Shown here: positions 1 through 64,000 of the stretch, piece by piece
Numbering within the stretch: position 1 is the first letter of the stretch
How the letters are laid out: every line of letters begins with the position of its first letter
Source: an uncultured Candidatus Rokubacteria bacterium
Lineage (GTDB): Bacteria; Methylomirabilota; Methylomirabilia; Rokubacteriales; DASRDR01
Length of the DNA stretch: 64,000 nucleotides
Direction: 5' to 3'
Assembly: GCA_963805625.1 (NCBI GenBank)
Contig: CAWDVE010000024.1
Span: 32,001 to 96,000, forward strand
The notes under the pieces: model-generated
The model's database searches: none
What the model was told of the DNA's origin: nothing
What the model saw: only the letters and a program-made list of their open reading frames with translations
Translations under genes and position numbers: made by a program

Positions 1-916
1 CGAAACCGCTCACGATCAGTCCGAGGAATGCCCGATTGCCGGCGACCGCGCTCCAGAGACCGGTTGTCGTGCCTGCGGCCGGGCGCGCCCGGCTTGCCAG
101 GTGCGGCTCCGGGATCATCAGGAAGCAGGCGGTGCCGGCCAGGCCCGTCAGGAAGGCGAGGGCGAACACGGCCTGATAGCCGAGGTTCGGCTGGCCGAGC
201 CAGCCGTTCCCGGCCTTGATGAGCCAGCCGGCGAGGGGCGCGACCAGGAGTGCCGCCAGCATGATCATGAGGTTGCGATTCCCGAAGTACTGCGCGCGCA
301 GGCGCGGTGGGACCAGATCGCCGACTAGCACGGTCCACGCCGGGTTGCCGAAGTTCGACATGAAGGACCGGACCCCGTTGAGGGCGATGATCAGCCAGAT
401 GGCGGTGGCGGGGACGGGGGTCATCCACGGCACCAGCGCGAGGGCGAGCAGCGCGATGCGCGCGAAGCCGCCGACGGTCCACGTGACGAGGGGCTTCCGG
501 TGCCGGGCCGCGTCGGCGGCGCGCGCTCCCGGGAACAGGGAGACGGCGCCGAGGAGGTTCTGAATCGCGGCCACGAGACCCAGCTGGCTCGTGCTCGCGC
601 CGTAGGCGAGGGCGTAGAGGACGATGAACCCGAGATAGAGGTTGTCGCTGACCGTGGTGAAGAAGCCGTCGAGCCACGACCACCGGATCCCCGCGAGCCG
701 CCGGGGTGTGAGGGCCTCGTCATCTTCTCCCGCCTCGGGCTTGGGGTGCTTGAGCGCCTCCCAGTTGAGCCGGTGCGGCCGGAGGTGATCGAGGCGGCTC
801 ACCCGGCGCTGCACGACGTGCAGGTGCCAGCGGCTCGGTGCGAGCAGGGTCTCGCGGGGCACGATGAAGCGATCGAGCCAGGCGAGCCGCGCGCGGCCGC
901 GATCGTGGAAACTCAC
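1..916 (-). CDS. MFS transporter (3' end runs off the window)
   Basis: Not in the ORF track. Minus-strand frame from a GTG near 916 reads ...WSWLDGFFTTVSDNLYLGFIVLYALAYGASTSQLGLVAAIQNLLG...GNPAWTVLVGDLVPPRLRAQYFGNRN..., with multiple TM helices and an MFS loop motif. Start codon uncertain. Confidence 0.8.
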   Translation of the reverse strand, partial: MSFHDRGRARLAWLDRFIVPRETLLAPSRWHLHVVQRRVSRLDHLRPHRLNWEALKHPKPEAGEDDEALTPRRLAGIRWSWLDGFFTTVSDNLYLGFIVLYALAYGASTSQLGLVAAIQNLLGAVSLFPGARAADAARHRKPLVTWTVGGFARIALLALALVPWMTPVPATAIWLIIALNGVRSFMSNFGNPAWTVLVGDLVPPRLRAQYFGNRNLMIMLAALLVAPLAGWLIKAGNGWLGQPNLGYQAVFALAFLTGLAGTACFLMIPEPHLASRARPAAGTTTGLWSAVAGNRAFLGLIVSGF

Positions 917-968
917 CGCGCCATGGTGACCGCTCGGCCTGAGCGGCGCAAGAGCTAGACTGGACGCC

Positions 969-1703
969 GTGGCGCGCGGGGCTCGGCATTCTGGACGGGG
1001 ACGGGTGTGGCGCCGGCTCGCGCTCCTCGGGCTCCTGGCCGTGAGTGCCTGGCTCGCCTACGAGGTCTGGACGTGGCCGCGCATGGGCGCCCTCGCCGCG
1101 CGCCCGCCCCGGACCACGGCATTCATCGACCGCTATCGAGCGGAGCAGCGCGAGACCGGACGGGACGACCGCATCCAGTGGACGTGGGTGCCCTACGCCG
1201 CCATCTCGGTGCACGTCAAGCGCGCCGTGGTCGTCGCCGAGGACATCGGATTCTTCGCCCACGGGGGCGTCGACCTCGACGAGGTGGAGGATGCACTCGA
1301 GCGCGCCGTCGAACGGAAGGAGCTGCCGCGCGGGGCGTCCACCATCACGCAGCAGCTCGCGAAGAATCTCTGGCTGACGCCCTCGCGGAACCCGCTCCGG
1401 AAGGGGCGGGAGGCGCTCCTCGCGTGGCAGCTCGAGCGAACGCTCACCAAGCGGCGGATCCTGGAACTCTACCTCAATGTCGCCGAGTTCGGGCCAGGAT
1501 GCTACGGGGTCGAGGCGGCGGCGCGCCGGTATTTCGGGAAGTCCGCTGCGGACGTGGCTCCACTCGAGGCGGCGCAGCTCGCGGCGAGCCTTCCGAACCC
1601 GCGCGCCTGGCACCCGGGCTCGACGGGCCGGGCCTACCAGGCGCACGTGGCGCGGATACTCCGTCGCGTCGAGCGCGCCGACTGGCTCGGTCGGCTCCTC
1701 TGA
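969..1703 (+). CDS. mtgA: monofunctional peptidoglycan transglycosylase (GT51)
   Basis: N-terminal TM helix; motifs AEDxxFFxHxG, RGASTITQQLAKNL and RILELYLN; no transpeptidase domain. Confidence 0.93.
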   Translation: MARGARHSGRGRVWRRLALLGLLAVSAWLAYEVWTWPRMGALAARPPRTTAFIDRYRAEQRETGRDDRIQWTWVPYAAISVHVKRAVVVAEDIGFFAHGGVDLDEVEDALERAVERKELPRGASTITQQLAKNLWLTPSRNPLRKGREALLAWQLERTLTKRRILELYLNVAEFGPGCYGVEAAARRYFGKSAADVAPLEAAQLAASLPNPRAWHPGSTGRAYQAHVARILRRVERADWLGRLL

Positions 1704-1712
1704 CGGCGGACG

Positions 1713-2729
1713 TCAGCGACTGATGCCGAGAATCGGCCGGGTCGAGCCCCCGAGCGCCCGGATGACGGCAGTCAGGACCTCGTCCGGCGTGTCCGGCCAG
1801 ACGGGCCCGCCGGGCCCGACGACGAGCCCCTCTTCCCTGACATCCGCGAGGGCGTTGCGCGCGGCCAGCACGGCCGCCGCCGGCGGCTCATCACGGAGGG
1901 CTCTGGGGTCGAGCCCCCCTAGCGCCGCGGCGCCCAGCCGCGCGTGACCGTCCACGAGCGCGGGCAGGTCCGCGCTCGGTGCCCAGCCCACCACGTCGAC
2001 GGGCCAGGTCGCCACCCGCGCGAAGGGAACGGGTCCGGTGACATGGACCACTCGGAGCGCCGCCCGGCCGTCGAGGGCGGCCAGGACCGCCCGGTCGTGG
2101 GGCTCGAGGAGCTCGGCGTAGGTCGACGCCCCGAACGCGGGCTCGGCGGGCGCGTGCACCGTGTAGAGCACCCCGGCCAGGCCCTCGGCGAGGCAGAGCT
2201 CGGCGAAGCGGATCTGGGTCTCGGCGAGCGCCCGCAGGGCGTCGCCGACGAGCCCCGGCCACTCCCGGAGATGGGCGGCGAGCCGGCCGCCCCCCAGGCG
2301 CGCCGCCACGGTCGAGGGCGCGGGAAGCACCACGATCACCGGGGCATCCCCGATACGGCGGTCGAACCCCACGCGGACAAGCGTTTCCACGACGTCTCCG
2401 TAGCCGGGGGCCGACGCCGGATCGAGCGCCCGGATCGCCCCCCAGTCCTCGGGCCGGGTCACTGCGCAGCGGGTGCAGGGACGGCTCCCATCGTTCCGGG
2501 GGGCCTCGGCCTCCACGCAGCCCCAGGCCTGGGCGGCATAGCCGGCCCGCGGCACCACGGCCAGGAAGTCCGACCCGTACCGGTCGTGGAAGCGGAGGGT
2601 CGCCTGGGCCAGGGCCGCGGGCGACCGATCCGCCGTGGGGAAGTAGCGCCAGAAGGCATAGGGGGGGCGGTCCACGGGCTCGCGCCGGGCCGCGGCGCGG
2701 ACGCGGTCGAGACGACCCAGGGGCGCCAT
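1713..2729 (-). CDS. uroporphyrinogen decarboxylase (URO-D) / methyltransferase superfamily protein
   Basis: VDRPPYAFWRYF N-terminus, YGSDF and C-terminal GPGGPVWPDTP fit a URO-D TIM barrel. Start taken at MAPLGRL. Confidence 0.75.
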   Translation of the reverse strand: MAPLGRLDRVRAAARREPVDRPPYAFWRYFPTADRSPAALAQATLRFHDRYGSDFLAVVPRAGYAAQAWGCVEAEAPRNDGSRPCTRCAVTRPEDWGAIRALDPASAPGYGDVVETLVRVGFDRRIGDAPVIVVLPAPSTVAARLGGGRLAAHLREWPGLVGDALRALAETQIRFAELCLAEGLAGVLYTVHAPAEPAFGASTYAELLEPHDRAVLAALDGRAALRVVHVTGPVPFARVATWPVDVVGWAPSADLPALVDGHARLGAAALGGLDPRALRDEPPAAAVLAARNALADVREEGLVVGPGGPVWPDTPDEVLTAVIRALGGSTRPILGISR

Positions 2730-2845
2730 CGGCGGGGATGCTAGCACGGGTCGACCTTGGCGGGGACTTGGCGTATCCTTTTCGGTCGGAAGTCCGATGC
2801 CATCTTCCACATCATGTCGTCCGACGGACGGGAGGGTTTCCTGAC

Positions 2846-3457
2846 ATGACACGGTTCAGTGTGCGGTGGGCAGTGCCGGTGCTCGCGGGCGTCGCCCTGC
2901 TGGTGGCAGGCTGCGATTCTCCCCCGGAGGCCGAGAAGAAGGCGGCCGATGCGGCGATCGCGGCGGCCAAGTCGGCGGAGGCGGACAAGTACGCCGGCCC
3001 CGCCTACAAGGCGGTGACCGATCTCCAGCGGCAGGCCGAGAGCTTCATGGGTGAGAAGAAGTACAAGGAGGCGAAGGCGGCGTACGAGCGGGCCAAGGGC
3101 CTCGCCGACGACGCCAGCAAGGCGGCCGTGACAGGCAAGGCCACGATGACGGCCGAAGTGGAGAAGGGCATCGCCGCCGCCGAGGCCGCGTGGACGGGCC
3201 TCGAGAAGCAAGCTCAGGCCGCGGCGAAGAAGATGAAGCCGGACATGAAGAAGGCCTGGACGGACGACGAGAAGGCGGCGAAGGACGCGCTGCAGGCGGC
3301 GAAGGCCGCGGTGGCCAAGGCGCCGGCCGAGGCCAAGGACAAGCTCGCCGTGGTGCTGGCCTCGATCGAGAAGTGGACGAAGGATCTTGCCGCAGCCGCG
3401 ACGCCGGCGCCGAAGACGCCCCAGGTCAAGACGCCCGCTCCCGCGAAGAAGCCGTAG
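2846..3457 (+). CDS. Ala/Lys-rich helical lipoprotein (DUF4398-like)
   Basis: GGAGG upstream; lipobox LVAG-C; AKSAEADKYA helical repeats; Pro/Lys-rich tail. Confidence 0.75.
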   Translation: MTRFSVRWAVPVLAGVALLVAGCDSPPEAEKKAADAAIAAAKSAEADKYAGPAYKAVTDLQRQAESFMGEKKYKEAKAAYERAKGLADDASKAAVTGKATMTAEVEKGIAAAEAAWTGLEKQAQAAAKKMKPDMKKAWTDDEKAAKDALQAAKAAVAKAPAEAKDKLAVVLASIEKWTKDLAAAATPAPKTPQVKTPAPAKKP

Positions 3458-3536
3458 CAAGTCTCTGATGCCGCGGCCGGCCGCGCTTCGTACCGGAGCC
3501 CGGTCGGCCGCGGTGGCTTCCCGGGTCGACGCGCGA

Positions 3537-3785
3537 TCAGTCGACCCCCCGCTCGACGACCAGCGTCACCTCGTCCTCGATCGCGCGACCGCGGTTGCCG
3601 GGTCGTACCGTCCAGTCCGGATGCGCGCGAATCGCACGGACGGCGGCCTCCACCACCCGCGGGGCGATCCGGTCCTGGAACTCGCGGAGCCATCCGTAGC
3701 CGTCCAGCTCGCCGTCATAACCCTCCTCGAACGCGCAGCGGAGATCGAGTCTCAGCGTGAAGTCCCGCTCCTCGACGAAGCGCAT
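3537..3785 (-). CDS. hypothetical protein (82 aa)
   Basis: AAGGAG RBS upstream; protein-like composition. Confidence 0.7.
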   Translation of the reverse strand: MRFVEERDFTLRLDLRCAFEEGYDGELDGYGWLREFQDRIAPRVVEAAVRAIRAHPDWTVRPGNRGRAIEDEVTLVVERGVD

Positions 3786-3925
3786 CTGGGCTCCTTCTGC
3801 CGGTGTCCGGTGGTGGTTGCTCGTGGGGCGACGCTGGGGAGCGGTGCCGGTCGCTAGATTGTACGATGGCTGTGATCGGAGGCTGAGTCCGCGATCCGGA
3901 ACCTTCTTCGCTCAGGAGGTGCGCC

Positions 3926-4438
3926 ATGAGCGTCGTGATTGGTGCGGTGGGGTTAGCGCTCCTCGCTCTCACGGTCCTGCCGGTCCCCGCGACCGCATAC
4001 TCCATGGTGGCCGTCATCGAGACCCAGAGCCAGGGTCCACTCGCCTGTGGCAACACCGCGCGAGGCCTGGAAGGGACGCAGACGCTCCTCGGGATCTCGG
4101 ACGAGATCCTGCTGCCCTCGGCGGAGGGCGTGGGCGGCGACCCCAGTGGGGCGCTCCAGGTCCGGCCCGTCGTCGTCATCAAGGAGCTCGATCGGTGCAC
4201 GCCGCCGCTGTTCCTGGCGCTCGTGAACCGGGAACGGATCCGCCTCGTCGAGATCCGGCTGTTCGACCGGCAGGGCATCCACTTCTTCACGATTCGACTG
4301 GAGGACGCGCTCGTCACGCGTATCTCGCGACAGGTTCGCTCGCACGGCCTGCACGAGGAAGTCGCGTTCACGTTCCGGGCGATCCAGCTCATCGACGAGC
4401 GGAGCGGGGCGAGCGCCTCTCACCAGTTTTCCGGTTGA
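3926..4438 (+). CDS. Hcp/TssD-like tube-fold protein with N-terminal signal peptide
   Basis: AGGAGG RBS; hydrophobic leader ending ATA; Hcp-like motifs RPVVVIKELDRCTPPLFLAL, FFTIRLEDALVTRI and EEVAFTFRAI. Confidence 0.8.
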   Translation: MSVVIGAVGLALLALTVLPVPATAYSMVAVIETQSQGPLACGNTARGLEGTQTLLGISDEILLPSAEGVGGDPSGALQVRPVVVIKELDRCTPPLFLALVNRERIRLVEIRLFDRQGIHFFTIRLEDALVTRISRQVRSHGLHEEVAFTFRAIQLIDERSGASASHQFSG

Positions 4439-4469
4439 CCTCGCCTGGCCCGCGCACTGGCCCGGCGCC

Positions 4470-5387
4470 TCAGGGGGCGCCCGCGGCGTGAGGCTTCAGT
4501 ACCCCGAGGGCGACCTGGTGGAACGGGGTGTCGATCCCCGCTGCCCGCCCCAGCCGCCAGACGGCGCCCGACAGCCAGTCGACCTCGAGCCGCCGCCCCC
4601 GCTCCAGGTCGATCGCCAGCGACGCCCGCCACGTCGCCGGCATGCCCTGGACGAACGAGAGCGTCCGCCGCACGTCCTCCTCGGTGAGCCCGACCCCGTG
4701 CGCGTTTGCCACCGCCACGACCTCGCGCATGCCCTGCTCCGCCAGGCGCCAGGTTTCCTCGTGGGCGCGGACGCGGGCGAGCGCCACGCGGGTCATCGCG
4801 CTCAGGGCCCCCATCGGGGCCATGACCAGGAACTTCCGCCAGATCTCGAGGCGAATGTCGGGGCTCGACACGGTCTCGATGCCGGCGCGATTCCCGAGTG
4901 TCACGAGGCGGGCGAGCCGTGCGCTCTCCCGCCCGTCCAACTCGCCCACCGTGAGGCGGTTCAGCGCGTTGTGCTGGATCACGCCCGGTGCCGCGATCTC
5001 AGCATTGATCAGGACGACGCCGCCGACGGCGTGTGCCCGGCCGCGGAGGCGCTCCACGATATCCGTGGCATCGATCCCGTTCTGCAGGCACACGATCGCG
5101 GTGTCGTGGCCGACCATCGGCGCGATCGCCCGCGCGGCGGCCTCCACGTCGTAGAGCTTCGTCGCTAGGAGCACGGCGTCGACGGCACCGACCGCAGCCG
5201 GATCGTCAGTGGCGGCGGCCGGCGCGATCAGCAGGTCACCGAGCGGACTCCGGACCGTGAGCCCGTGCGCGCGGATCGCCGTCAGATGTGGGCCACGCGC
5301 CACGAAGGTCACCTCGGCCCCGGCCGCCGCCAGCCGCGCGCCGAGGTAGCCGCCGATGGAGCCGGATCCCATCACCGCGATCTTCAT
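4470..5387 (-). CDS. panE: 2-dehydropantoate 2-reductase family protein
   Basis: MKIAVMGSGSIGG, LQNG, IWRKF and SLAIDLERGRRLEVD motifs. Confidence 0.88.
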   Translation of the reverse strand: MKIAVMGSGSIGGYLGARLAAAGAEVTFVARGPHLTAIRAHGLTVRSPLGDLLIAPAAATDDPAAVGAVDAVLLATKLYDVEAAARAIAPMVGHDTAIVCLQNGIDATDIVERLRGRAHAVGGVVLINAEIAAPGVIQHNALNRLTVGELDGRESARLARLVTLGNRAGIETVSSPDIRLEIWRKFLVMAPMGALSAMTRVALARVRAHEETWRLAEQGMREVVAVANAHGVGLTEEDVRRTLSFVQGMPATWRASLAIDLERGRRLEVDWLSGAVWRLGRAAGIDTPFHQVALGVLKPHAAGAP

Positions 5388-5480
5388 CGATGACACCTCC
5401 CGGAGTCGCTCGGGAGCCCGCGGGCCCACCGGAAGCGAGCTGAGCCTCGCCGTGGAATCGGCGCTCTGCGCCGACTCAGG

Positions 5481-6356
5481 TCAGGGGCGTGGTTGGCCCT
5501 GAAGCCGCGAGCGCCGGGCGAGCTTTGTCACCTGGTTGAGCCCAACCTCGGCGAGGTAGAGGTTCCCGCGCGAGTCACCCCAGACGCCGTGGGCGCCCAC
5601 GTTCACCGGCCGGCCGCGGGCCACGAGGCGCCCCTCGGGGGAGTACATGCTGATGCGCGGGATTTGGTCGGTGACGTAGACGGTGCCGGTGGCGTCGACG
5701 TAGATGTCCATGGGGTGGTAGAGGTCTCGCCACTCACCGTAGTAGTCGCCCTCCGGGCTGAACAGCTGGACCCGATCGTTCTCCCGATCGGCGACGAGCA
5801 CGCGGTTCTGCCCGTCGACCCAGATGCCGTGGGGCGTCGTGAACTGGGCGTGCCCCGAGCCCGGCGTGCCCCAGGAGCCCAGGTACCGGCCCTCGGCCGA
5901 GAACCGGTGCACTGACGAGTTGCCGTACCCGTCCGCGACGTAGATCTCGCCGGCCGGCGACACGGCGACGTCGGCGGGGTGATTGAACGGCGCCTGAAGC
6001 GAGGGGCGTCCGCGCTGGCCCAGCACCAGCACGATCCGACCCTCCGGCGTGAGCTTCAGGACCTCGTGCTCGTCCCGGTTGCAGAGATAGACGTGATCGT
6101 CCGGGCCAATGAAGATCCCGTGAGCATCGCGCAGGCGCTCGCTTCCCCACCCGCTGAGGAAGTGGCCGTTGGCGTCGAAGACCAGGACCGGCGGGTCCTT
6201 CCGCTGGTAGAAGTAGACGCGGTCCTTCGAGTCCACCGCCACGTGGCTGACCAGCCCGAGGCTCCAGCCCGCCGGCAGGGTGCCCCAGGGCCGCACCACG
6301 TCGTAGACGAAATCGCCGGTACCCACCACGAGCCCGGGCGCCTGATCGCTCGACAT
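5481..6356 (-). CDS. NHL-repeat beta-propeller (peptidyl-alpha-hydroxyglycine lyase-like)
   Basis: FNHPADVAV, YVADGYGNSSVHRFS, FTTPHGIWVD and VADRENDRVQ repeats. Confidence 0.88.
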   Translation of the reverse strand: MSSDQAPGLVVGTGDFVYDVVRPWGTLPAGWSLGLVSHVAVDSKDRVYFYQRKDPPVLVFDANGHFLSGWGSERLRDAHGIFIGPDDHVYLCNRDEHEVLKLTPEGRIVLVLGQRGRPSLQAPFNHPADVAVSPAGEIYVADGYGNSSVHRFSAEGRYLGSWGTPGSGHAQFTTPHGIWVDGQNRVLVADRENDRVQLFSPEGDYYGEWRDLYHPMDIYVDATGTVYVTDQIPRISMYSPEGRLVARGRPVNVGAHGVWGDSRGNLYLAEVGLNQVTKLARRSRLQGQPRP

Positions 6357-6629
6357 TCGCTGTCTCCCGAGGTCGGGCGCCGATTGCCCCCCGCCCGCCC
6401 GAGTATAGGGCACCGCGGATGGAATCGGCGCGGCCGGTCCGAGGAGGGGCGACGGGTGCGGCCTGGCGCGGGCTGACGCGCCGCGCGCGTTCCTCCTGAC
6501 GAGTGGCCGCGGCGGCGGCGTGCGCGTCGAGCTGCCAGACGCGCGGGTCACGCCCCTTCTGGCGAGCTGCGTGGTCCACGCTCGCTGGGACAACCACCTC
6601 GCCGTTGGGCGGACGCGGCCGCCGGCCAG

Positions 6630-7094
6630 CTAGCTGGTCGAGCGCCGCGCCGAGCGGCCCGGGTCGGACCGCCCTCGCGGAGGCCTTTGTAGGCGGGCCG
6701 GGGGCGAGGACCCGGGCGCGTCGAGCGTCGCGAGCAGGCGTCGCGCGCACTCGCGCTTGGACGGGTCCTGGTCGCGGGCGACGATGCGTTGGAGGACGGA
6801 GCGCGCGCGCGGGTCGCCAGCGTCGCCGAGCGCGAAGCCCAGGACATCGCGCCGGTCGAACCACGTCCGGTCGAACGGCACTTCGACGAGAGGCAAGCGG
6901 GTCCAGTAATACTGGAGCTCGTCGGAGCGCCAGCCCGCGTAGACCTCCTCCCACGTGAAAGGCTGGCCGTCGGGATTGGCGTTGTCCGGATTGAAGGCGT
7001 CCCGGACGCGCTGGAAGCGGCAGTCGATCGACATCCGGAGACGGTCGCAGTGGATGCACGGAGCGTGGCTCGACCATTTCACGGTAGCGGGCAA
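6630..7094 (-). CDS. hypothetical protein with C-terminal HEAT-like helix pair, possibly a truncated gene
   Basis: ALGDAGDPRARSVLQRIVARDQDPSKRECARRLL is HEAT-like; CxxC near the N-terminus; weak start. Confidence 0.4.
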   Translation of the reverse strand: MPATVKWSSHAPCIHCDRLRMSIDCRFQRVRDAFNPDNANPDGQPFTWEEVYAGWRSDELQYYWTRLPLVEVPFDRTWFDRRDVLGFALGDAGDPRARSVLQRIVARDQDPSKRECARRLLATLDAPGSSPPARLQRPPRGRSDPGRSARRSTS

Positions 7095-7139
7095 CGGCCT
7101 GGTCGTCGACGTGTCGGACCCGATCTGGCGGCGGGATGG

Positions 7140-10082
7140 TCAGCGCAGCTCGTGCGCCTGGCGCTTGACAGTCCCGAGGGAGGCGTCGAGCTCGGCCTGG
7201 CTGGCGAAGATCTCGTCGGCGGGGAGCACCTTGACGATCTGGAACACCTTCAGCACGGCCGCCTGCGCGTTGACAAGGGCCACCCGTCCCCCGCGCCCCT
7301 CGATCACCCTGCGCGCCTGGATGACGCACCGGATTCCCGCGCTGCTGATGTACTCGAGGCCGTCGAGCCGGAACACGAGCGACGTGATGCCCGGTCGATC
7401 GAGCAGGAGGGCGAGCTCCGCCTCGAGCTGCGGCGCGGTGGTGGTGTCGAGGCGCCCCCGGAGGGCCGCCCAGCGCTCCGTCGGCCCGAGGCTGCCGATC
7501 TCGATGTCGAGTGCGAGGGCCCCGCCCGGTCCAGGCGGCGTCCCGACCTCGAAGGGCGCGCCCTCCGAGGGATCGGCGGGTCGTCCCCAGTGGAGCGTGA
7601 CGACGTTGGCCCCTCCCTCACGCGCATACTCCCAGCGGTCGACGAGGCGACTGACCAGCAGGAGACCGAGCCCCCCGATCGGACGGGCGGCGAGAGGCGC
7701 CTCGAGGTCCGGTGCCGGAGCCTCGAGCGGATTGAACGGCGGGCCTGCGTCCTCGAGCCGGATCTCGATCTTCTCCGGGAGGAGCCGGAGCCCGATGTGC
7801 GCTTGGCGCCCGGGCTGGCCGCGATAGGCGTGGGTGACCACGTTCGTCAGAAGCTCCTCGACGGCGAGCACGCAGTCGTGGACGGTCGGCGGGGGAACGT
7901 TGCGGGCCCGCAGGATCGCCTCGATCCACCGCCACGCCCGGGGGGCAGTCTCCGGCTCGCTGTCGACCGAAAATCGCCACGCTTCCCCGTCGCGCGCGTC
8001 CACGGTCACGCCGGGGGGCCGGTACTGCAGGGCCAGCATCGCCAGATCGTCCCGAGGCGCTCCGCCGGCCGAGAATCGCTCGACGGCGTCGACCAGCCGA
8101 TCGGGGAGGGTGGCGAGAGCATCCGCGGGTGTCTCGGCGACGACGCGCTGGAATCGCTCCAGGCCGAAGGCGGTGCCCGCTCGGTCGAAGGCCTCGGTCA
8201 CCCCGTCCGTGCAGAGGACGAGCGTGTCGCCGGGCGCGAGGTGCCCGGTCCACACGGGGAACCCGGCGCCCGCGCCGAGGCCGAGGGCGGCCCCGCCCTC
8301 GAGGACCAGCACCGTCGTCTCACCGCCGAGCCGACGCAGGAGCGGCCGCTCGTGGCCCGCGCTCGAGTAGCGGAGCTCACCGCTCTCGCCGTCGAGCACG
8401 GCGCAGGCCATGGTGACAAACATGCACATGTCGTTGCCCTGGGACAGCCGCATGTCCAGCTCCTGCAGGACGTCGTCGGGACCGGTGTCACCCCGGCCGA
8501 TCGCGCGCAGGAGCCCGGTCACGCGCGCCATGAGGAGCGCGGCGGGCATTCCCTTGTCCGCCACATCGGCGATGGCGAAGATGAGCCGGCGGCCGTCGAG
8601 CAGGAAGAAGTCGTAGAGGTCGCCGCCGACCTCGCGGGCCGGCTGGAGCGTCGCGGCGATCGCGCAGCCGGCCAGCGGCTCCGACGGAGCGATGGGGAGC
8701 ATCGACTGCTGGATCTGGCGCGCGATGTCGAGCTCCCGGGCCCGCCGCTGCTCCTCCGCCAGCCGGGCCGCACGCTCCTCGATGTGCCCCCGGAGCATGC
8801 GGCGCATCCGGTCCGTCACGTCCCGGAGCGCGCCGACCTCCAGCGGATTCCACACCTCGGGGAGCGGGGTATCGAGGTCGCCCCCCCCGATCCGCTCCAC
8901 CGATCGGGCCAGTGTCTCGAGCGGCCGGGAGATGCGGCGGGCCGAGAACCACACGAGACCGAGGGTCAGCCCGAGGATGCCCAGGCCGATCAGGAGCTGC
9001 CACTGCGCCAGGCCGCGTGCCTCGGCGACCAGCTCGTCGCGGGGGGCCGCCAGAACCAGGGTGAGCGGCTCACCGACGTCCACCTGGATCGACCGCTTCC
9101 CGCCGATCCACGCCCGGCCCTGGACGGGCAGGGTCGTGTGCCCGCGCGTCGAGTCGTCGGGGCGGGCGAGGAGTTGCCTCAGCGCGGGGTCCTCGAGGTC
9201 GGTCACGCGGGTGAGGGCGGGGTCGCCGGGCCCTGGGCGGACCAGTCGTCCCGGGTCGGGGTGGGCGATCACGAACCCGAGGCGGTCGACGAGCGCGATC
9301 TTGGCGGAGGGGGTGACGCGGGACTGCGCGAGATGACGCGAGAGCTCCTGGAGCGTGATGTCCGCGCCGACGACCGTCGCGCCGGTCTCGCTCCGCTGCG
9401 CGAGCGTCGTGCCGATCTCGCGCGTCGTGAAGAACACGTACGGGCTGGTCCGGATGAGCGTCGCGCTCGACACCGCTTGGCGGTACCAGTCGCGGGTCCG
9501 CGGATCGAAGCGGTAGGCGGGCCGCGGCTCGTCCTGGACCACGGCGAGCTGCCCGTCCAGGAATAGGTAGCGTCCCGGCGTCGGGCGGTCAGTGGCGGCC
9601 AAGCTCTGGACGAGGAACGTGGCCCCCGCGGGCGCATTGAGGCTCTGCCGGACGGCATCCCTCAACGAGCGCACGAGAAAGAAGTCACCGTTCCCGAAGC
9701 CGACGTAGACGGCCGAGATCTCGGGGTGCGTCACGAGGGCGGTGGTGAGCAGCGGGAGGGCTTCGAGGCGCGGGGCTAGGGCGGTAGTCCGCGTCAGGGG
9801 GTGTCGTGCGAGGAGTTCCACCAGGAGCCGGGCGGGGGCGAGCAGATTTCGCACCTGGTCGGCAGTGTGCTCCGCGACGTGCAGGAACTCCTCGTCGCCG
9901 GCGGAGAGCAGAAGACGCGTGGTGGCGCGGTAGCCGTAGGCGACGATGGCCAGGCCGGCGGCCGCGATGAGCGCCACGAACAAGGTCGCGATGTGCACGC
10001 GGAGCCGGAACCGCCTCCGCGGCGAGTGGCCGGCCTCGGAGACATTCCCGGGATCCGGTCGGACGGGATCAATGGCCGACAT
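7140..10082 (-). CDS. membrane sensor fusion: Cache-HAMP-PP2C(SpoIIE)-anti-sigma kinase(HATPase_c)-STAS
   Basis: Two TM helices flanking a Cache-like domain; HAMP; GGDLYD / ADVADKG / CTDG / RDD phosphatase motifs; EELLTN, DAGPPFNP and GGLGL kinase motifs; GRLD...LEYISSAG STAS motif. Confidence 0.9.
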   Translation of the reverse strand: MSAIDPVRPDPGNVSEAGHSPRRRFRLRVHIATLFVALIAAAGLAIVAYGYRATTRLLLSAGDEEFLHVAEHTADQVRNLLAPARLLVELLARHPLTRTTALAPRLEALPLLTTALVTHPEISAVYVGFGNGDFFLVRSLRDAVRQSLNAPAGATFLVQSLAATDRPTPGRYLFLDGQLAVVQDEPRPAYRFDPRTRDWYRQAVSSATLIRTSPYVFFTTREIGTTLAQRSETGATVVGADITLQELSRHLAQSRVTPSAKIALVDRLGFVIAHPDPGRLVRPGPGDPALTRVTDLEDPALRQLLARPDDSTRGHTTLPVQGRAWIGGKRSIQVDVGEPLTLVLAAPRDELVAEARGLAQWQLLIGLGILGLTLGLVWFSARRISRPLETLARSVERIGGGDLDTPLPEVWNPLEVGALRDVTDRMRRMLRGHIEERAARLAEEQRRARELDIARQIQQSMLPIAPSEPLAGCAIAATLQPAREVGGDLYDFFLLDGRRLIFAIADVADKGMPAALLMARVTGLLRAIGRGDTGPDDVLQELDMRLSQGNDMCMFVTMACAVLDGESGELRYSSAGHERPLLRRLGGETTVLVLEGGAALGLGAGAGFPVWTGHLAPGDTLVLCTDGVTEAFDRAGTAFGLERFQRVVAETPADALATLPDRLVDAVERFSAGGAPRDDLAMLALQYRPPGVTVDARDGEAWRFSVDSEPETAPRAWRWIEAILRARNVPPPTVHDCVLAVEELLTNVVTHAYRGQPGRQAHIGLRLLPEKIEIRLEDAGPPFNPLEAPAPDLEAPLAARPIGGLGLLLVSRLVDRWEYAREGGANVVTLHWGRPADPSEGAPFEVGTPPGPGGALALDIEIGSLGPTERWAALRGRLDTTTAPQLEAELALLLDRPGITSLVFRLDGLEYISSAGIRCVIQARRVIEGRGGRVALVNAQAAVLKVFQIVKVLPADEIFASQAELDASLGTVKRQAHELR

Positions 10083-10361
10083 CAGCGTAGATCTCCCGAC
10101 GGGCCCGGGCTGCCGCCGATGGGAGGGTGACGGCGGGATCGCGTCCAGCCCGGCGGGGGCCGCGGAGCCCGGGACCGCGGGGCGCCCCGGCGCGGGGAAT
10201 GTCCGGTCACGTGGATTCCCCGCCGCGTGTTCACGAGCTCACCCGATCCTAGCATGGGAGCTAGGGCGGCCCCCTGCACTCACGCTCCAGTCCGAGTCCG
10301 GTCCGCCGAGGACCCGGGCGGCAACCCGCCGGGCGCGGCGGCTCCGGCCCGCTCGGCCGCC

Positions 10362-11951
10362 CTAGGCCTTGAGCCCCACGTTCCAGAAGAAGGGGCGGTA
10401 GCGGTTCGCATACCCGGCGACGCTCTTCTGCTTGATCCGGAGCGTGAAGAAGTCGCCGAGCTTCGCGACCGGCACCTCGTCCCAGAACCAGCGCTGGATC
10501 TCTTCCCAGACGGCCTTCCGTCGAGCGAAGTCGGTCTCGCACGCCAGCCGTGACTGGAGGGCGTCGAGCTTCGGGTCGCACGTCCATCCCGGCCAGTCGC
10601 AGAACAGGATGGGAAGCTGGGAGGGATCGGTCTGGAAGCCGATGCCGGTCGTGAACACCTCGTAGAGCTTGGGGTCGTTGCGGCGCTGGACCACCGTCGC
10701 CCACTCGAGCACCTGGAGGTCGATGTTGAAGCCCACGTCCTCCAGTTGTTGCTTGGCGGCAAGCGCCGACTTGTACATCCAGTCGTAGAACTGGGTGGCC
10801 ATCCAGCGGATCGGCTCCCCTTTGTAGCCGGCGTCCCGCATGAGCCGCTTCGCCTTCTCGCGGTCCGGGCGGCTGTAGACGTCCTTGCCGGCGTCCGACC
10901 ACCACACCTGCTCCCGGAAGATCAGGCTGGGGTCGAGCCGGTAGAACTCGGGTGCCCCGACCGCCGCCTTCATGATCGGCTCCATGTCGAGGGCGGCGAC
11001 GACCGCCTGGCGGAGCGCCTTCGAGGTGAACGGCCCCTGCTTCTTGTTGAAGATCGCGCTGACCCACTCGTTCGGCTTGACGATCATCACGTCGAGCCGG
11101 GGATTTCGGTTCAGGCGCTCGTAGTTGTCGGGGGAGATCCAGTCGCTGAAATGGAACTCGCCCGACTCGACACCCGCGGCCCGGACCGACACGTCGGGCA
11201 CCGGGATGAACTGGAGCTCGTCCACGTAGGCCGTCCGCCGGCCGCCGTAGCCGCTGGTCGCCTCCGGCCGGGCGGCGTAGCGGTCGAAGCGGGCCATGCG
11301 GGTGTACCGGTCGGGGATGCGCTCGACGAAGCGGAACGGCCCCGTGCCGACGAAGTCCTTGATCTGGCCGTCGCCCGCCGCCTCGACGACCTCCTTCGGG
11401 TAGATCGCCGGAAACTGACTCGCGTTCCCCAAGGCGGCGAGGACGGCGCCCGCGCAGCCGCCGAACCGGAACTCGACGGTGTACCGGTCCTTCGCCTGGA
11501 AGGACTGGACGCTCTTGAAGAGGCCCTTCCCCACGGTGGCGATCCGCCCCCACCGGGCGAGCGACGCGACCACGTCCTCGGCGGAGCACTCCTTGCCGTT
11601 GTGGAAGGGCACGCCGCGCCGGAGCCGGATGGTCCAGGTCTTGTCCCCGTCCGCGACCGCGTGGCCCTCCGCCAACATCGGAACGACGCCGTAGCGCTCG
11701 TCCAGCGTAAACAGAGGCTCGTACAGGTGCGACGTGACGTCGTACGTGAGAGTCGCGGTCGTCCAGTGCGCGTCGAGGGAGGGCGGCTCGCCGATGATCG
11801 CGACCTTCAGCACGCCCCCGGGCCGAGGGTCCTGAGCATGGGCGGGACGCCGGAGGATGGCAGGGGCAAGGGTGCCGGCGATCCCGAGGGCGGCGACCCC
11901 CCCGAGAAGGCGCCGGCGGGACGGCATCGTCGTGGCTCGGGGCTCGCGCAT
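10362..11951 (-). CDS. ABC transporter substrate-binding protein, family 5 (peptide/nickel), Tat signal
   Basis: SRRRLL twin-Arg leader; EPPSLD, LRRGVPFHNG and GTGPF motifs. Confidence 0.92.
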   Translation of the reverse strand: MREPRATTMPSRRRLLGGVAALGIAGTLAPAILRRPAHAQDPRPGGVLKVAIIGEPPSLDAHWTTATLTYDVTSHLYEPLFTLDERYGVVPMLAEGHAVADGDKTWTIRLRRGVPFHNGKECSAEDVVASLARWGRIATVGKGLFKSVQSFQAKDRYTVEFRFGGCAGAVLAALGNASQFPAIYPKEVVEAAGDGQIKDFVGTGPFRFVERIPDRYTRMARFDRYAARPEATSGYGGRRTAYVDELQFIPVPDVSVRAAGVESGEFHFSDWISPDNYERLNRNPRLDVMIVKPNEWVSAIFNKKQGPFTSKALRQAVVAALDMEPIMKAAVGAPEFYRLDPSLIFREQVWWSDAGKDVYSRPDREKAKRLMRDAGYKGEPIRWMATQFYDWMYKSALAAKQQLEDVGFNIDLQVLEWATVVQRRNDPKLYEVFTTGIGFQTDPSQLPILFCDWPGWTCDPKLDALQSRLACETDFARRKAVWEEIQRWFWDEVPVAKLGDFFTLRIKQKSVAGYANRYRPFFWNVGLKA

Positions 11952-11955
11952 CGCT

Positions 11956-13221
11956 CTACCCTCCGTGGGCGGCCGGTTGCCCCGCCGCCATCTGCTGCTG
12001 AAGTGCCTCGCGCAAGTGGAGCATCCGCTCGACCCGGTCGGCGAGGGCCTGGCCCGTGGCGGCCCGGTCGGTGGTGATCTCGGCGAGCAGCTCCCGCTCC
12101 CACGCGTGCCAGACACGCTGCACGGCGGGCGCGCGCCCGGCCGGATCGCGCATGACCTCGTCCCCGAGCGCCTTCATGAGCCACCACGCCGACCGCCCGT
12201 CCGGCTCGCCCGTGCCCCGCGTCAGCGCGTCGGGGAGCTCGACCCCGACGGCGACCGGGAGGAACACGCTCGTGCACGGGGTGGTCTGGGCGCACCATGC
12301 GATCAGGGGACTCTCTCGGCCCAGCTCCGCCACCATGGCGGCCGCCGTCGCGCCGGTTGCCGGGTCGGGATGCATGCAGACGGACCATCCCTGGGGATCG
12401 CCGTCCTTCCGGCCGGGGCGATGGATGGTGCGGCCGTCGTAGTGGTCGCGGAGGTGCCGCTGCATCTCGGGGATGCCGGGCCGACCGGTCGACGCCAGGA
12501 AGCGGCAGCTCGCATCGTACCGGGCCTCGGCCCGGTAGCGCGGCTCGGGGTTCTCGAAGGCGGCGCGGAAGTCGAAGCGGCGGCCCGGCTCGGGCCGCCA
12601 CCATCCGCGCTCCGCAGCGTTGGCCTCGATGCCCGGCGACGCCTCGTCCCAGTCGTCGCCGATCGTGGCGAGGTTGGAGATCGCCGCGCGGCCGCGGACC
12701 CGCCGGGCGACCCAGTGGCGCCCCGACGTCTCGAGCACCCACGCGGCGCCGGGGTCCGCGATGATGAAGCTGTTGTGGTAGAAGCGGCGGCCCCCGTGCT
12801 GGGCGCTGCCGCCCTGGCCGTGACGCGCGAGGAGATCGGTGATCACCCGCTTGGCGTCGTCGGCGGTCCGCCCCCGCTCGAGCCCCAGGCGCAGCAGATC
12901 CATGCCCAGCAGGCCCGTCTCGGCGGGCGTCTCTCGCGTGTGGAGGGCCTCGTTGCCGATCGCCACGCCGGATTCGTTGACGCCGTGCTCGAATCCCCAG
13001 ATCCACCAGGGGCGACTACCCAGGACCGTGAGGGTCTCGGGGACCTCGGGGATCTCGAGATACGTGCACCGGACGGTCGCGCCGGAGGCGTGCCGCCGCG
13101 CCGGCACTGCCTGGAGCGGCTGGCATTCCGTCGACGGGCGGTCGCTGTTCTTGGCGAAGAGCGTGCGGCCGCTTCGCGTGTCGGATCCGAGGGCGACGAG
13201 CGTGTCGCAGCTGGTGTTCAC
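11956..13221 (-). CDS. C69 family dipeptidase / secernin-like Ntn hydrolase
   Basis: GTG start after GAGGA; SCDTLVAL nucleophile Cys; FAKNSDRP, GVNESGVAIGNE and GMDLLRLGLER. Confidence 0.9.
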   Translation of the reverse strand: MNTSCDTLVALGSDTRSGRTLFAKNSDRPSTECQPLQAVPARRHASGATVRCTYLEIPEVPETLTVLGSRPWWIWGFEHGVNESGVAIGNEALHTRETPAETGLLGMDLLRLGLERGRTADDAKRVITDLLARHGQGGSAQHGGRRFYHNSFIIADPGAAWVLETSGRHWVARRVRGRAAISNLATIGDDWDEASPGIEANAAERGWWRPEPGRRFDFRAAFENPEPRYRAEARYDASCRFLASTGRPGIPEMQRHLRDHYDGRTIHRPGRKDGDPQGWSVCMHPDPATGATAAAMVAELGRESPLIAWCAQTTPCTSVFLPVAVGVELPDALTRGTGEPDGRSAWWLMKALGDEVMRDPAGRAPAVQRVWHAWERELLAEITTDRAATGQALADRVERMLHLREALQQQMAAGQPAAHGG

Positions 13222-13262
13222 GGCGTCCTCTCTCGCGGGTATCGGCTCCGAGCATAGCATCC

Positions 13263-13602
13263 TCAGCGGCTGGCCGGCTCGATGACGACCGCAGTGCCGT
13301 ACGCCGGCACCTCGGTGACGCCGGGGGCGACCTCGTTCGCGTCGTAGCACGTGGCGATGACGGCGTTGGCGCCGACCTCGGCGGCGTGCCGCATCATGAG
13401 ATCGAAGGCGTCCTGCCGGGCGTGCTCGCAGAGCTCGGTGTAGAGCGTGATGTTGCCGCCGAAGAGCCTGGATGGACGCGCCGAGACTGCCCACCACGCT
13501 GCGGGAGCGCACGACGATGCCGCGCACGACGCCGCGGTGCTGGACGACCCGGTATCCCTCGAAGCCCATCGCGGTCGTCACACGCCCATGCGGGATGGCC
13601 AC
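13263..13602 (-). pseudogene. YbjQ / UPF0145 family protein, frameshifted
   Basis: [15 protein letters not shown] in one frame, then [21 protein letters not shown]...GANAVI...AYGTAVVIE in another; shift near 13465. Confidence 0.85.
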
Positions 13603-13644
13603 GCGTTCCTCTCCTCGGTCCGCCCCACGGTCGGCGCGAACGGG

Positions 13645-13980
13645 TCACGCCAGGGGAACGTAGTCGTACTCGCCGATGCCCTGCAGGACGAGGAAGGTGG
13701 CGGAGCCGTCGCCGCCGTTGGTGACGAGGTGGGGGCGTCCGGGTCGCACCGAGTACGTCTCGGCGGGCCCGAGCCGCACCTCCTCCTTGGGGTCGCGGAG
13801 GAAGAGCCGGAGCCGGCCCTCCAGCACGTAGAACGTGTCCTGGACGTGGGTGTGGCAGTGCCAGGGGACCCGCTGGCTCGGGGAGATCTGGAGCTCGGTG
13901 ATCCGGAAGCCCGGGCGCTCGGCGTGACGGGCGCGCCGCTCGACCTCGTAGAGATGGCTCGAGTCCCTGACGGCAGCCAT
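13645..13980 (-). CDS. cupin domain protein
   Basis: WHCHTHVQDTFYVLEG and PGRPHLVTN cupin motifs; GAGGAGG RBS. Confidence 0.9.
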   Translation of the reverse strand: MAAVRDSSHLYEVERRARHAERPGFRITELQISPSQRVPWHCHTHVQDTFYVLEGRLRLFLRDPKEEVRLGPAETYSVRPGRPHLVTNGGDGSATFLVLQGIGEYDYVPLA

Positions 13981-14094
13981 GACGGCCTCCTCGCGTGCTC
14001 GCGAAGCGGCCAGCATACTGCCGCGGGGCGAGTCCCCCGGGACCCGCCGCCGATCTGCGCCGGCGCGCTCACGGCTTCCGGGTCGGTGACCGGC

Positions 14095-15381
14095 CTAGCG
14101 CTCCTCCGCGGGCGCCCGAGGACCGCGGGGGGCGATCGGGAGCACGCGCTGGAGGGCGACCAGGGTGAAGAACAGCCGGATCCGGAGGCGCGCCGCGAGC
14201 GACGGCCGCCAGTTCCCGGCAAGGACGGAGAGCACGGCCTGGTAGATCCCCCAGCGGTTGGTCCGGCGGAACCAGAGGTCCCGGAAGTTCGGATTGTAGA
14301 AGCCGACCGCGAAGCGCCGGAAATGATGGTAGCGGGCCCGCACGAGGCGCTCGTACGCGGTGAATCGCCGCCGGGACAGGTCGCCATCGCGGAGGCCCGC
14401 GTCGATCGCGGCCGCCGCGTCCAGCCCGCCCTGCATCGCCAGGAGGACGCCGGTCGAAAAGATCGGGTCGAGAAACGCCGCAGCGTCGCCGACCGTCACC
14501 CAGCGATCCCCGGCCACCTTGGTGCCGAGGTACGAGTAGTCCGCGTCGAACCGGGCCGGCGAAACGCGCCGGGCGGCCGCCAGGAGCTGGGCCGCGCTCG
14601 GCGTGCGATCGACGTAGTGCGTGAGGCTCTCCTCGGGCGTGGCCTTCGACTCCCGGCGGTGAACGGCCTGGGGGATCACGGCCCCCACGCTCGTGACGGT
14701 CTCCGAGATCGGGATCAGCCAGAGCCAGCCCATGTCGGGCCGCGTGAACATCCGGATATCCCCCGCGCGCCGCCCGGGGAGGCGCGGGATGTTCTCGTAC
14801 TGCGCGTGCACGGCGATGTTACGAAGGACAGGATCGAACGTGTGACGCCCGAGCTTCTTGGCGAGAAAGCCGGTTCGCCCGGACGCGTCGACCACGACGC
14901 CCGCGCGCACCGCGTGCTCCACGCCCTCCGGATCGGCGAATCGGAGCGTGACCCCGGTCGGATCGAAAGCGGCGTCGAGGGCGCGATGCCGCTCGCGGAC
15001 GGTCACGCCGGACTTCTCGGAGTGACGGAGCAGGAGCTCGTCGAACGTCGCCCGCGGGACCTGGATGGTCTGGGGGGTGGGCGTCTCGACCGCATCGGCG
15101 AAATCGGCGTACTGCTCGACGGCGCCGTCGAGCGTTCGGAAGCTCGCCCCCCACTTGCGGACGAATCCGGCGGCGGCGATCGTGTCGTGAACGCCGAGCT
15201 CCCGGAAGATCTCGTTGGTCCAGGGAAGCTGAGACTCCCCGATGTGGAAGCGGGGAAACTGCTCGCGCTCCAGCAGGAGGACCCGGCGTCCGTACCGCGC
15301 GAGCGCCGTGGCGGCGCTGGAGCCGCCCGGGCCGCCGCCCACGACGACGGCGTCGAACTCCCAGTCGCTCGGCGCGGTCAT
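14095..15381 (-). CDS. flavin-dependent halogenase-like oxidoreductase
   Basis: GGGPGG, FPRFHIGES, FVRKWG (catalytic-Lys position), WLWLIP (WxWxIP) and GDAAAFLDPIFSTG. Confidence 0.85.
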   Translation of the reverse strand: MTAPSDWEFDAVVVGGGPGGSSAATALARYGRRVLLLEREQFPRFHIGESQLPWTNEIFRELGVHDTIAAAGFVRKWGASFRTLDGAVEQYADFADAVETPTPQTIQVPRATFDELLLRHSEKSGVTVRERHRALDAAFDPTGVTLRFADPEGVEHAVRAGVVVDASGRTGFLAKKLGRHTFDPVLRNIAVHAQYENIPRLPGRRAGDIRMFTRPDMGWLWLIPISETVTSVGAVIPQAVHRRESKATPEESLTHYVDRTPSAAQLLAAARRVSPARFDADYSYLGTKVAGDRWVTVGDAAAFLDPIFSTGVLLAMQGGLDAAAAIDAGLRDGDLSRRRFTAYERLVRARYHHFRRFAVGFYNPNFRDLWFRRTNRWGIYQAVLSVLAGNWRPSLAARLRIRLFFTLVALQRVLPIAPRGPRAPAEER

Positions 15382-15415
15382 TCGTCGCGGACCGGATGCC
15401 TCGGCGTGCGGGCGG

Positions 15416-16291
15416 CTACGGCGCGAGGCTCGCGATCGACTGCTCGTACTGGCACGTGCCCATGGCGCCGTCGGTGAAGATGCCGCGCTCCGCGACCCAC
15501 TGGACGGTCTGGTCGAAGACCTCCTTCGTGTAGGGCTCGAACACGATGCGCTCGCCCGGGCCCCAGCGGCGGGTGTCCATGAGCGGATGGAAGCGGACCG
15601 GGAACTCGTTCCGGTAGTAGTGGGTGTAGCGATCGGGCCGGACATCGATGTCGCGCTGCGCCCGCTGGAGCGCCCGGAAGAACCGGCGCAGGTCCTCGGG
15701 GTCCGGCTGGCCGTGGATCATCGTCGTGATCATGAAGGAGGTGTCGATGATCTTGCGGAAGCCGAGCTGCTCCGCGAAGTAGTACGGGCCGCTGAACAGG
15801 GCGGCGGCGGGCACCTTGGCGTCGATCAAGAGCTCCATGCGGCGAAAGAGCATGCCGTCGTTGAACGACAGGTTGATCCGGGGCGCGGGGAGATACGGCT
15901 CGAGCGCCTGGATCGTCGCGTAGTGGCTGCCGGATTGGTAGCCGACCGAGATCGGCACCCCGGCCAGCTGGTCCGGCGTCCTCACCGGCGACTCGGCGGG
16001 GACGAAGATGCCCGCCGGCGCGACGGAGTAGGCACCGGGATAGAGCTTGCCGTGACCCGCCGACGCGGCGATGCCCACCGTCCAGTGGCACGCGCAGCTG
16101 ACGTCGGCCGCGCGGCCCGCCTCGAGCGACTGGTAGGCGCCGACCTTGTCGCCCTGGTCGTGGATCCGGCCGTCCGTGGACTGCACGAGCTCGCGAAAGA
16201 CGTAGTCGAGCCCTTCCTGGGTGAAGTAGCCCTTCTCCTCGGCGACCCACTCCTGCAGCCGGAAGTGCGGCTCGATGACGAATTTGCCCAT
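15416..16291 (-). CDS. NMT1/THI5/SsuA-like substrate-binding-fold protein
   Basis: WVAEEKGYFTQEGLD and LAGVPISVGYQSGSHY; no signal peptide visible. Confidence 0.8.
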   Translation of the reverse strand: MGKFVIEPHFRLQEWVAEEKGYFTQEGLDYVFRELVQSTDGRIHDQGDKVGAYQSLEAGRAADVSCACHWTVGIAASAGHGKLYPGAYSVAPAGIFVPAESPVRTPDQLAGVPISVGYQSGSHYATIQALEPYLPAPRINLSFNDGMLFRRMELLIDAKVPAAALFSGPYYFAEQLGFRKIIDTSFMITTMIHGQPDPEDLRRFFRALQRAQRDIDVRPDRYTHYYRNEFPVRFHPLMDTRRWGPGERIVFEPYTKEVFDQTVQWVAERGIFTDGAMGTCQYEQSIASLAP

Positions 16292-16612
16292 GTCACTCTC
16301 CTCGATCGGGTCGCCTCAGACGCGATGTGCATCCGCTCGGGCGGCCGTGACCACGGCCGCTATGGCGGCTGCCCGCTCCGGAGCGCGCTTCTCCAGCATT
16401 CTACAACCAGGTGGAGCCGATCGCTCGTGCCCGGCGCGGCGCTCCAGCGGCCTTCCTGTGTTCGGCCGTGGCGGCGCTCCCCGAGGCGTCGCAGGAGCAT
16501 CACGGCGCCGCCGCCGAAGACGGCCAGCTCGGCCCCGAGGTCGGTGGGCAGAGGAGGCAGGGCTGACGGCTCCGGCACGCCGCGGTGATCATCGGCTCCT
16601 CCGTCCGGCGCG

Positions 16613-17077
16613 CTACGGAAGTTTCGGCGCGCCGCCGTCGGCGATGGTCTCTCCGTACCAGAGCCGAGAAACGCCAGCCCAGTAGGCTCCGGCCTGACAC
16701 ATCGGGCAGGCCCGGGCCGTCCCGTACATCTCGCAGCCGGAGAGGTCGCGCGTGCCGAGCCGGCGGGCGGCGTCCCGGATCGCCTGCATCTCGGCGTGGG
16801 CGGTGGGGTCGGGCGTGGTGACGACGGCGCTCACGCCTTCGCCGACGATTCGGCCGCCCCGGACGAGCACGGCGCCGTAAGGCTCGTCGCCCCGCTCGAT
16901 GGCCAGGCGGCGCAGATCGAACGCCCGGCGCATGAACGCGTCGGCCGTCGGCCGGGCAGGCTGCATGATCTCGCCGGGCGGATCGGTGGCGGCGCGGACC
17001 GGCCGGCCCGCGAGCGCGGCGACCAGGCCGGTCAGCATGGCCAGCGCGCGCCGCCGGCCGACGTGTGTGCTTCGCAT
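16613..17077 (-). CDS. zinc-dependent nucleoside/guanine deaminase family protein with Tat-like signal
   Basis: PYGAVLV, DPTAHAE and CPMC motifs; leader GRRRALAMLTGLVAALAG...VRA. Confidence 0.88.
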   Translation of the reverse strand: MRSTHVGRRRALAMLTGLVAALAGRPVRAATDPPGEIMQPARPTADAFMRRAFDLRRLAIERGDEPYGAVLVRGGRIVGEGVSAVVTTPDPTAHAEMQAIRDAARRLGTRDLSGCEMYGTARACPMCQAGAYWAGVSRLWYGETIADGGAPKLP

Positions 17078-17123
17078 GGCGTCTCCTCGATGCGGGGGGA
17101 CCGCGCGGATGCCGGCTGCCGGC

Positions 17124-18269
17124 TCAGCGACCCAGCGCGTCCTCCCGGAACCGGTAGCGGCGCACCACGGTCTCGTCCACGTTCACGCCAAGACCGGGGC
17201 CCTCGGGCGGGGCGACCCAGCCGTCCGCGTGCCCGATCGGGTTCGTCACGAGCTCGTGCTGCATCGGCGAGGGCACTGGCTTGAGCTCGAGGAGCAGTGT
17301 GTTGGACGCGGCGACGGCCAGGTGGAGCGCGGCCGCGGTGTTGAGCGCGCTGCTCCAGGAGTGCGCATTCCAGGCGCGGCCGGCCGCCGCCGCCATCTCG
17401 ATGACCCGCCAGGCCCCCGTCACGCCCTCCGCCCGACCCGGATCGATCATGATGACGTCGATGGCGCCGGACTCGATGAGGCTCCGGTAGTGTGCCGTGT
17501 GCCAGCCCTTCTCCCCCGTGCAGATGCGCGTGGCCACCGCGGCGTGAAGGCGCCGGTAGCCGTCGAGGTCGTGCTCGACCAGCGGGTCCTCGAACCAGAA
17601 CAGGCCCACGTCGCCGTCGATCTCCCGGCACATGCGGATCGCGTGACTCGCGTCCCAACCCGTGAGCGCAGCGACGTCGACGATCATGTGGATGTCCGGG
17701 CCGATCGCGTCCCGGACGGCGCGCGCGACGGCCCGGTCCCGCCGCTCGTCGCTGCCGAAGGCGATGGAGAGATCGTGGCCCCAGCCGCCCTTCACGTAGC
17801 GGTAGCCCTCGGCCACGAACCCGCGGAACTCCCGCCCGATGCGGTCGAGGTCGTGAGTGGCGAAGATGGTCGAGGCACAGGCGGGGAGCCGGTCCCGCCG
17901 CTTGCCTCCGAGCAGCCGGTAGAGCGGCACGCCGGCGGCCTTCCCGGCGATGTCCCACAGCGCCATGTCGATCGCACTGATGCCGAACGTGACCAGCCCG
18001 CCGTTGCCGTCCCAGTAGGTCGCGTCGCGGAGCCGGCTCCAGACGCCCGCGACGTCGCGCGGGTCCCCGCCCACGACCAGGGGCGCCAGGCGGCGTTCGA
18101 CGACGAAGGCCACCGCCAGGGACGTCTCCTGGCCGCCCGTGATGGCCTCCCCCCAGCCCACCAGCCCGTCGTCGGTCTCGACGCGGACGAGCGTCAGCGC
18201 GCGGATCTTGCCGTCATTGTTCGGTTCCGGGTAACGAACGGCGAACGCCTCGACGCGGCCGACTCGCAT
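17124..18269 (-). CDS. mandelate racemase / muconate lactonizing enzyme family protein
   Basis: VETDDGLVGWGE, SAIDMALWDIAGK, WFEDP, TGE and PEGPGLGV. Confidence 0.92.
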   Translation of the reverse strand: MRVGRVEAFAVRYPEPNNDGKIRALTLVRVETDDGLVGWGEAITGGQETSLAVAFVVERRLAPLVVGGDPRDVAGVWSRLRDATYWDGNGGLVTFGISAIDMALWDIAGKAAGVPLYRLLGGKRRDRLPACASTIFATHDLDRIGREFRGFVAEGYRYVKGGWGHDLSIAFGSDERRDRAVARAVRDAIGPDIHMIVDVAALTGWDASHAIRMCREIDGDVGLFWFEDPLVEHDLDGYRRLHAAVATRICTGEKGWHTAHYRSLIESGAIDVIMIDPGRAEGVTGAWRVIEMAAAAGRAWNAHSWSSALNTAAALHLAVAASNTLLLELKPVPSPMQHELVTNPIGHADGWVAPPEGPGLGVNVDETVVRRYRFREDALGR

Positions 18270-18527
18270 GAAGCCTCCCTCGGTGTCGAGCGCGGCCGCC
18301 CGGCGGCTCGCTCCGCGACCGGCTGATTCTACCTCGCCGGCGCTCTCTCCAGCGGCACGCGGTCTTGACACCACCACGGACGAACGTCGCGAGCATGTGC
18401 GCCCGGTCGTCCCGCTTTGGCACCGAGAAATGATGGACCCGATGGCGTCCCAGCCGGACGACGCGTTCCTCGACGTCTCGGGGATCCTGGGCCGGGAGGA
18501 CGCCGGCGAGCGGCGCGAAGCGCCGCG

Positions 18528-19064
18528 TCAGCCGCAGACCAGGCGGCCGTCGTCGTTCCGGATCGGGCTCTTGCAGCGCGTGACGTCGATCTCCGTGTCC
18601 CGCCATTCGCCGTTCCGGCGCCGGCAGCGCGCCTCCAGGCGGCGGTTCTCGAGCGAGAAGTCCCGGCAGCTCTCGCGGTAGCTTCCCGCGGGCAAGCGCG
18701 TGATCTCCTGTCGCCGGCACTCCAGCCGGCCGTTGTTGTTCACGATCCCGCGGTCGCACTCGCGAAGGTCGAGGCGGGTGTCACGCCACCGACCGTCGAG
18801 CCGCTGGCACTCGGCCTCGAGGCGGTGGCGATCGCGATCGACGCGCATGTCACGACAGCTCTCGGTGTAGCTTCCCGAAGGGAGCGAGCCCCGGTACTCG
18901 ACGCGGTCTCCGCCGGACGTGCCGCTGTAGCCGCCGCCGGCTCCCGGGTAGTAGGAGGGGGAGGAGGAGCTGTCGCCGTCCGGCATCGGGAAGATGCAGC
19001 CCGTCAGGAAGAGCAGGATGCCCCAGCCGGCCAGCATCCGCCTCGAGGCTCCGGCGATCGACAT
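18528..19064 (-). CDS. lipoprotein with tandem cyanovirin-N-homology (CVNH) repeats
   Basis: Lipobox LTG-C; Ser/Gly linker; two repeats of GSYxESCRD...LEAxC...GxWRDT...NxxGRLxC. Confidence 0.85.
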   Translation of the reverse strand: MSIAGASRRMLAGWGILLFLTGCIFPMPDGDSSSSPSYYPGAGGGYSGTSGGDRVEYRGSLPSGSYTESCRDMRVDRDRHRLEAECQRLDGRWRDTRLDLRECDRGIVNNNGRLECRRQEITRLPAGSYRESCRDFSLENRRLEARCRRRNGEWRDTEIDVTRCKSPIRNDDGRLVCG

Positions 19065-19128
19065 GCCTCCCTCCGCTCCGTGACGGTCCGCGGTTCGACG
19101 CCGCGTGGCGATCCCCGGCCGCCTGGTC

Positions 19129-19962
19129 CTAGTCCTCGCACCCCTCCCGCGCGTCGCGGAATAGCCCGACGAGTCGGTCCACCACCGCCGGCCGGCCGAA
19201 GACGGCGCTCAGGAGGCGGCCCTCGGGCGCCGGGAAGTCACGGACGACGGCGTAGCGGCCGCCGGCCTCCTCGGCCAGCACCTGGCTCGGGGCGAGGTCC
19301 CAGACGTGGTTGTGCATGTCCACCATGGCGTCGGCGGCGCCTGTCACGGCAGCGGTGTGGGCATAGGCCGCCCGATAGATCCGGTGGTTCGGGTAGGCGC
19401 GGGTGAGGCGCTCGAAGAGGGGGCCCTCGTCGACGTGGCGGCTGAAGTTGACCCGGGCGCTCAGCACGAGCCGCACTTCCTCGGGCCGCGCGCTCGCCGG
19501 CGTGGCGTCGAGCCGGACCCGGCGGCCGTTCCGGTGCGTCCCCAGGCCGACGCCGGCGTTCACGCGGATGTCGAGCGCCGGGTGATCGATGACGCCGACC
19601 AGCGGCACGCCGCGATGGTGGAGGGCGAGCATCGTCCCGAACGTCGGGATGCCGTGGACGAACTCCTCGGTCCCGTCGATCGGGTCCATGATCCACTGGA
19701 ACGCGCTCGCGGGTCGCGCCGGAGGGTATTCCTCGCCGAGCAGGCCGTGGTCCGGGAACCAGCGCTCGATCAGCTCCCGCCAGCGGCGCTCGACCGCGCG
19801 GTCGACGTCGGTGACCGGCGACCGGTCGAGCTTCGTCTCGACACGGAAGCCGTGCTCGAGGGCGGGCCGCACGATATGCCGCGCCTCGTCGGCCAGCTCC
19901 AGCGCGGCGGCGTGGTAGCGCTCGATGTCGCGGGCGGATGCCTCAGTCGACGCGACCTCCAT
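19129..19962 (-). CDS. inositol monophosphatase family, histidinol-phosphatase-like
   Basis: SPVTDVDR, LGEE, WIMDPIDGT and WDLAP motifs. Confidence 0.88.
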   Translation of the reverse strand: MEVASTEASARDIERYHAAALELADEARHIVRPALEHGFRVETKLDRSPVTDVDRAVERRWRELIERWFPDHGLLGEEYPPARPASAFQWIMDPIDGTEEFVHGIPTFGTMLALHHRGVPLVGVIDHPALDIRVNAGVGLGTHRNGRRVRLDATPASARPEEVRLVLSARVNFSRHVDEGPLFERLTRAYPNHRIYRAAYAHTAAVTGAADAMVDMHNHVWDLAPSQVLAEEAGGRYAVVRDFPAPEGRLLSAVFGRPAVVDRLVGLFRDAREGCED

Positions 19963-20031
19963 GACGCGTGATCCTAGCGCATCGAGTCCGACCCTGAAAA
20001 GGAAAGACCGCCGGGCGTCGCGCGGCGCGGT

Positions 20032-22446
20032 TCAGCCGGCGCCGGCGCGGCGCCGCAGGGTCTCGACGAGCGTCCGCACGGCGGCGTCGGCCGGGTCGAG
20101 GGCGGCGAGCTTCTCGGCGTATGCCAGCGCCCGCTTGACGTCGCCCCGCTCCGCGAGATAGGTGGCGAGCGCCGCCAGGGTGTCGCGGTCCGCCGGGCGC
20201 TGCCGGTGGGCGCCCTCGAGGACCGTGATGGCGTCGCCGACCCGCCCGGTGTCGTGGAGCGCCACGGCATAGACGTAGGCGAAGCGTGGGGAGTCGGGCC
20301 GGGCGCGCACGGCCCGGCGGAGGAGGTCGACGGCCTCGGAAAGCTGGTTCTGGCGCACGCGGAGCAGCGCCAGCGCGTGAAGCGCCTCCGCGCGATCGGG
20401 CGCCGCCCGGAGCGCCTGCTCGAGGAATCGCTCTCCGTCCGCGTCGCGGCCCTGAGCCCGCATGAGGTCGGCGAGGTTCACGAGTGCCGGGACGAACGAC
20501 GGGTCGAGCCAGAGCGCGGTCCGAAGCTCGGACTCCGCGTCGGCCACCCGGCCGAGACGCGCGTAGAGATTCGCGAGGTTGAGGTGGGATTCGGGCCGGT
20601 CGGCGTTGACCAGCTCCGACTGGACCAGCTCCGACACGACGCGATCGAGGTCGGCGCGCTGACCTTCCGCCAGCGGGGCGCCCGCGAGGGCCTGGGCCGC
20701 GGCGAGGCGAACCGCCGTCACGGGATCGCGGAGGAGGGGCGCGGCCACCGGCCCCCGCCGGTCGGGGGGCATGGCCTCGACGGCCCGGAGCGCTCCCAGG
20801 CGGACCAGCGCGTCGGGATCGCGGAGCGCGCCCTCCACCGGAGCGGCCATCGCGGGCGTCGAGAACTCCGGGAAGTGCGAGAGCGCGGTGGCCCGCACGA
20901 TCCCCGGCTGGCTCCGGTCAGCCGCGAGGGCGATCAGCGCGGGGCCGGCTTCGGGGAGCCCGCGTCGCGCGGCGTCGAGGGTCCGGGCGAAATCCGCGGT
21001 GCCCTTGCGAGTCCCGCCCCAGGCCGTGACCCGGTCGGCCGCCCACTGCGGGGAGCGGTCCCGGTGGCAGGCTGTGCAGGCGTTCGGCGTGCCCAGCGCC
21101 ACCGACAGGTCCGGCCGCGGGACGCGGAAGCTGTGATCCCGGCGCGGGTCGACCACCATGTACGTGCGCGCGGACATGTGGCAGCTGACGCAGCGGGCCG
21201 CCTCCGATTCGGGCCGATGGCGGTGGTGGCTCGCCGCGTCGAACTTTGCCGGCAGGTGACACTGGGCACAGACTGCATTGCCCGGCGCGCGCAGTGTCGT
21301 GCGATGGGGCTCGTGGCAGTCCGAGCAGGTGACCCCGGCCCGCTGCATCCGGCTCTGGACGAACGATCCCCACTCGTAGACCTCTCCCAGGATCTGGCCG
21401 TCCGCGTGATAGAGACGGGCCTCGAGGAGAGCCGGCACGTGAGTGTCGAGGAACGGCCGGCCGTACGGATGCGGGTCCACGATCGGCCGCCGGCGCGCGT
21501 GACAGCGGGCACAGACGTCGAGCTCCGCCGAGGACCGCGCGGGTCCCGTCCACTCGGCGATGCCCCGCTGGCTGTCCTTGATGGTCCACGTCCCGTCGCC
21601 CCGCCCGAGGCGCACGACGAGGCCGGTGGCGCCGGGTGTCGCTCGGGGCGCCCCGGCCGGCCGCCCCTCGGCCCAGGCGGCATGAGCCGAACCGGGGCCG
21701 TGGCACTCCTCGCACGACACCGTGAGCTCGGCCCAGGCCGTGGCGTAGCGGTTCGCGGCCAGGTCGTACCGCTTCCGGAGATCCGTCGAGTGGCACTCGG
21801 CGCACTGGAAGTTCCACGTCTGCTCACGACCCGTCCAGTGAATCGGGTCCGTGGGGCGAAGCGTCGCATCAGGGTAGAGATGGAACCACCGCTGGCCCCC
21901 CTGGGCACGCGGCCGCGTGTCCCAGGCCAGGCCGAGCGCCTGGAGCCGGCCACCCGGGAACGGCACGAGGTACTGCTGCAAGGGGTCGACACCGAAGGTG
22001 TAGGCGATCTCGAACTCGGCGGGCTTGCCGTCCGGGCCGTCGGTCCGAACGAGGAACTTGCCGTCGCGGCGGTAGAACGTCGACGTGACGCCCCGATGGG
22101 TGACGCGCGCCTGGTCGAAGTTGCCGAGGACCGTCTGGTCCGTGGCGGGCTGCATCGCGCGGGCGTGATCGGAGCCGCGGTACGCCTCCGCTTCCTTCGC
22201 GTGGCAGCCGGTGCACTTCACGCTGCCGACGAAGGTCGGGGGCGCTGCGGGCGGAGCCTTCGGGGCCTGGGCTGGCTGGTCGGCCCGCTCGCAGCCGATG
22301 GCGAGGACCAAGCTGACGAGTGTCAGAGCCAGGGCCGCGAGGCCGACGAGCCTCCGGCGCGGACGCGCGAGCCCATCGCGTCTGGCGCCCGGGCCCGCGC
22401 GGCTCACCGCTCCGCGTTCGAGAGGTCCGCTCGCTCGTGACATCAC
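20032..22446 (-). CDS. multiheme (8 CxxCH) cytochrome c with HEAT and TPR repeats
   Basis: CTGCH, CAECH, CEECH, CARCH, CSDCH, CAQCH, CVSCH, CTACH; lipobox-like AIG-C; C-terminal TPRs. Start uncertain. Confidence 0.9.
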   Translation of the reverse strand: MMSRASGPLERGAVSRAGPGARRDGLARPRRRLVGLAALALTLVSLVLAIGCERADQPAQAPKAPPAAPPTFVGSVKCTGCHAKEAEAYRGSDHARAMQPATDQTVLGNFDQARVTHRGVTSTFYRRDGKFLVRTDGPDGKPAEFEIAYTFGVDPLQQYLVPFPGGRLQALGLAWDTRPRAQGGQRWFHLYPDATLRPTDPIHWTGREQTWNFQCAECHSTDLRKRYDLAANRYATAWAELTVSCEECHGPGSAHAAWAEGRPAGAPRATPGATGLVVRLGRGDGTWTIKDSQRGIAEWTGPARSSAELDVCARCHARRRPIVDPHPYGRPFLDTHVPALLEARLYHADGQILGEVYEWGSFVQSRMQRAGVTCSDCHEPHRTTLRAPGNAVCAQCHLPAKFDAASHHRHRPESEAARCVSCHMSARTYMVVDPRRDHSFRVPRPDLSVALGTPNACTACHRDRSPQWAADRVTAWGGTRKGTADFARTLDAARRGLPEAGPALIALAADRSQPGIVRATALSHFPEFSTPAMAAPVEGALRDPDALVRLGALRAVEAMPPDRRGPVAAPLLRDPVTAVRLAAAQALAGAPLAEGQRADLDRVVSELVQSELVNADRPESHLNLANLYARLGRVADAESELRTALWLDPSFVPALVNLADLMRAQGRDADGERFLEQALRAAPDRAEALHALALLRVRQNQLSEAVDLLRRAVRARPDSPRFAYVYAVALHDTGRVGDAITVLEGAHRQRPADRDTLAALATYLAERGDVKRALAYAEKLAALDPADAAVRTLVETLRRRAGAG

Positions 22447-22639
22447 GAGGCCTCAGAGTATCAAAACGCTCGGAATGGGAGAGCGATCCTCCGCGGGCGG
22501 CCAGCCCGGCCCCGGGCGGGCGCTCCTGCCCGATGTGCGAGGGGCGACTCTGGGATGCTGTGTCAGTTTCCGAGGGCGAACGGGCATCGTCACGCGGGCC
22601 GCCGAGGGGCACCCCCCGTCCGCCTTTCCCGCGCTCTTG

Positions 22640-23169
22640 GGGCCTACTGCGGAGACGCGATGCAGGCCCACGAGCGCGGCTGCGCCGCCGCCCGGGAGAC
22701 CACCATGGTCGCCTGCGCCCGGCCGTTTCCCGTCGTCGTCACGACGAACGGCGGCTATCCGCTGGACCAGAACCTCTACCAGACGGTGAAGGGGATGTCG
22801 GCGGGCGCGCAGATCGTCCGGGACGGCGGTTACATCCTGACGGCAGCGCGCTGCAACGACGGGTTCCCCGCCCACGGGAACTTCAAGCGGCTCCTCGTCG
22901 AGCACCGCACACCGCAGGCGATCCTGGACACCGTGCTCGCGCCCGGCTTCTCGATGTTCGACCAGTGGGAGGCCCAGGTGCTGGCCATGATCCTCGTCCG
23001 CGCGCGCGGGCCTCTACAGCAACCCGCCGGATGAGCTCCGCCGGACGCCGTGGAGCCGGTGGCCGACGTGGGGGCGCGGCTCGCCGAGGAGCTTCGGCAC
23101 GCGGGGGGCGATGCTCCCGTGGCCGTGCTGCCGGAGGGGCCGATGACGATTCCCTACCTGCGAAGCTAG
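22640..23169 (+). pseudogene. larA: C-terminal remnant of a nickel-pincer lactate racemase (LarA family)
   Basis: VVTTNGGYPLDQNLYQTVKGMS, DQWEAQ and, after a frame break, VAVLPEGPMTIPYL; the N-terminal portion is absent. Confidence 0.82.
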
Positions 23170-23250
23170 GCTGGGACGCCAGGGCCCGGCGCCGGGGCAC
23201 CGCGCCTTCCGCGGTGAGCCGCCCGGCTGGCTGGTGAGCGGTGACCCCCG

Positions 23251-24138
23251 TCAGGGCCGGGGAGCCAGGAGCGCGGACGGCTCGATGTCGAGGGTGGTGA
23301 CCCGGCGGAGCTCGCGACGGTGCGTCATGTCGTCGAAGGGTCGCGCCCGGTGCATCGTCGCCCGGTTGTCCCAGATGACGAGGTCGCCGACCGCCCAGCG
23401 ATGCCGGTAGACGAACTGGGGTTGCGTCGCATGCTCCGTCAGATCGCGGAGGAGGAGCCGCCCCTCGGGAAGCGGCCAGTCGACGATCCGGGAGGCGTGC
23501 GAGGCGAGATAGAGCGACCGGCGGCGCGACCGCGGGATGACGCGCACCAGCGGGTGGACGGCCCCCTCGAGGCGACCCGCCTCTTCCGGGGAGAACTCGA
23601 AGCCGAGCGTCTGGCGCGAGTACGCGATCGAGTGATGGACGCGCAGGCCCTCGAGGCGCCTCTTCGTCTCCGTTGGCAAGGCGTCGTAGGCGGCGCGCAT
23701 GTCCGCGTACTCCGTGTCGGCCCCGACGGGCGGGACGACCTTCGCGGACAGCATCGAGTAGCGGCCCGGCGGATCCTGGAACGACGCGTCGGTATGCCAC
23801 AGGCGGTTCCCGAGCCCGTACACGCGCCGGCGGTTGTCGGATGCCGTGATGTCCCCGCGCTCGTCGAGGTTCGAGATGTCGACGAGCGCGTCGTTCCCCA
23901 GGCGATTCAGGCCCAGGGCGGCGGTTCCGGTCTTCGAGTGGAGCTGGCCGTCAAGCCGCTGCGCGAAGGCGAGCTGCTGGTCGTCGGTGAAGGGCTGGTC
24001 CCGGAACACGAGCACCGCATACGTGTCCATCCCGGCCCGGATCTCGGCCAGCGTCTCTGCGTCGTGCACCTGACGTAGATCGACCGGGCCGACCTCGGCG
24101 GCGAAGTGTGGATGCAGCGGGCGGAACTGGAGGGCCAT
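23251..24138 (-). CDS. TauD/TfdA family Fe(II)/2-oxoglutarate dioxygenase
   Basis: GNRLWHTDASF (HxD) and DLVIWDNRATMHR motifs; TfdA-like DISNLD. Confidence 0.93.
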   Translation of the reverse strand: MALQFRPLHPHFAAEVGPVDLRQVHDAETLAEIRAGMDTYAVLVFRDQPFTDDQQLAFAQRLDGQLHSKTGTAALGLNRLGNDALVDISNLDERGDITASDNRRRVYGLGNRLWHTDASFQDPPGRYSMLSAKVVPPVGADTEYADMRAAYDALPTETKRRLEGLRVHHSIAYSRQTLGFEFSPEEAGRLEGAVHPLVRVIPRSRRRSLYLASHASRIVDWPLPEGRLLLRDLTEHATQPQFVYRHRWAVGDLVIWDNRATMHRARPFDDMTHRRELRRVTTLDIEPSALLAPRP

Positions 24139-24483
24139 GCGGACATCCTCCTCCGAGCGCGCGATCGGGGGGCCGCGAGCGCCCCCGACGACCTCGCAGC
24201 TGGCCGCGGATCCCCGGGCACCGGTGTGCGCGCCCGGCCGCCGCGCCAGAGTGATCGTAGCATCGCCGGCCGGGCGCCGTCGAGGCGAGGAGCCCCGGAT
24301 CGATCACGGCCCGCGCGGTCTCGCGTCCGGGGCGCGGGCCGCCCGGCGACGGATGCCGCGTCGGGCCGGAATCGCGCCGGTCGAAGTCGCGAGGCCAGCG
24401 GGCGAGTCGTCCTTCGGGCGTCGATCCGGCGGTCATGGCATCCTGCCAGCAGAGGACCGCCTGCAGCCGAGAGGAGAACGGGC

Positions 24484-25665
24484 ATGGCTCGGTACGACTA
24501 TCTGATCGTGGGTGGCGGCATGACGGCGGATGCCGCGGCACGCGGGATCCGGGATGGGGACGCCAAGGGCTCGATCGGGATCGTCGGGGCGGACCCTCAT
24601 CCGCCGTACAATCGCCCGCCGCTGACCAAGGGTCTGTGGAAGACGGACGCGCCCGACAGCGTCTGGCGCAAGACCGAGGAGGCGCAGGTCGACCTGCACC
24701 TCGGCCGCAGGGTGGAGACGATCGATGCGGCGGGCCGGCGGGTCACGGACGATCGTGGGGCGACCTACGAGTACCGCCGGCTGCTGCTCGCCACCGGGGG
24801 CGAGCCGCGCCGCCTTCCCGACTCCCCCGACGGGGTGATCTACCTCCGGACCCTGGACGACTACCGCGCCACCCGGCAGCTCGCCGACCGAGGAGCCGGG
24901 TTCGTGGTGCTCGGTGGCGGGTTCATCGGCGCGGAGATCGCAGCGGCGCTCCGGATGCAGGGCCGCGACGTCACCATGATCGTCCCGGGGCAGGGACTCG
25001 GGACGCGGGTCTTTCCGGCCGAGCTCTCCCGTTTCCTCGTGGAGTATTACCGCGAGCGTGGCGTGAGGATAGAGGTGGGGGCGTCGGCCGAGCGGGTGGA
25101 GCGACGGGACGGGCGGTTCGTGGTGCACCTCCCGCGCAGCGGGGCGATCGTGGGCGATGCGGTGATCGCCGGCCTCGGCATCGTCCCCAGCGTCGAGCTC
25201 GCCCGTCAGGCGGGGCTCACGGTCTCGGACGGGATCGAGGTCGACGAGCGGCTTCGCACCAGCCAGCCCGAGATCTTCGCCGCCGGGGACGTGGCACAGT
25301 TTTTCAATCCCGTCCTCGGGAAGCGCATGCGAGTGGAGCACGAGGACAACGCCAACACCATGGGGAAGGTGGCGGGCCAGAACATGGCTGGGGCCGACCT
25401 CCGGTACGGGCACTTGCCTTTCTTCTACTCGGATCTCTTCGACCTTGGGTACGAGGCCGTGGGAGACGCCGACGCCCGTCACCAGACCGTCGTCGACTGG
25501 AGGGTGGAGTTTCGCGAAGGAGTGATCTACTACCTGGACGGCGGACGGGTGCGCGGTGTGCTCCTCTGGAACACGTGGGGGCAGGTCGACGCGGCGCGAG
25601 AATTGATCGCGCAGCCAGGCCCGTTCCGGGCCGAGCAGCTCAAGGGCCGGCTGCCGGCGGGCTAG
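24484..25665 (+). CDS. FAD/NAD(P)-dependent oxidoreductase (ferredoxin reductase / AIF-like)
   Basis: PYNRPPLTKGLW, GGGFIGAE, AAGDVA, RVEH and PFFYSDLFD; GAGGAG RBS. Confidence 0.92.
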   Translation: MARYDYLIVGGGMTADAAARGIRDGDAKGSIGIVGADPHPPYNRPPLTKGLWKTDAPDSVWRKTEEAQVDLHLGRRVETIDAAGRRVTDDRGATYEYRRLLLATGGEPRRLPDSPDGVIYLRTLDDYRATRQLADRGAGFVVLGGGFIGAEIAAALRMQGRDVTMIVPGQGLGTRVFPAELSRFLVEYYRERGVRIEVGASAERVERRDGRFVVHLPRSGAIVGDAVIAGLGIVPSVELARQAGLTVSDGIEVDERLRTSQPEIFAAGDVAQFFNPVLGKRMRVEHEDNANTMGKVAGQNMAGADLRYGHLPFFYSDLFDLGYEAVGDADARHQTVVDWRVEFREGVIYYLDGGRVRGVLLWNTWGQVDAARELIAQPGPFRAEQLKGRLPAG

Positions 25666-25671
25666 CCTAGC

Positions 25672-26172
25672 CTAGTACACACGGATCTCCACGGTGAGGG
25701 ATGCTTGGTCGAGCCGGAATTTCGCCTTGTCGAAGCTGGGGAACCAGAGGATCTTCCCAGAGTAATTGGAGATGCCCTTGAGCTCCGAGGAGAAGGGATT
25801 CTGGTCGATCGTTCCGTCACGATTCACGTCGTGGCCCACGATGATGGCGTACGCCCCGTAGGGGACGTCCGGGATCACGAACTCGCACTGCCCGCTCTTG
25901 ATCGGCCGCGCGCCCTTGACGATGGGGCCATCCTTCGTGGCGAAGGTCTCCTTCTTGTCGAAGAGACCGAACCGTAGCTCGCCCTGGTCGGATCGCAGCC
26001 CGACGACCTTCACCCGGATCTCGCCCCGCTCTTGGGCGAGGGTGGGAGGCGCGAGCAGGAGCGCGAGAACGATACTCACACCGAGCCCCCGGCCCGCGAC
26101 GCCTCCGATCTGACATCGTCCCCGGGTCACCGAGACCGTGCCTCCACGCGTGGGCCACGAGCCCATCCTCAC
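25672..26172 (-). CDS. DUF2141 family exported protein
   Basis: Signal-like segment ending TLA-Q; VPYGAYAIIVGHDVN...GISN...PSFDKAKF. True start is probably downstream of 26172. Confidence 0.8.
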   Translation of the reverse strand: MRMGSWPTRGGTVSVTRGRCQIGGVAGRGLGVSIVLALLLAPPTLAQERGEIRVKVVGLRSDQGELRFGLFDKKETFATKDGPIVKGARPIKSGQCEFVIPDVPYGAYAIIVGHDVNRDGTIDQNPFSSELKGISNYSGKILWFPSFDKAKFRLDQASLTVEIRVY

Positions 26173-26257
26173 CAGCCCAGTTCCAGTCTAGCCGAGGCGT
26201 GAGAGGGGAGGCGAGCGGCCGCGGCGGCGCGCCCGGGCTCTGGCGGTACAGTAGGGC

Positions 26258-26803
26258 ATGCCGCGATCGAGGAAGCCGCCTCGTACCCGGGCGCGCCGGC
26301 CGCCACTCCCCGGCGCGGCGGCACTGAGGCGTCTGATCACGGGCAACGGGCGGTTCGTCACGAGCGAGCGGCGCCGGGACGATCCGGGCCGCGCGCTGCT
26401 GGCGCGGCTGGCCAAGGGCCAGCGTCGTTCGCCACGATCCTCGGGTGCAGCGACTACCGGATTCCGCCGCAGCTCCTGTTCGACCAGGGGTTCGGGGATC
26501 TCTTCGTGGTGCTGGGGCACGGGGGCTGCGGCGCGGTGCAGGCGGCGCTCGCCTTCAAGTTCCGGGGCGCGAGGGCGCGGTCGGGCATCGAGGCGCTGCT
26601 GCGGAGCATCCTGCCGGGGCTCCGGACCGTCGCTGCCGCCCGAGGCCCAGCTCCGGGCGGTCGTGGAGGCCAACGTGCAGTGGTCCATGCACCAGCTCGC
26701 GGAGACGTCCGAGGGTCGCCGCGCCATGGCCAAGCGGCGGGCCACCCTGATCGGCGCCCTCTACGAGCTCAGCACGGGTGGCGTGCGATTCCTGGACGTG
26801 TGA
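26258..26803 (+). pseudogene. beta-carbonic anhydrase, frameshifted and internally deleted
   Basis: LITGNGRF...GQ, then ATILGCSDYRIPPQLLFDQGFGDLFV joined directly to VLGHGGCGAV (the RxAGN segment is missing), then EANV...GALYELSTGGVRFL, spread over different frames. Confidence 0.88.
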
Positions 26804-26945
26804 CGCGGCGTTTCTCTTGCTGACTCCCTCCGAGAGCCTCCGGTGTCCGGCAGCCGGGGGCGCCTTGCCGGGGCGGCGCGGGGTCCGCCTGGCCGCGCGG
26901 ATTCTGAGACGGCCGGCGAGGGTTGCCTGATACGGTGAAACTGGC

Positions 26946-27434
26946 ATGGCCGCGCGGGGTGACCGTGTCGACCGTCTCGCGGGTGGAGACCAGGGCGGGC
27001 CGGCCTCGCCGCGACGGCGGCTCTGGGTCAGCCGGAGCCCCGGGCGCGTGGTCGTCCGGTATGCCGACGGGCGGATTCTGAAGGGATACGCCGACTTCGA
27101 TCCGGAGCAACCCTGCCTTCGCCTCGTCCCCCTGGGCGATCCGGATGCCGAGGGCGTCAAGATCGCGCTGACGGAGCTCAAGGCCGTGTTCTTCGTTCGG
27201 AGCTTCGACGGCGACCCTGGGCGCGACGAGTCGAAGGATCTCTACCAGGCTCGACCCCCCGACACCCGCAAGGTGAGCGTACGGTTCCGGGACGGCGAGG
27301 AGCTCGTCGGGCACACGCGACAGCTCGACCGGTACCGCTCCGGGCTCTTCTTCACCCCGCTCGATCCGCGGAGCAACAACCTGCGCGTGTTCGCCGTCTT
27401 CGACGCGCTCTGGGGGGTCCGGCGACTGCTGTAG
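26946..27434 (+). CDS. DUF6982-like protein (two small beta-rich repeats)
   Basis: VVVRYADGRILKGY...LKAVFFVRSFDG and KVSVRFRDGEELVG...SNNLRVF. Confidence 0.75.
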   Translation: MAARGDRVDRLAGGDQGGPASPRRRLWVSRSPGRVVVRYADGRILKGYADFDPEQPCLRLVPLGDPDAEGVKIALTELKAVFFVRSFDGDPGRDESKDLYQARPPDTRKVSVRFRDGEELVGHTRQLDRYRSGLFFTPLDPRSNNLRVFAVFDALWGVRRLL

Positions 27435-27614
27435 CTCCGCGCCCACCCCACGCGGCACGCGATCGGATTCGCGCCGCTGGTCGGGGAGGCCGGCCGTCTC
27501 GACTCAGGGCGCGGGGGGCAGCGCGGGCGCCGGCTGGCGTGTGTCCAGCGTGGTGTGAAGGCCCCGGCTCTTCGCGAGCTGCCAGCGGACCATATGATTG
27601 ACGTAGGAGTCGAC

Positions 27615-28859
27615 ATGGCGCCCTCGCAAACCGACGTCTGCGTGGTGGGTGGCGGCCCCGCCGGACTGCTCCTCGGCTTGCTCCTGGCCAAGCGCGGGGC
27701 CAATGTGATCGTGCTCGAGGGGCACGAGACCTTCGACCGCGAGTTCCGCGGCGAGGTCCTGCAGCCAAGCACGGCGCGCCTCCTCGACGAGATCGGGCTC
27801 CTCGAGTACATCCTCGCCCAGCCACACCTGACCTTGACCACGGGCCGGCTCCTCGTCAACGGGCGCCCGGCGGGCGGGTTCGACTTTCGCCACATTGCGC
27901 CCGAGTACCCCTGTGCCATCTGGATGCCGCAGCCGGTCTTCCTCGAGGCGCTCGCGCGGAAGGCCGGCGAATTCCCGGAATTTCAGTGCTGGATGGGCGC
28001 CCGCGTCACCGAGGTGGTAGAGGAACATGGCCCCGTGGTCGGCGTCCGGGGCCGGCGACACGGCGCGGAGTCGTTCGAGATCCGGGCCGACGTGGTGATA
28101 GGCGCCGATGGCCGCCACTCCACGATCAGACGGCTGGGCGGTTTCGTCACCGAGTACGAGCACGACGACTTCGACGTGATCTGGTTCGCCGTCGAGCCCC
28201 CGCCGGACTGGCCCAAGACGATCTACTTCTCGGTGGGCAAGGTGCCGCTGCTGATGCTGCCGAAGTACCCGAACCAGATCCAGGTCGGTCTCCTGCTCAC
28301 GAAGGACGAGTGGCGGCGCTGGCGGCAGGAGGGCGTTGCGGCGGTGGCCGCGCGCATCCGGCGGCTCGACCCGTTGTTTGCCACCTTCGCGGCCGGGCTC
28401 CGCGACTTCACGCCTTTCTTTCCGCTGCCGGCCCTGATCCTGCTCGTCCGCGACTGGGCGCGGGATGGGCTCCTGCTGATCGGCGATGCCGCCCACACGA
28501 TGAGCCCGGCAGGGGCGATCGGGGTGAACGTTGCCCTGGCGACGGCCGCGGTCGCCGCTCAGGAGGTCTACCCGAGGCTGGGCAAGGGGCCGATTCCCCG
28601 GAGCGCGTTGACCCGGGTCCAGGAGCTACGCGAGCAGGACGTGAGGACGCTCCACGCGCTCCAGCGTCGGGCGGGCCGGGCGCTGCTGGGATCGGGCAGC
28701 GGGAATCCGCTGCTGCGCTGGCTCGTGCAGAGGGCGCTGCCGCTGGCCGTCCGCTCGGGGCTGTTCCCGCGGCTGCAACGGCGTCTGTTCTTCGGCGCTC
28801 CCCTGCCGCCGCTCGACCCCGCGTTCAGCTTTCGCGCCGGCCCACCCTCCGTCGGCTAA
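27615..28859 (+). CDS. FAD-dependent monooxygenase (UbiH/PheA-like)
   Basis: GGGPAG, GADGRHS and IGDAAHTMSPAGAIGVN; AGGAG RBS. Confidence 0.92.
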   Translation: MAPSQTDVCVVGGGPAGLLLGLLLAKRGANVIVLEGHETFDREFRGEVLQPSTARLLDEIGLLEYILAQPHLTLTTGRLLVNGRPAGGFDFRHIAPEYPCAIWMPQPVFLEALARKAGEFPEFQCWMGARVTEVVEEHGPVVGVRGRRHGAESFEIRADVVIGADGRHSTIRRLGGFVTEYEHDDFDVIWFAVEPPPDWPKTIYFSVGKVPLLMLPKYPNQIQVGLLLTKDEWRRWRQEGVAAVAARIRRLDPLFATFAAGLRDFTPFFPLPALILLVRDWARDGLLLIGDAAHTMSPAGAIGVNVALATAAVAAQEVYPRLGKGPIPRSALTRVQELREQDVRTLHALQRRAGRALLGSGSGNPLLRWLVQRALPLAVRSGLFPRLQRRLFFGAPLPPLDPAFSFRAGPPSVG

Positions 28860-29032
28860 CCGCCCTTCCTCGAGTCGCCTGGCAATCGTGGTATGGTGCC
28901 CTTGCCTTCCACCGGGTTCCTGGTTGACGCGCCGGGCGTCGTGCCCCCTGGCATCTGGCTCAGGATCTCGTTTCCGACCGCGTGATGCCGCGCGACCTCG
29001 TGCGTGCCCGCGCCGAACGGAGTCCTGCCAAG

Positions 29033-29293
29033 ATGGACGAAGCCGTCCTCTGTCAGCGTGCCCGCAATGCCATCCGGGAGGGGAGGCTTCCCACGCGCAC
29101 TCCCGATCGCACGTGGGGAGGACCCGGCATCGGGGCGCCGTGTGCGGTCTGTGACCTTCCGGTTCCGCGCGACGGCATGCAGTTCGAGATGCAGTTTGCC
29201 ATCCACGAAAACGCCCCGCATTTCGATGTCTATCACGTTCACACGGGCTGCTACGCCGCCTGGGAGCTGGAGCGAACGCGGCCCGCGAGCTAG
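29033..29293 (+). CDS. small putative zinc-binding protein
   Basis: WGGPGxGxxCAVC...HxxCYAAW pattern (CxxC plus HxxC). Confidence 0.7.
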   Translation: MDEAVLCQRARNAIREGRLPTRTPDRTWGGPGIGAPCAVCDLPVPRDGMQFEMQFAIHENAPHFDVYHVHTGCYAAWELERTRPAS

Positions 29294-29395
29294 TGCTACC
29301 GCAACGATATTGAGTACTTCCCACCTCGTCCCCGGTGGCGGGACTCACGATTCAGGCCGTCGCTCCCCCGCCGGTGCCGGCCCCTCCGGGGCCTC

Positions 29396-29436
29396 TTGAC
29401 GTGCCTAGTACTACTGTACTATTATACTCATACAGT
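29396..29436 (+). promoter_or_regulatory. sigma70-like promoter overlapped by palindromic operator A (29413-29436)
   Basis: TTGACG at 29396-29401; TATTAT/TATACT at 29420-29428; ACTGTA-N12-TACAGT abuts the ATG at 29437; no RBS, so probably leaderless. Confidence 0.8.
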
Positions 29437-30549
29437 ATGAAGATCCCCCTGCGCCTCCAAGTCGACACCCACAGCCCGATCCCGATCCGCTGGCAGCTGA
29501 CGGAGCAGCTGAAGCACGTGATCGAGGGGGGCGGCGTTCCGCGGGAGCAGTCGTTGCCAAGCATCCGTGAGCTGGCGGGCTTCCTCGGCATCAATCCGAA
29601 CACCGTGGCGCGCGCTATCGAGGATCTCAAGCGGAGCGGGCACGTGGAGGCGCGGCGGGGCAAGGGCGTGTTCGTGGCCCCGGCTCTGGCCGCCCGCCCG
29701 TTTCCGACTCGCCGCGAGGACTTCCTGAGGGACGCGGTGATCCGCGCGGCGGCGCTCGAGATGACCCCCGACGAGGTGGCGGTGGGCATCCTGAGCGTGG
29801 CCGGCGTCGGGTTGGCCGCCCTCCGGGACGCCGTCGCGGTGCTCCTGGTCGAGTGCAGTCCGTCGGAGCTGGATTTCTTCGGGCGGGAGCTTGAGGCCCA
29901 GCTCCCCGTCCGGGTCGACAAGGTGCTCCTCGCCGGGCTGGCGGGAGTTGTGCGGCGCCGGAGGCCAACAGATCGCTGGGCAGCCGCGGTCACCAGCTTC
30001 GGGCATCTCCCGGAGGTGGAGCGCCGGCTGAGCGGCCTGGGGGTCCCGGTGGTCGCGCTCCTCGCCGAGGTGCACCTGGAGACGCTCCATCGTCTGGCCC
30101 AGCTCCCGGCAGGGACGCGAGTGGGCGTGGTCTCCGCGGAGCGCGAGACTGCCCACAACCTGGAACACTCAATCGCCAACGCGGCCCTGCCGAACATCGC
30201 GCGGGTCGAGGCCAGCCCGGCCGAGGGCCCGGCACTGAGTCGGTTGGCGCGGCAGGTGGACGCCATCGTCTGCTCCACCTCGGCCGCCGCGCGGGTGAGA
30301 AGCCTCGTGGGTCCGACGGTGCCGGTGATCGTCGACGATCGGGCCCTCAACCAGCGGGGCATCCAGATGCTCGGGGCCATCCTAGCGCAGCACGACGGCG
30401 ACCGCCCGACCGCGACGCTGCCCCTCACGCGGAAACCGCTCGGTGCTGGTGCAGTCCGGGGCGTCCCCCGCCAGGGGGCAGCCCGAGGGGAAGACGGGAA
30501 CGGGGTAGTCAGGCGGCGGAGCCAAGATCCGATGAAGGGGGAAGAGTGA
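29437..30549 (+). CDS. GntR family (YtrA-like wHTH) regulator with long C-terminal alpha/beta domain
   Basis: PIRWQLTEQL...LPSIRELAGFLGINPNTVARAIEDLKRSGHVEARRGKGVFV. Confidence 0.93.
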   Translation: MKIPLRLQVDTHSPIPIRWQLTEQLKHVIEGGGVPREQSLPSIRELAGFLGINPNTVARAIEDLKRSGHVEARRGKGVFVAPALAARPFPTRREDFLRDAVIRAAALEMTPDEVAVGILSVAGVGLAALRDAVAVLLVECSPSELDFFGRELEAQLPVRVDKVLLAGLAGVVRRRRPTDRWAAAVTSFGHLPEVERRLSGLGVPVVALLAEVHLETLHRLAQLPAGTRVGVVSAERETAHNLEHSIANAALPNIARVEASPAEGPALSRLARQVDAIVCSTSAAARVRSLVGPTVPVIVDDRALNQRGIQMLGAILAQHDGDRPTATLPLTRKPLGAGAVRGVPRQGAARGEDGNGVVRRRSQDPMKGEE

Positions 30550-30800
30550 TGAGTTTCGTCATGTGGGTGCTCGTGGCGGTATTGGCCGGCTTGCTCGCTG
30601 GGTTCGTCATGAAGCGAGGAAGCTACGGCCGGGGGTGGGATATCGCGCTCGGACTCACGGGAAGCATTGTCGTGAGTTGGTTCTTCCAGAGCCAGTGGGC
30701 CGCTCCCGATCCCAGTCTGGTCGCGGTGATCTTCGTCGCGGCCATCGGCGCAGCGGGTTTGATCGTCGCCCAGCGCGCGATCTTTCCGTCGCATGTCTAG
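30549..30800 (+). CDS. GlsB/YeaQ/YmgE family stress membrane protein
   Basis: AGLLAGFVMKRGSYGRGWDIALGLTGSIV, three TM helices; start overlaps the GntR stop (TGATG). Confidence 0.88.
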   Translation: MSFVMWVLVAVLAGLLAGFVMKRGSYGRGWDIALGLTGSIVVSWFFQSQWAAPDPSLVAVIFVAAIGAAGLIVAQRAIFPSHV

Positions 30801-30880
30801 GGCCCGAAACGTGGATGGATCCATCCCGGCGCGTCGCGCCGGAGTCCGACAAACGTCGCGAACATAGGGGGAACCAACAC

Positions 30881-31273
30881 ATGGAAGCGAACAGAGGCAA
30901 GCTGAGCATGGGACAGCGGTGGAGTGAGGCGCGACCGACGAAGACCCTGCTCTTCTGGTCTTGCGTGGCCTCGATGGTGCTGACGATGATCGTCGGCTTC
31001 AGCTGGGGCGGATGGGTTACGGGCGGCACGGCCCGCCAGACGGCGGAGACCACGGCCTCCGACGCGATCGTCCTCCGCCTGGCCCCGATCTGCGTCGTCC
31101 AGTCCGCTCGGGACTTGGGAAAGGGTCCGAAGCTCGTGGCCATGAAGGACGAAAGCAGCTGGCAGCGCGGCGAGTATGTCGGCAAGCAGGGATGGGCGAC
31201 GATGCCGGGTGAGCAGGAGCCCGATCGCCGTGTGGCCGAGGCCTGCGCGACGCTACTGATGCCGACGAGCTAG
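30881..31273 (+). CDS. conserved hypothetical membrane-anchored protein
   Basis: TMIVGFSWGGWVTGGTA...LAPICV...GWATMPG...VAEACA; Cys pair. Confidence 0.8.
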   Translation: MEANRGKLSMGQRWSEARPTKTLLFWSCVASMVLTMIVGFSWGGWVTGGTARQTAETTASDAIVLRLAPICVVQSARDLGKGPKLVAMKDESSWQRGEYVGKQGWATMPGEQEPDRRVAEACATLLMPTS

Positions 31274-31419
31274 GGGTCCGTGAGTGGCGCACCCGGAGAT
31301 GGCTCCCCCCGGGCCATCTCCGCTCTCACGCGCGGGTCTCGTGGGTGGCCCGATGCGTCCGTGGCGGCCAGCGCGCTGGCGACGGAAGGTCCAGATCTTC
31401 ACCCACAGCCGGGAGCACC

Positions 31420-31743
31420 ATGCGAGAGATGACGAGTTTTAGGACGCTTCGCGAACAGAGTCGGATCACATGGATTGAGCGGGACCGCGGCTGGGTCGCG
31501 GCGCCGGAGGACATCGTGACCGTCCTCTCGAGCGAGGGCTTCGCGGAGTGCAAGCGTGAGACGACGACGAGCCGGCGTGATAGCCACCCGGCCGGCGGCG
31601 TCTGGCAAGGCGTGGACCCTCGAACGGGATCCGTCGCGTCCGCGGTCTGGGTGAATCACGCGGCGTGGCCGCACGCGCTCGTGTACATCGAGGTCGACGG
31701 GGAGTCACTGACGGGTGCCGTGGGTACGCGCGTCGAGTCCTGA
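31420..31743 (+). CDS. hypothetical protein
   Basis: GGGAG RBS; protein-like composition; co-oriented with neighbours. Confidence 0.65.
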   Translation: MREMTSFRTLREQSRITWIERDRGWVAAPEDIVTVLSSEGFAECKRETTTSRRDSHPAGGVWQGVDPRTGSVASAVWVNHAAWPHALVYIEVDGESLTGAVGTRVES

Positions 31744-32084
31744 GACCCACTCGGCAAGGGGCCGGGTCCAACCGGACGCGCAACCCAAGGGGCGCGACGC
31801 GCCCAGGAGCCATGCGGCGATGGAAACGCGATCGCGATGCGGAGCGGACAACTGGTCCCGGAGTCTGGCCCGGGGCCGTGGCGGTGAGTCCGCTCTGGCC
31901 ATGAGCGGGAATGTGAGCGCCGAGGCGCCCGCTCATCGACCCGAGCACCAGAGCAGTGAGTCGGACCGTGGTGGCCCCGGACTTGAGCCGGATCCGTATC
32001 GGGATGAGGGCGGAGAGGCGTAGGCGCGCTCGGACAGTTCTCGTCTGAGGGCGCGGCGCCGGGCCCTGGCAGGGGAACAGGCAT

Positions 32085-32357
32085 ATGAAGGTGAGAGATC
32101 TCGCGTGTTGGCCTCCGAGATGGCGCCGGGCTTCCGGCCCGTCCGGCGAGGTCACCAGTGGTGAGCGCGGGGTTCTCATCGCCGCTCACTGGGACTACAA
32201 GACCCAGTCCCTGTCCCTCGTCATGGAGGACGAAGGGGACCGACACGTCGGGGTCCTCGAGGACACGGTGCCGGTGCTGTCCACGCTCGCCCTCATGCTC
32301 GATTGGCACGTCGGCCGACCGCTTGCCAAAATTGGCGGCCTGGAGATGACTGTCTAG
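32085..32357 (+). CDS. hypothetical protein (90 aa)
   Basis: Purine-rich RBS; protein-like ORF starting MKVRDLACWPPRW. Confidence 0.6.
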   Translation: MKVRDLACWPPRWRRASGPSGEVTSGERGVLIAAHWDYKTQSLSLVMEDEGDRHVGVLEDTVPVLSTLALMLDWHVGRPLAKIGGLEMTV

Positions 32358-32710
32358 GCTCCAGGGTCGGCCGGTTTCTCCCTGTGAAAGTCGGCGCCCG
32401 GGCCAGGCCATTCCAGGGTTGGCCTCACGGCTAAGGAGCCGGAGGCGCACAGAGGCTGGCGATGCTCGTATCCTGGTGGGAGGAGTAGGTTCGTCTGTGG
32501 AGCGCGTCGCGTGAAGGGTGGAAGCAACCACGGAAGAAGCCCCGCACCCTCGGCGCTCACGGAACGAGGGGACATCGTCTTCGACTGGACACTGATCGTC
32601 GCCGGACAATGGGCCGGGGCCAGCGACGAGTCGCCCCGAGTGGCGCGCCGGGTCCCAAGGCGACTGGCTCGCAGGTCGCCCGTCCGCGCCGTGGCAGAAA
32701 GGCTGCCGAC

Positions 32711-35700
32711 ATGCCGGGGCTGAAAGCCAGCGCACTGTTCCGAGACCTGGGGTCGCGCGCGTTCTCGTCCGGGTCGCTGCCTGACTCGCAGGACCCGATC
32801 AGGGCCGAGCTCTTCAGCGCCGAGCGCCTCGAACAGCATGCGGAAAGCGTCGCCGCGCAGCGTGTCCACGTCGAGGGTGGGAGGGGACGCCCCCTCTCAC
32901 CGCGCGTGCGAGACAGCGGGCGCGTGCTGCTCCGATGCTATCGCGAGGTCGCCGCCGTGATCCGAGAGGAAGGCGCGATCACCCCGGCCGCGGAGTGGTT
33001 CGTCGACAACTTCCACATCGTGGAGGACGTCCTTCGAGAAGTCCGGGAGGATCTTCCTCCGGGATTCTACCGCCGGTTGCCAAAGCTCGCGGAGGGACCC
33101 CTCGAGGGCTACCCCCGGGTACTCGGGCTGGCCTGGCCCTTCGTCGCCCACAGCGACAGCCGCTTCGAGCCCGAGACCCTCCAACGCTTCGTCCAGCGAT
33201 TCCAGCACGTCCAGGTGCTGACCATCGGCGAGCTGTGGGCCGTCCCGATCGCCCTACGTCTGGTGCTCCTGGAGAACCTCCGTCGTCTAGCCGAGCAGAT
33301 CGTCAACGGTCGCGCCGCGCGCCGTGACGCGGACGCGCTCGCGAACGAATTGCTGGGGCTCGGAGGGGAGCCGGCGCGCCGTCTGGCCTTTCGGCGGCTC
33401 GAGGCCGCTGCCCTGCCGATGGCCTTCACCGTGCAGCTCGTCCAGCGCCTGCGGGAGCAGGATCCGGAGTCGACACCGGCGCTCGCATGGCTCAGCGAAC
33501 AGCTGGCCGGCCTGGGCACGTCGCCCGAGGAGCTCGTGCGTCAGGAGCATCAGCGCCAGGCGGCGATGAACGTGACGGTCCGGAACGTGATTACCAGCAT
33601 GCGAACGATGTCGACGTTCGACTGGGCGGAGTTCTTCGAAAGCGTCAGTCTGGTCGATGCCGCGCTGCGCGCCGGGAGCGACTTCGGCGCGATGGACTTC
33701 AAGACGCGCGACCGTTACCGTCACGCGATCGAGGACCTCGCTCGAGGTTCACGGCGGACGGACATCGACGTCGCCCAGGAGGCGATCGCTCGAGCGAACC
33801 GCGCCGCTTCGGAGCGAGAGCCGGCGGGCACTCCGGCTGAATCCCGGGTCGAGGACCCTGGTTACTATCTGATCTCGAAGGGGCGCCGCGGCTTCGAACG
33901 GGAGATCGGCTACCGGGTCCCCCTCACACAGTGGCTGCTGCGAGCCTACGTGGGTGGAGCCACGCCGGGCTACCTGGGCACCATCGGCGTCATCGCGGGA
34001 TTGCTCGTGGTGGTTCCTCTCGTCGCCACGCATGCTGCGGGCGTGAGCCCGGTTGTGCTCGTTCTTCTCGGACTCGCCGCCTTGATTCCGGCATCCGATC
34101 TCGCCGTCGCGCTCATCAATCGCTTCGTCACGGAGCTGCTCGGTCCCCGAGCGCTGCCGCGCCTCGAGCTCGCCGAGGGCATCCCGCCGGCCCTACGAAC
34201 CCTCGTGGTGATGCCGACCCTGCTGGTGAGCGACGCCGAGATCGAGGAGCAGGTCAACCGCCTGGAGCTCCACTATCTGGCGAATCTGGAGGGCGCCATC
34301 CACTTCGCTCTCCTTTCTGACTGGATCGACGCGCCGGCGGAAACCATGCCGGCTGATGATCGGCTCCTCGAGACCGCCATCGAGGGGATCGCCCGGCTCA
34401 ACCGGCGCCATGGTCCCGCTCCCGACGCGGGGGCCCGATTCCTCCTGTTCCACCGGCGCCGGCTCTGGAATGACAGCGAGGGCCGGTGGATGGGATGGGA
34501 GCGCAAGCGCGGCAAACTGCAGGAGCTCAACCAGTTGCTCCTGGGGCACGACGGCACGACGTTCATGGGGTCCCGGCTGGACGTGCCACCTTCGGTCCGA
34601 TACGTGATCACCCTCGACGCGGACACGCGCCTGCCTCGAGGCGCCGCCATCCGCCTCGTCGGGACGATGGCCCATCCGCTCAACCGGCCTGTCTTCGATG
34701 CGCGCGTGGGCCGGGTCGTCGAGGGCTATGCGGTCCTTCAGCCGCGTGTCACTCCCACGATGCCCACCGATCGCGACACGTCACTCTTCCAGTGGCTCAC
34801 CGCCGGGCCGGCGGGGATCGATCCCTATGCGGCGGCGATCTCCGATGTCTACCAGGATCTCTTTGGAGGCGGCTCATACACCGGCAAGGGCATCTATGAC
34901 GTCGAGGCATTTGCCGGGGCGTTGGAGGGCCGCGTACCCGAGAATGCGCTCCTCAGCCACGACCTGTTCGAGGGCATCTTCGCGCGGACGGGACTGGTCA
35001 CCGACATCGAGCTTTTCGAGGAGTTCCCGACGGACTACGAGGTTGCAGCGGCCCGGCAGCATCGATGGGCGCGGGGCGACTGGCAACTGCTGCCCTGGAT
35101 CGTCCGGGGGGCCGCTGGCGCCGGGGCGCATCGAAGCTCCATCCCGCCGATCGATCAGTGGAAGATGGTGGACAATCTCCGTCGTACCCTGTCAGCTCCG
35201 GCCGCGTGGCTGACCCTTGCCACCGGCTGGACGCTGCCCGACCGCCTGCCGCTCGTGTGGACGACCTTCGTCCTCGCCACGATCGCGATACCCGCCCTCC
35301 TGCCTGCGTTCGCCGAGGCGATTCCGAGGCGAGCGGGAATCTCCAAGCGGACCCACATCCGGGCGGTCGGACGGAGCTTCGCGCTGGCGGCCTCCCAGAT
35401 TGCGCTGTGGATCACGTTCATGGCGCATCAGGCGTGGCTGATGGGCGACGCGATCGGACGGACCCTGGTCCGCGTGTATGGGACCCATCGACGGTTGCTC
35501 GAATGGATGACGGCCGCGCAGGCCAAGTTGGGACTATCCCTCACGCTGGCCGGTGCCTATCGACGGATGCACGGGGCGCCGATCCTGGCCGTTGTGGCCG
35601 GGATGCTGGTTGTTCTCGTTCGGCCAGGCAGCTGGCCGATCGCCCTGCCGTTCCTCTTGCTGTGGGTCCTCTCGCCGCTCATCGCACGATGGGTCAGCCG

Positions 35701-38700
35701 GCCCCCGCGCGTCGACCCGACGCAGGGGCTGTCGGCGTCGGATGCGAGGCTCCTCCGCTCGACCGCGCGCCGCACGTGGCGGTTCTTCGAAGCGTTCGTC
35801 GGTCCGGGCGATACGTTCCTGCCGCCTGACAACTTCCAGGAGGACCCGGCGCCGGTCCTCGCCCACCGCACGTCGCCGACCAACATCGGGCTGTATCTCG
35901 GGGCGATCGTCGCCGCCCGCGATCTCGGCTGGCTCGGGATGCTGGAGACCGTCGACCGGCTCGAGGCGACGCTCACGACGATGGGGCGGCTCGAGCGCTT
36001 CCGGGGCCACTTCTACAACTGGTATGAGACGACCGACCTTCGCCCGCTGGAGCCCCGCTACGTGTCCACGGTGGATAGCGGGAATCTGGCGAGCCAGCTC
36101 CTCGTTCTGGGAAATGCCTGCCGCGGGGCGCTCGAGCGCCCGCTACTCGATCACGAAGCCTTCGCCGGAATCGAGGACGCCGTATTGCTCGTACGCGAGG
36201 CGGCGAATGCCCTCGTGGATGACCGGCGCACGCAAACGGTGAGGCTCGGCCATCTGGACCAAGCCTGCGAGGCGCTGGTCATGATGCTGCGCGACCCACC
36301 TCGACCGGCGGCCGACTGGGTCGTCCGCTTGGGTCAGCTCGCCGGCCAGGCCGATGCCCTGGTGGACATCACACGCACGTTGACGGCGGAGCGCGGCGAT
36401 GGCGAGGACTCAGACGTCCTCGTCTGGGCGCAGGCGACGCGCGCCACCATCGCGAGCCACACGCGCGACCTCGACCGGCAGATGCCGTGGGCATCCCGTC
36501 TCGAGGCCGTCGTCGCCGACCTCCCCCCCGCGTCCCGCGAGGCCGCGATCGCGAGCCGGGCCCTCTGCTCCTCGTTTCCCACCCTGGCCGCGCTGGCTGA
36601 CCTCTGCGAGTGTGCGGTCAGTGAGCTCACGGCCATGCTCGACGGCGGCCCTCGCGCCGGATCCGCCCGTGGGGGTCGAGTCGAGCACGTCCACGAGCTC
36701 ATCGGACAGCTGGAGGGCGCGGCCGTGGCGTCACGAGCGCTCGTCGAGCGCCTCTCCGCCATCGCCCGCGTCACGAAGCAGCTCTTCGATGCGATGGACT
36801 TTGGCTTCCTCTTCCACTCTGCACGCAAGATCTTCTCGATCGGCTATCGCGTCACGGAGGGGAGTCTCGATCCGAGCGCGTACGATCTCCTCGCCTCCGA
36901 GGCGCGGCTCGCGAGCTTCATCGCGATTGCCAACGGCGGGGCACCCACGTCGCACTGGTTCCACCTGGGTCGCCCGATGACGCCCGTTGGGCTCGGGGCG
37001 GCGCTGGTGTCCTGGTCCGGCTCGATGTTCGAGTACCTGATGCCGGCGCTCGTCATGCAGGCGCCACCCGGAAGCTTGCTCCAGCGGACGTATCGCCTCG
37101 TCGTCCAGCGTCAGATCGGGTACGGTGCGGAGCACGGGATTCCCTGGGGCATCTCCGAATCGGCGTACAACGTGCGCGATCTCGACCTGACCTACCAGTA
37201 TTCGAACTTCGGGGTTCCGGGTCTGGGTCTCGAGCGGGGCCTCAGCGAGGACTTGGTCGTCGCGCCCTACGCGACCGCCCTGGCCGCCATGATCGACCCG
37301 AGTGCCGCCGCCCGTAACTTCACGCGCCTCATCGCGGTGGGCGGGAGGGGATTCTACGGCTTCTACGAGGCGTTGGACTACACGCCGTCCCGGCTCCCGG
37401 CGGGGACGACCGTGGCGATCGTTCGTGCCTACATGGCGCACCATCAGGGCATGACCCTCATCGCGCTGGCGAATGTGCTCCGAGATGGGGTGGTGCGCGC
37501 GCGATTCCACGGCGAGCCCATCATCCAGGCGACCGAGCTTCTCTTGCAGGAGCGCGTGCCCCGGGACGTGGCGGTGGCGAGACCGCGGGCGGAAGAGGTG
37601 CAGGCGCCGGCCCATGTGCGGGAGTTCGTGGAGCCGTCCTTCCGTCAGTTCACGTCTCCGCACGACCCGACGCCGCGGACGCACCTGCTCTCCAACGGCC
37701 GGTACACGGTGATGCTGACGACCGCGGGTTCGGGCTACAGCCGGTGCGCGGAGCTCGCCGTCACTCGATGGCGGGAGGATGTCACCCGGGATCACTGGGG
37801 GACCTATCTCTTCCTGCGGGATGTCCAGAGCGGGGCGGTATGGTCGGCGGGGTATCAGCCTACCGGAGTCGAGCCGGACGACTATCGCGCGACCTTCTCG
37901 GAGGACCGGGCCGAGTTGTATCGGCGCGATGGCGCCATCACGACCACGCTCGAGGTGCTGGTCTCGCCGGAGGCCGACGCCGAGCTGCGGCGGGTGTCCG
38001 TCATGAACCTGGGGGGGCAGACACGAGAGATCGAACTGACCTCCTACGCCGAGCTCGTGCTGGCGCCGCCGGCGGCGGATACCGCGCATCAGGCCTTTTC
38101 CAGCCTCTTCGTCCAGACGGAATGGGTAGCCGATCTCGGGGCCCTGCTGGCGACCCGCCGTGGCCGGTCGGCGACGGACCCGGCGATCTGGGCGGCCCAC
38201 ATCGTCGTCGTCGAAGGCCAGTCCGGTGGAGGGACTCAATACGAGACCGACCGCGGGCGGTTCCTCGGCCGGGGTCGCGGGGTCCGCACCCCGATGTCGG
38301 TCGTCGACGGGAGGCCCCTCTCGAACACGACCGGCTCGGTGCTCGATCCAATCTTCAGCCTCAGACGGCGAGTCCGTCTCGCGCCGGGAGAGAGCGCACG
38401 CCTCATCTTCTCCACGTTCGTCGGCCCGTCGCGCGAAGCCGCCCTGGCGCTCGCCGACAAGTATCGCGACCCCGCGACGTTCGAGCGGACGGTCACGCTG
38501 GCCTGGACGCGGGCGCAAATCCAGCTCCATCATCTCGGGGTTCGCGCGGACGAGGCCCGCCTGTTTCAGGATCTTGCAGGCCGGATTCTCTACGCGGACG
38601 CGACGCTTCGGCCCGCGGCGGTGATGTTGCGGCAGAATGCGTCCGGACCCGCGGCCCTGTGGGCCCACGGGATCTCCGGCGACCTCCCGATCGTCCTGGT

Positions 38701-41521
38701 CCGCATCGACGAGCCGGAGGATCGAGGGATCGTCCGACAGCTCCTCCGCGCGCACGAGTACTGGCGCCTGAAGGGGCTCGCGGTCGATCTGGTCATCCTG
38801 AACGAGCGGGCGCATTCCTACACGGAGGAGCTCCAGGCGTCGCTGGAGGCGCTGGTCCGGACGAGCCAGTCGGCATCGCGGCACGAGGGGCACGAGATAC
38901 ACGGGAAGGTCTTCATCCTGCGGAAGGACCTGCTCAAGGCGCCCGAGCGCGATGCCCTGCAGACGGCCGCTCGAGCCATCCTCCTGAGTCGGCACGGCAC
39001 GCTCGCCGAGCAACTCGCGCGGGCCACAATCACTCCGAGCCCGGCCACCCCGCCCCGCCGCCGCCCGGCCAGAACCCCATCCTCTGCCGACGCGCCGCCG
39101 GCCCGCCCGGAGTTCGAGTTCTTTAACGGGCTGGGGGGATTCGTCGACGATGGGCGGGAGTACGTGACCATCCTCGGAGAAGGGCAATGGACGCCCGCGC
39201 CCTGGATCAACGTCATCGCGAATCCCGCGTTCGGCTTCCAGGTCTCCGAGTGCGGGGCCGGCTACACGTGGTCGCGCAACAGCCGGGAGAATCAACTGAC
39301 GGCGTGGTCCAACGATCCCGTCAGCGACCCGCCCGGGGAGACCATCTATGTCCGGGACGAAGAGACCGGTGACCTGTGGGGCCCGACGGCGCTGCCCATC
39401 CGGGAGGACGCGTCGCCCTACGTCGCCCGGCATGGTCAGGGCTACAGCCGCTTCGAGCACACGTCCCATGGCATCTTCCTGAGTCTGCTCCAGTTCGTGC
39501 CGTTGAGCGACCCGGTGAAGATCTCCCGATTGAGGATCGAGAACCGATCCGGCAGGTCCCGGCGTCTATCCGTCACCGCGTACGTCGAATGGGTCCTGGG
39601 AGTCTCGCGAAGCGCGACTGCGCCCGTCATCGTCACCGAGATCGATCCGGGCACGGGTGCGCTGTTCGCGCGCAACCCGTGGAACATCGACTTCGGCGAT
39701 CACGTGGCCTTTGCCGATCTCGGGGGGCGTCAGACCGCGTGGACCGGCGATCGGACGGAGGTCCTGGGCCGGAACGGAACACTCGATCATCCGGCGCTCC
39801 TGGAGCGAGGGGGCCGCCCGTCCGGCCGGGTCGGCGCCGGACTCGACCCCTGCGCGGCCCTGCAGACCGTGATCGAGGTGGCGCCCGGCGGGCGCGAGGA
39901 GATCGTGTTCTTCCTCGGTGGGGCCGCGACGGCCGCCGAGGCGCGCGGGCTGCTCACTCGCTACCGGACAGCGGACCTCGATCTGACGTTGCAGGCCGTG
40001 AAGACTCGGTGGGACGACATCGTCGGCGCCATCCAAGTCAAGACGCCGGATCGCTCCGTGGACATCATGCTCAACCGCTGGCTTCTCTACCAGACGCTCG
40101 CCTGCCGTGTCTGGGCCCGATCCGCCTTCTATCAGGCCGGGGGCGCGTACGGGTTTCGCGACCAGCTGCAGGACGTCATGGCCTTGACCGTCACGAACCG
40201 GGAGGTCGCGCGGGAGCATCTCCTCCGGGCCGCCAGCCGGCAGTTCGTGGAGGGCGACGTGCAGCACTGGTGGCATCCCCCCTCCGGCCGGGGGGTGCGC
40301 ACCCGGATCTCCGACGACGCGATCTGGTTGCCCTACGCTGTCACGCAATACCTCGAGGCGACGGGCGATGCCGGCGTGCTTGACGAGGTCATCCCCTTCC
40401 TCGAAGGGCCCGTCCTCGAGACGGGGCAGCACGAGTCGTACTTCGAGCCCACGGTGTCCGCCGAGCACGGCACCGTGTTCGAGCACTGCGCCCGCGCGCT
40501 CGACCGGAGTCTCGCCATTGGCGTGCACGGCCTGCCTTTGATCGGTACGGGGGACTGGAACGACGGCCTGAACCGCGTCGGCCCCGAGGGGCATGGAGAG
40601 AGCGTGTGGCTCGGCTGGTTCCTGCACACGACCCTCTGGGAGTTCGCGCGGTGGGCCGATGCCCGCGGCGAGCGCGGCCGCGCCGAGAGGTGGCGCGGCC
40701 ACGTCGACATCCTGAAGACCTCGCTCGAAGAACAGGCATGGGACGGGGACTGGTATCGTCGCGCCTTCTTCGACGACGGGACCCCCCTCGGGTCCGTCGT
40801 CAACGCGGAGTGCCGCATCGACTCCATCGCGCAGTCGTGGGGGGTGCTCTCAGGCGCCGCGGAGCCGAAGCGCGCGGCGCGCGCGATGGCGGCCGTCGAG
40901 GAGTATCTCGTGCGGCGAGGGCAGGAGCTGGTCCTCCTGTTCACGCCCCCGTTCGACCGCGCGCCTGTCGACCCCGGCTACATCAAGGGTTACCCGCCAG
41001 GTGTGCGCGAAAACGGCGGCCAGTATACCCATGCCGCGATCTGGTCGGTGATGGCGTTCGCGGCGCTCGGTGACGGCGACAAGGCCAACGAGCTCTTCTC
41101 GATCCTGAACCCGATCAACCGCGCGAGCACGAGGGCGGGAGTCCACCGGTACAAGGTGGAGCCCTACGTGGCGGCCGCCGACGTCTATGCCGAGGCCCCG
41201 CATGTCGGCCGCGGAGGCTGGACGTGGTATACGGGCTCCGCGGGCTGGATGTACCGTGCGGGGATCGAGTGGCTCCTCGGGTTCCGGCTGCGTGGCGCGG
41301 TGCTTCACCTGGACCCCTGCATCCCGCGCGCGTGGCGACGCTTCGAGATCGCGTTCCGCTACCACGGGTCGCGCTATGAGATTACGGTCGAAAACCCCCG
41401 TGGGGTGTCGCGGGGCATTGCCCAGATCGAGGTCGATGGCCGTTTGCTGGCGTCCGGTAGCGCGAGCCTTCCCTTGACCGCGGATGGCGCGACACATCAA
41501 GTGCGCGCCATCCTGGGGTGA
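32711..41521 (+). CDS. ndvB: cyclic beta-1,2-glucan synthase (Cgs/NdvB/ChvB-type: GT84, central hydrolase-like domain, GH94 phosphorylase)
   Basis: PAAEWFVDNF, WMGWERKRGKL, YVITLDADT, LLSHDLFEG, RWARGDWQL, SWSGSMFEYLMP, PWGISES, QAGGAYGFRDQLQD, GDWNDG and RENGGQYTHA; about 2,936 aa. Confidence 0.95.
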   Translation: MPGLKASALFRDLGSRAFSSGSLPDSQDPIRAELFSAERLEQHAESVAAQRVHVEGGRGRPLSPRVRDSGRVLLRCYREVAAVIREEGAITPAAEWFVDNFHIVEDVLREVREDLPPGFYRRLPKLAEGPLEGYPRVLGLAWPFVAHSDSRFEPETLQRFVQRFQHVQVLTIGELWAVPIALRLVLLENLRRLAEQIVNGRAARRDADALANELLGLGGEPARRLAFRRLEAAALPMAFTVQLVQRLREQDPESTPALAWLSEQLAGLGTSPEELVRQEHQRQAAMNVTVRNVITSMRTMSTFDWAEFFESVSLVDAALRAGSDFGAMDFKTRDRYRHAIEDLARGSRRTDIDVAQEAIARANRAASEREPAGTPAESRVEDPGYYLISKGRRGFEREIGYRVPLTQWLLRAYVGGATPGYLGTIGVIAGLLVVVPLVATHAAGVSPVVLVLLGLAALIPASDLAVALINRFVTELLGPRALPRLELAEGIPPALRTLVVMPTLLVSDAEIEEQVNRLELHYLANLEGAIHFALLSDWIDAPAETMPADDRLLETAIEGIARLNRRHGPAPDAGARFLLFHRRRLWNDSEGRWMGWERKRGKLQELNQLLLGHDGTTFMGSRLDVPPSVRYVITLDADTRLPRGAAIRLVGTMAHPLNRPVFDARVGRVVEGYAVLQPRVTPTMPTDRDTSLFQWLTAGPAGIDPYAAAISDVYQDLFGGGSYTGKGIYDVEAFAGALEGRVPENALLSHDLFEGIFARTGLVTDIELFEEFPTDYEVAAARQHRWARGDWQLLPWIVRGAAGAGAHRSSIPPIDQWKMVDNLRRTLSAPAAWLTLATGWTLPDRLPLVWTTFVLATIAIPALLPAFAEAIPRRAGISKRTHIRAVGRSFALAASQIALWITFMAHQAWLMGDAIGRTLVRVYGTHRRLLEWMTAAQAKLGLSLTLAGAYRRMHGAPILAVVAGMLVVLVRPGSWPIALPFLLLWVLSPLIARWVSRPPRVDPTQGLSASDARLLRSTARRTWRFFEAFVGPGDTFLPPDNFQEDPAPVLAHRTSPTNIGLYLGAIVAARDLGWLGMLETVDRLEATLTTMGRLERFRGHFYNWYETTDLRPLEPRYVSTVDSGNLASQLLVLGNACRGALERPLLDHEAFAGIEDAVLLVREAANALVDDRRTQTVRLGHLDQACEALVMMLRDPPRPAADWVVRLGQLAGQADALVDITRTLTAERGDGEDSDVLVWAQATRATIASHTRDLDRQMPWASRLEAVVADLPPASREAAIASRALCSSFPTLAALADLCECAVSELTAMLDGGPRAGSARGGRVEHVHELIGQLEGAAVASRALVERLSAIARVTKQLFDAMDFGFLFHSARKIFSIGYRVTEGSLDPSAYDLLASEARLASFIAIANGGAPTSHWFHLGRPMTPVGLGAALVSWSGSMFEYLMPALVMQAPPGSLLQRTYRLVVQRQIGYGAEHGIPWGISESAYNVRDLDLTYQYSNFGVPGLGLERGLSEDLVVAPYATALAAMIDPSAAARNFTRLIAVGGRGFYGFYEALDYTPSRLPAGTTVAIVRAYMAHHQGMTLIALANVLRDGVVRARFHGEPIIQATELLLQERVPRDVAVARPRAEEVQAPAHVREFVEPSFRQFTSPHDPTPRTHLLSNGRYTVMLTTAGSGYSRCAELAVTRWREDVTRDHWGTYLFLRDVQSGAVWSAGYQPTGVEPDDYRATFSEDRAELYRRDGAITTTLEVLVSPEADAELRRVSVMNLGGQTREIELTSYAELVLAPPAADTAHQAFSSLFVQTEWVADLGALLATRRGRSATDPAIWAAHIVVVEGQSGGGTQYETDRGRFLGRGRGVRTPMSVVDGRPLSNTTGSVLDPIFSLRRRVRLAPGESARLIFSTFVGPSREAALALADKYRDPATFERTVTLAWTRAQIQLHHLGVRADEARLFQDLAGRILYADATLRPAAVMLRQNASGPAALWAHGISGDLPIVLVRIDEPEDRGIVRQLLRAHEYWRLKGLAVDLVILNERAHSYTEELQASLEALVRTSQSASRHEGHEIHGKVFILRKDLLKAPERDALQTAARAILLSRHGTLAEQLARATITPSPATPPRRRPARTPSSADAPPARPEFEFFNGLGGFVDDGREYVTILGEGQWTPAPWINVIANPAFGFQVSECGAGYTWSRNSRENQLTAWSNDPVSDPPGETIYVRDEETGDLWGPTALPIREDASPYVARHGQGYSRFEHTSHGIFLSLLQFVPLSDPVKISRLRIENRSGRSRRLSVTAYVEWVLGVSRSATAPVIVTEIDPGTGALFARNPWNIDFGDHVAFADLGGRQTAWTGDRTEVLGRNGTLDHPALLERGGRPSGRVGAGLDPCAALQTVIEVAPGGREEIVFFLGGAATAAEARGLLTRYRTADLDLTLQAVKTRWDDIVGAIQVKTPDRSVDIMLNRWLLYQTLACRVWARSAFYQAGGAYGFRDQLQDVMALTVTNREVAREHLLRAASRQFVEGDVQHWWHPPSGRGVRTRISDDAIWLPYAVTQYLEATGDAGVLDEVIPFLEGPVLETGQHESYFEPTVSAEHGTVFEHCARALDRSLAIGVHGLPLIGTGDWNDGLNRVGPEGHGESVWLGWFLHTTLWEFARWADARGERGRAERWRGHVDILKTSLEEQAWDGDWYRRAFFDDGTPLGSVVNAECRIDSIAQSWGVLSGAAEPKRAARAMAAVEEYLVRRGQELVLLFTPPFDRAPVDPGYIKGYPPGVRENGGQYTHAAIWSVMAFAALGDGDKANELFSILNPINRASTRAGVHRYKVEPYVAAADVYAEAPHVGRGGWTWYTGSAGWMYRAGIEWLLGFRLRGAVLHLDPCIPRAWRRFEIAFRYHGSRYEITVENPRGVSRGIAQIEVDGRLLASGSASLPLTADGATHQVRAILG

Positions 41522-41887
41522 CGGCCGCTCCGGAGCGCTGCGGCGCCCGGCCAGAGTTCACAGAGGTTCCCATCGCGCGGCCCTCCTCGCGGAGGCTGGA
41601 GCCGCTGCCCGGCGCGTCGTCCAGCATACGGAAGCGGCGTTCAGCCGCGTTCCGCGGCCCTTGGCTCACCGACGATGAGGCGGGTCCAGTCGGGCCACTC
41701 GGTCCCGCAGTCGCCGACGACCTCCCCGGAGAGGTCTCTCGTGGCCAGACGGGACACCCGGTCTCGTGGCGACTCAGCCGTTGGCGCGCGCGCGGCGTTT
41801 CTGCTCCTTCTTCTTCAGGGCGGCGCGCATGCGTGCGGTCTTCCGACGTCTCGGGGCGCGTTTTTGGGCTGGCATCACAGTTTCCTC

Positions 41888-42145
41888 TCAGTGTGAACCG
41901 TTCGTAGCGCGTTGACGTGGGGCGCCTGCTGATGACGGCTTCAGACCGAAATGCCGAAGGGCCTGTTCGATGGCTTCGCGCTTTTCGGGCGGTAATGGCG
42001 TGACGCGACGACCCCGCCCGGCGCGGTTCGGCGCTTGGCGCGTCGACAGACCCCAAACAACCTTGACATGATTGATCCATGCGGGCTTCGGGATGAAGCC
42101 GTGGTTACGCTGAACGAACTTCTGTATCTCACTGTAGGTCGGCAT
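41888..42145 (-). CDS. small conserved protein resembling the C-terminal extension seen on some RlmD-type RNA methyltransferases
   Basis: TYSEIQKFV...GF...WINHVK...GL...PPEKREAIEQALRHFG; GAGGGG RBS. Family link is from recall. Confidence 0.65.
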   Translation of the reverse strand: MPTYSEIQKFVQRNHGFIPKPAWINHVKVVWGLSTRQAPNRAGRGRRVTPLPPEKREAIEQALRHFGLKPSSAGAPRQRATNGSH

Positions 42146-42265
42146 GCACCCCTCCTTGTCGCCAACCCGCTTGATTTTCGCCCAGTTCGCCTGTCGGTGC
42201 GGCGAGGGCGTAAATTCGTCCGGACAGATCCGGCCGACCAGGGCGCTCGCGAGGGCCGGCTACGG

Positions 42266-42679
42266 TCATTCCTTCGTCGCCAGGATCGCCACCGCAGCAA
42301 CGAGCTCGCCGACGTTCACCGGTTTGGCGAGACAGAACTGGAATCCAACACGCAACACCTCCGCACGATCTTGAGCGGCTGCGAGGCCCGTGACCAGGGC
42401 GGCAGGCGTTCGCCCCCCATGTTCCGGTGAGAGGGCCCGGACCTGGCGAATCAAACTGAACCCGTCTGCTTCGGGCATGGTCAGGTCCGTCAGGAGCACA
42501 TCGGGCCGCTCCAGCGGCAGCACGCGAAGTGCCTCGGCTGCCGACGAGACGCTTGTCACCGTGGCCCCATGGGCTTCGAGTATCGTTGTCATAAGCGCGC
42601 GAAGAAGGACGTTGTCGTCGACGACCAGGACGTGCACGGCTGCGAGCGAGGGGGCAGGCGCCCCATTTTGCTCGCTCAT
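42266..42679 (-). CDS. single-domain response regulator (receiver)
   Basis: VLVVDD, LLTDLTMPEADG and LAKP. Confidence 0.9.
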   Translation of the reverse strand: MSEQNGAPAPSLAAVHVLVVDDNVLLRALMTTILEAHGATVTSVSSAAEALRVLPLERPDVLLTDLTMPEADGFSLIRQVRALSPEHGGRTPAALVTGLAAAQDRAEVLRVGFQFCLAKPVNVGELVAAVAILATKE

Positions 42680-43101
42680 GATGCCCGTCCTGCTGCGCAC
42701 GTGGCCAGAGCGTGGCGCGCGGCATCGGCGACCTGGCCGGCGATGTCGGGCTGTCCGACCACGATGAGATGCCCGTCGGCGGCGGTCAACATCGTCTCCA
42801 GTGCGTCCTTGTGGGTAGTCGTCAAGATCCATCCACACCGTTGGAGCACGTCCACATGTTGCAGGAGCCGAAGGAAGTTGAGAGCCCGTCCGTCCGGTCG
42901 CGGGAGATCCACGAGGATCACGTCCGCGGCGATTTCGGACATCCAGGCGATGAGGTCCAGGGCGCCCATCTGCACGTCGGTGACGTGGGCTGCGGCGGTC
43001 CGAAACCCTCCCTCGTCGAGGGCCTGTTGTAGTCGCGCGATTACATCCTCGGACGAATTCAGGAGCGCGACCATGGCTTTGGGAGGAGGTGGAGTGGCCA
43101 C
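42676..43101 (-). CDS. atypical receiver-like protein
   Basis: VALLNSSED, VILVDLPRP and ILTTTH; lacks the acidic pair and conserved Lys; ATGA overlap with the downstream gene. Confidence 0.65.
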   Translation of the reverse strand: MATPPPPKAMVALLNSSEDVIARLQQALDEGGFRTAAAHVTDVQMGALDLIAWMSEIAADVILVDLPRPDGRALNFLRLLQHVDVLQRCGWILTTTHKDALETMLTAADGHLIVVGQPDIAGQVADAARHALATCAAGRAS

Positions 43102-43413
43102 AGGCTTACCCGTACTCTCTCTGGCGAAAACGCACCAAGATCCGTCTCGATCGCCGGTCGCCTTGGTTCTCTGCGGGCGACCAGACTATGGGGCGTTCGA
43201 CCTGTTCTATTGTGGAGGGACGGTCGCTGGGTCCACGGCCGAGGAGCCCTCTCATGGACCGTGATGCGGGGAACGGTGCGGCCTGCGGAGGGCCACCCGG
43301 CCATCGTCACGGGGTGTGCCGGCGTCTCCCTGCCCCGTGACCCCTCGTGCCTGGCGTGTCGGATTGTAGCCGCGCCGCCAGAGCAGCTCCGCCTCCGCCG
43401 GCGCGATCGTTAT

Positions 43414-43437
43414 ACTGCACTAGTACGGTGACACAGC
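43414..43437. promoter_or_regulatory. degenerate copy D of the 24-bp operator
   Basis: ACTGCA-CTAGTACGGTGA-CACAGC, same spacing as the other sites; adjacent minus-strand TATAAC at 43409-43414. Confidence 0.45.
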
Positions 43438-43730
43438 GTCGTTGCTCTCGTCAAGTACCGAGCTCCAATCGAGCGCGGCGGGCTTCCTCGAAGCTGGACG
43501 TTGCCCACGGAACGAGGCTCCGGCCAGAAGCGCACTCGCTGTGAGGCCTGGAGGATTCGAGCGAGGACGGGCTGTCGTGCATGTGTGAAGGATGCCCTGC
43601 CGGGGTGCAGTGTTCCACCCACCCGGGCTCTCACGCGACCACGGCCTCCGAAGAGAACTCCTCGGAGGCCGTTCCATCGTGGACGACCGCGGTCAGCCGG
43701 TGTCGGCCGACCACCTCGGGTCCGGAAGAC

Positions 43731-45416
<1,686 letters not shown>

Positions 45417-45749
45417 TCACGCGCTGAGGATGCCGAGAACGTCCTCCTCCTTCATGATCAGATACTCCTTGCCGTTGAGCTTCACCTCGCTGCCGGAGTA
45501 CTTGCCGAACAGGATGCGGTCCCCCGTCTTGACGTCGAGCGGGAGCTTCTTGCCGTCGTCGGTCACCTTGCCGTTGCCGGCCGCGATGACCTTACCCTCC
45601 TGGGGCTTCTCCTTGGCGCTGTCCGGGATGATGATGCTCCCGTGCTTCTCTTCCCCCTCCTCGAGCCGCTTGACGAGCAGGCGGTCATGGAGCGGGCGCA
45701 GTGAGATCTTCGTTACCTGGGTCATTGGAGCTTTCGCTACCTGAGGCAT
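45417..45749 (-). CDS. groS: co-chaperonin GroES
   Basis: [26 protein letters not shown] and KYSGSEVK. Confidence 0.98.
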
Positions 45750-45807
45750 GGTTCGGGTACCCCCCTCTTCGGGTGTGTGTGAGCGCGGCGGGTCGTACAG
45801 CGGTCTT

Positions 45808-45831
45808 AGTGTACCACTAAACTAGTACAGT
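45808..45831. promoter_or_regulatory. operator B overlapping the extended -10 of the groES promoter
   Basis: AGTGTA-CCACTAAACTAG-TACAGT; the minus strand reads TGG-TACACT (TGn-TAxxxT), about 60 bp upstream of groES. Confidence 0.78.
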
Positions 45832-46192
45832 AGTACGATAGATCCCCGGAGCGGTGGGCGCACCCGCCAGCACGAGGCCGACCGGGGCGCGGGACTCCCC
45901 GCCGGAGCCTCACCTGCAAGTCGCTGCCGGAACGGGGGGATGGGGCCGATTCCTCGAGGCTCCGGGGCTCCCGCGAACGCGCTTGGCTTCAGCGACGGGG
46001 TGCGCCGGTGTCCAGGCAGGCGAGGGAGCTGAACTCGACGTGGCGCAGGCCAAGGCGATGCCTTCCAGGCCCACGGACTGCCGGCTAGGGGTAGGCCCTG
46101 ACGGGGCCGGAGCCTATCAGGCCGGCTGGGCAGGTATCGGGGGTCAGCCGGACAGGAGAGGGGCGGCGGGGCTAGATGGCTACTATTGCTCT

Positions 46193-46216
46193 AGTGTACT
46201 ATTATAGTAGTACAGT
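46193..46216. promoter_or_regulatory. operator C upstream of the GntR relic
   Basis: AGTGTA-CTATTATAGTAG-TACAGT followed by AGGAGA and an ATG at 46228. Confidence 0.78.
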
Positions 46217-46227
46217 AGGAGAACCCA

Positions 46228-46420
46228 ATGGACCCGACCCGCCCTGGATGCGCATATTCCCGATCCCGTGTGGCCGAGTCGCGTATGAGTGTCATCGCAG
46301 GTGAGAGCCTCCGACGGGGTCCATCGTTGGCGAGTACCCGGGAGCGTTCCGACTCTTCGGGGGTGACTTCAAGTGCGGTGACGCGCGCCATCGAGGATCT
46401 CAAGGGAAGCGGATATCGGC
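46228..46420 (+). pseudogene. degenerate GntR wHTH relic
   Basis: SLASTRERSDSSGVTSSAVTRAIEDLKGSGY aligns with SLPSIRELAGFLGINPNTVARAIEDLKRSGH of 29437; DNA cgcgcgc(c/t)atcgaggatctcaag is shared. Confidence 0.75.
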
Positions 46421-47148
46421 CGCTCCACCGCGATCCGACGGGACCACAGCGCGCGTCCATTTCCGGGTACGTCGCGAGGCCCGCGTCAGGGGACGGATGC
46501 CGATCCGGTGGGAGGGCGCTCGGACTGATCGCGGCGAGTCATGTCATACCGGCGGATGCGGGCCGGATCGAAGCGGGAGTGAGGTCATGACGTTGAAGAT
46601 GAGATGGGAGACCAGAATGAGTGACGAATTCGGTGCGACGAGCACGGCCACGCGGCTGCCCCACGCCGAGCGGGTGCGGGAGAGCGTCCCTGACGTGTGC
46701 CGTTGGCCCACGATGGCGATCCGGGACATGACGATGGTTGACGCCGACGCCGCCCTAGGCGCGGATCCTCTGTTCCACGTTGGCTCCGACCGCCACCTCG
46801 GCCGGGTCGACGTGCGCTATTGGTACTTTCGCCCGGAGCTCAAGTACTTGACGTGCCGCGCGTGCTCCGACGGCGGCGATCCGTCGCCCATCCTGCCCGC
46901 GGCAGTTGGCTGCCGGCATCGGATCCCCACGAACTGAATGCTCGTGCCTATCCACCTCTTCGATCGTGGGGTCCCGAACGCAGGCGAGGGCGGCGCCAAC
47001 CTGGACAGATCTGTCTGAGCTGACCTCATACGTGAGGGCGACCCTGGCAACACACCGCGGGTTTCCCTGCTCGGCCGGGGCATGGCGGTGGCATGGCCGA
47101 TACACTGCGCCGTCGGGCGACGAGAATCAGTGTCGTGCCTGTCCGCCG

Positions 47149-47166
47149 GAGAGAGAGAGAGAGAGA
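47149..47166 (+). repeat. (GA)9 microsatellite
   Basis: gagagagagagagagaga read directly from the sequence. Confidence 0.9.
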
Positions 47167-47217
47167 AAGAAAGCTGGAGATGCGCTTCCCGCGAGCGCGT
47201 GATTTTAGTGCCCCACC

Positions 47218-47451
47218 ATGTCCGAGCCGGTTCTCATTCGGCTGGCTCGCCCCCGCGGGTTGACCCGAGTGACGCCGGACTACTTCGTGCAGTGCGACCA
47301 GACTGACTGCCAGTACGTCGAGACGAATGCTCTCCCGTGCCCCCTACGCGCTGACATGTTTCGTGACGACATCACCCGGATGAGATGGCGCGAGCGGCCT
47401 TGCGCGAGAGCTGGTCGGAGGATGCGCGGTAGCCGACGGGCGCGCGGATAG
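47218..47451 (+). CDS. small Cys-rich hypothetical protein
   Basis: [22 protein letters not shown]; weak RBS. Confidence 0.45.
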
Positions 47452-47722
47452 CGTGACACCAGCGCTGGGGCGCGGCCGCAATCGGGGCGGGTGGGCAAGA
47501 CGTCAGGCCCGCCAGTCGTCGAACTCCTCCGTGGCGAGAGTGGCAGGAACGCCTGCCACGGCGCGCAGTTCCTGGGTGTCGGACGCCACGAGGTCGCGAC
47601 GGAGCGTCCTGATCGGTAGTATGGAAACGGCGGCCGCGGTCGGCTCGCCACGATCGGCGGGGGCCGCCGACACGTGCTTGCGAGCGTTTTGGCCGTCCGG
47701 CGACCGCCAAGGAGGGTACTCC

Positions 47723-48565
47723 ATGAGCACGATCACGACGAAGGACGGCGCGCAGATCTACTACAAGGACTGGGGTAGCGGGCAGCCAATCGTGTTCAGT
47801 CACGGCTGGCCGCTCAGCGCTGAGGACTGGGACGCCCAGATGATCTTCTTCGCGTCGCGCGGTTTTCGATGCATTGCGCACGACCGCCGGGGTCACGGGC
47901 GATCGACCCAGACGTGGGACGGCAACGAGATGGACACGTATGCCGACGATCTCGTCACCCTCGCCGAGAAGCTCGACCTGAAGAATGCGATTCACGTCGG
48001 TCACTCGACGGGCGGCGGCGAGGTCGCACGGTACATCGGCCGTCACGGCGCCGGCCGCGCGAAGGGCCGCGTCGCCAAGGCCGTCCTGGTGGGCGCCGTG
48101 CCCCCGCTCATGGTCAAGACGGCCGCCAATCCCGGCGGGCTGCCCCTCGCCGTCTTCGACGGGTTTCGCGCGACGCTGCTGGCCGATCGGGCGCAATTCT
48201 TCAGGGACATCCCCGCGGGTCCGTTCTACGGCTTCAGTCGTCCCGGCGCGAAGGTGTCGCAAGGCATCATCGACAACTGGTGGCGCCAGGGCATGATGTC
48301 GGGCGTCAAAGCCGCCTACGACTGCATCAAGGCCTTCAGCGAGACCGATTTCACCGAGGACCTCAGGAAGATCGACGTCCCCACGCTGATCATGCACGGC
48401 GACGACGACCAGATCGTTCCCATCGGCGCCAGCGCGATGCTCTCGAGCAAGCTGGTACGGAACGCGCAGCTCAAGGTCTACAAGGGCTTGCCTCACGGCA
48501 TGTGCACGACTCACCATGACGTGATCAACGCGGACCTGCTGTCGTTCCTCAAGGCCCAGTTGTAG
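47723..48565 (+). CDS. cpo: non-heme chloroperoxidase / perhydrolase (alpha/beta hydrolase)
   Basis: [24 protein letters not shown] and HGDDDQIVP; AGGAGG RBS. Confidence 0.93.
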
Positions 48566-48591
48566 TAGGAAGGGGACACAGACCGCTCGGC

Positions 48592-49569
48592 ATGAACCTG
48601 ACCGACAGCGTGGAGCTGCTCGAACGATACAGCGCGATCATCCTGCCGATCCTGGTCGTCGCCGAGCAGGTCGGGATTCCGCTGCCGGCGGTCCCGGCCC
48701 TCCTTGCGGTCGGAGCCCTCGCGGCACAGGGGCGCGTGAGTCTCCTGCTGGTGATTGGCGCGATCGCGCTGGTCGCACTGCCCGTCGATCTCGTCTGGCA
48801 CGAGCTGGGGCGCCGGCGGGGGGCGCGCGTGCTCTCGGGGCTGTGCCGGCTGTCGCTCGAGCCCGATGTGTGCGTGCGGCGGACCGAGAACCTCTTCCTG
48901 CGCCACGGCGTCCGGGCGCTGCTCGTGGCGAAGTTCCTGCCGGGGCTGACGACCGTCATGCCGCCCCTGGCAGGAATCTTCGGCGTCCCGCGCCTCCGGT
49001 TCGCTCTCTACGACCTGGCCGGGGTCGTGCTGTGGGCGGGCCTCTGGGCGGCGATCGGTTACGCCTTCAGCGAGACCATCGAGGTGGTGGCGCTGCGCGT
49101 GAGCGCCCTGGGCCGCACGGCCGGCCTGATGGTGGTCGGCGCCCTCGTCGGCTATGTCCTGCTGAAATACCTGCGCCGCTGGCTCTTTATCCGGCAGCTC
49201 CGGATTGCCCGCATCTCTCCGGAGGAGCTTAAGCGACAGCTCGAGGCCGGGGAGGACGTCGCGATTCTCGACCTCCGCACCGCGCTGGACGTGGCCGCCA
49301 CCCCGTATGCGATTCCGGGCAGCCGCTGGGTCACGGCCGAGGCGCTCGACGAGCACCTGTCGGACATCCCGCGCGATCGCGAGCTTGTCCTCTATTGCTC
49401 CTGACCCAACGAAGCGACGAGCGCCCGGGTGGCGCTTCGGCTCAAGCGGCGCGGGATCACCCGCGTCCGTCCCCTCGCCGGCGGGATGGCGGGGTGGATG
49501 GCCCTGAACTTCCCGGTCCGCGAGCTGGCCGCGCCAGCGATCCCCGCGCTCGATCGGTCGCAGCAGTGA
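48592..49569 (+). CDS. DedA (VTT)-rhodanese fusion, probable selenoprotein (in-frame UGA at 49402-49404)
   Basis: DedA motifs EQVGIPLPA and AKFLPGL; rhodanese LDLR...IPGS...LVLYCS-UGA-PNEATSARVA...VRPLAGG...W continues in frame to TGA 49567-49569. Confidence 0.85.
49418..49439 (+). promoter_or_regulatory. putative bacterial SECIS hairpin
   Basis: CGAGCGCC-CGGGT-GGCGCT(T)CG: 8-bp stem with one bulged U; G-rich loop begins 21 nt after the UGA. Confidence 0.7.
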
Positions 49570-49629
49570 GGCGTGCGATGATCGCAGCCGATCGCGCTCC
49601 ACGCCTGCGGCACTGGCGCAGGCCAGCAG

Positions 49630-49805
49630 GCGCCTGCAGTGACACGACCGGCCGATTTGCCTCGGAGGTTGGCTACCACGTGACCCTGGTGAAGGATGTG
49701 ACCGCGGCCTTCACTCGGGAGATGATGAGCGCCGCACACGAGCTGAACGATCCGATGTTTCGCGAACAGGATTGTGACGACGGTCGAGCTGGGCGTCGCG
49801 CTGTC
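49630..49805 (+). pseudogene. isochorismatase / cysteine hydrolase C-terminal remnant
   Basis: CSDTTGRFASEVGYHVTLVKDVTAAFTREMMSAAHELN; no N-terminal portion. Confidence 0.78.
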
Positions 49806-49836
49806 ATGCGCGCGAGGCGGGAAGGAGGGTGACGCG

Positions 49837-50535
49837 ATGATCCAGGTTCGATCCGCCGGGGACCGCGGCCGCACTGACTGGGGCTGGCTCGACAGCCGGC
49901 ACACGTTCTCGTTCGGGGAGTATCACGACCCCGCGCACATGGGATTCAGCACGTTGCGGGTGATCAACGATGATCGGGTGAAGGCCGGCGCCGGGTTCGG
50001 CGCCCACGGGCACCGCGACATGGAGATCATGTCCTATGTGCTCGAGGGCGCGCTCGAGCACAAGGACAGCTCGGGCGGCGGCGGCGTGATCCGGCCGGGG
50101 GAGATCCAGCTGATGCGGGCCGGCACGGGCGTCACCCACAGCGAACAGAACCATTCGAAGGTCGCCCCGGTGCACTTCCTGCAGATCTGGATCGTGCCGG
50201 ATGCGCTCGGCCTGAAGCCGGGCTACGGACAGCAGGTCTTCGATCGGGAGATGGCCAGCCGGGCGTTCGTGCTCCTCGCTTCGAAGGGAGGCAGGGACAA
50301 CAGCCTCGACGTCCATCAGGACGTGGACCTCTGGGTCGCCTTCATCGGCGCGGGTGAGCGTCGAGACCTCCGGCTGCGCACCTCCCGTCATGCGTGGATC
50401 CACGTCGCCCGCGGATCGGTCTCGGTGAACGGGATCGTGCTGAAGGTGGGTGACGGCGGGGCGGTCAGCGGCGAGGACGGCCTGACCTTCCTCGGGCAAG
50501 AGCCGGCCGAGGTGCTCGTGTTCGACCTGGCGTGA
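49837..50535 (+). CDS. pirin family protein (YhhW-like)
   Basis: HTFSF, LRVINDD, HGHRDMEI, HKDS and MRAGTGVTHSE. Confidence 0.95.
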   Translation: MIQVRSAGDRGRTDWGWLDSRHTFSFGEYHDPAHMGFSTLRVINDDRVKAGAGFGAHGHRDMEIMSYVLEGALEHKDSSGGGGVIRPGEIQLMRAGTGVTHSEQNHSKVAPVHFLQIWIVPDALGLKPGYGQQVFDREMASRAFVLLASKGGRDNSLDVHQDVDLWVAFIGAGERRDLRLRTSRHAWIHVARGSVSVNGIVLKVGDGGAVSGEDGLTFLGQEPAEVLVFDLA

Positions 50536-50613
50536 CACAATTCAAGGATACGGGATGGACCGGACCGAGACGTAGGCCGCCGGTGCAACCATTTCTCACA
50601 CAAGGAGCCCGAC

Positions 50614-51093
50614 ATGTTCAACACTCGAAACGATCTGCCCAAGACGACCCGGGCGAAGGTCATCGACCTCCTCGACGCCCGGCTCGCCGATGCGACGGAC
50701 CTGCAAACCCAGCTCAAGCAGGCCCACTGGAACGTGAAGGGCCCGACCTTTATCGCGCTCCACGAGCTCTTCGACAAGATCAACGAGGCGGTGGAGGACT
50801 ACGTGGACGATCTGGCCGAGCGCGTGGTGCAGCTCGGCGGGACTGCCCACGGAACGGCGCGGCAGGCCGCCAAGCGCTCGAGCTTGCCGGAGTTCCCGGC
50901 AGTGATCGACGGGCGCGCCCACGCCGAGGCGGTGGCGACGGTGCTGGCCGCATTCGGCAAGCTGGCGCGCGCGGGCATCGATCAGGCTGACAAGCTGGGC
51001 GACAAGGACACCGCCGATCTGTTCACGGAGATCTCGCGCGGCACCGACAAGTGGCTGTGGTTCGTCGAGGCGCACCTGCAGGCGAACCGGTAG
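50614..51093 (+). CDS. dps: DNA starvation/stationary phase protection protein Dps
   Basis: KQAHWNVKGPTFIALHELFD, DDLAER and DKWLWFVEAH. Confidence 0.96.
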   Translation: MFNTRNDLPKTTRAKVIDLLDARLADATDLQTQLKQAHWNVKGPTFIALHELFDKINEAVEDYVDDLAERVVQLGGTAHGTARQAAKRSSLPEFPAVIDGRAHAEAVATVLAAFGKLARAGIDQADKLGDKDTADLFTEISRGTDKWLWFVEAHLQANR

Positions 51094-51289
51094 CGCGCTG
51101 GTGCGCTTTGGAGCGTCGTGAGGCGTTGCCCGGGACAGGCGCCACGCCGCTGGATGGCTCGATGCGGTGCCGATCCTGGATCGACGTCGCGCTCGACGCA
51201 GGCGACCTGAAGAGCGGGCACGTGCGGCCATCGAAGGAACGTCCGCGCGAACGTCACGTCGTCCGTGAGTCCTCGAAAGGAGGCGGGTC

Positions 51290-51790
51290 ATGATCCTGGG
51301 CATGTCGCTCACGACGTTCACAGCGGTGCACGTGGTGATCAGTCTGATCGGAATTGCCTCGGGGCTGATCGTCGTCGTGGGCATGCTGAGTGCGAGCCGA
51401 GTCGAGGGCTGGACGGCGCTCTTTCTCACCACCACGGTGTTGACGAGCGTCACCGGGTTCTTCCTTCCGGCCGCTCAGGTGCTGCCGTCCCATGTCGTGG
51501 GCGTCATCTCGCTGGTGGTGCTGGCGGCCACGCTCGGGGCGCTCTACGTCAAGCGACTTGCGGGATCCTGGCGCTGGATCTACGTGGCCGGCGCCGTCCT
51601 CGCGCTCTACCTAAACTGCTTCGTCGGGGTCGTCCAGGCGTTCCTGAAGGTGCCGGCCCTGAACCGACTGGCACCGACCCAGTCCGAGCCGCCGTTCCTC
51701 GTCGCGCAACTGACGGTCGTGACGCTCTTCGTCGTGCTCGGCGTTCGCGCTGTCATGAAGTTCCGCCCGGCGGTGCCACGGACGGGCTAG
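51290..51790 (+). CDS. conserved membrane protein
   Basis: HVVISLIGI, TSVTGF and VQAFLKVPAL...APTQSEPPF; five TM helices; AGGAGG RBS. Confidence 0.85.
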   Translation: MILGMSLTTFTAVHVVISLIGIASGLIVVVGMLSASRVEGWTALFLTTTVLTSVTGFFLPAAQVLPSHVVGVISLVVLAATLGALYVKRLAGSWRWIYVAGAVLALYLNCFVGVVQAFLKVPALNRLAPTQSEPPFLVAQLTVVTLFVVLGVRAVMKFRPAVPRTG

Positions 51791-51818
51791 GGAAGAGTCG
51801 CCGGGGCGGCCGCTACGC

Positions 51819-52640
51819 TCACGTGGGCGGATAGAAGGCCGGGTTGTACCGCCGCGCGCAGAAGCCGGTGGCCCGAGACAGGTCGATGTCGTGCACCAAC
51901 AACCACTCCTTGCCATAGGGCACGTAGGCCACGCACTCCCCATCTGGACCGATGAGGCTGGTCGCGGAATCCTGGTACCGCATCGCGCAGTTGACGCTGG
52001 CGAAATAGATCGTGTTCTCGACGCTGCGCGCCACCATCGCCTTCTCATAGTAGGGCGAGCTCGGGTCACCCCAGCGATCGATGGTCACACCGGCGTGATC
52101 GCTGCCTGTGAGCTGCGGATGAAAGACCAGCCGGGCGCCGCGGGCGGCCGACCAGCGGACGGCCTCCGGATAGCGCCATCCCTCGTGGCAAATGGTGATC
52201 CCGAATGGGATGCCGTCGATCTCGAACAGCCGCCGCCGTCCGTCGGGCACGTAGAACGGCTCTTCTTCGAGCGGGATCTGGTTCTTCGCCTGATAGCCCA
52301 CGATCGTGCCGTCACGCGAGATCACGAACGCCACGTTGTGCAGGCCGGCGGGGGATTCCCACTCCATCCCGATGACGACTGTCATGCGGCTCCGCTGGGC
52401 CGCGGCGCGAATCTCCTCGAGCGCCGCTTGCTGGCGGCGTTGATCAGGGGATGGGACGGGAAAGTCCTGGCCTCGCAATCCCGGGATGTAGGTTTCGGGG
52501 AAGCAGACGATGGCCACCCCCTGCGTGGCAGCATCGTCCAGAAAGCGGCTGACCGTCTGGAGGCGCTCCTCGACGGACGGCGCATTCCGCGCGGCCGCCA
52601 AGCCGATGCGCAAGCTCGTGATCGCCGTCATCTGTCCCAT
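51819..52640 (-). CDS. carbon-nitrogen hydrolase (nitrilase superfamily)
   Basis: E-K-C triad motifs CFPE, YQAKNQ and ICHEG. Confidence 0.9.
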   Translation of the reverse strand: MGQMTAITSLRIGLAAARNAPSVEERLQTVSRFLDDAATQGVAIVCFPETYIPGLRGQDFPVPSPDQRRQQAALEEIRAAAQRSRMTVVIGMEWESPAGLHNVAFVISRDGTIVGYQAKNQIPLEEEPFYVPDGRRRLFEIDGIPFGITICHEGWRYPEAVRWSAARGARLVFHPQLTGSDHAGVTIDRWGDPSSPYYEKAMVARSVENTIYFASVNCAMRYQDSATSLIGPDGECVAYVPYGKEWLLVHDIDLSRATGFCARRYNPAFYPPT

Positions 52641-52824
52641 CCGCCCTCCTCGAACGCTTGCAGCGCCGATCCCACTCGGGATCCCTCATTGGCATTCTCG
52701 CATGATGTATCTCACCAACCGCCACCGCCAGCACCGGTTGCCTGCGAGGGGAGCCCAGTCACGCGAATGTGTGTCACTGCGACGCGAGCGCGGAGCCCAT
52801 CAACCGCTCGTCGCCGCACTGCTT

Positions 52825-53076
52825 GGCGGCCGTTTCGGTCGAGATCGCCTTCGTCTTCGACACCCTCGACAAGGGCATCGACCAGACGCTGGGGCCGCTG
52901 CAGGGACCGGCGCCTCCGCAACAGCTCGCCGACAAGATGCACGCCGCCCGGGTTGCGTTTGCCACCGACGGAGACGCCGTTGGCCGAAGTACGACCTCAG
53001 CCGCAGGGCGACCATGCACTTCGATACGACCTCGGAGGTCGTGGACGATCCTCGATTCGTGGAGCGGGAGCTATGA
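52825..53076 (+). pseudogene. type-B carboxylesterase C-terminal remnant
   Basis: EIAFVFDTL...LADKMHAARVAFATDGD, frameshift, then WPKYDLSRRATMHFD...VVDDP...EREL*. Confidence 0.75.
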
Positions 53077-53546
53077 GCGGGAGTGCGTTAGGGCATTCAA
53101 TGTCGACTGGCGAGGCCAGGACGTTCGCCCGCATGGCTGCCGGGAGCGACGAGTCCGGGAGCGGCCGGTCGATCGCGCATCTTTGCGACGCACTCCCGCG
53201 GCATTCAATGGAGGCGGCGTTGATTTCCTATCTGGCCTGGTCCTCTTGGTCTCGACTCGATCGTAGGTGCGCAGTGCGATGCGTCCATCCGCCGGATCGA
53301 GGTGCGGCTCGCCCGCCTCGGCCGTAGGATGCAGCAGGGCGTCGACCGCCGCACGTGCGGCTGGACCGCCGAGTCGGCCGCCTGGTCGAGGAGTATCCTG
53401 GAAGGTAGGGTTCCTGGGCCGCGCGTCCTGGTACGATGTAGGGGAATGGTATGACCTCGGGCAGCGGGCTCGAGGCCGCGACATGCCGCCGGCCGGCCGT
53501 GAATGAGCGATCCGGCGTATCCTCGCCGGAGTGATGAGGAGGTTCG

Positions 53547-55262
53547 ATGCGCACGTACTACGAGATCGACCTGACCGGTCGTACGGTCACGAAGCGGGAT
53601 CTGCAGGGCGAGGAAATCGTCAGAGCCGGCCGCTACCTCATCGCCCGGACGCTCCTCGAGCGGGGCGCGGCGACGGTCGACCCGCTCTCACCCGCGAACC
53701 CGCTCATCTTCTCGGCGGGCCCCTTCGCGGGGACGTCGTTCTCCAACGCGAACCGGACCAGCGTCGGCTGCAAGAGCCCGCTGACGGGCGGCATCAAGGA
53801 GGCGAACGGCGGCGGGACCTTCAGCTACGGACTGGGTCAGCTAGGCATCTCCGGCTTCACGCTCTCCGGGGCGGCGCCGGACTGGGTGGTCCTCCACTTC
53901 CGGAAGGACGGTGGCATCGACTTCGACGACGCTGCGCCGTACCTCGGCAAGGGGAACTTCCAGGCCGCTGAGATGCTCCACGCCCGCTACGGCAAGAAGG
54001 TCTCCCTCGGGCTGTGCGGCCCGGTGGGTGAGTACGGGGGTCTGATCGCCGGCATCTCCTTCAGCGACAAGGATCGCCGTCCGTCGCGCCTGGCGGCGCG
54101 TGGCGGCGTCGGGGCGGTGATGGGCGCCAAGCGGGTCAAGGCCATCGTGCTCGACCTCGACCGGATTCCGCCCTTCCACGACAGCCGCAAGGTCACCGCC
54201 GCGATCAAGGACTACGCCAAAATGCTGCAGGCCGACAGTATCGTGGAGAACTTCTACGCGAAGCTCGGGACCATGGGCATGGCCGATGTCCAGAATCACA
54301 TGGGCGGCCTGCCGGTCCGGAACTTCAGCGCCGGGCAGCTCGCGGACACCGGCGCCGGCGAGAGGTTCAAGCTGGGCGCCGACTACATCGGCCCCCTCAA
54401 CACGTCCCGCGGCGGCGAGCAGACCCACGCGTGCATGCCCGGCTGCGTCATCCAGTGCAGCAACGTGTACCACGACGCAAGCGGCAAGGAGGTCGTCTCA
54501 CCGGTCGAGTACGAGACTCTGGGGCTCCTCGGCTCGAACTGTGGGCTCACCGAGCCCGACGACCTCGCCCAGCTCAACTTCATCTGCAACGACCTGGGTG
54601 TCGACACGATCGAAACAGGCGCGACGCTGGCCGTCCTGATGGAGGCGGGCCTCGGCGCCTTCGGAGACGCGAAGTTCATGGCCGATGCCCTCGGCGAGAT
54701 CGCCCGCGGAACGGAGAAGGGGCGCATCTGGGCCCAGGGCACGGCGCGCGTGGGGGCCCATTACAACGTGCGGCGGACGCCCGTCATCAAGCGCCAGGCC
54801 ATCAGCGCCTACGACCCCCGTGTTGTGGAGGCCACCGGCATCACCATGATGGTCACCGCCCAGGGCGCCGACCATACGGCCGGCAACCTGCCACGCCTCA
54901 AGACGCGCGAGATGGACCTCGACACGCTCATGAGCCAGAGCCTCCTCCAGCAGACGCGCGTGGCCGCCAACGACTCGCTCGGGCTCTGTATCTTCGGCCA
55001 GAGCGTGACAAACCCCAACACCGAGTTCCTGGCGACCACCATCAACGCGGCCCACGGCACGAGCCTGACCAAGGAGTTCTTCGAGGCGCTGGGCCGGGAG
55101 ACGCTCCGGCTCGAGCACGAGTTCAACCGGCAGGCCGGCTTCACGGCGCGCGACGACGAGCTGCCGCAGTTCTTCTACGAGGAGGCGCTGCCGCCCACCA
55201 ATCACGTCGCACGATTCCACGGGGCGGACGTACACTCGATCTACGAGCGCCTGCCGACCTGA
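53547..55262 (+). CDS. aldehyde:ferredoxin oxidoreductase (tungsten-pterin AOR family)
   Basis: KSPLTGGIKEANGGG, AARGGVGAVMGAK, CxxxCxxxC, EYET and DLGVDTIE. Confidence 0.93.
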   Translation: MRTYYEIDLTGRTVTKRDLQGEEIVRAGRYLIARTLLERGAATVDPLSPANPLIFSAGPFAGTSFSNANRTSVGCKSPLTGGIKEANGGGTFSYGLGQLGISGFTLSGAAPDWVVLHFRKDGGIDFDDAAPYLGKGNFQAAEMLHARYGKKVSLGLCGPVGEYGGLIAGISFSDKDRRPSRLAARGGVGAVMGAKRVKAIVLDLDRIPPFHDSRKVTAAIKDYAKMLQADSIVENFYAKLGTMGMADVQNHMGGLPVRNFSAGQLADTGAGERFKLGADYIGPLNTSRGGEQTHACMPGCVIQCSNVYHDASGKEVVSPVEYETLGLLGSNCGLTEPDDLAQLNFICNDLGVDTIETGATLAVLMEAGLGAFGDAKFMADALGEIARGTEKGRIWAQGTARVGAHYNVRRTPVIKRQAISAYDPRVVEATGITMMVTAQGADHTAGNLPRLKTREMDLDTLMSQSLLQQTRVAANDSLGLCIFGQSVTNPNTEFLATTINAAHGTSLTKEFFEALGRETLRLEHEFNRQAGFTARDDELPQFFYEEALPPTNHVARFHGADVHSIYERLPT

Positions 55263-55539
55263 GCGCCCGCCCGCGGAGCCGAACGAGACTCTTCGCCGCC
55301 ACAGAGACCCGGACAAGGTCAGGGTCTCGCCCGCGTGTCGACGCTAGCGTGTCAGCGCCCTGAAATGAGAGGGCGGATGCTGGCACGGTGCGTGCGATGG
55401 GTCGGGCGGACGGCCGTGCTAGTTAATAGATGGCGCGATACGCACGGTTGCACCTCGGGAGCGGAGTGACCTATCATGCGGGCGCCACCGCCCGAGCCGC
55501 ACCCAGAGCGGTCGCGCGGGGCAACGCGGACCCGGCGAG

Positions 55540-56160
55540 GTGATGAGAGGTTTGGGACGACTCGGTGGGATCCTTGGGCTCCCGGTCCTTCTCGGAATCG
55601 CGGGTGCGAGCCGGTCGAGGCCGGCAGTCGGTGACTCGACGGCGACGTCGCCAGTGCCACCGGCGACTGCCGGGCCGGAGACGAGGCCCTTCACCGACCG
55701 CGAGCTGGCCGACGAGCTGCGGCGCCAAGGCATCGGGGTGGCGGCAACCGGCCAGACGGCAAGGCTCTTCCCCGAGATCAACGCAACCCCCCGCGGGGTG
55801 GTCATCACGCTTCCGCACACGGACTTCGCGTTCGACAGCGACAATCTCGTCCCGCAGGCCCGGCGCGTGGTTGCGCGGATCGCCTACGTCCTGAACCATC
55901 CTCGCGCGATGCGTCGCCTCGTGGTGCTCGAGGGTCACGCCGACTCGATCGGCACCGAGGCGTACAACCTCGCCCTCTCGCGCCGCCGGGCTGAGGCGGT
56001 TGCTCGGGAGCTGATCGGACAGGGGGTGCAGCGCGGGCCGGTCATGATCGAGGCGTACGGCAAATCGCGTTCCATCGGGCCGAACGAGACTCCAGACGGC
56101 ACGGACAATCGGCCGGGCGCGCGAGGAACCGGCGTGTCGAGGCGGTCATTCGAAACTGGC
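55540..56160 (+). pseudogene. OmpA-like peptidoglycan-binding protein, frameshifted near the C-terminus
   Basis: FAFDS, EGHADSIG...YNLALSRRRAEAV and YGKSR; terminal GRARNRRVE motif is in another frame after about 56110. Confidence 0.75.
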
Positions 56161-56174
56161 TGCATCCGATCGGT

Positions 56175-58760
56175 GTGTCCCCGGGGACATGGGCCAGCCG
56201 GAAGCCCCTAGCGATGGGCGTCCCTCCGGACTATTCGCCAAAGCATCCGTTCGCTGACACCGTCGACCCGGACGTCTTCTACCGAAGTCCGATGCACGAG
56301 ACCGTCTGCGCTGAGCTCTTCGCTGCTGGGAAGACACACCCTGGCTTGCTCGTCCTCTCCGGCGAGCCGGGAACCGGGAAGACGACTGTGTTGCGTCGCG
56401 TCGCGCGTCATCTGGAGCAAGCGGGCGGCCGCGTGTTCTGGTGCGGTGACATCCTGTCGCTCCACGAAATGTTCGGCCCGGTTGGCGGAGGGCCGGGTGC
56501 CCCCGACACCGCCACACCGGAGGCGCTCCTCGCCACGATGCAGGCTCGCGTCCAGTCGGCCGGCGCGACGGTCGTCGCCGTCGACGAGGCGCAGCGCCTG
56601 GAGCCGGGGGAACTCGGCATTCTCTGCGACCTCGCAGAGGCTGGGCGGGGGTCCGGGAGGCCCTTAGTCGTCCTGCTCGTAGGCCTACCCGGGCTTGACG
56701 TGAAGCTCGCGCCTCTCGTGGGGAATAGAGCCGGACGGGCCTCCGCGTTTCACGCCCGGTTGTCGCGTCTCGAGACCCCGGAGGTGCGCGCCTACATGGC
56801 GTACCGGCTCGAGCGAGCGGGGGTGCGCCTCGATCGCCTCTTCCAAGCCGAAGCGGTGGAGCGCGTCGCCGCCTACGCTGAGGGCATTCCGCGGGTGATC
56901 AACCACCTCTGCTACGGTGCTCTCCACGGCGCCCGCGAGGCCCGTCTCACGATGGTATCGGCGCCCGCCGTCGACGCCGCGGCCCACTGGCTCGACCTCC
57001 CGCCGCCTGCTGATACACGGGTGACGGGTGCGTGGCGTGCGACGGGTCCATGGAGGGAACTCTGGGCAGCACGCCGGGCGCTGTCCGGGCGCAGGATGAT
57101 TCAAGCGTGGTCGCCCGGGATTGACGTCGCGGCCCTCGGCCTCCCGGTGCCCAGTGCGTGGGGCGGGGCGCGCCGGCGGCTCAGGCTCTGGGCAGCACGC
57201 CGGGCGCTGTCCGGGCGCAGGATGATTCGAGCGTGGTCGCCCGGGATTGACGTCGCGGCCCTCGGCCTCCCGGTGCCGAGTGCGTGGGGCGGGGCGCGCC
57301 GGCGGCTCAGGCTCTGGGCAGCACGCCGGGCACAGTCCGGGCGCAGGATGATTCGAGCGTGGTCGCCCGGGATGGACGTCGCGGCCCTCGGCCTCCCGGT
57401 GCCGACTGCGTGGGGCGGGGCGCGCCGGCGGCTCAGGCGCTGGGCAGCACGCGGGGCACAGTCCGGGCGCAGGATGATTCGAGCGTGGTCGCCCGGGATG
57501 GACGTCGCGGCCCTCGGCCTCCCGGTGCCGACTGCGTGGGGCGGGGCGCGCCGGCGGCTCAGGCGCTGGGCGGCACGCGGGGCACAGTCCGGGCGCAGGA
57601 TGATTCGAGCGTGGTCGCCCGGGATTGATGTCGCGGGCCTCGGCCTCCCGGTGCCGACTGCGTGGGGCGGGGCGCGCCGGCGGCTCAGGCGCTGGGCGGC
57701 ACGCGGGGCACAGTCCGGGCGCAGGATGATTCGAGCGTGGTCGCCCGGGATTGATGTCGCGGGCCTCGGCCTCCCGGTGCCGACTGCGTGGCGCGGGGCG
57801 CGCCGGCGGCTCAGGCGCTGGGCAGCACGCGGGGCACAGTCCGGGCGCAGGATGATTCGAGCGTGGTCGCCGGGCATCGGCATCGCGGCCCTCGGCCTGG
57901 GAGCGATCGCGGTGTTCTTTGCGCCCCGGCTGACATCACAGCCGCCGTCGTCGCCACCGCAGCAGGCGGCACCCGTGCAAGACAGGCCGGTGAAGCCGCC
58001 CCCGCTCGTGTCCGCTCCCGGCGTGCCGATGCGCCCGCCAAAGACCGCGCAGATCATCGAGCGTCCACCGCCGCCAGCCACGCCCCGTCGGGTGGAGCCG
58101 CCCTTGGACACGGTGCCCGTCCCGCAACCGTCTGCCCGAGGGGGGACGTGCGGCGGGCCGCCCCCTCGGGTGGTCTCGGGGACGCCCGCGTCGGGGCCGG
58201 CCCGCCGAGCGCCTTCGGCGGCGGTGGCCCTCCTGCAAAGCGCGGAGGCGGGCAACCTGACAGAAGTGCGAGACATCATCGACGCGGGGGTGTCGCCCAA
58301 CGCGCGGGATACCGCAGGGATGACGCCTCTCATGATGGCCGTCATCCACGACCACGGTCCGGTCGTCGAGCTCTTGCTCACCAGGGGTGCCAACATTAAC
58401 ACGGGAGACGTCAGCGGCATTACGGCACTCATGCTGGCAGCGAACAACGGGCGAGCTGTGCTCCTCCAGCGGCTTCTTGCGCGCGGCGCCAAGGTTAACG
58501 CCCAGACGCGGACAGGCTGGACGGCGCTCATGTGCGCGGCTTGGGCGGGGCATCCGAGCATTGTCCGCCGACTGCTCGATTCCGGCGCGGATCCCGCACT
58601 TCCCGACCGGACGGGGCGGACCGCGCTTCAGTACGCAACCTTGCGAGCCGCGGATCCAGCGAACCCATCGGCGGGGAACGCCGCGGCACTGCCTGCGGTT
58701 GCCCACCGCCGCTACGTCGAGGTAATCGACGTTCTCAGCAAAGCGAGCAGGCGGCGTTAG
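56175..58760 (+). CDS. ExeA/GspA-like AAA ATPase - 42-aa tandem repeats - TM - Pro-rich linker - ankyrin repeats
   Basis: GEPGTGKT, VAVDEAQRL, LLVGLP and GIPRVINHLC; TM ALGLGAIAVFFA; ankyrin motifs GMTPLMMAV, GITALMLAA, GWTALMCAA and GRTALQYA. Confidence 0.85.
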   Translation: MSPGTWASRKPLAMGVPPDYSPKHPFADTVDPDVFYRSPMHETVCAELFAAGKTHPGLLVLSGEPGTGKTTVLRRVARHLEQAGGRVFWCGDILSLHEMFGPVGGGPGAPDTATPEALLATMQARVQSAGATVVAVDEAQRLEPGELGILCDLAEAGRGSGRPLVVLLVGLPGLDVKLAPLVGNRAGRASAFHARLSRLETPEVRAYMAYRLERAGVRLDRLFQAEAVERVAAYAEGIPRVINHLCYGALHGAREARLTMVSAPAVDAAAHWLDLPPPADTRVTGAWRATGPWRELWAARRALSGRRMIQAWSPGIDVAALGLPVPSAWGGARRRLRLWAARRALSGRRMIRAWSPGIDVAALGLPVPSAWGGARRRLRLWAARRAQSGRRMIRAWSPGMDVAALGLPVPTAWGGARRRLRRWAARGAQSGRRMIRAWSPGMDVAALGLPVPTAWGGARRRLRRWAARGAQSGRRMIRAWSPGIDVAGLGLPVPTAWGGARRRLRRWAARGAQSGRRMIRAWSPGIDVAGLGLPVPTAWRGARRRLRRWAARGAQSGRRMIRAWSPGIGIAALGLGAIAVFFAPRLTSQPPSSPPQQAAPVQDRPVKPPPLVSAPGVPMRPPKTAQIIERPPPPATPRRVEPPLDTVPVPQPSARGGTCGGPPPRVVSGTPASGPARRAPSAAVALLQSAEAGNLTEVRDIIDAGVSPNARDTAGMTPLMMAVIHDHGPVVELLLTRGANINTGDVSGITALMLAANNGRAVLLQRLLARGAKVNAQTRTGWTALMCAAWAGHPSIVRRLLDSGADPALPDRTGRTALQYATLRAADPANPSAGNAAALPAVAHRRYVEVIDVLSKASRRR
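57060..57897 (+). repeat. 126-bp coding tandem repeat, about 6.6 copies
   Basis: Units start at 57060, 57186, 57312, 57438, 57564, 57690 and 57816 (last one partial); near-identical. Confidence 0.97.
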
Positions 58761-58781
58761 CGGCGGACCGGCCGGAAGCCC

Positions 58782-58830
58782 GAGCAACTAGCTCGTTGGG
58801 CTCATAATTCAAAGGTCCCTGGTTCAAATC
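58782..58830 (+). pseudogene. degenerate initiator tRNA-Met(CAT) fragment
   Basis: tagctcgttgggctCATaattcaaaggtccctggttcaaatc resembles tRNA-fMet (TAGCTCGTCGGGCTCATAACCCGAAGGTC...GGTTCAAATC); anticodon stem is degenerate; no acceptor stem or CCA. Confidence 0.75.
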
Positions 58831-59022
58831 AGCACATGATGCGTGTCCGCGAACTGCGCCGGACTGCGCGTGAATAAGTCTGCGGAATCGCAACGGCCCG
58901 AACCAGCGCCTCCAGTCGTGGTCTCGATGGAGTGTGTCCACGTCGAGGAAGCTGACGCGAAGCCAGATGCGTAGCGGCGTGGCGCCCGCGCCTTTCGCCT
59001 CGATGGCCGGTCTCTGAACAGG

Positions 59023-59310
59023 TCAGCGGGCAAGGGGCACCGCGGGGCGTATGGACGCGACCGCCTTCAGCATCGCAGGTCGCGGACGCCGGGCGGCGGA
59101 CCACGCTGCCGTCAGTCCCCGGAGCGTGACGCCTTTGGCTTTGAGCTGGGCCAGAGTCGTGTCCGGCGCCACCACTCCTAGCCGCAACGGCGTGAGCGCC
59201 TCCAGGAGGCGAGCTTTCTCCACAGCGAGCGCGTGCTGCTGCTCTGAGATGTCGGTGAGCCGGCGCTCGATGGCCCCGAGGAGTGCCTTGGACCTGGCCT
59301 CGGTCGTCAT
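59023..59310 (-). CDS. hypothetical coiled-coil protein (95 aa)
   Basis: AAGGAG RBS; helical composition. Confidence 0.6.
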   Translation of the reverse strand: MTTEARSKALLGAIERRLTDISEQQHALAVEKARLLEALTPLRLGVVAPDTTLAQLKAKGVTLRGLTAAWSAARRPRPAMLKAVASIRPAVPLAR

Positions 59311-59887
59311 GGAGATTCTCCTTCCGCGTGGGGTAGGCGCCGGGCCGCTCTTTCCGTGCCTGGCTGATCATCCTACCCAACGTACGCCGGCCCGCAGCGA
59401 ATATCGCATCGAGCGCCGCGGTCGGTGTCCGAAGTGGAATGTACAGCACGATCGTCCTCGTGAAGCCGCTTCCCGCCACGACACACTGTCCGGTCCATTC
59501 CCCCTGCCCGTTCAACTCGGCTTCCGCTTGGGGCTGTGACTGCAGTAGGTTGCCTTGGCCATGACCTTAATCCCCGCCATCGGACAGTTATCCTTCTGGC
59601 CCACATCGCAAATGGCATGCCCTACGGGGGACGGGCACCTGCCCTGGAGGACGCTCGCGGGAAGCGCGCGATATTGGTGGCAGAGCGGATCCGTCTGAGG
59701 AAAACTCAGGAGTTGTGCCAGGAAGACTTTCCGCGGTCGGGAAATCTTCCACTGACCTTTCGACGATGGCCTCAATCGGCTCCGGCGCCGCACCGGGCAG
59801 CGCGAGCATCCACTCCAGGTTTGGCGTGGCCAGCGTCAGCGTGGGTCAGGCTGATGATACTGAAGCAGAAGCCCGGCCGAAGGACCG

Positions 59888-60526
59888 TCAGTGCGCGAGC
59901 ACGTCGCGGACCGCGGCGAGGAGATCGCTCATGCCGAACGGCTTGAGGAGCGTATGGTGGGCGCCGACGTGCTGCGCGGCCGTCAGGCGGTTGAAGCGGC
60001 CTCGGACAGCCGTGACGGCGATGACCTTGGCAGCCGGGTGCTGGCGTCGTAGGCCCCTGATAGTCTCGACGCCGTCCTTCCGAGGCATGAGGAGATCCGT
60101 GATGACCAGGTCGGCCGGGGCCGCCGCGTAGGCGGCGAGTGCCTCCTCGCCGTCGGCAGTCGCGACCACGTCGTACCCCGCCATGGTGAGTGACTGGTAC
60201 AGTACCTCGCGCACCCGCGGATCGTCCTCCACGAGGAGAATGCGCTCCCGCGGTGCCTGGCACGATTTCACCGTCTCCTCCGGAGTCTCGACGATGACAA
60301 GACCAGGCCATCCCCAGCTGGGCGGCGGGGAACCCCGCCGCTCCCGGATGCGACGGTCGCAAGCGGGGACTTCAACGCGGCGCCGGCGTTCGGCAAGCCG
60401 GCGGTCCCAAACCACCTGCATACACGGCTCGGCCCGACAGGTGTCGAGCGTGAGGAACAGCACACTCCGGCCGCGGCGGATGATCGCCAGGTATGGTGCT
60501 GAAGAGAACACGGGCGGGCCGGCCAT
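59888..60526 (-). CDS. response regulator receiver with N-terminal DRRxxERR-motif domain
   Basis: ILLVEDD, VITDLLMPRKDG and LLKPF; N-terminal WDRRLAERR...DRRIRERR. Start uncertain. Confidence 0.82.
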   Translation of the reverse strand: MAGPPVFSSAPYLAIIRRGRSVLFLTLDTCRAEPCMQVVWDRRLAERRRRVEVPACDRRIRERRGSPPPSWGWPGLVIVETPEETVKSCQAPRERILLVEDDPRVREVLYQSLTMAGYDVVATADGEEALAAYAAAPADLVITDLLMPRKDGVETIRGLRRQHPAAKVIAVTAVRGRFNRLTAAQHVGAHHTLLKPFGMSDLLAAVRDVLAH

Positions 60527-60926
60527 ACGAGTATCGTTTTGGCATGGGAAGCTGTCGGGGGCCAAGGGAATTGAGGTGGTGCCACGCGTCAGTGGCCGAC
60601 GGGGGCCCACGTGTTCGTTCTCAAGACGGCCCGGCCTGGGCCTCGGCCGCCGCCTCCAGCTCCTCCATCAGCACCGGCACGTCCTGCTCTAGTAGCGTTC
60701 GGATTCCTCCCGGGCCCCGGGCTGCGAGACTTCGCTTGCGTCATCGAGACGAAGGCGTTCACCGTCCAGGTCACCTGGAGGACTTCGACGCCTTTGTCCT
60801 TTCCGTTGCCGAGGTTGGGCGGGCCGGTTATCCTACCTCAGCCTGAGCGGAGGGAACGCGGTCATGCTTTCACTCCCTGCCTACAATGTACCGACGGCTG
60901 TCGGTTGGTCGAGCCGTTGACCCTGC

Positions 60927-61103
60927 GGGAGACCACCCCGGTCGCCGCGCCCAGGTTCCGTGTCCTCGACCGGGTTCGCCGAGCCTTGCAGGCTCGCCCA
61001 CTACAGTCCGCGCGCCGCTCCTGAACCCAACGCCAGCGGGATAGGCTTGCACGACTCCGCTGCCTATTCCGCCGGGGATGACTTTGGCCGTCGCAGGCAA
61101 GGG
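60927..61103 (-). ncRNA. putative structured non-coding element, copy 1 (long form)
   Basis: Near-identical to 62513-62650 plus a 37-nt insert containing hairpin CGAGCCT-GCA-AGGCTCG; several G-U-containing stems on the minus strand. Confidence 0.5.
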
Positions 61104-61219
61104 ATGTCTCTGTTGCTGCGAGCCGATCCGGTAGTCGAGTGAGCACTGATCGGCTTCGCCCATCGCGCCATCGTGCGAGACTTCGCTCAGACGTCCATCG
61201 CCGTAGAGGTTACTTTCCT

Positions 61220-61365
61220 CGGGGTCGAAGCGGCACACGGAGAAGTCCTGGCCCTCGCACCCCCGCTGGGAGTGCGCCGTCCGGTGCACGGTCGTGCCGA
61301 CCTCAAACGTGACCGACTGGAGCGCCCCAGATCACGCTGAGGGTGATGGGATCGATGTGATTCAT
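61220..61365 (-). pseudogene. hydantoinase B / oxoprolinase N-terminal remnant
   Basis: MNHIDPITLSVIWGA, frameshift, then QSVTFEVGTTVHRTAHS...EGQDFSVCRFDPE. Confidence 0.72.
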
Positions 61366-61379
61366 CGGCCCTTCTGTCC

Positions 61380-62123
61380 TCATTTGATCTCAAGCTCCAG
61401 GCGCTGGCTGTGTCGATCGATCGTCGCGCGGAAGTGTCCCAGGACCTCTCCACCCAGGATCCCGTCCACAGGCGCCACGCCAGAACTGAGGTCGTACACG
61501 CCGACGTCGAGGTCCTCAACGGCGAGGGTTCCCAGCCGGAGCGATCGGAGGCGCGCGTAGGGAACCACGATCACTCGCCCGTCGGCGACCTGGCTTGGCC
61601 AGCGTGGCGCGTCGGGCGGCGGATTGAGGCCCAGCCGGGTCGCGGCGGCGGAGCGGAGGATAGTCCTCGACGCCCCGGTGTCGAGGAGGAGCGTGAGAGG
61701 CTCGGTACCGTTGGCGACCACCTTCACCCGGATCAGGTTGCCCGTCACGACGATGGGGACCCAGGTCTGCCGAGACCCATCCGGTGCTGGCACCGGGTGC
61801 CCCGGCGCGAGGGCAGCCTTGGCCCGCTCGATACGCTCGCGGGCGCGCTCCTCAAGGCAGGTGGTAAACCTTCGCCGCTCGTCGGAAGTTCGGGACGAGA
61901 ATTCCACCTGCCCGCGCCGGTTGATCCCCCAGACGTGCACCCCTGAAGACTCGAGCTCGCACTCTCGGGCCGTCTGCAGGACGAGATCGTGGGGCGTGCT
62001 CTGGGGCAGAGGTGCGCTGGTGCAAGCCTCGAGAGCGAACGTGACCAGGAAAGGCCCGAGCACCGTGGAGCCACGCGATGCACTCGTCGTGAGACTGGCC
62101 ACCCAAGCGGACGGGCGGGGCAT
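61380..62123 (-). CDS. retropepsin-like (clan AA) aspartic protease, probably exported
   Basis: LLLDTGASRT and VDGILG motifs; lipobox-like ALEA-C. Start uncertain. Confidence 0.82.
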   Translation of the reverse strand: MPRPSAWVASLTTSASRGSTVLGPFLVTFALEACTSAPLPQSTPHDLVLQTARECELESSGVHVWGINRRGQVEFSSRTSDERRRFTTCLEERARERIERAKAALAPGHPVPAPDGSRQTWVPIVVTGNLIRVKVVANGTEPLTLLLDTGASRTILRSAAATRLGLNPPPDAPRWPSQVADGRVIVVPYARLRSLRLGTLAVEDLDVGVYDLSSGVAPVDGILGGEVLGHFRATIDRHSQRLELEIK

Positions 62124-62206
62124 CAGGCAAAGCTCACGAGGAGGTTCGCCCGCGGATCGACCTCGGCGGTCGCTCCCGGCGGGAGCATGGTCGTTGACTC
62201 CGCCTC

Positions 62207-62413
62207 TCTCGCTCAGCGGCGGTGAAGATGGTCGGCCACAAGACCCAGTCGATCTATTCCAGGTACGCGATTGCCGACGAATCGATGCTCCAGGACGGCG
62301 GACTGAAGCTATCGGCACTCCATGCCAAGGAGGCCGAGGCAGTGCGAGTCGCTGTGCCAATTATGGCAGCCCGATCGCGATCGGACAAGGTTGAGACAAA
62401 GTCGAGAGGGTGA
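62207..62413 (+). mobile_element. tyrosine recombinase/integrase C-terminal remnant
   Basis: SRSAAVKMVGHKTQSIYSRYAI matches box II GH...Y; remainder of the gene is missing. Confidence 0.8.
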
Positions 62414-62449
62414 CGGGCCGACAGGAGAGGCGTAACTACCGAAACGAAA

Positions 62450-62495
62450 TGGTGGACAGCGGGAGAATTGAACTCCCGACACGGGGATTTTCAGT
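62450..62495 (-). other. 3' half of tRNA-Phe(GAA), att-site fragment
   Basis: Minus strand aCTGAAAAtccccgtgtcgggagTTCAAttctcccgctgtccaCCA has anticodon loop, T-arm and CCA; the 5' half is replaced by unrelated sequence. Confidence 0.85.
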
Positions 62496-62512
62496 TCTTC
62501 GACCGGGCCTGT

Positions 62513-62650
62513 GGGAGACCACCCCGGTCGCCCCGCCCAGATCCCGTGTCCTCGACCGGCGCGCCGTCCCTGAACCCAACGCCAGCGGGATAGGCGCACG
62601 ACTCCGCTGCCTATTCCGCCGGGGATGGCCTTCGCCGTCGCAGGCAAGGG
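62513..62650 (-). ncRNA. putative structured non-coding element, copy 2 (short form)
   Basis: Direct repeat of 60927-61103; ends about 17 nt upstream of the tRNA-Phe fragment on the same strand. Confidence 0.5.
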
Positions 62651-62679
62651 GTCGCAGCGAAAGGGACCGAAGGCGGAGC

Positions 62680-63221
62680 GAGTGGTGAGCACGGCGCGCA
62701 GGTCGGAGGCCGAAGTCATCTGGCCGGTCGGCGAAAACCGGTGCATGGTACTGCTGGAGCTCGGTGACGGTGATGCGGCGGCGGGCGAGCACCACCTCCC
62801 CGAGGCCGGGGATGGTCAGGTCGCGCACCTCGGGCGCCCAGGTGGCGCAGCACCAAGATTGCCGCCTCTACCGTGGCCCGCACCTCGTTCTCTAGGCGGT
62901 CGAAGAACCAGTCGCACGGCAAGTCCACGCGCAGGCCATGGATGCTGGCTCGTAGGTTGGCCGTGTAGTCCTCCACGGGCATCCGCACGGTGCTGCAGTC
63001 GTCCGGGTCGTAGCCCGCCATCGCCCCGAGCATGAGTGCCGCGTCCTCGACCGTACGCGTGATCGGACCGGGGTGCTCGAAGATGAAGGATAGAGGGTAG
63101 GGTTCAGCCGGTCGATGTGGCGCAGGTACGCCTCGGTCAGCTCCAGCGGCGATAGCTCGTGGGCACGGATCAGCTCCGCGGCCCGCGCGATGGTGAGGCC
63201 GGTGACGTCGAGGGCTTGCAT
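62680..63221 (-). pseudogene. amidase (GatA-like signature family), internally deleted and frameshifted
   Basis: LSPLELTEAYLRHIDRLNPTL jumps straight to HPGPITRTVEDAALML...GYDPDD; catalytic K and GGSS region are absent; 3' truncated. Confidence 0.85.
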
Positions 63222-63290
63222 GGAGGCCTCCCGGTGTGAGGCTGGGCGATGGCTCAATCTGGCAGAGGCCACGCGCCGTAGGTGGTGCAC

Positions 63291-64000
63291 TCACGCTGTC
63301 AGCGGCATGATTCTGTCCGCGAAGTGCTGCATGCGCTCCAGGGTCCGCGCCTGCGTCTCGTCCTGCAGGTTCACCATCATGTGGCGGACGCCCAGTTCCT
63401 CATAGCACTTGATGTCATCCGCGATCTGTTGCGGCGTCCCAGTCAGGGGGCGGCGCCGGCCATTGGGTAGCGTCTGGGCCTGCTGGTCGTTCAACCAGTT
63501 GATGCTGTACGCGAAATCCAACACCGACGGGTCGCGTCCAGACTCCTGCGCGTGGCGCCTGACTCTGGCCGCGTAGTCAGCGAACTGCTCAGGCGTCCCC
63601 ACGGGGAAGCGCGGGTTGCTGCCAATGGGATACCAGGCGTTGGCGAGGCGTCCGGCACGTCGCACCGCCACCGGGCTCTCGCCGCCGATCCAGATGGGCG
63701 GGTGCGGTTTCTGGACCGGCTTCGGTGCAAAGGCGACATTGGCGAAACGACAGTACTTGCCCTCGAATGTCGGATTGTCACTCGTCCACAGTTCTTTGAA
63801 GGCGCGGATGTACTCGTCGCTGACGGTACCGCGCTCGTCGTATGGGGGCGCGCCAATCGCCTCGAACTCTTCGCGCATCCAGCCTACCCCGCAGCCGACG
63901 ATGAGGCGCCCATTGGAGAGCACATCGAGCGTCGCCAGCATCTTCGCCGTGAGCACCGGCGGCCGGTGCGGGAGCACCAGGACCGACGTCAGCAGCTTCG
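63291..64000 (-). CDS. LLM-class flavin/F420-dependent oxidoreductase (5' end outside the window)
   Basis: TSVLVLPHRPPVLTAKMLATLDVLSNGRL, GVGWMREEF and PKPVQKPHPPIWIGG. Confidence 0.93.
   Translation of the reverse strand, partial: KLLTSVLVLPHRPPVLTAKMLATLDVLSNGRLIVGCGVGWMREEFEAIGAPPYDERGTVSDEYIRAFKELWTSDNPTFEGKYCRFANVAFAPKPVQKPHPPIWIGGESPVAVRRAGRLANAWYPIGSNPRFPVGTPEQFADYAARVRRHAQESGRDPSVLDFAYSINWLNDQQAQTLPNGRRRPLTGTPQQIADDIKCYEELGVRHMMVNLQDETQARTLERMQHFADRIMPLTA

Follow-up and report, generated by a model that had tools for sequence, protein, structure and literature searches.

The window, that is, the whole stretch of 64,000 nucleotides analysed here, carries on its forward strand a gene in which a DedA membrane domain is joined to a rhodanese-fold domain, with a TGA codon in frame inside the latter. 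The features of the locus are as follows.

47723..48565, + strand: alpha/beta hydrolase gene, upstream (recurs in 7 of 59 loci)
about 48567-48575, + strand: purine-rich, RBS-like stretch upstream of the DedA-rhodanese gene
48592..49569, + strand: DedA-rhodanese gene, 325 aa with TGA taken as selenocysteine (Sec)
48685..49062, + strand: DedA/VTT core, aa 32-157 (PF09335, E 1.2e-10); the membrane part covers approximately aa 1-200
48844..48873, + strand: Cys85-x8-Cys94 pair in a helix-turn-helix, predicted to be cytoplasmic (helices 78-87 and 91-113, AlphaFold)
49216..49503, + strand: rhodanese-fold domain, aa 209-304, NF041203-like (PF00581, E 1.1e-10), spanning the TGA
49396..49398, + strand: Cys269, which structural alignment puts at the canonical catalytic site of rhodaneses
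49402..49404, + strand: in-frame TGA, predicted Sec271 (from frame, conservation and Cys counterpart)
49420..49436, + strand: predicted SECIS core, 6-bp stem 49420-49425/49431-49436 with a 5-nt loop (comparative evidence)
49837..51093, + strand: pirin and Dps-like ferritin genes, downstream (pirin in 7 of 59 loci, Dps in 4 of 59)

When the gene was translated with table 11, the open reading frame from ATG 48592 ended at 49404 after 270 aa. When TGA was read as U, the translation continued to 325 aa and a terminal stop TGA at 49567-49569, 54 codons past the internal TGA, and the residues around that codon were LVLYCS-U-PNEATSARVA...VRPLAGG...W. Translation thus bore out the sequence-only reading, in which the frame halted at TGA 49402 and 54 further codons gave the rhodanese C-terminus. 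One public-run contig, which may or may not represent the source sample, spanned 48400-49449 across the TGA with 0 differences; the internal TGA is not an assembly error. In one run of an RNA library (n = 1), where DNA carry-over is possible, contigs covered most of the gene and none of the gene's own bridged the TGA. A scan for promoters and terminators gave matches at chance level only.

Subsequently, the codon was compared among relatives. For the first set, 61 related genomes were searched and the 30 best loci considered; 29 of these read Y-C-x-TGA-P and one read Y-C-A-S. A search of the phylum (151 genomes) gave 84 matches in 64 genomes, of which 77 contained TGA, the exact column being verified for part of them, and 7 contained none. 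The non-TGA copies and 14 more TGA copies were fetched and duplicates and fragments were removed, which left 51 distinct full-length phylum genes, a set enriched for non-TGA copies; their codon for residue 271 was TGA in 44, TGC in 3, Ser in 2 and Glu in 2. TGA was retained in relatives down to approximately 40% identity, the protein sequence downstream of it was conserved, and neither TAA nor TAG occurred at this column in the 63 loci checked. When the 120 best database proteins were inspected, 104 of them terminated at the Sec codon; the others have Cys (4), Ser (11) or Arg (1) there. The best 150 representatives at the 50% level comprised 85 with C-x-C, 39 cut directly after C-x, 12 that differ and 14 without coverage of the site. 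The statement that homologs read YCxCPNE was confirmed by these 85 sequences, in which Cys aligns with the UGA, and TGA/Cys pairs were found within the phylum as well, in the form of the three TGC genes.

The codon could also be a true stop, a nonsense mutation or an error of the assembly, as the 104 proteins ending there and a split selB gene in the same assembly would suggest. However, protein ends of this kind are gene-caller products, the downstream frame is conserved as protein with TGA as the only stop codon at the column, and the selB break is a missing base (described below). We regard this explanation as hardly credible. The expectation that standard annotation would truncate the gene was borne out by those same 104 database proteins, which lose the second half of the rhodanese domain; together with the 39 of 150 distant representatives that stop at the same codon, they indicate a systematic annotation error, which the Sec reading would correct.

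In a quick tree of 66 rows, from which the Sec column was excluded, the Cys, Ser and Glu forms of the phylum nested among the TGA rows in several places. Because of this nesting, Sec looks ancestral in the phylum clade, the root being a midpoint root only. As a separate observation, the paralogs L020, L054, L057, L058, L104-L106, L108 and L109 formed a series of stepwise decay, in which Sec gives way to Ser or Glu, Cys85 or Cys94 is lost and the rhodanese domain disappears.

The genes for Sec insertion were then sought in the genome. selA scored above the cut-off, tRNA-Sec (selC) was present, and selD contained its own in-frame TGA followed by a G-loop hairpin (Sec-type selD). The selB gene adjoins selA and is split in two frames (contig C21:223609-225488; L100 near 3982) by one missing base in a G run. 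The extra base was present in contigs of 3 of 4 runs, the fourth showing none at that place, and both congeners (2/2) have an unbroken selB of 637-638 aa; judged from these sequences, the frameshift is a homopolymer slip of the assembly. Other apparent pseudogenes in the same assembly may be slips of the same kind. All four genes proposed for checking, selA, selB, selC and selD, were hence found, and a lack of selABC, which had been named as evidence against a selenoprotein, was not observed, selB being broken by the one-base slip alone. The DedA-rhodanese gene itself was not near selABC or selD. Co-occurrence with selA was uninformative as a discriminating test (selA in 55 of 63 genomes with a TGA copy versus 133 of 151 overall). 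The 8 TGA genomes with no full selA match showed selB in 2, tRNA-Sec in 1 and selD in 7 (5 with TGA). Six of the 8 had none of selA, selB and selC, and 4 of these 6 have a TGA-bearing selD; since selA, selB and selC are clustered, this suggests, but does not prove, that contigs are missing there. A regex control for a Sec formate dehydrogenase gave no credible match in this genome.

The sequence-only reading also placed a hairpin with a bulged U and a G-rich loop 13 nt after the UGA. A single-sequence fold of 60 nt indeed gave a stem from 49418 (13 nt past the UGA) with the loop CGGGU and a bulged U49436. However, the bulge was rejected as a conserved feature: the bases after the core vary freely, and U49436 is paired in the conserved form. 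The loop of this conserved core begins 22 nt past the UGA, and the G in its second place is invariant. Folding energy was rejected as evidence for a SECIS, as it was no better than that of shuffled sequences (z 0.08, -0.41, 0.47, 1.37 and -0.96 in 5 folds). It is the comparative evidence, not the energy, that argues for a hairpin beyond chance. Codon choice at S277, A278, V280 and A281 was fixed at 98-100% among the 44 TGA genes, compared with 0 of 78 other conserved degenerate columns reaching 90% codon fixation, and R279 was never encoded by CGC, though no other Arg codon is as common in these genes. The full 6-bp stem was found in 43 of 44, versus 9.4% expected from random synonymous recoding by codon usage. 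At 62 distinct TGA sites, including those of other fusions, 96% of the cells were paired and 3 of the 6 pairs showed two-sided changes (6 cells); 0 of 500 shuffles matched this pairing and covariation and slid controls paired 17-63%, figures that are inflated by the relatedness of the sequences. One compensatory change in the stem was synonymous on both sides. At 9 non-TGA sites the stem was broken in 5 (all 3 from other phyla and 2 TGC copies of the phylum) and kept in 4. The bacterial SECIS is described, in the accessible part of PMC1088965, as a hairpin just 3' of the UGA with a small apical loop containing G, and the hairpin here matches that description in its position and its invariant loop G. 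In soil runs, moreover, short contigs of numerous other organisms accumulated on 49369-49455, which indicates that the stretch of the TGA and hairpin is strongly conserved at the DNA level.

Taken together, the conserved UGA, its Cys counterpart, the conserved hairpin and the presence of selA, selB, selC and selD, combined with the established biology of SelB and tRNA-Sec, support the 325-aa membrane selenoprotein that had been proposed. Relatives that all carry TGC with no conserved hairpin would have spoken for a different explanation, and the relatives in fact keep both the TGA and the hairpin. The UGA of this gene is thus almost certainly read as Sec, and the predicted product is a full-length, transporter-like membrane protein with a selenium-bearing tail.

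We next considered the rhodanese domain. Cys269 aligned with the Cys in the loop of 5ve3, 3tp9 and 6pfz and is Cys in 135 of 141 distant homologs, and Sec271 lies two residues past it, within a two-residue loop insertion; the active-site loop is two residues longer than those of 5ve3, 3tp9 and 6pfz and not longer than that of 6mxv. The TGA therefore lies in the rhodanese active-site loop as described, but the classic catalytic position belongs to Cys269 and not to Sec271. Compared with sulfurtransferases of the GlpE/PspE type, the protein has the Cys at the start of the loop and differs from the first three structures in loop length. The best NCBIfam match was NF041203, with 82.8 bits against a cut-off of 115 and coverage of 19-124 of 126 positions. 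The C-x-U of this equivalog is present, and the protein is neither at the required score (at least 115 bits) nor a stand-alone domain of approximately 126 positions; of 18 matches from 5 relatives, likewise, 0 passed on either count. All 29 matches listed by Foldseek at E<=0.001 were rhodanese folds, and the structure searches found no solved DedA-rhodanese structure. In an AlphaFold model built from 42 sequences (mean pLDDT 84.3, pTM 0.73), the membrane part is helical and is followed by an alpha/beta domain.

The same module occurs with other partners. Twenty weaker matches in relatives all carried a Y-C-x-TGA rhodanese, joined to a trypsin-like protease in 12, a class III cyclase-like domain in 5 and DedA in 2, with 1 fragment. 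The protease fusions (L073-L078, L083-L088) are approximately 500 aa long and consist of a trypsin-like protease, a membrane helix and a C-terminal C-x-U rhodanese; 12 of 12 retain both the TGA and the hairpin. In L079-L082 and L091, an N-terminal C-x-U rhodanese precedes the class III cyclase-like domain, with a compensatory variant of the hairpin. A second rhodanese in this genome is a stand-alone F-Y-C-A-U protein (C19:112500-112817; L099:3998-4318), whose hairpin has the same spacing and a different sequence. In L025:1498-2817, a DedA-rhodanese(U) continues in frame into a second rhodanese(U), giving two TGA codons in one open frame.

One possible function of the domain, to which the selenite link of the sequence-only reading belongs, is that of a catalytic sulfur/selenium transferase, in which DedA would move an oxyanion of sulfur or selenium or a thiol conjugate and the C-S-U motif would reduce it or pass it on. 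The canonical position of Cys269 agrees with this, as does the name that NCBI gives to the Cys type, 'DedA family protein/thiosulfate sulfurtransferase GlpE', and a DedA protein of C. metallidurans is cited in connection with selenite uptake in the available portions of PMC8679861, PMC10470534 and PMC2744661. However, the searches gave no tie between that selenite DedA and the rhodanese-fused type, the loop carries the two-residue insertion relative to solved sulfurtransferases, and NF001195, the model for GlpE, was absent from the 11 NCBIfam matches. In addition, no sulfur or selenium gene recurred as a neighbour in 59 loci, and the gene lies at a distance from selABC and selD. We consider a transferase rather unlikely.

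The DedA domain scored above the gathering cut-off of PF09335 (42.4 bits versus 33.9), and over 131 aa it was 33% identical to YghB of E. coli. Four residues at re-entrant helices, E39, D51, R130 and R136 of YghB, are given as flippase hallmarks in the accessible text of PMC9881974. E39 corresponds to E25 (E or D in 98 of 137 homologs) and R130 to K114 (K or R in 142 of 149), whereas D51 corresponds to V34, in a variable and non-acidic column, and R136 to T120, in a column of S, N, A, G and D (150 homologs). Of the two acidic and two basic residues of COG0586 flippases, one of each kind is thus kept and neither set is complete. Flippase activity, which the sequence-only reading had also suggested for DedA, is consistent with the retained equivalents of E39 and R130, and the loss of those of D51 and R136 speaks against it. 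It is improbable that DedA works here as an ordinary undecaprenyl-phosphate (UndP) flippase beside an independent rhodanese. The portion of PMC9881974 referred to above assigns fusions with a rhodanese to the flippase subfamily COG0586, and the UptA models gave weak matches (29.5 and 24.7 bits), but their cut-offs are 250 and 300 bits, and such a flippase would leave the extra pair of Cys85 and Cys94 unexplained.

Cys85 is Cys in 135 of 144 and Cys94 in 135 of 146 distant homologs, and both are absent from YghB. Positions 85, 94, 269 and 271 are the only strongly conserved Cys/Sec positions of the protein. Basic clusters were found at aa 70-108 (9 K/R) and aa 192-210. By the positive-inside rule, basic residues mark the cytoplasmic side of membrane proteins; the Cys pair and the rhodanese domain are therefore both predicted to be cytoplasmic. 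To follow the pair, 12 partial N-terminal matches were fetched, of which 2 were frameshifted full genes and were dropped and 10 were DedA-only genes and were kept, and 70 DedA domains were placed in a FastTree. Cys85 and Cys94 were both kept in each of the 51 fused rows that carry Sec or Cys at position 271. The rhodanese-less copies nested among the fused rows, in about four places of the tree and one of them on a long branch, had lost one or both Cys in 5 of 5 cases. Rows with Ser or Glu at position 271 had lost one Cys of the pair in 3 of 8 cases, and the Ser clade kept the pair in 5 of 6 rows. Among the DedA-only genes outside the fused clade, 3 of 5 kept both Cys, and around these three no rhodanese gene was found within the 2.5-4 kb fetched. 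These results suggest that the Cys pair and the C-x-C/U motif are linked. A strict rule, that Cys85 is lost with Sec, was unsupported among the distant representatives, where the pair was missing in 8 of 81 CxC rows and kept in 10 of 12 rows with no CxC (Fisher p 0.23).

The four conserved thiol or selenol residues, which are predicted to lie on one side of the membrane, might form a binding site for a soft metal or a metalloid (Zn, Cu, Hg or As), which would serve to sense or export it; for a different DedA, the accessible part of PMC8679861 gives a link with indium extrusion. Among metal-resistance genes, however, only an RND/OEP pair recurred as a neighbour (4 of 59 loci), and where the partner is a protease or a cyclase, the same C-x-U occurs with no DedA Cys pair. 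A metal site is accordingly quite improbable.

Our preferred reading is that the rhodanese acts as a thiol/persulfide redox switch on the DedA Cys pair, to which, as a whole mechanism, we assign a probability of about 0.4; it ranks above the transferase, the UndP flippase and the metal site, in that order. The UGA would be translated as Sec to give a 325-residue inner-membrane DedA whose C-terminal domain has the rhodanese fold and carries Cys-Ser-Sec, and charge distribution and model predict the DedA Cys pair and this domain to be on the cytoplasmic side. Cys269 would then take up sulfane sulfur or an oxidant, Sec271 would resolve it as a selenylsulfide and exchange with Cys85/Cys94, and this exchange would switch the transport or lipid-scrambling activity of DedA during thiol or oxidative stress; these latter steps together carry the same probability. 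The redox switch is favoured since the module recurs with partners unrelated to one another, only half of the flippase residues remain and a matching Cys pair is present in DedA. Indeed, the occurrence of C-x-U on a protease and a cyclase in relatives is what is expected of a portable regulatory module. The recurrent neighbours point the same way, namely pirin, Dps and a cNMP-fused FAD oxidoreductase (6 of 59 loci). On the other hand, the p value of 0.23 for the association of the Cys pair with C-x-C/U, the retention of both Cys in stand-alone DedAs (n = 3) and in most rows of the Ser clade, and the mostly variable neighbourhood speak against the redox switch. A wider proposal, somewhat doubtful, is that the C-x-U rhodanese is a plug-in selenium sensor for DedA, protease and cyclase alike, with a four-residue relay gating a DedA transporter of something other than UndP; if this were true, the relay of Cys85, Cys94, Cys269 and Sec271 would give a redox-gated DedA.

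The C-x-U rhodanese corresponds to rhodanese-like selenoprotein form 3, NF041203 rhodanese_LYCAU (Table 1 in the available part of PMC13188914; also the accessible text of PMC9312934), which is a catalogued CxU form. The rhodanese fold and Y-C-x-U are common to form 3 and the present protein, and the stand-alone copy on contig C19 is of that type; the form 3 model, however, describes a stand-alone domain of 126 positions, which is fused here behind a DedA domain of 200 aa. A membrane-rhodanese selenoprotein with UxxxxU (accessible part of PMC13188914) is likewise a membrane protein joined to a Sec-bearing rhodanese, but its membrane domain and motif are different, and this gene scores 17.4 bits versus 805. 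The Cys type of the DedA-rhodanese fusion was already known (available parts of PMC9881974 and PMC12893004). P. aeruginosa PA1209 (311 aa) shares the architecture, the Cys pair, C-x-C and, in the 311-aa P. aeruginosa record, an adjoining pirin gene, but has Cys in place of Sec and no hairpin. The E. coli flippases of COG0586, YghB and UptA, belong to the same DedA fold family and share the E39 and R130 equivalents; the present protein differs from them in having no D51 and R136 equivalents and in possessing Cys85/Cys94 and the Sec-rhodanese. The link of rhodanese-DedA to UndP is called 'unclear' in the accessible part of PMC9881974, and section 6 of PMC12893004, as far as available, describes no growth, envelope or antibiotic phenotype for single dedA deletions.

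A literature search combining selenoprotein, rhodanese and DedA found no Sec DedA-rhodanese fusion, and papers on DedA and rhodanese held nothing on Sec in their titles or in such text as was covered. The accessible part of PMC13188914, including its table, names no DedA/VTT fusion; DedA is absent from the available part of PMC9312934, and DedA/VTT from the available parts of PMC12013277 (text and 4 supplements) and PMC13326102 (text and part of the supplement). The fusion is thus not in the catalogues examined, and proteins of this kind may be entered in BSepDB as form 3.

The predicted protein would represent an additional membrane selenoprotein architecture in a soil lineage that is widespread. 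The family-specific Cys85/Cys94 pair in its DedA part and the two missing flippase residues are newly described here. Sec usually marks a redox-active site, and its position would locate the chemistry of the uncharacterised PA1209-type DedA-rhodanese family. Furthermore, the Cys pair would offer a direct mutational handle on why rhodanese is fused to DedA.

Finally, the neighbourhood was compared over flanks of 1.5-4 kb. There was no conserved operon, and no neighbour family occurred in more than 7 of 59 loci. Besides the genes mentioned above, an alcohol dehydrogenase recurred in 5 of 59 loci, and pirin also precedes the gene of the P. aeruginosa Cys homolog. We take the recurrent neighbours, such as pirin, Dps and the oxidoreductases, to be thiol/oxidative-stress genes. 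Between the DedA-rhodanese gene and pirin, 49580-49775 (+) holds a short degenerate frame with no Pfam match at 1e-5, which presumably resembles an isochorismatase C-terminus. Elsewhere in the window, a pair at 43731-45749 (-) is presumably groES-groEL-like, and a 2970-aa open reading frame at 32609-41521 (+) is presumably cyclic glucan synthase-like. An aldehyde ferredoxin oxidoreductase lies at 53547-55262 (+). At 56175-58760 (+) there is an 861-aa open reading frame, which we take to have a P-loop at its N-terminus, an ankyrin-like C-terminus and about seven internal repeats that are almost identical.
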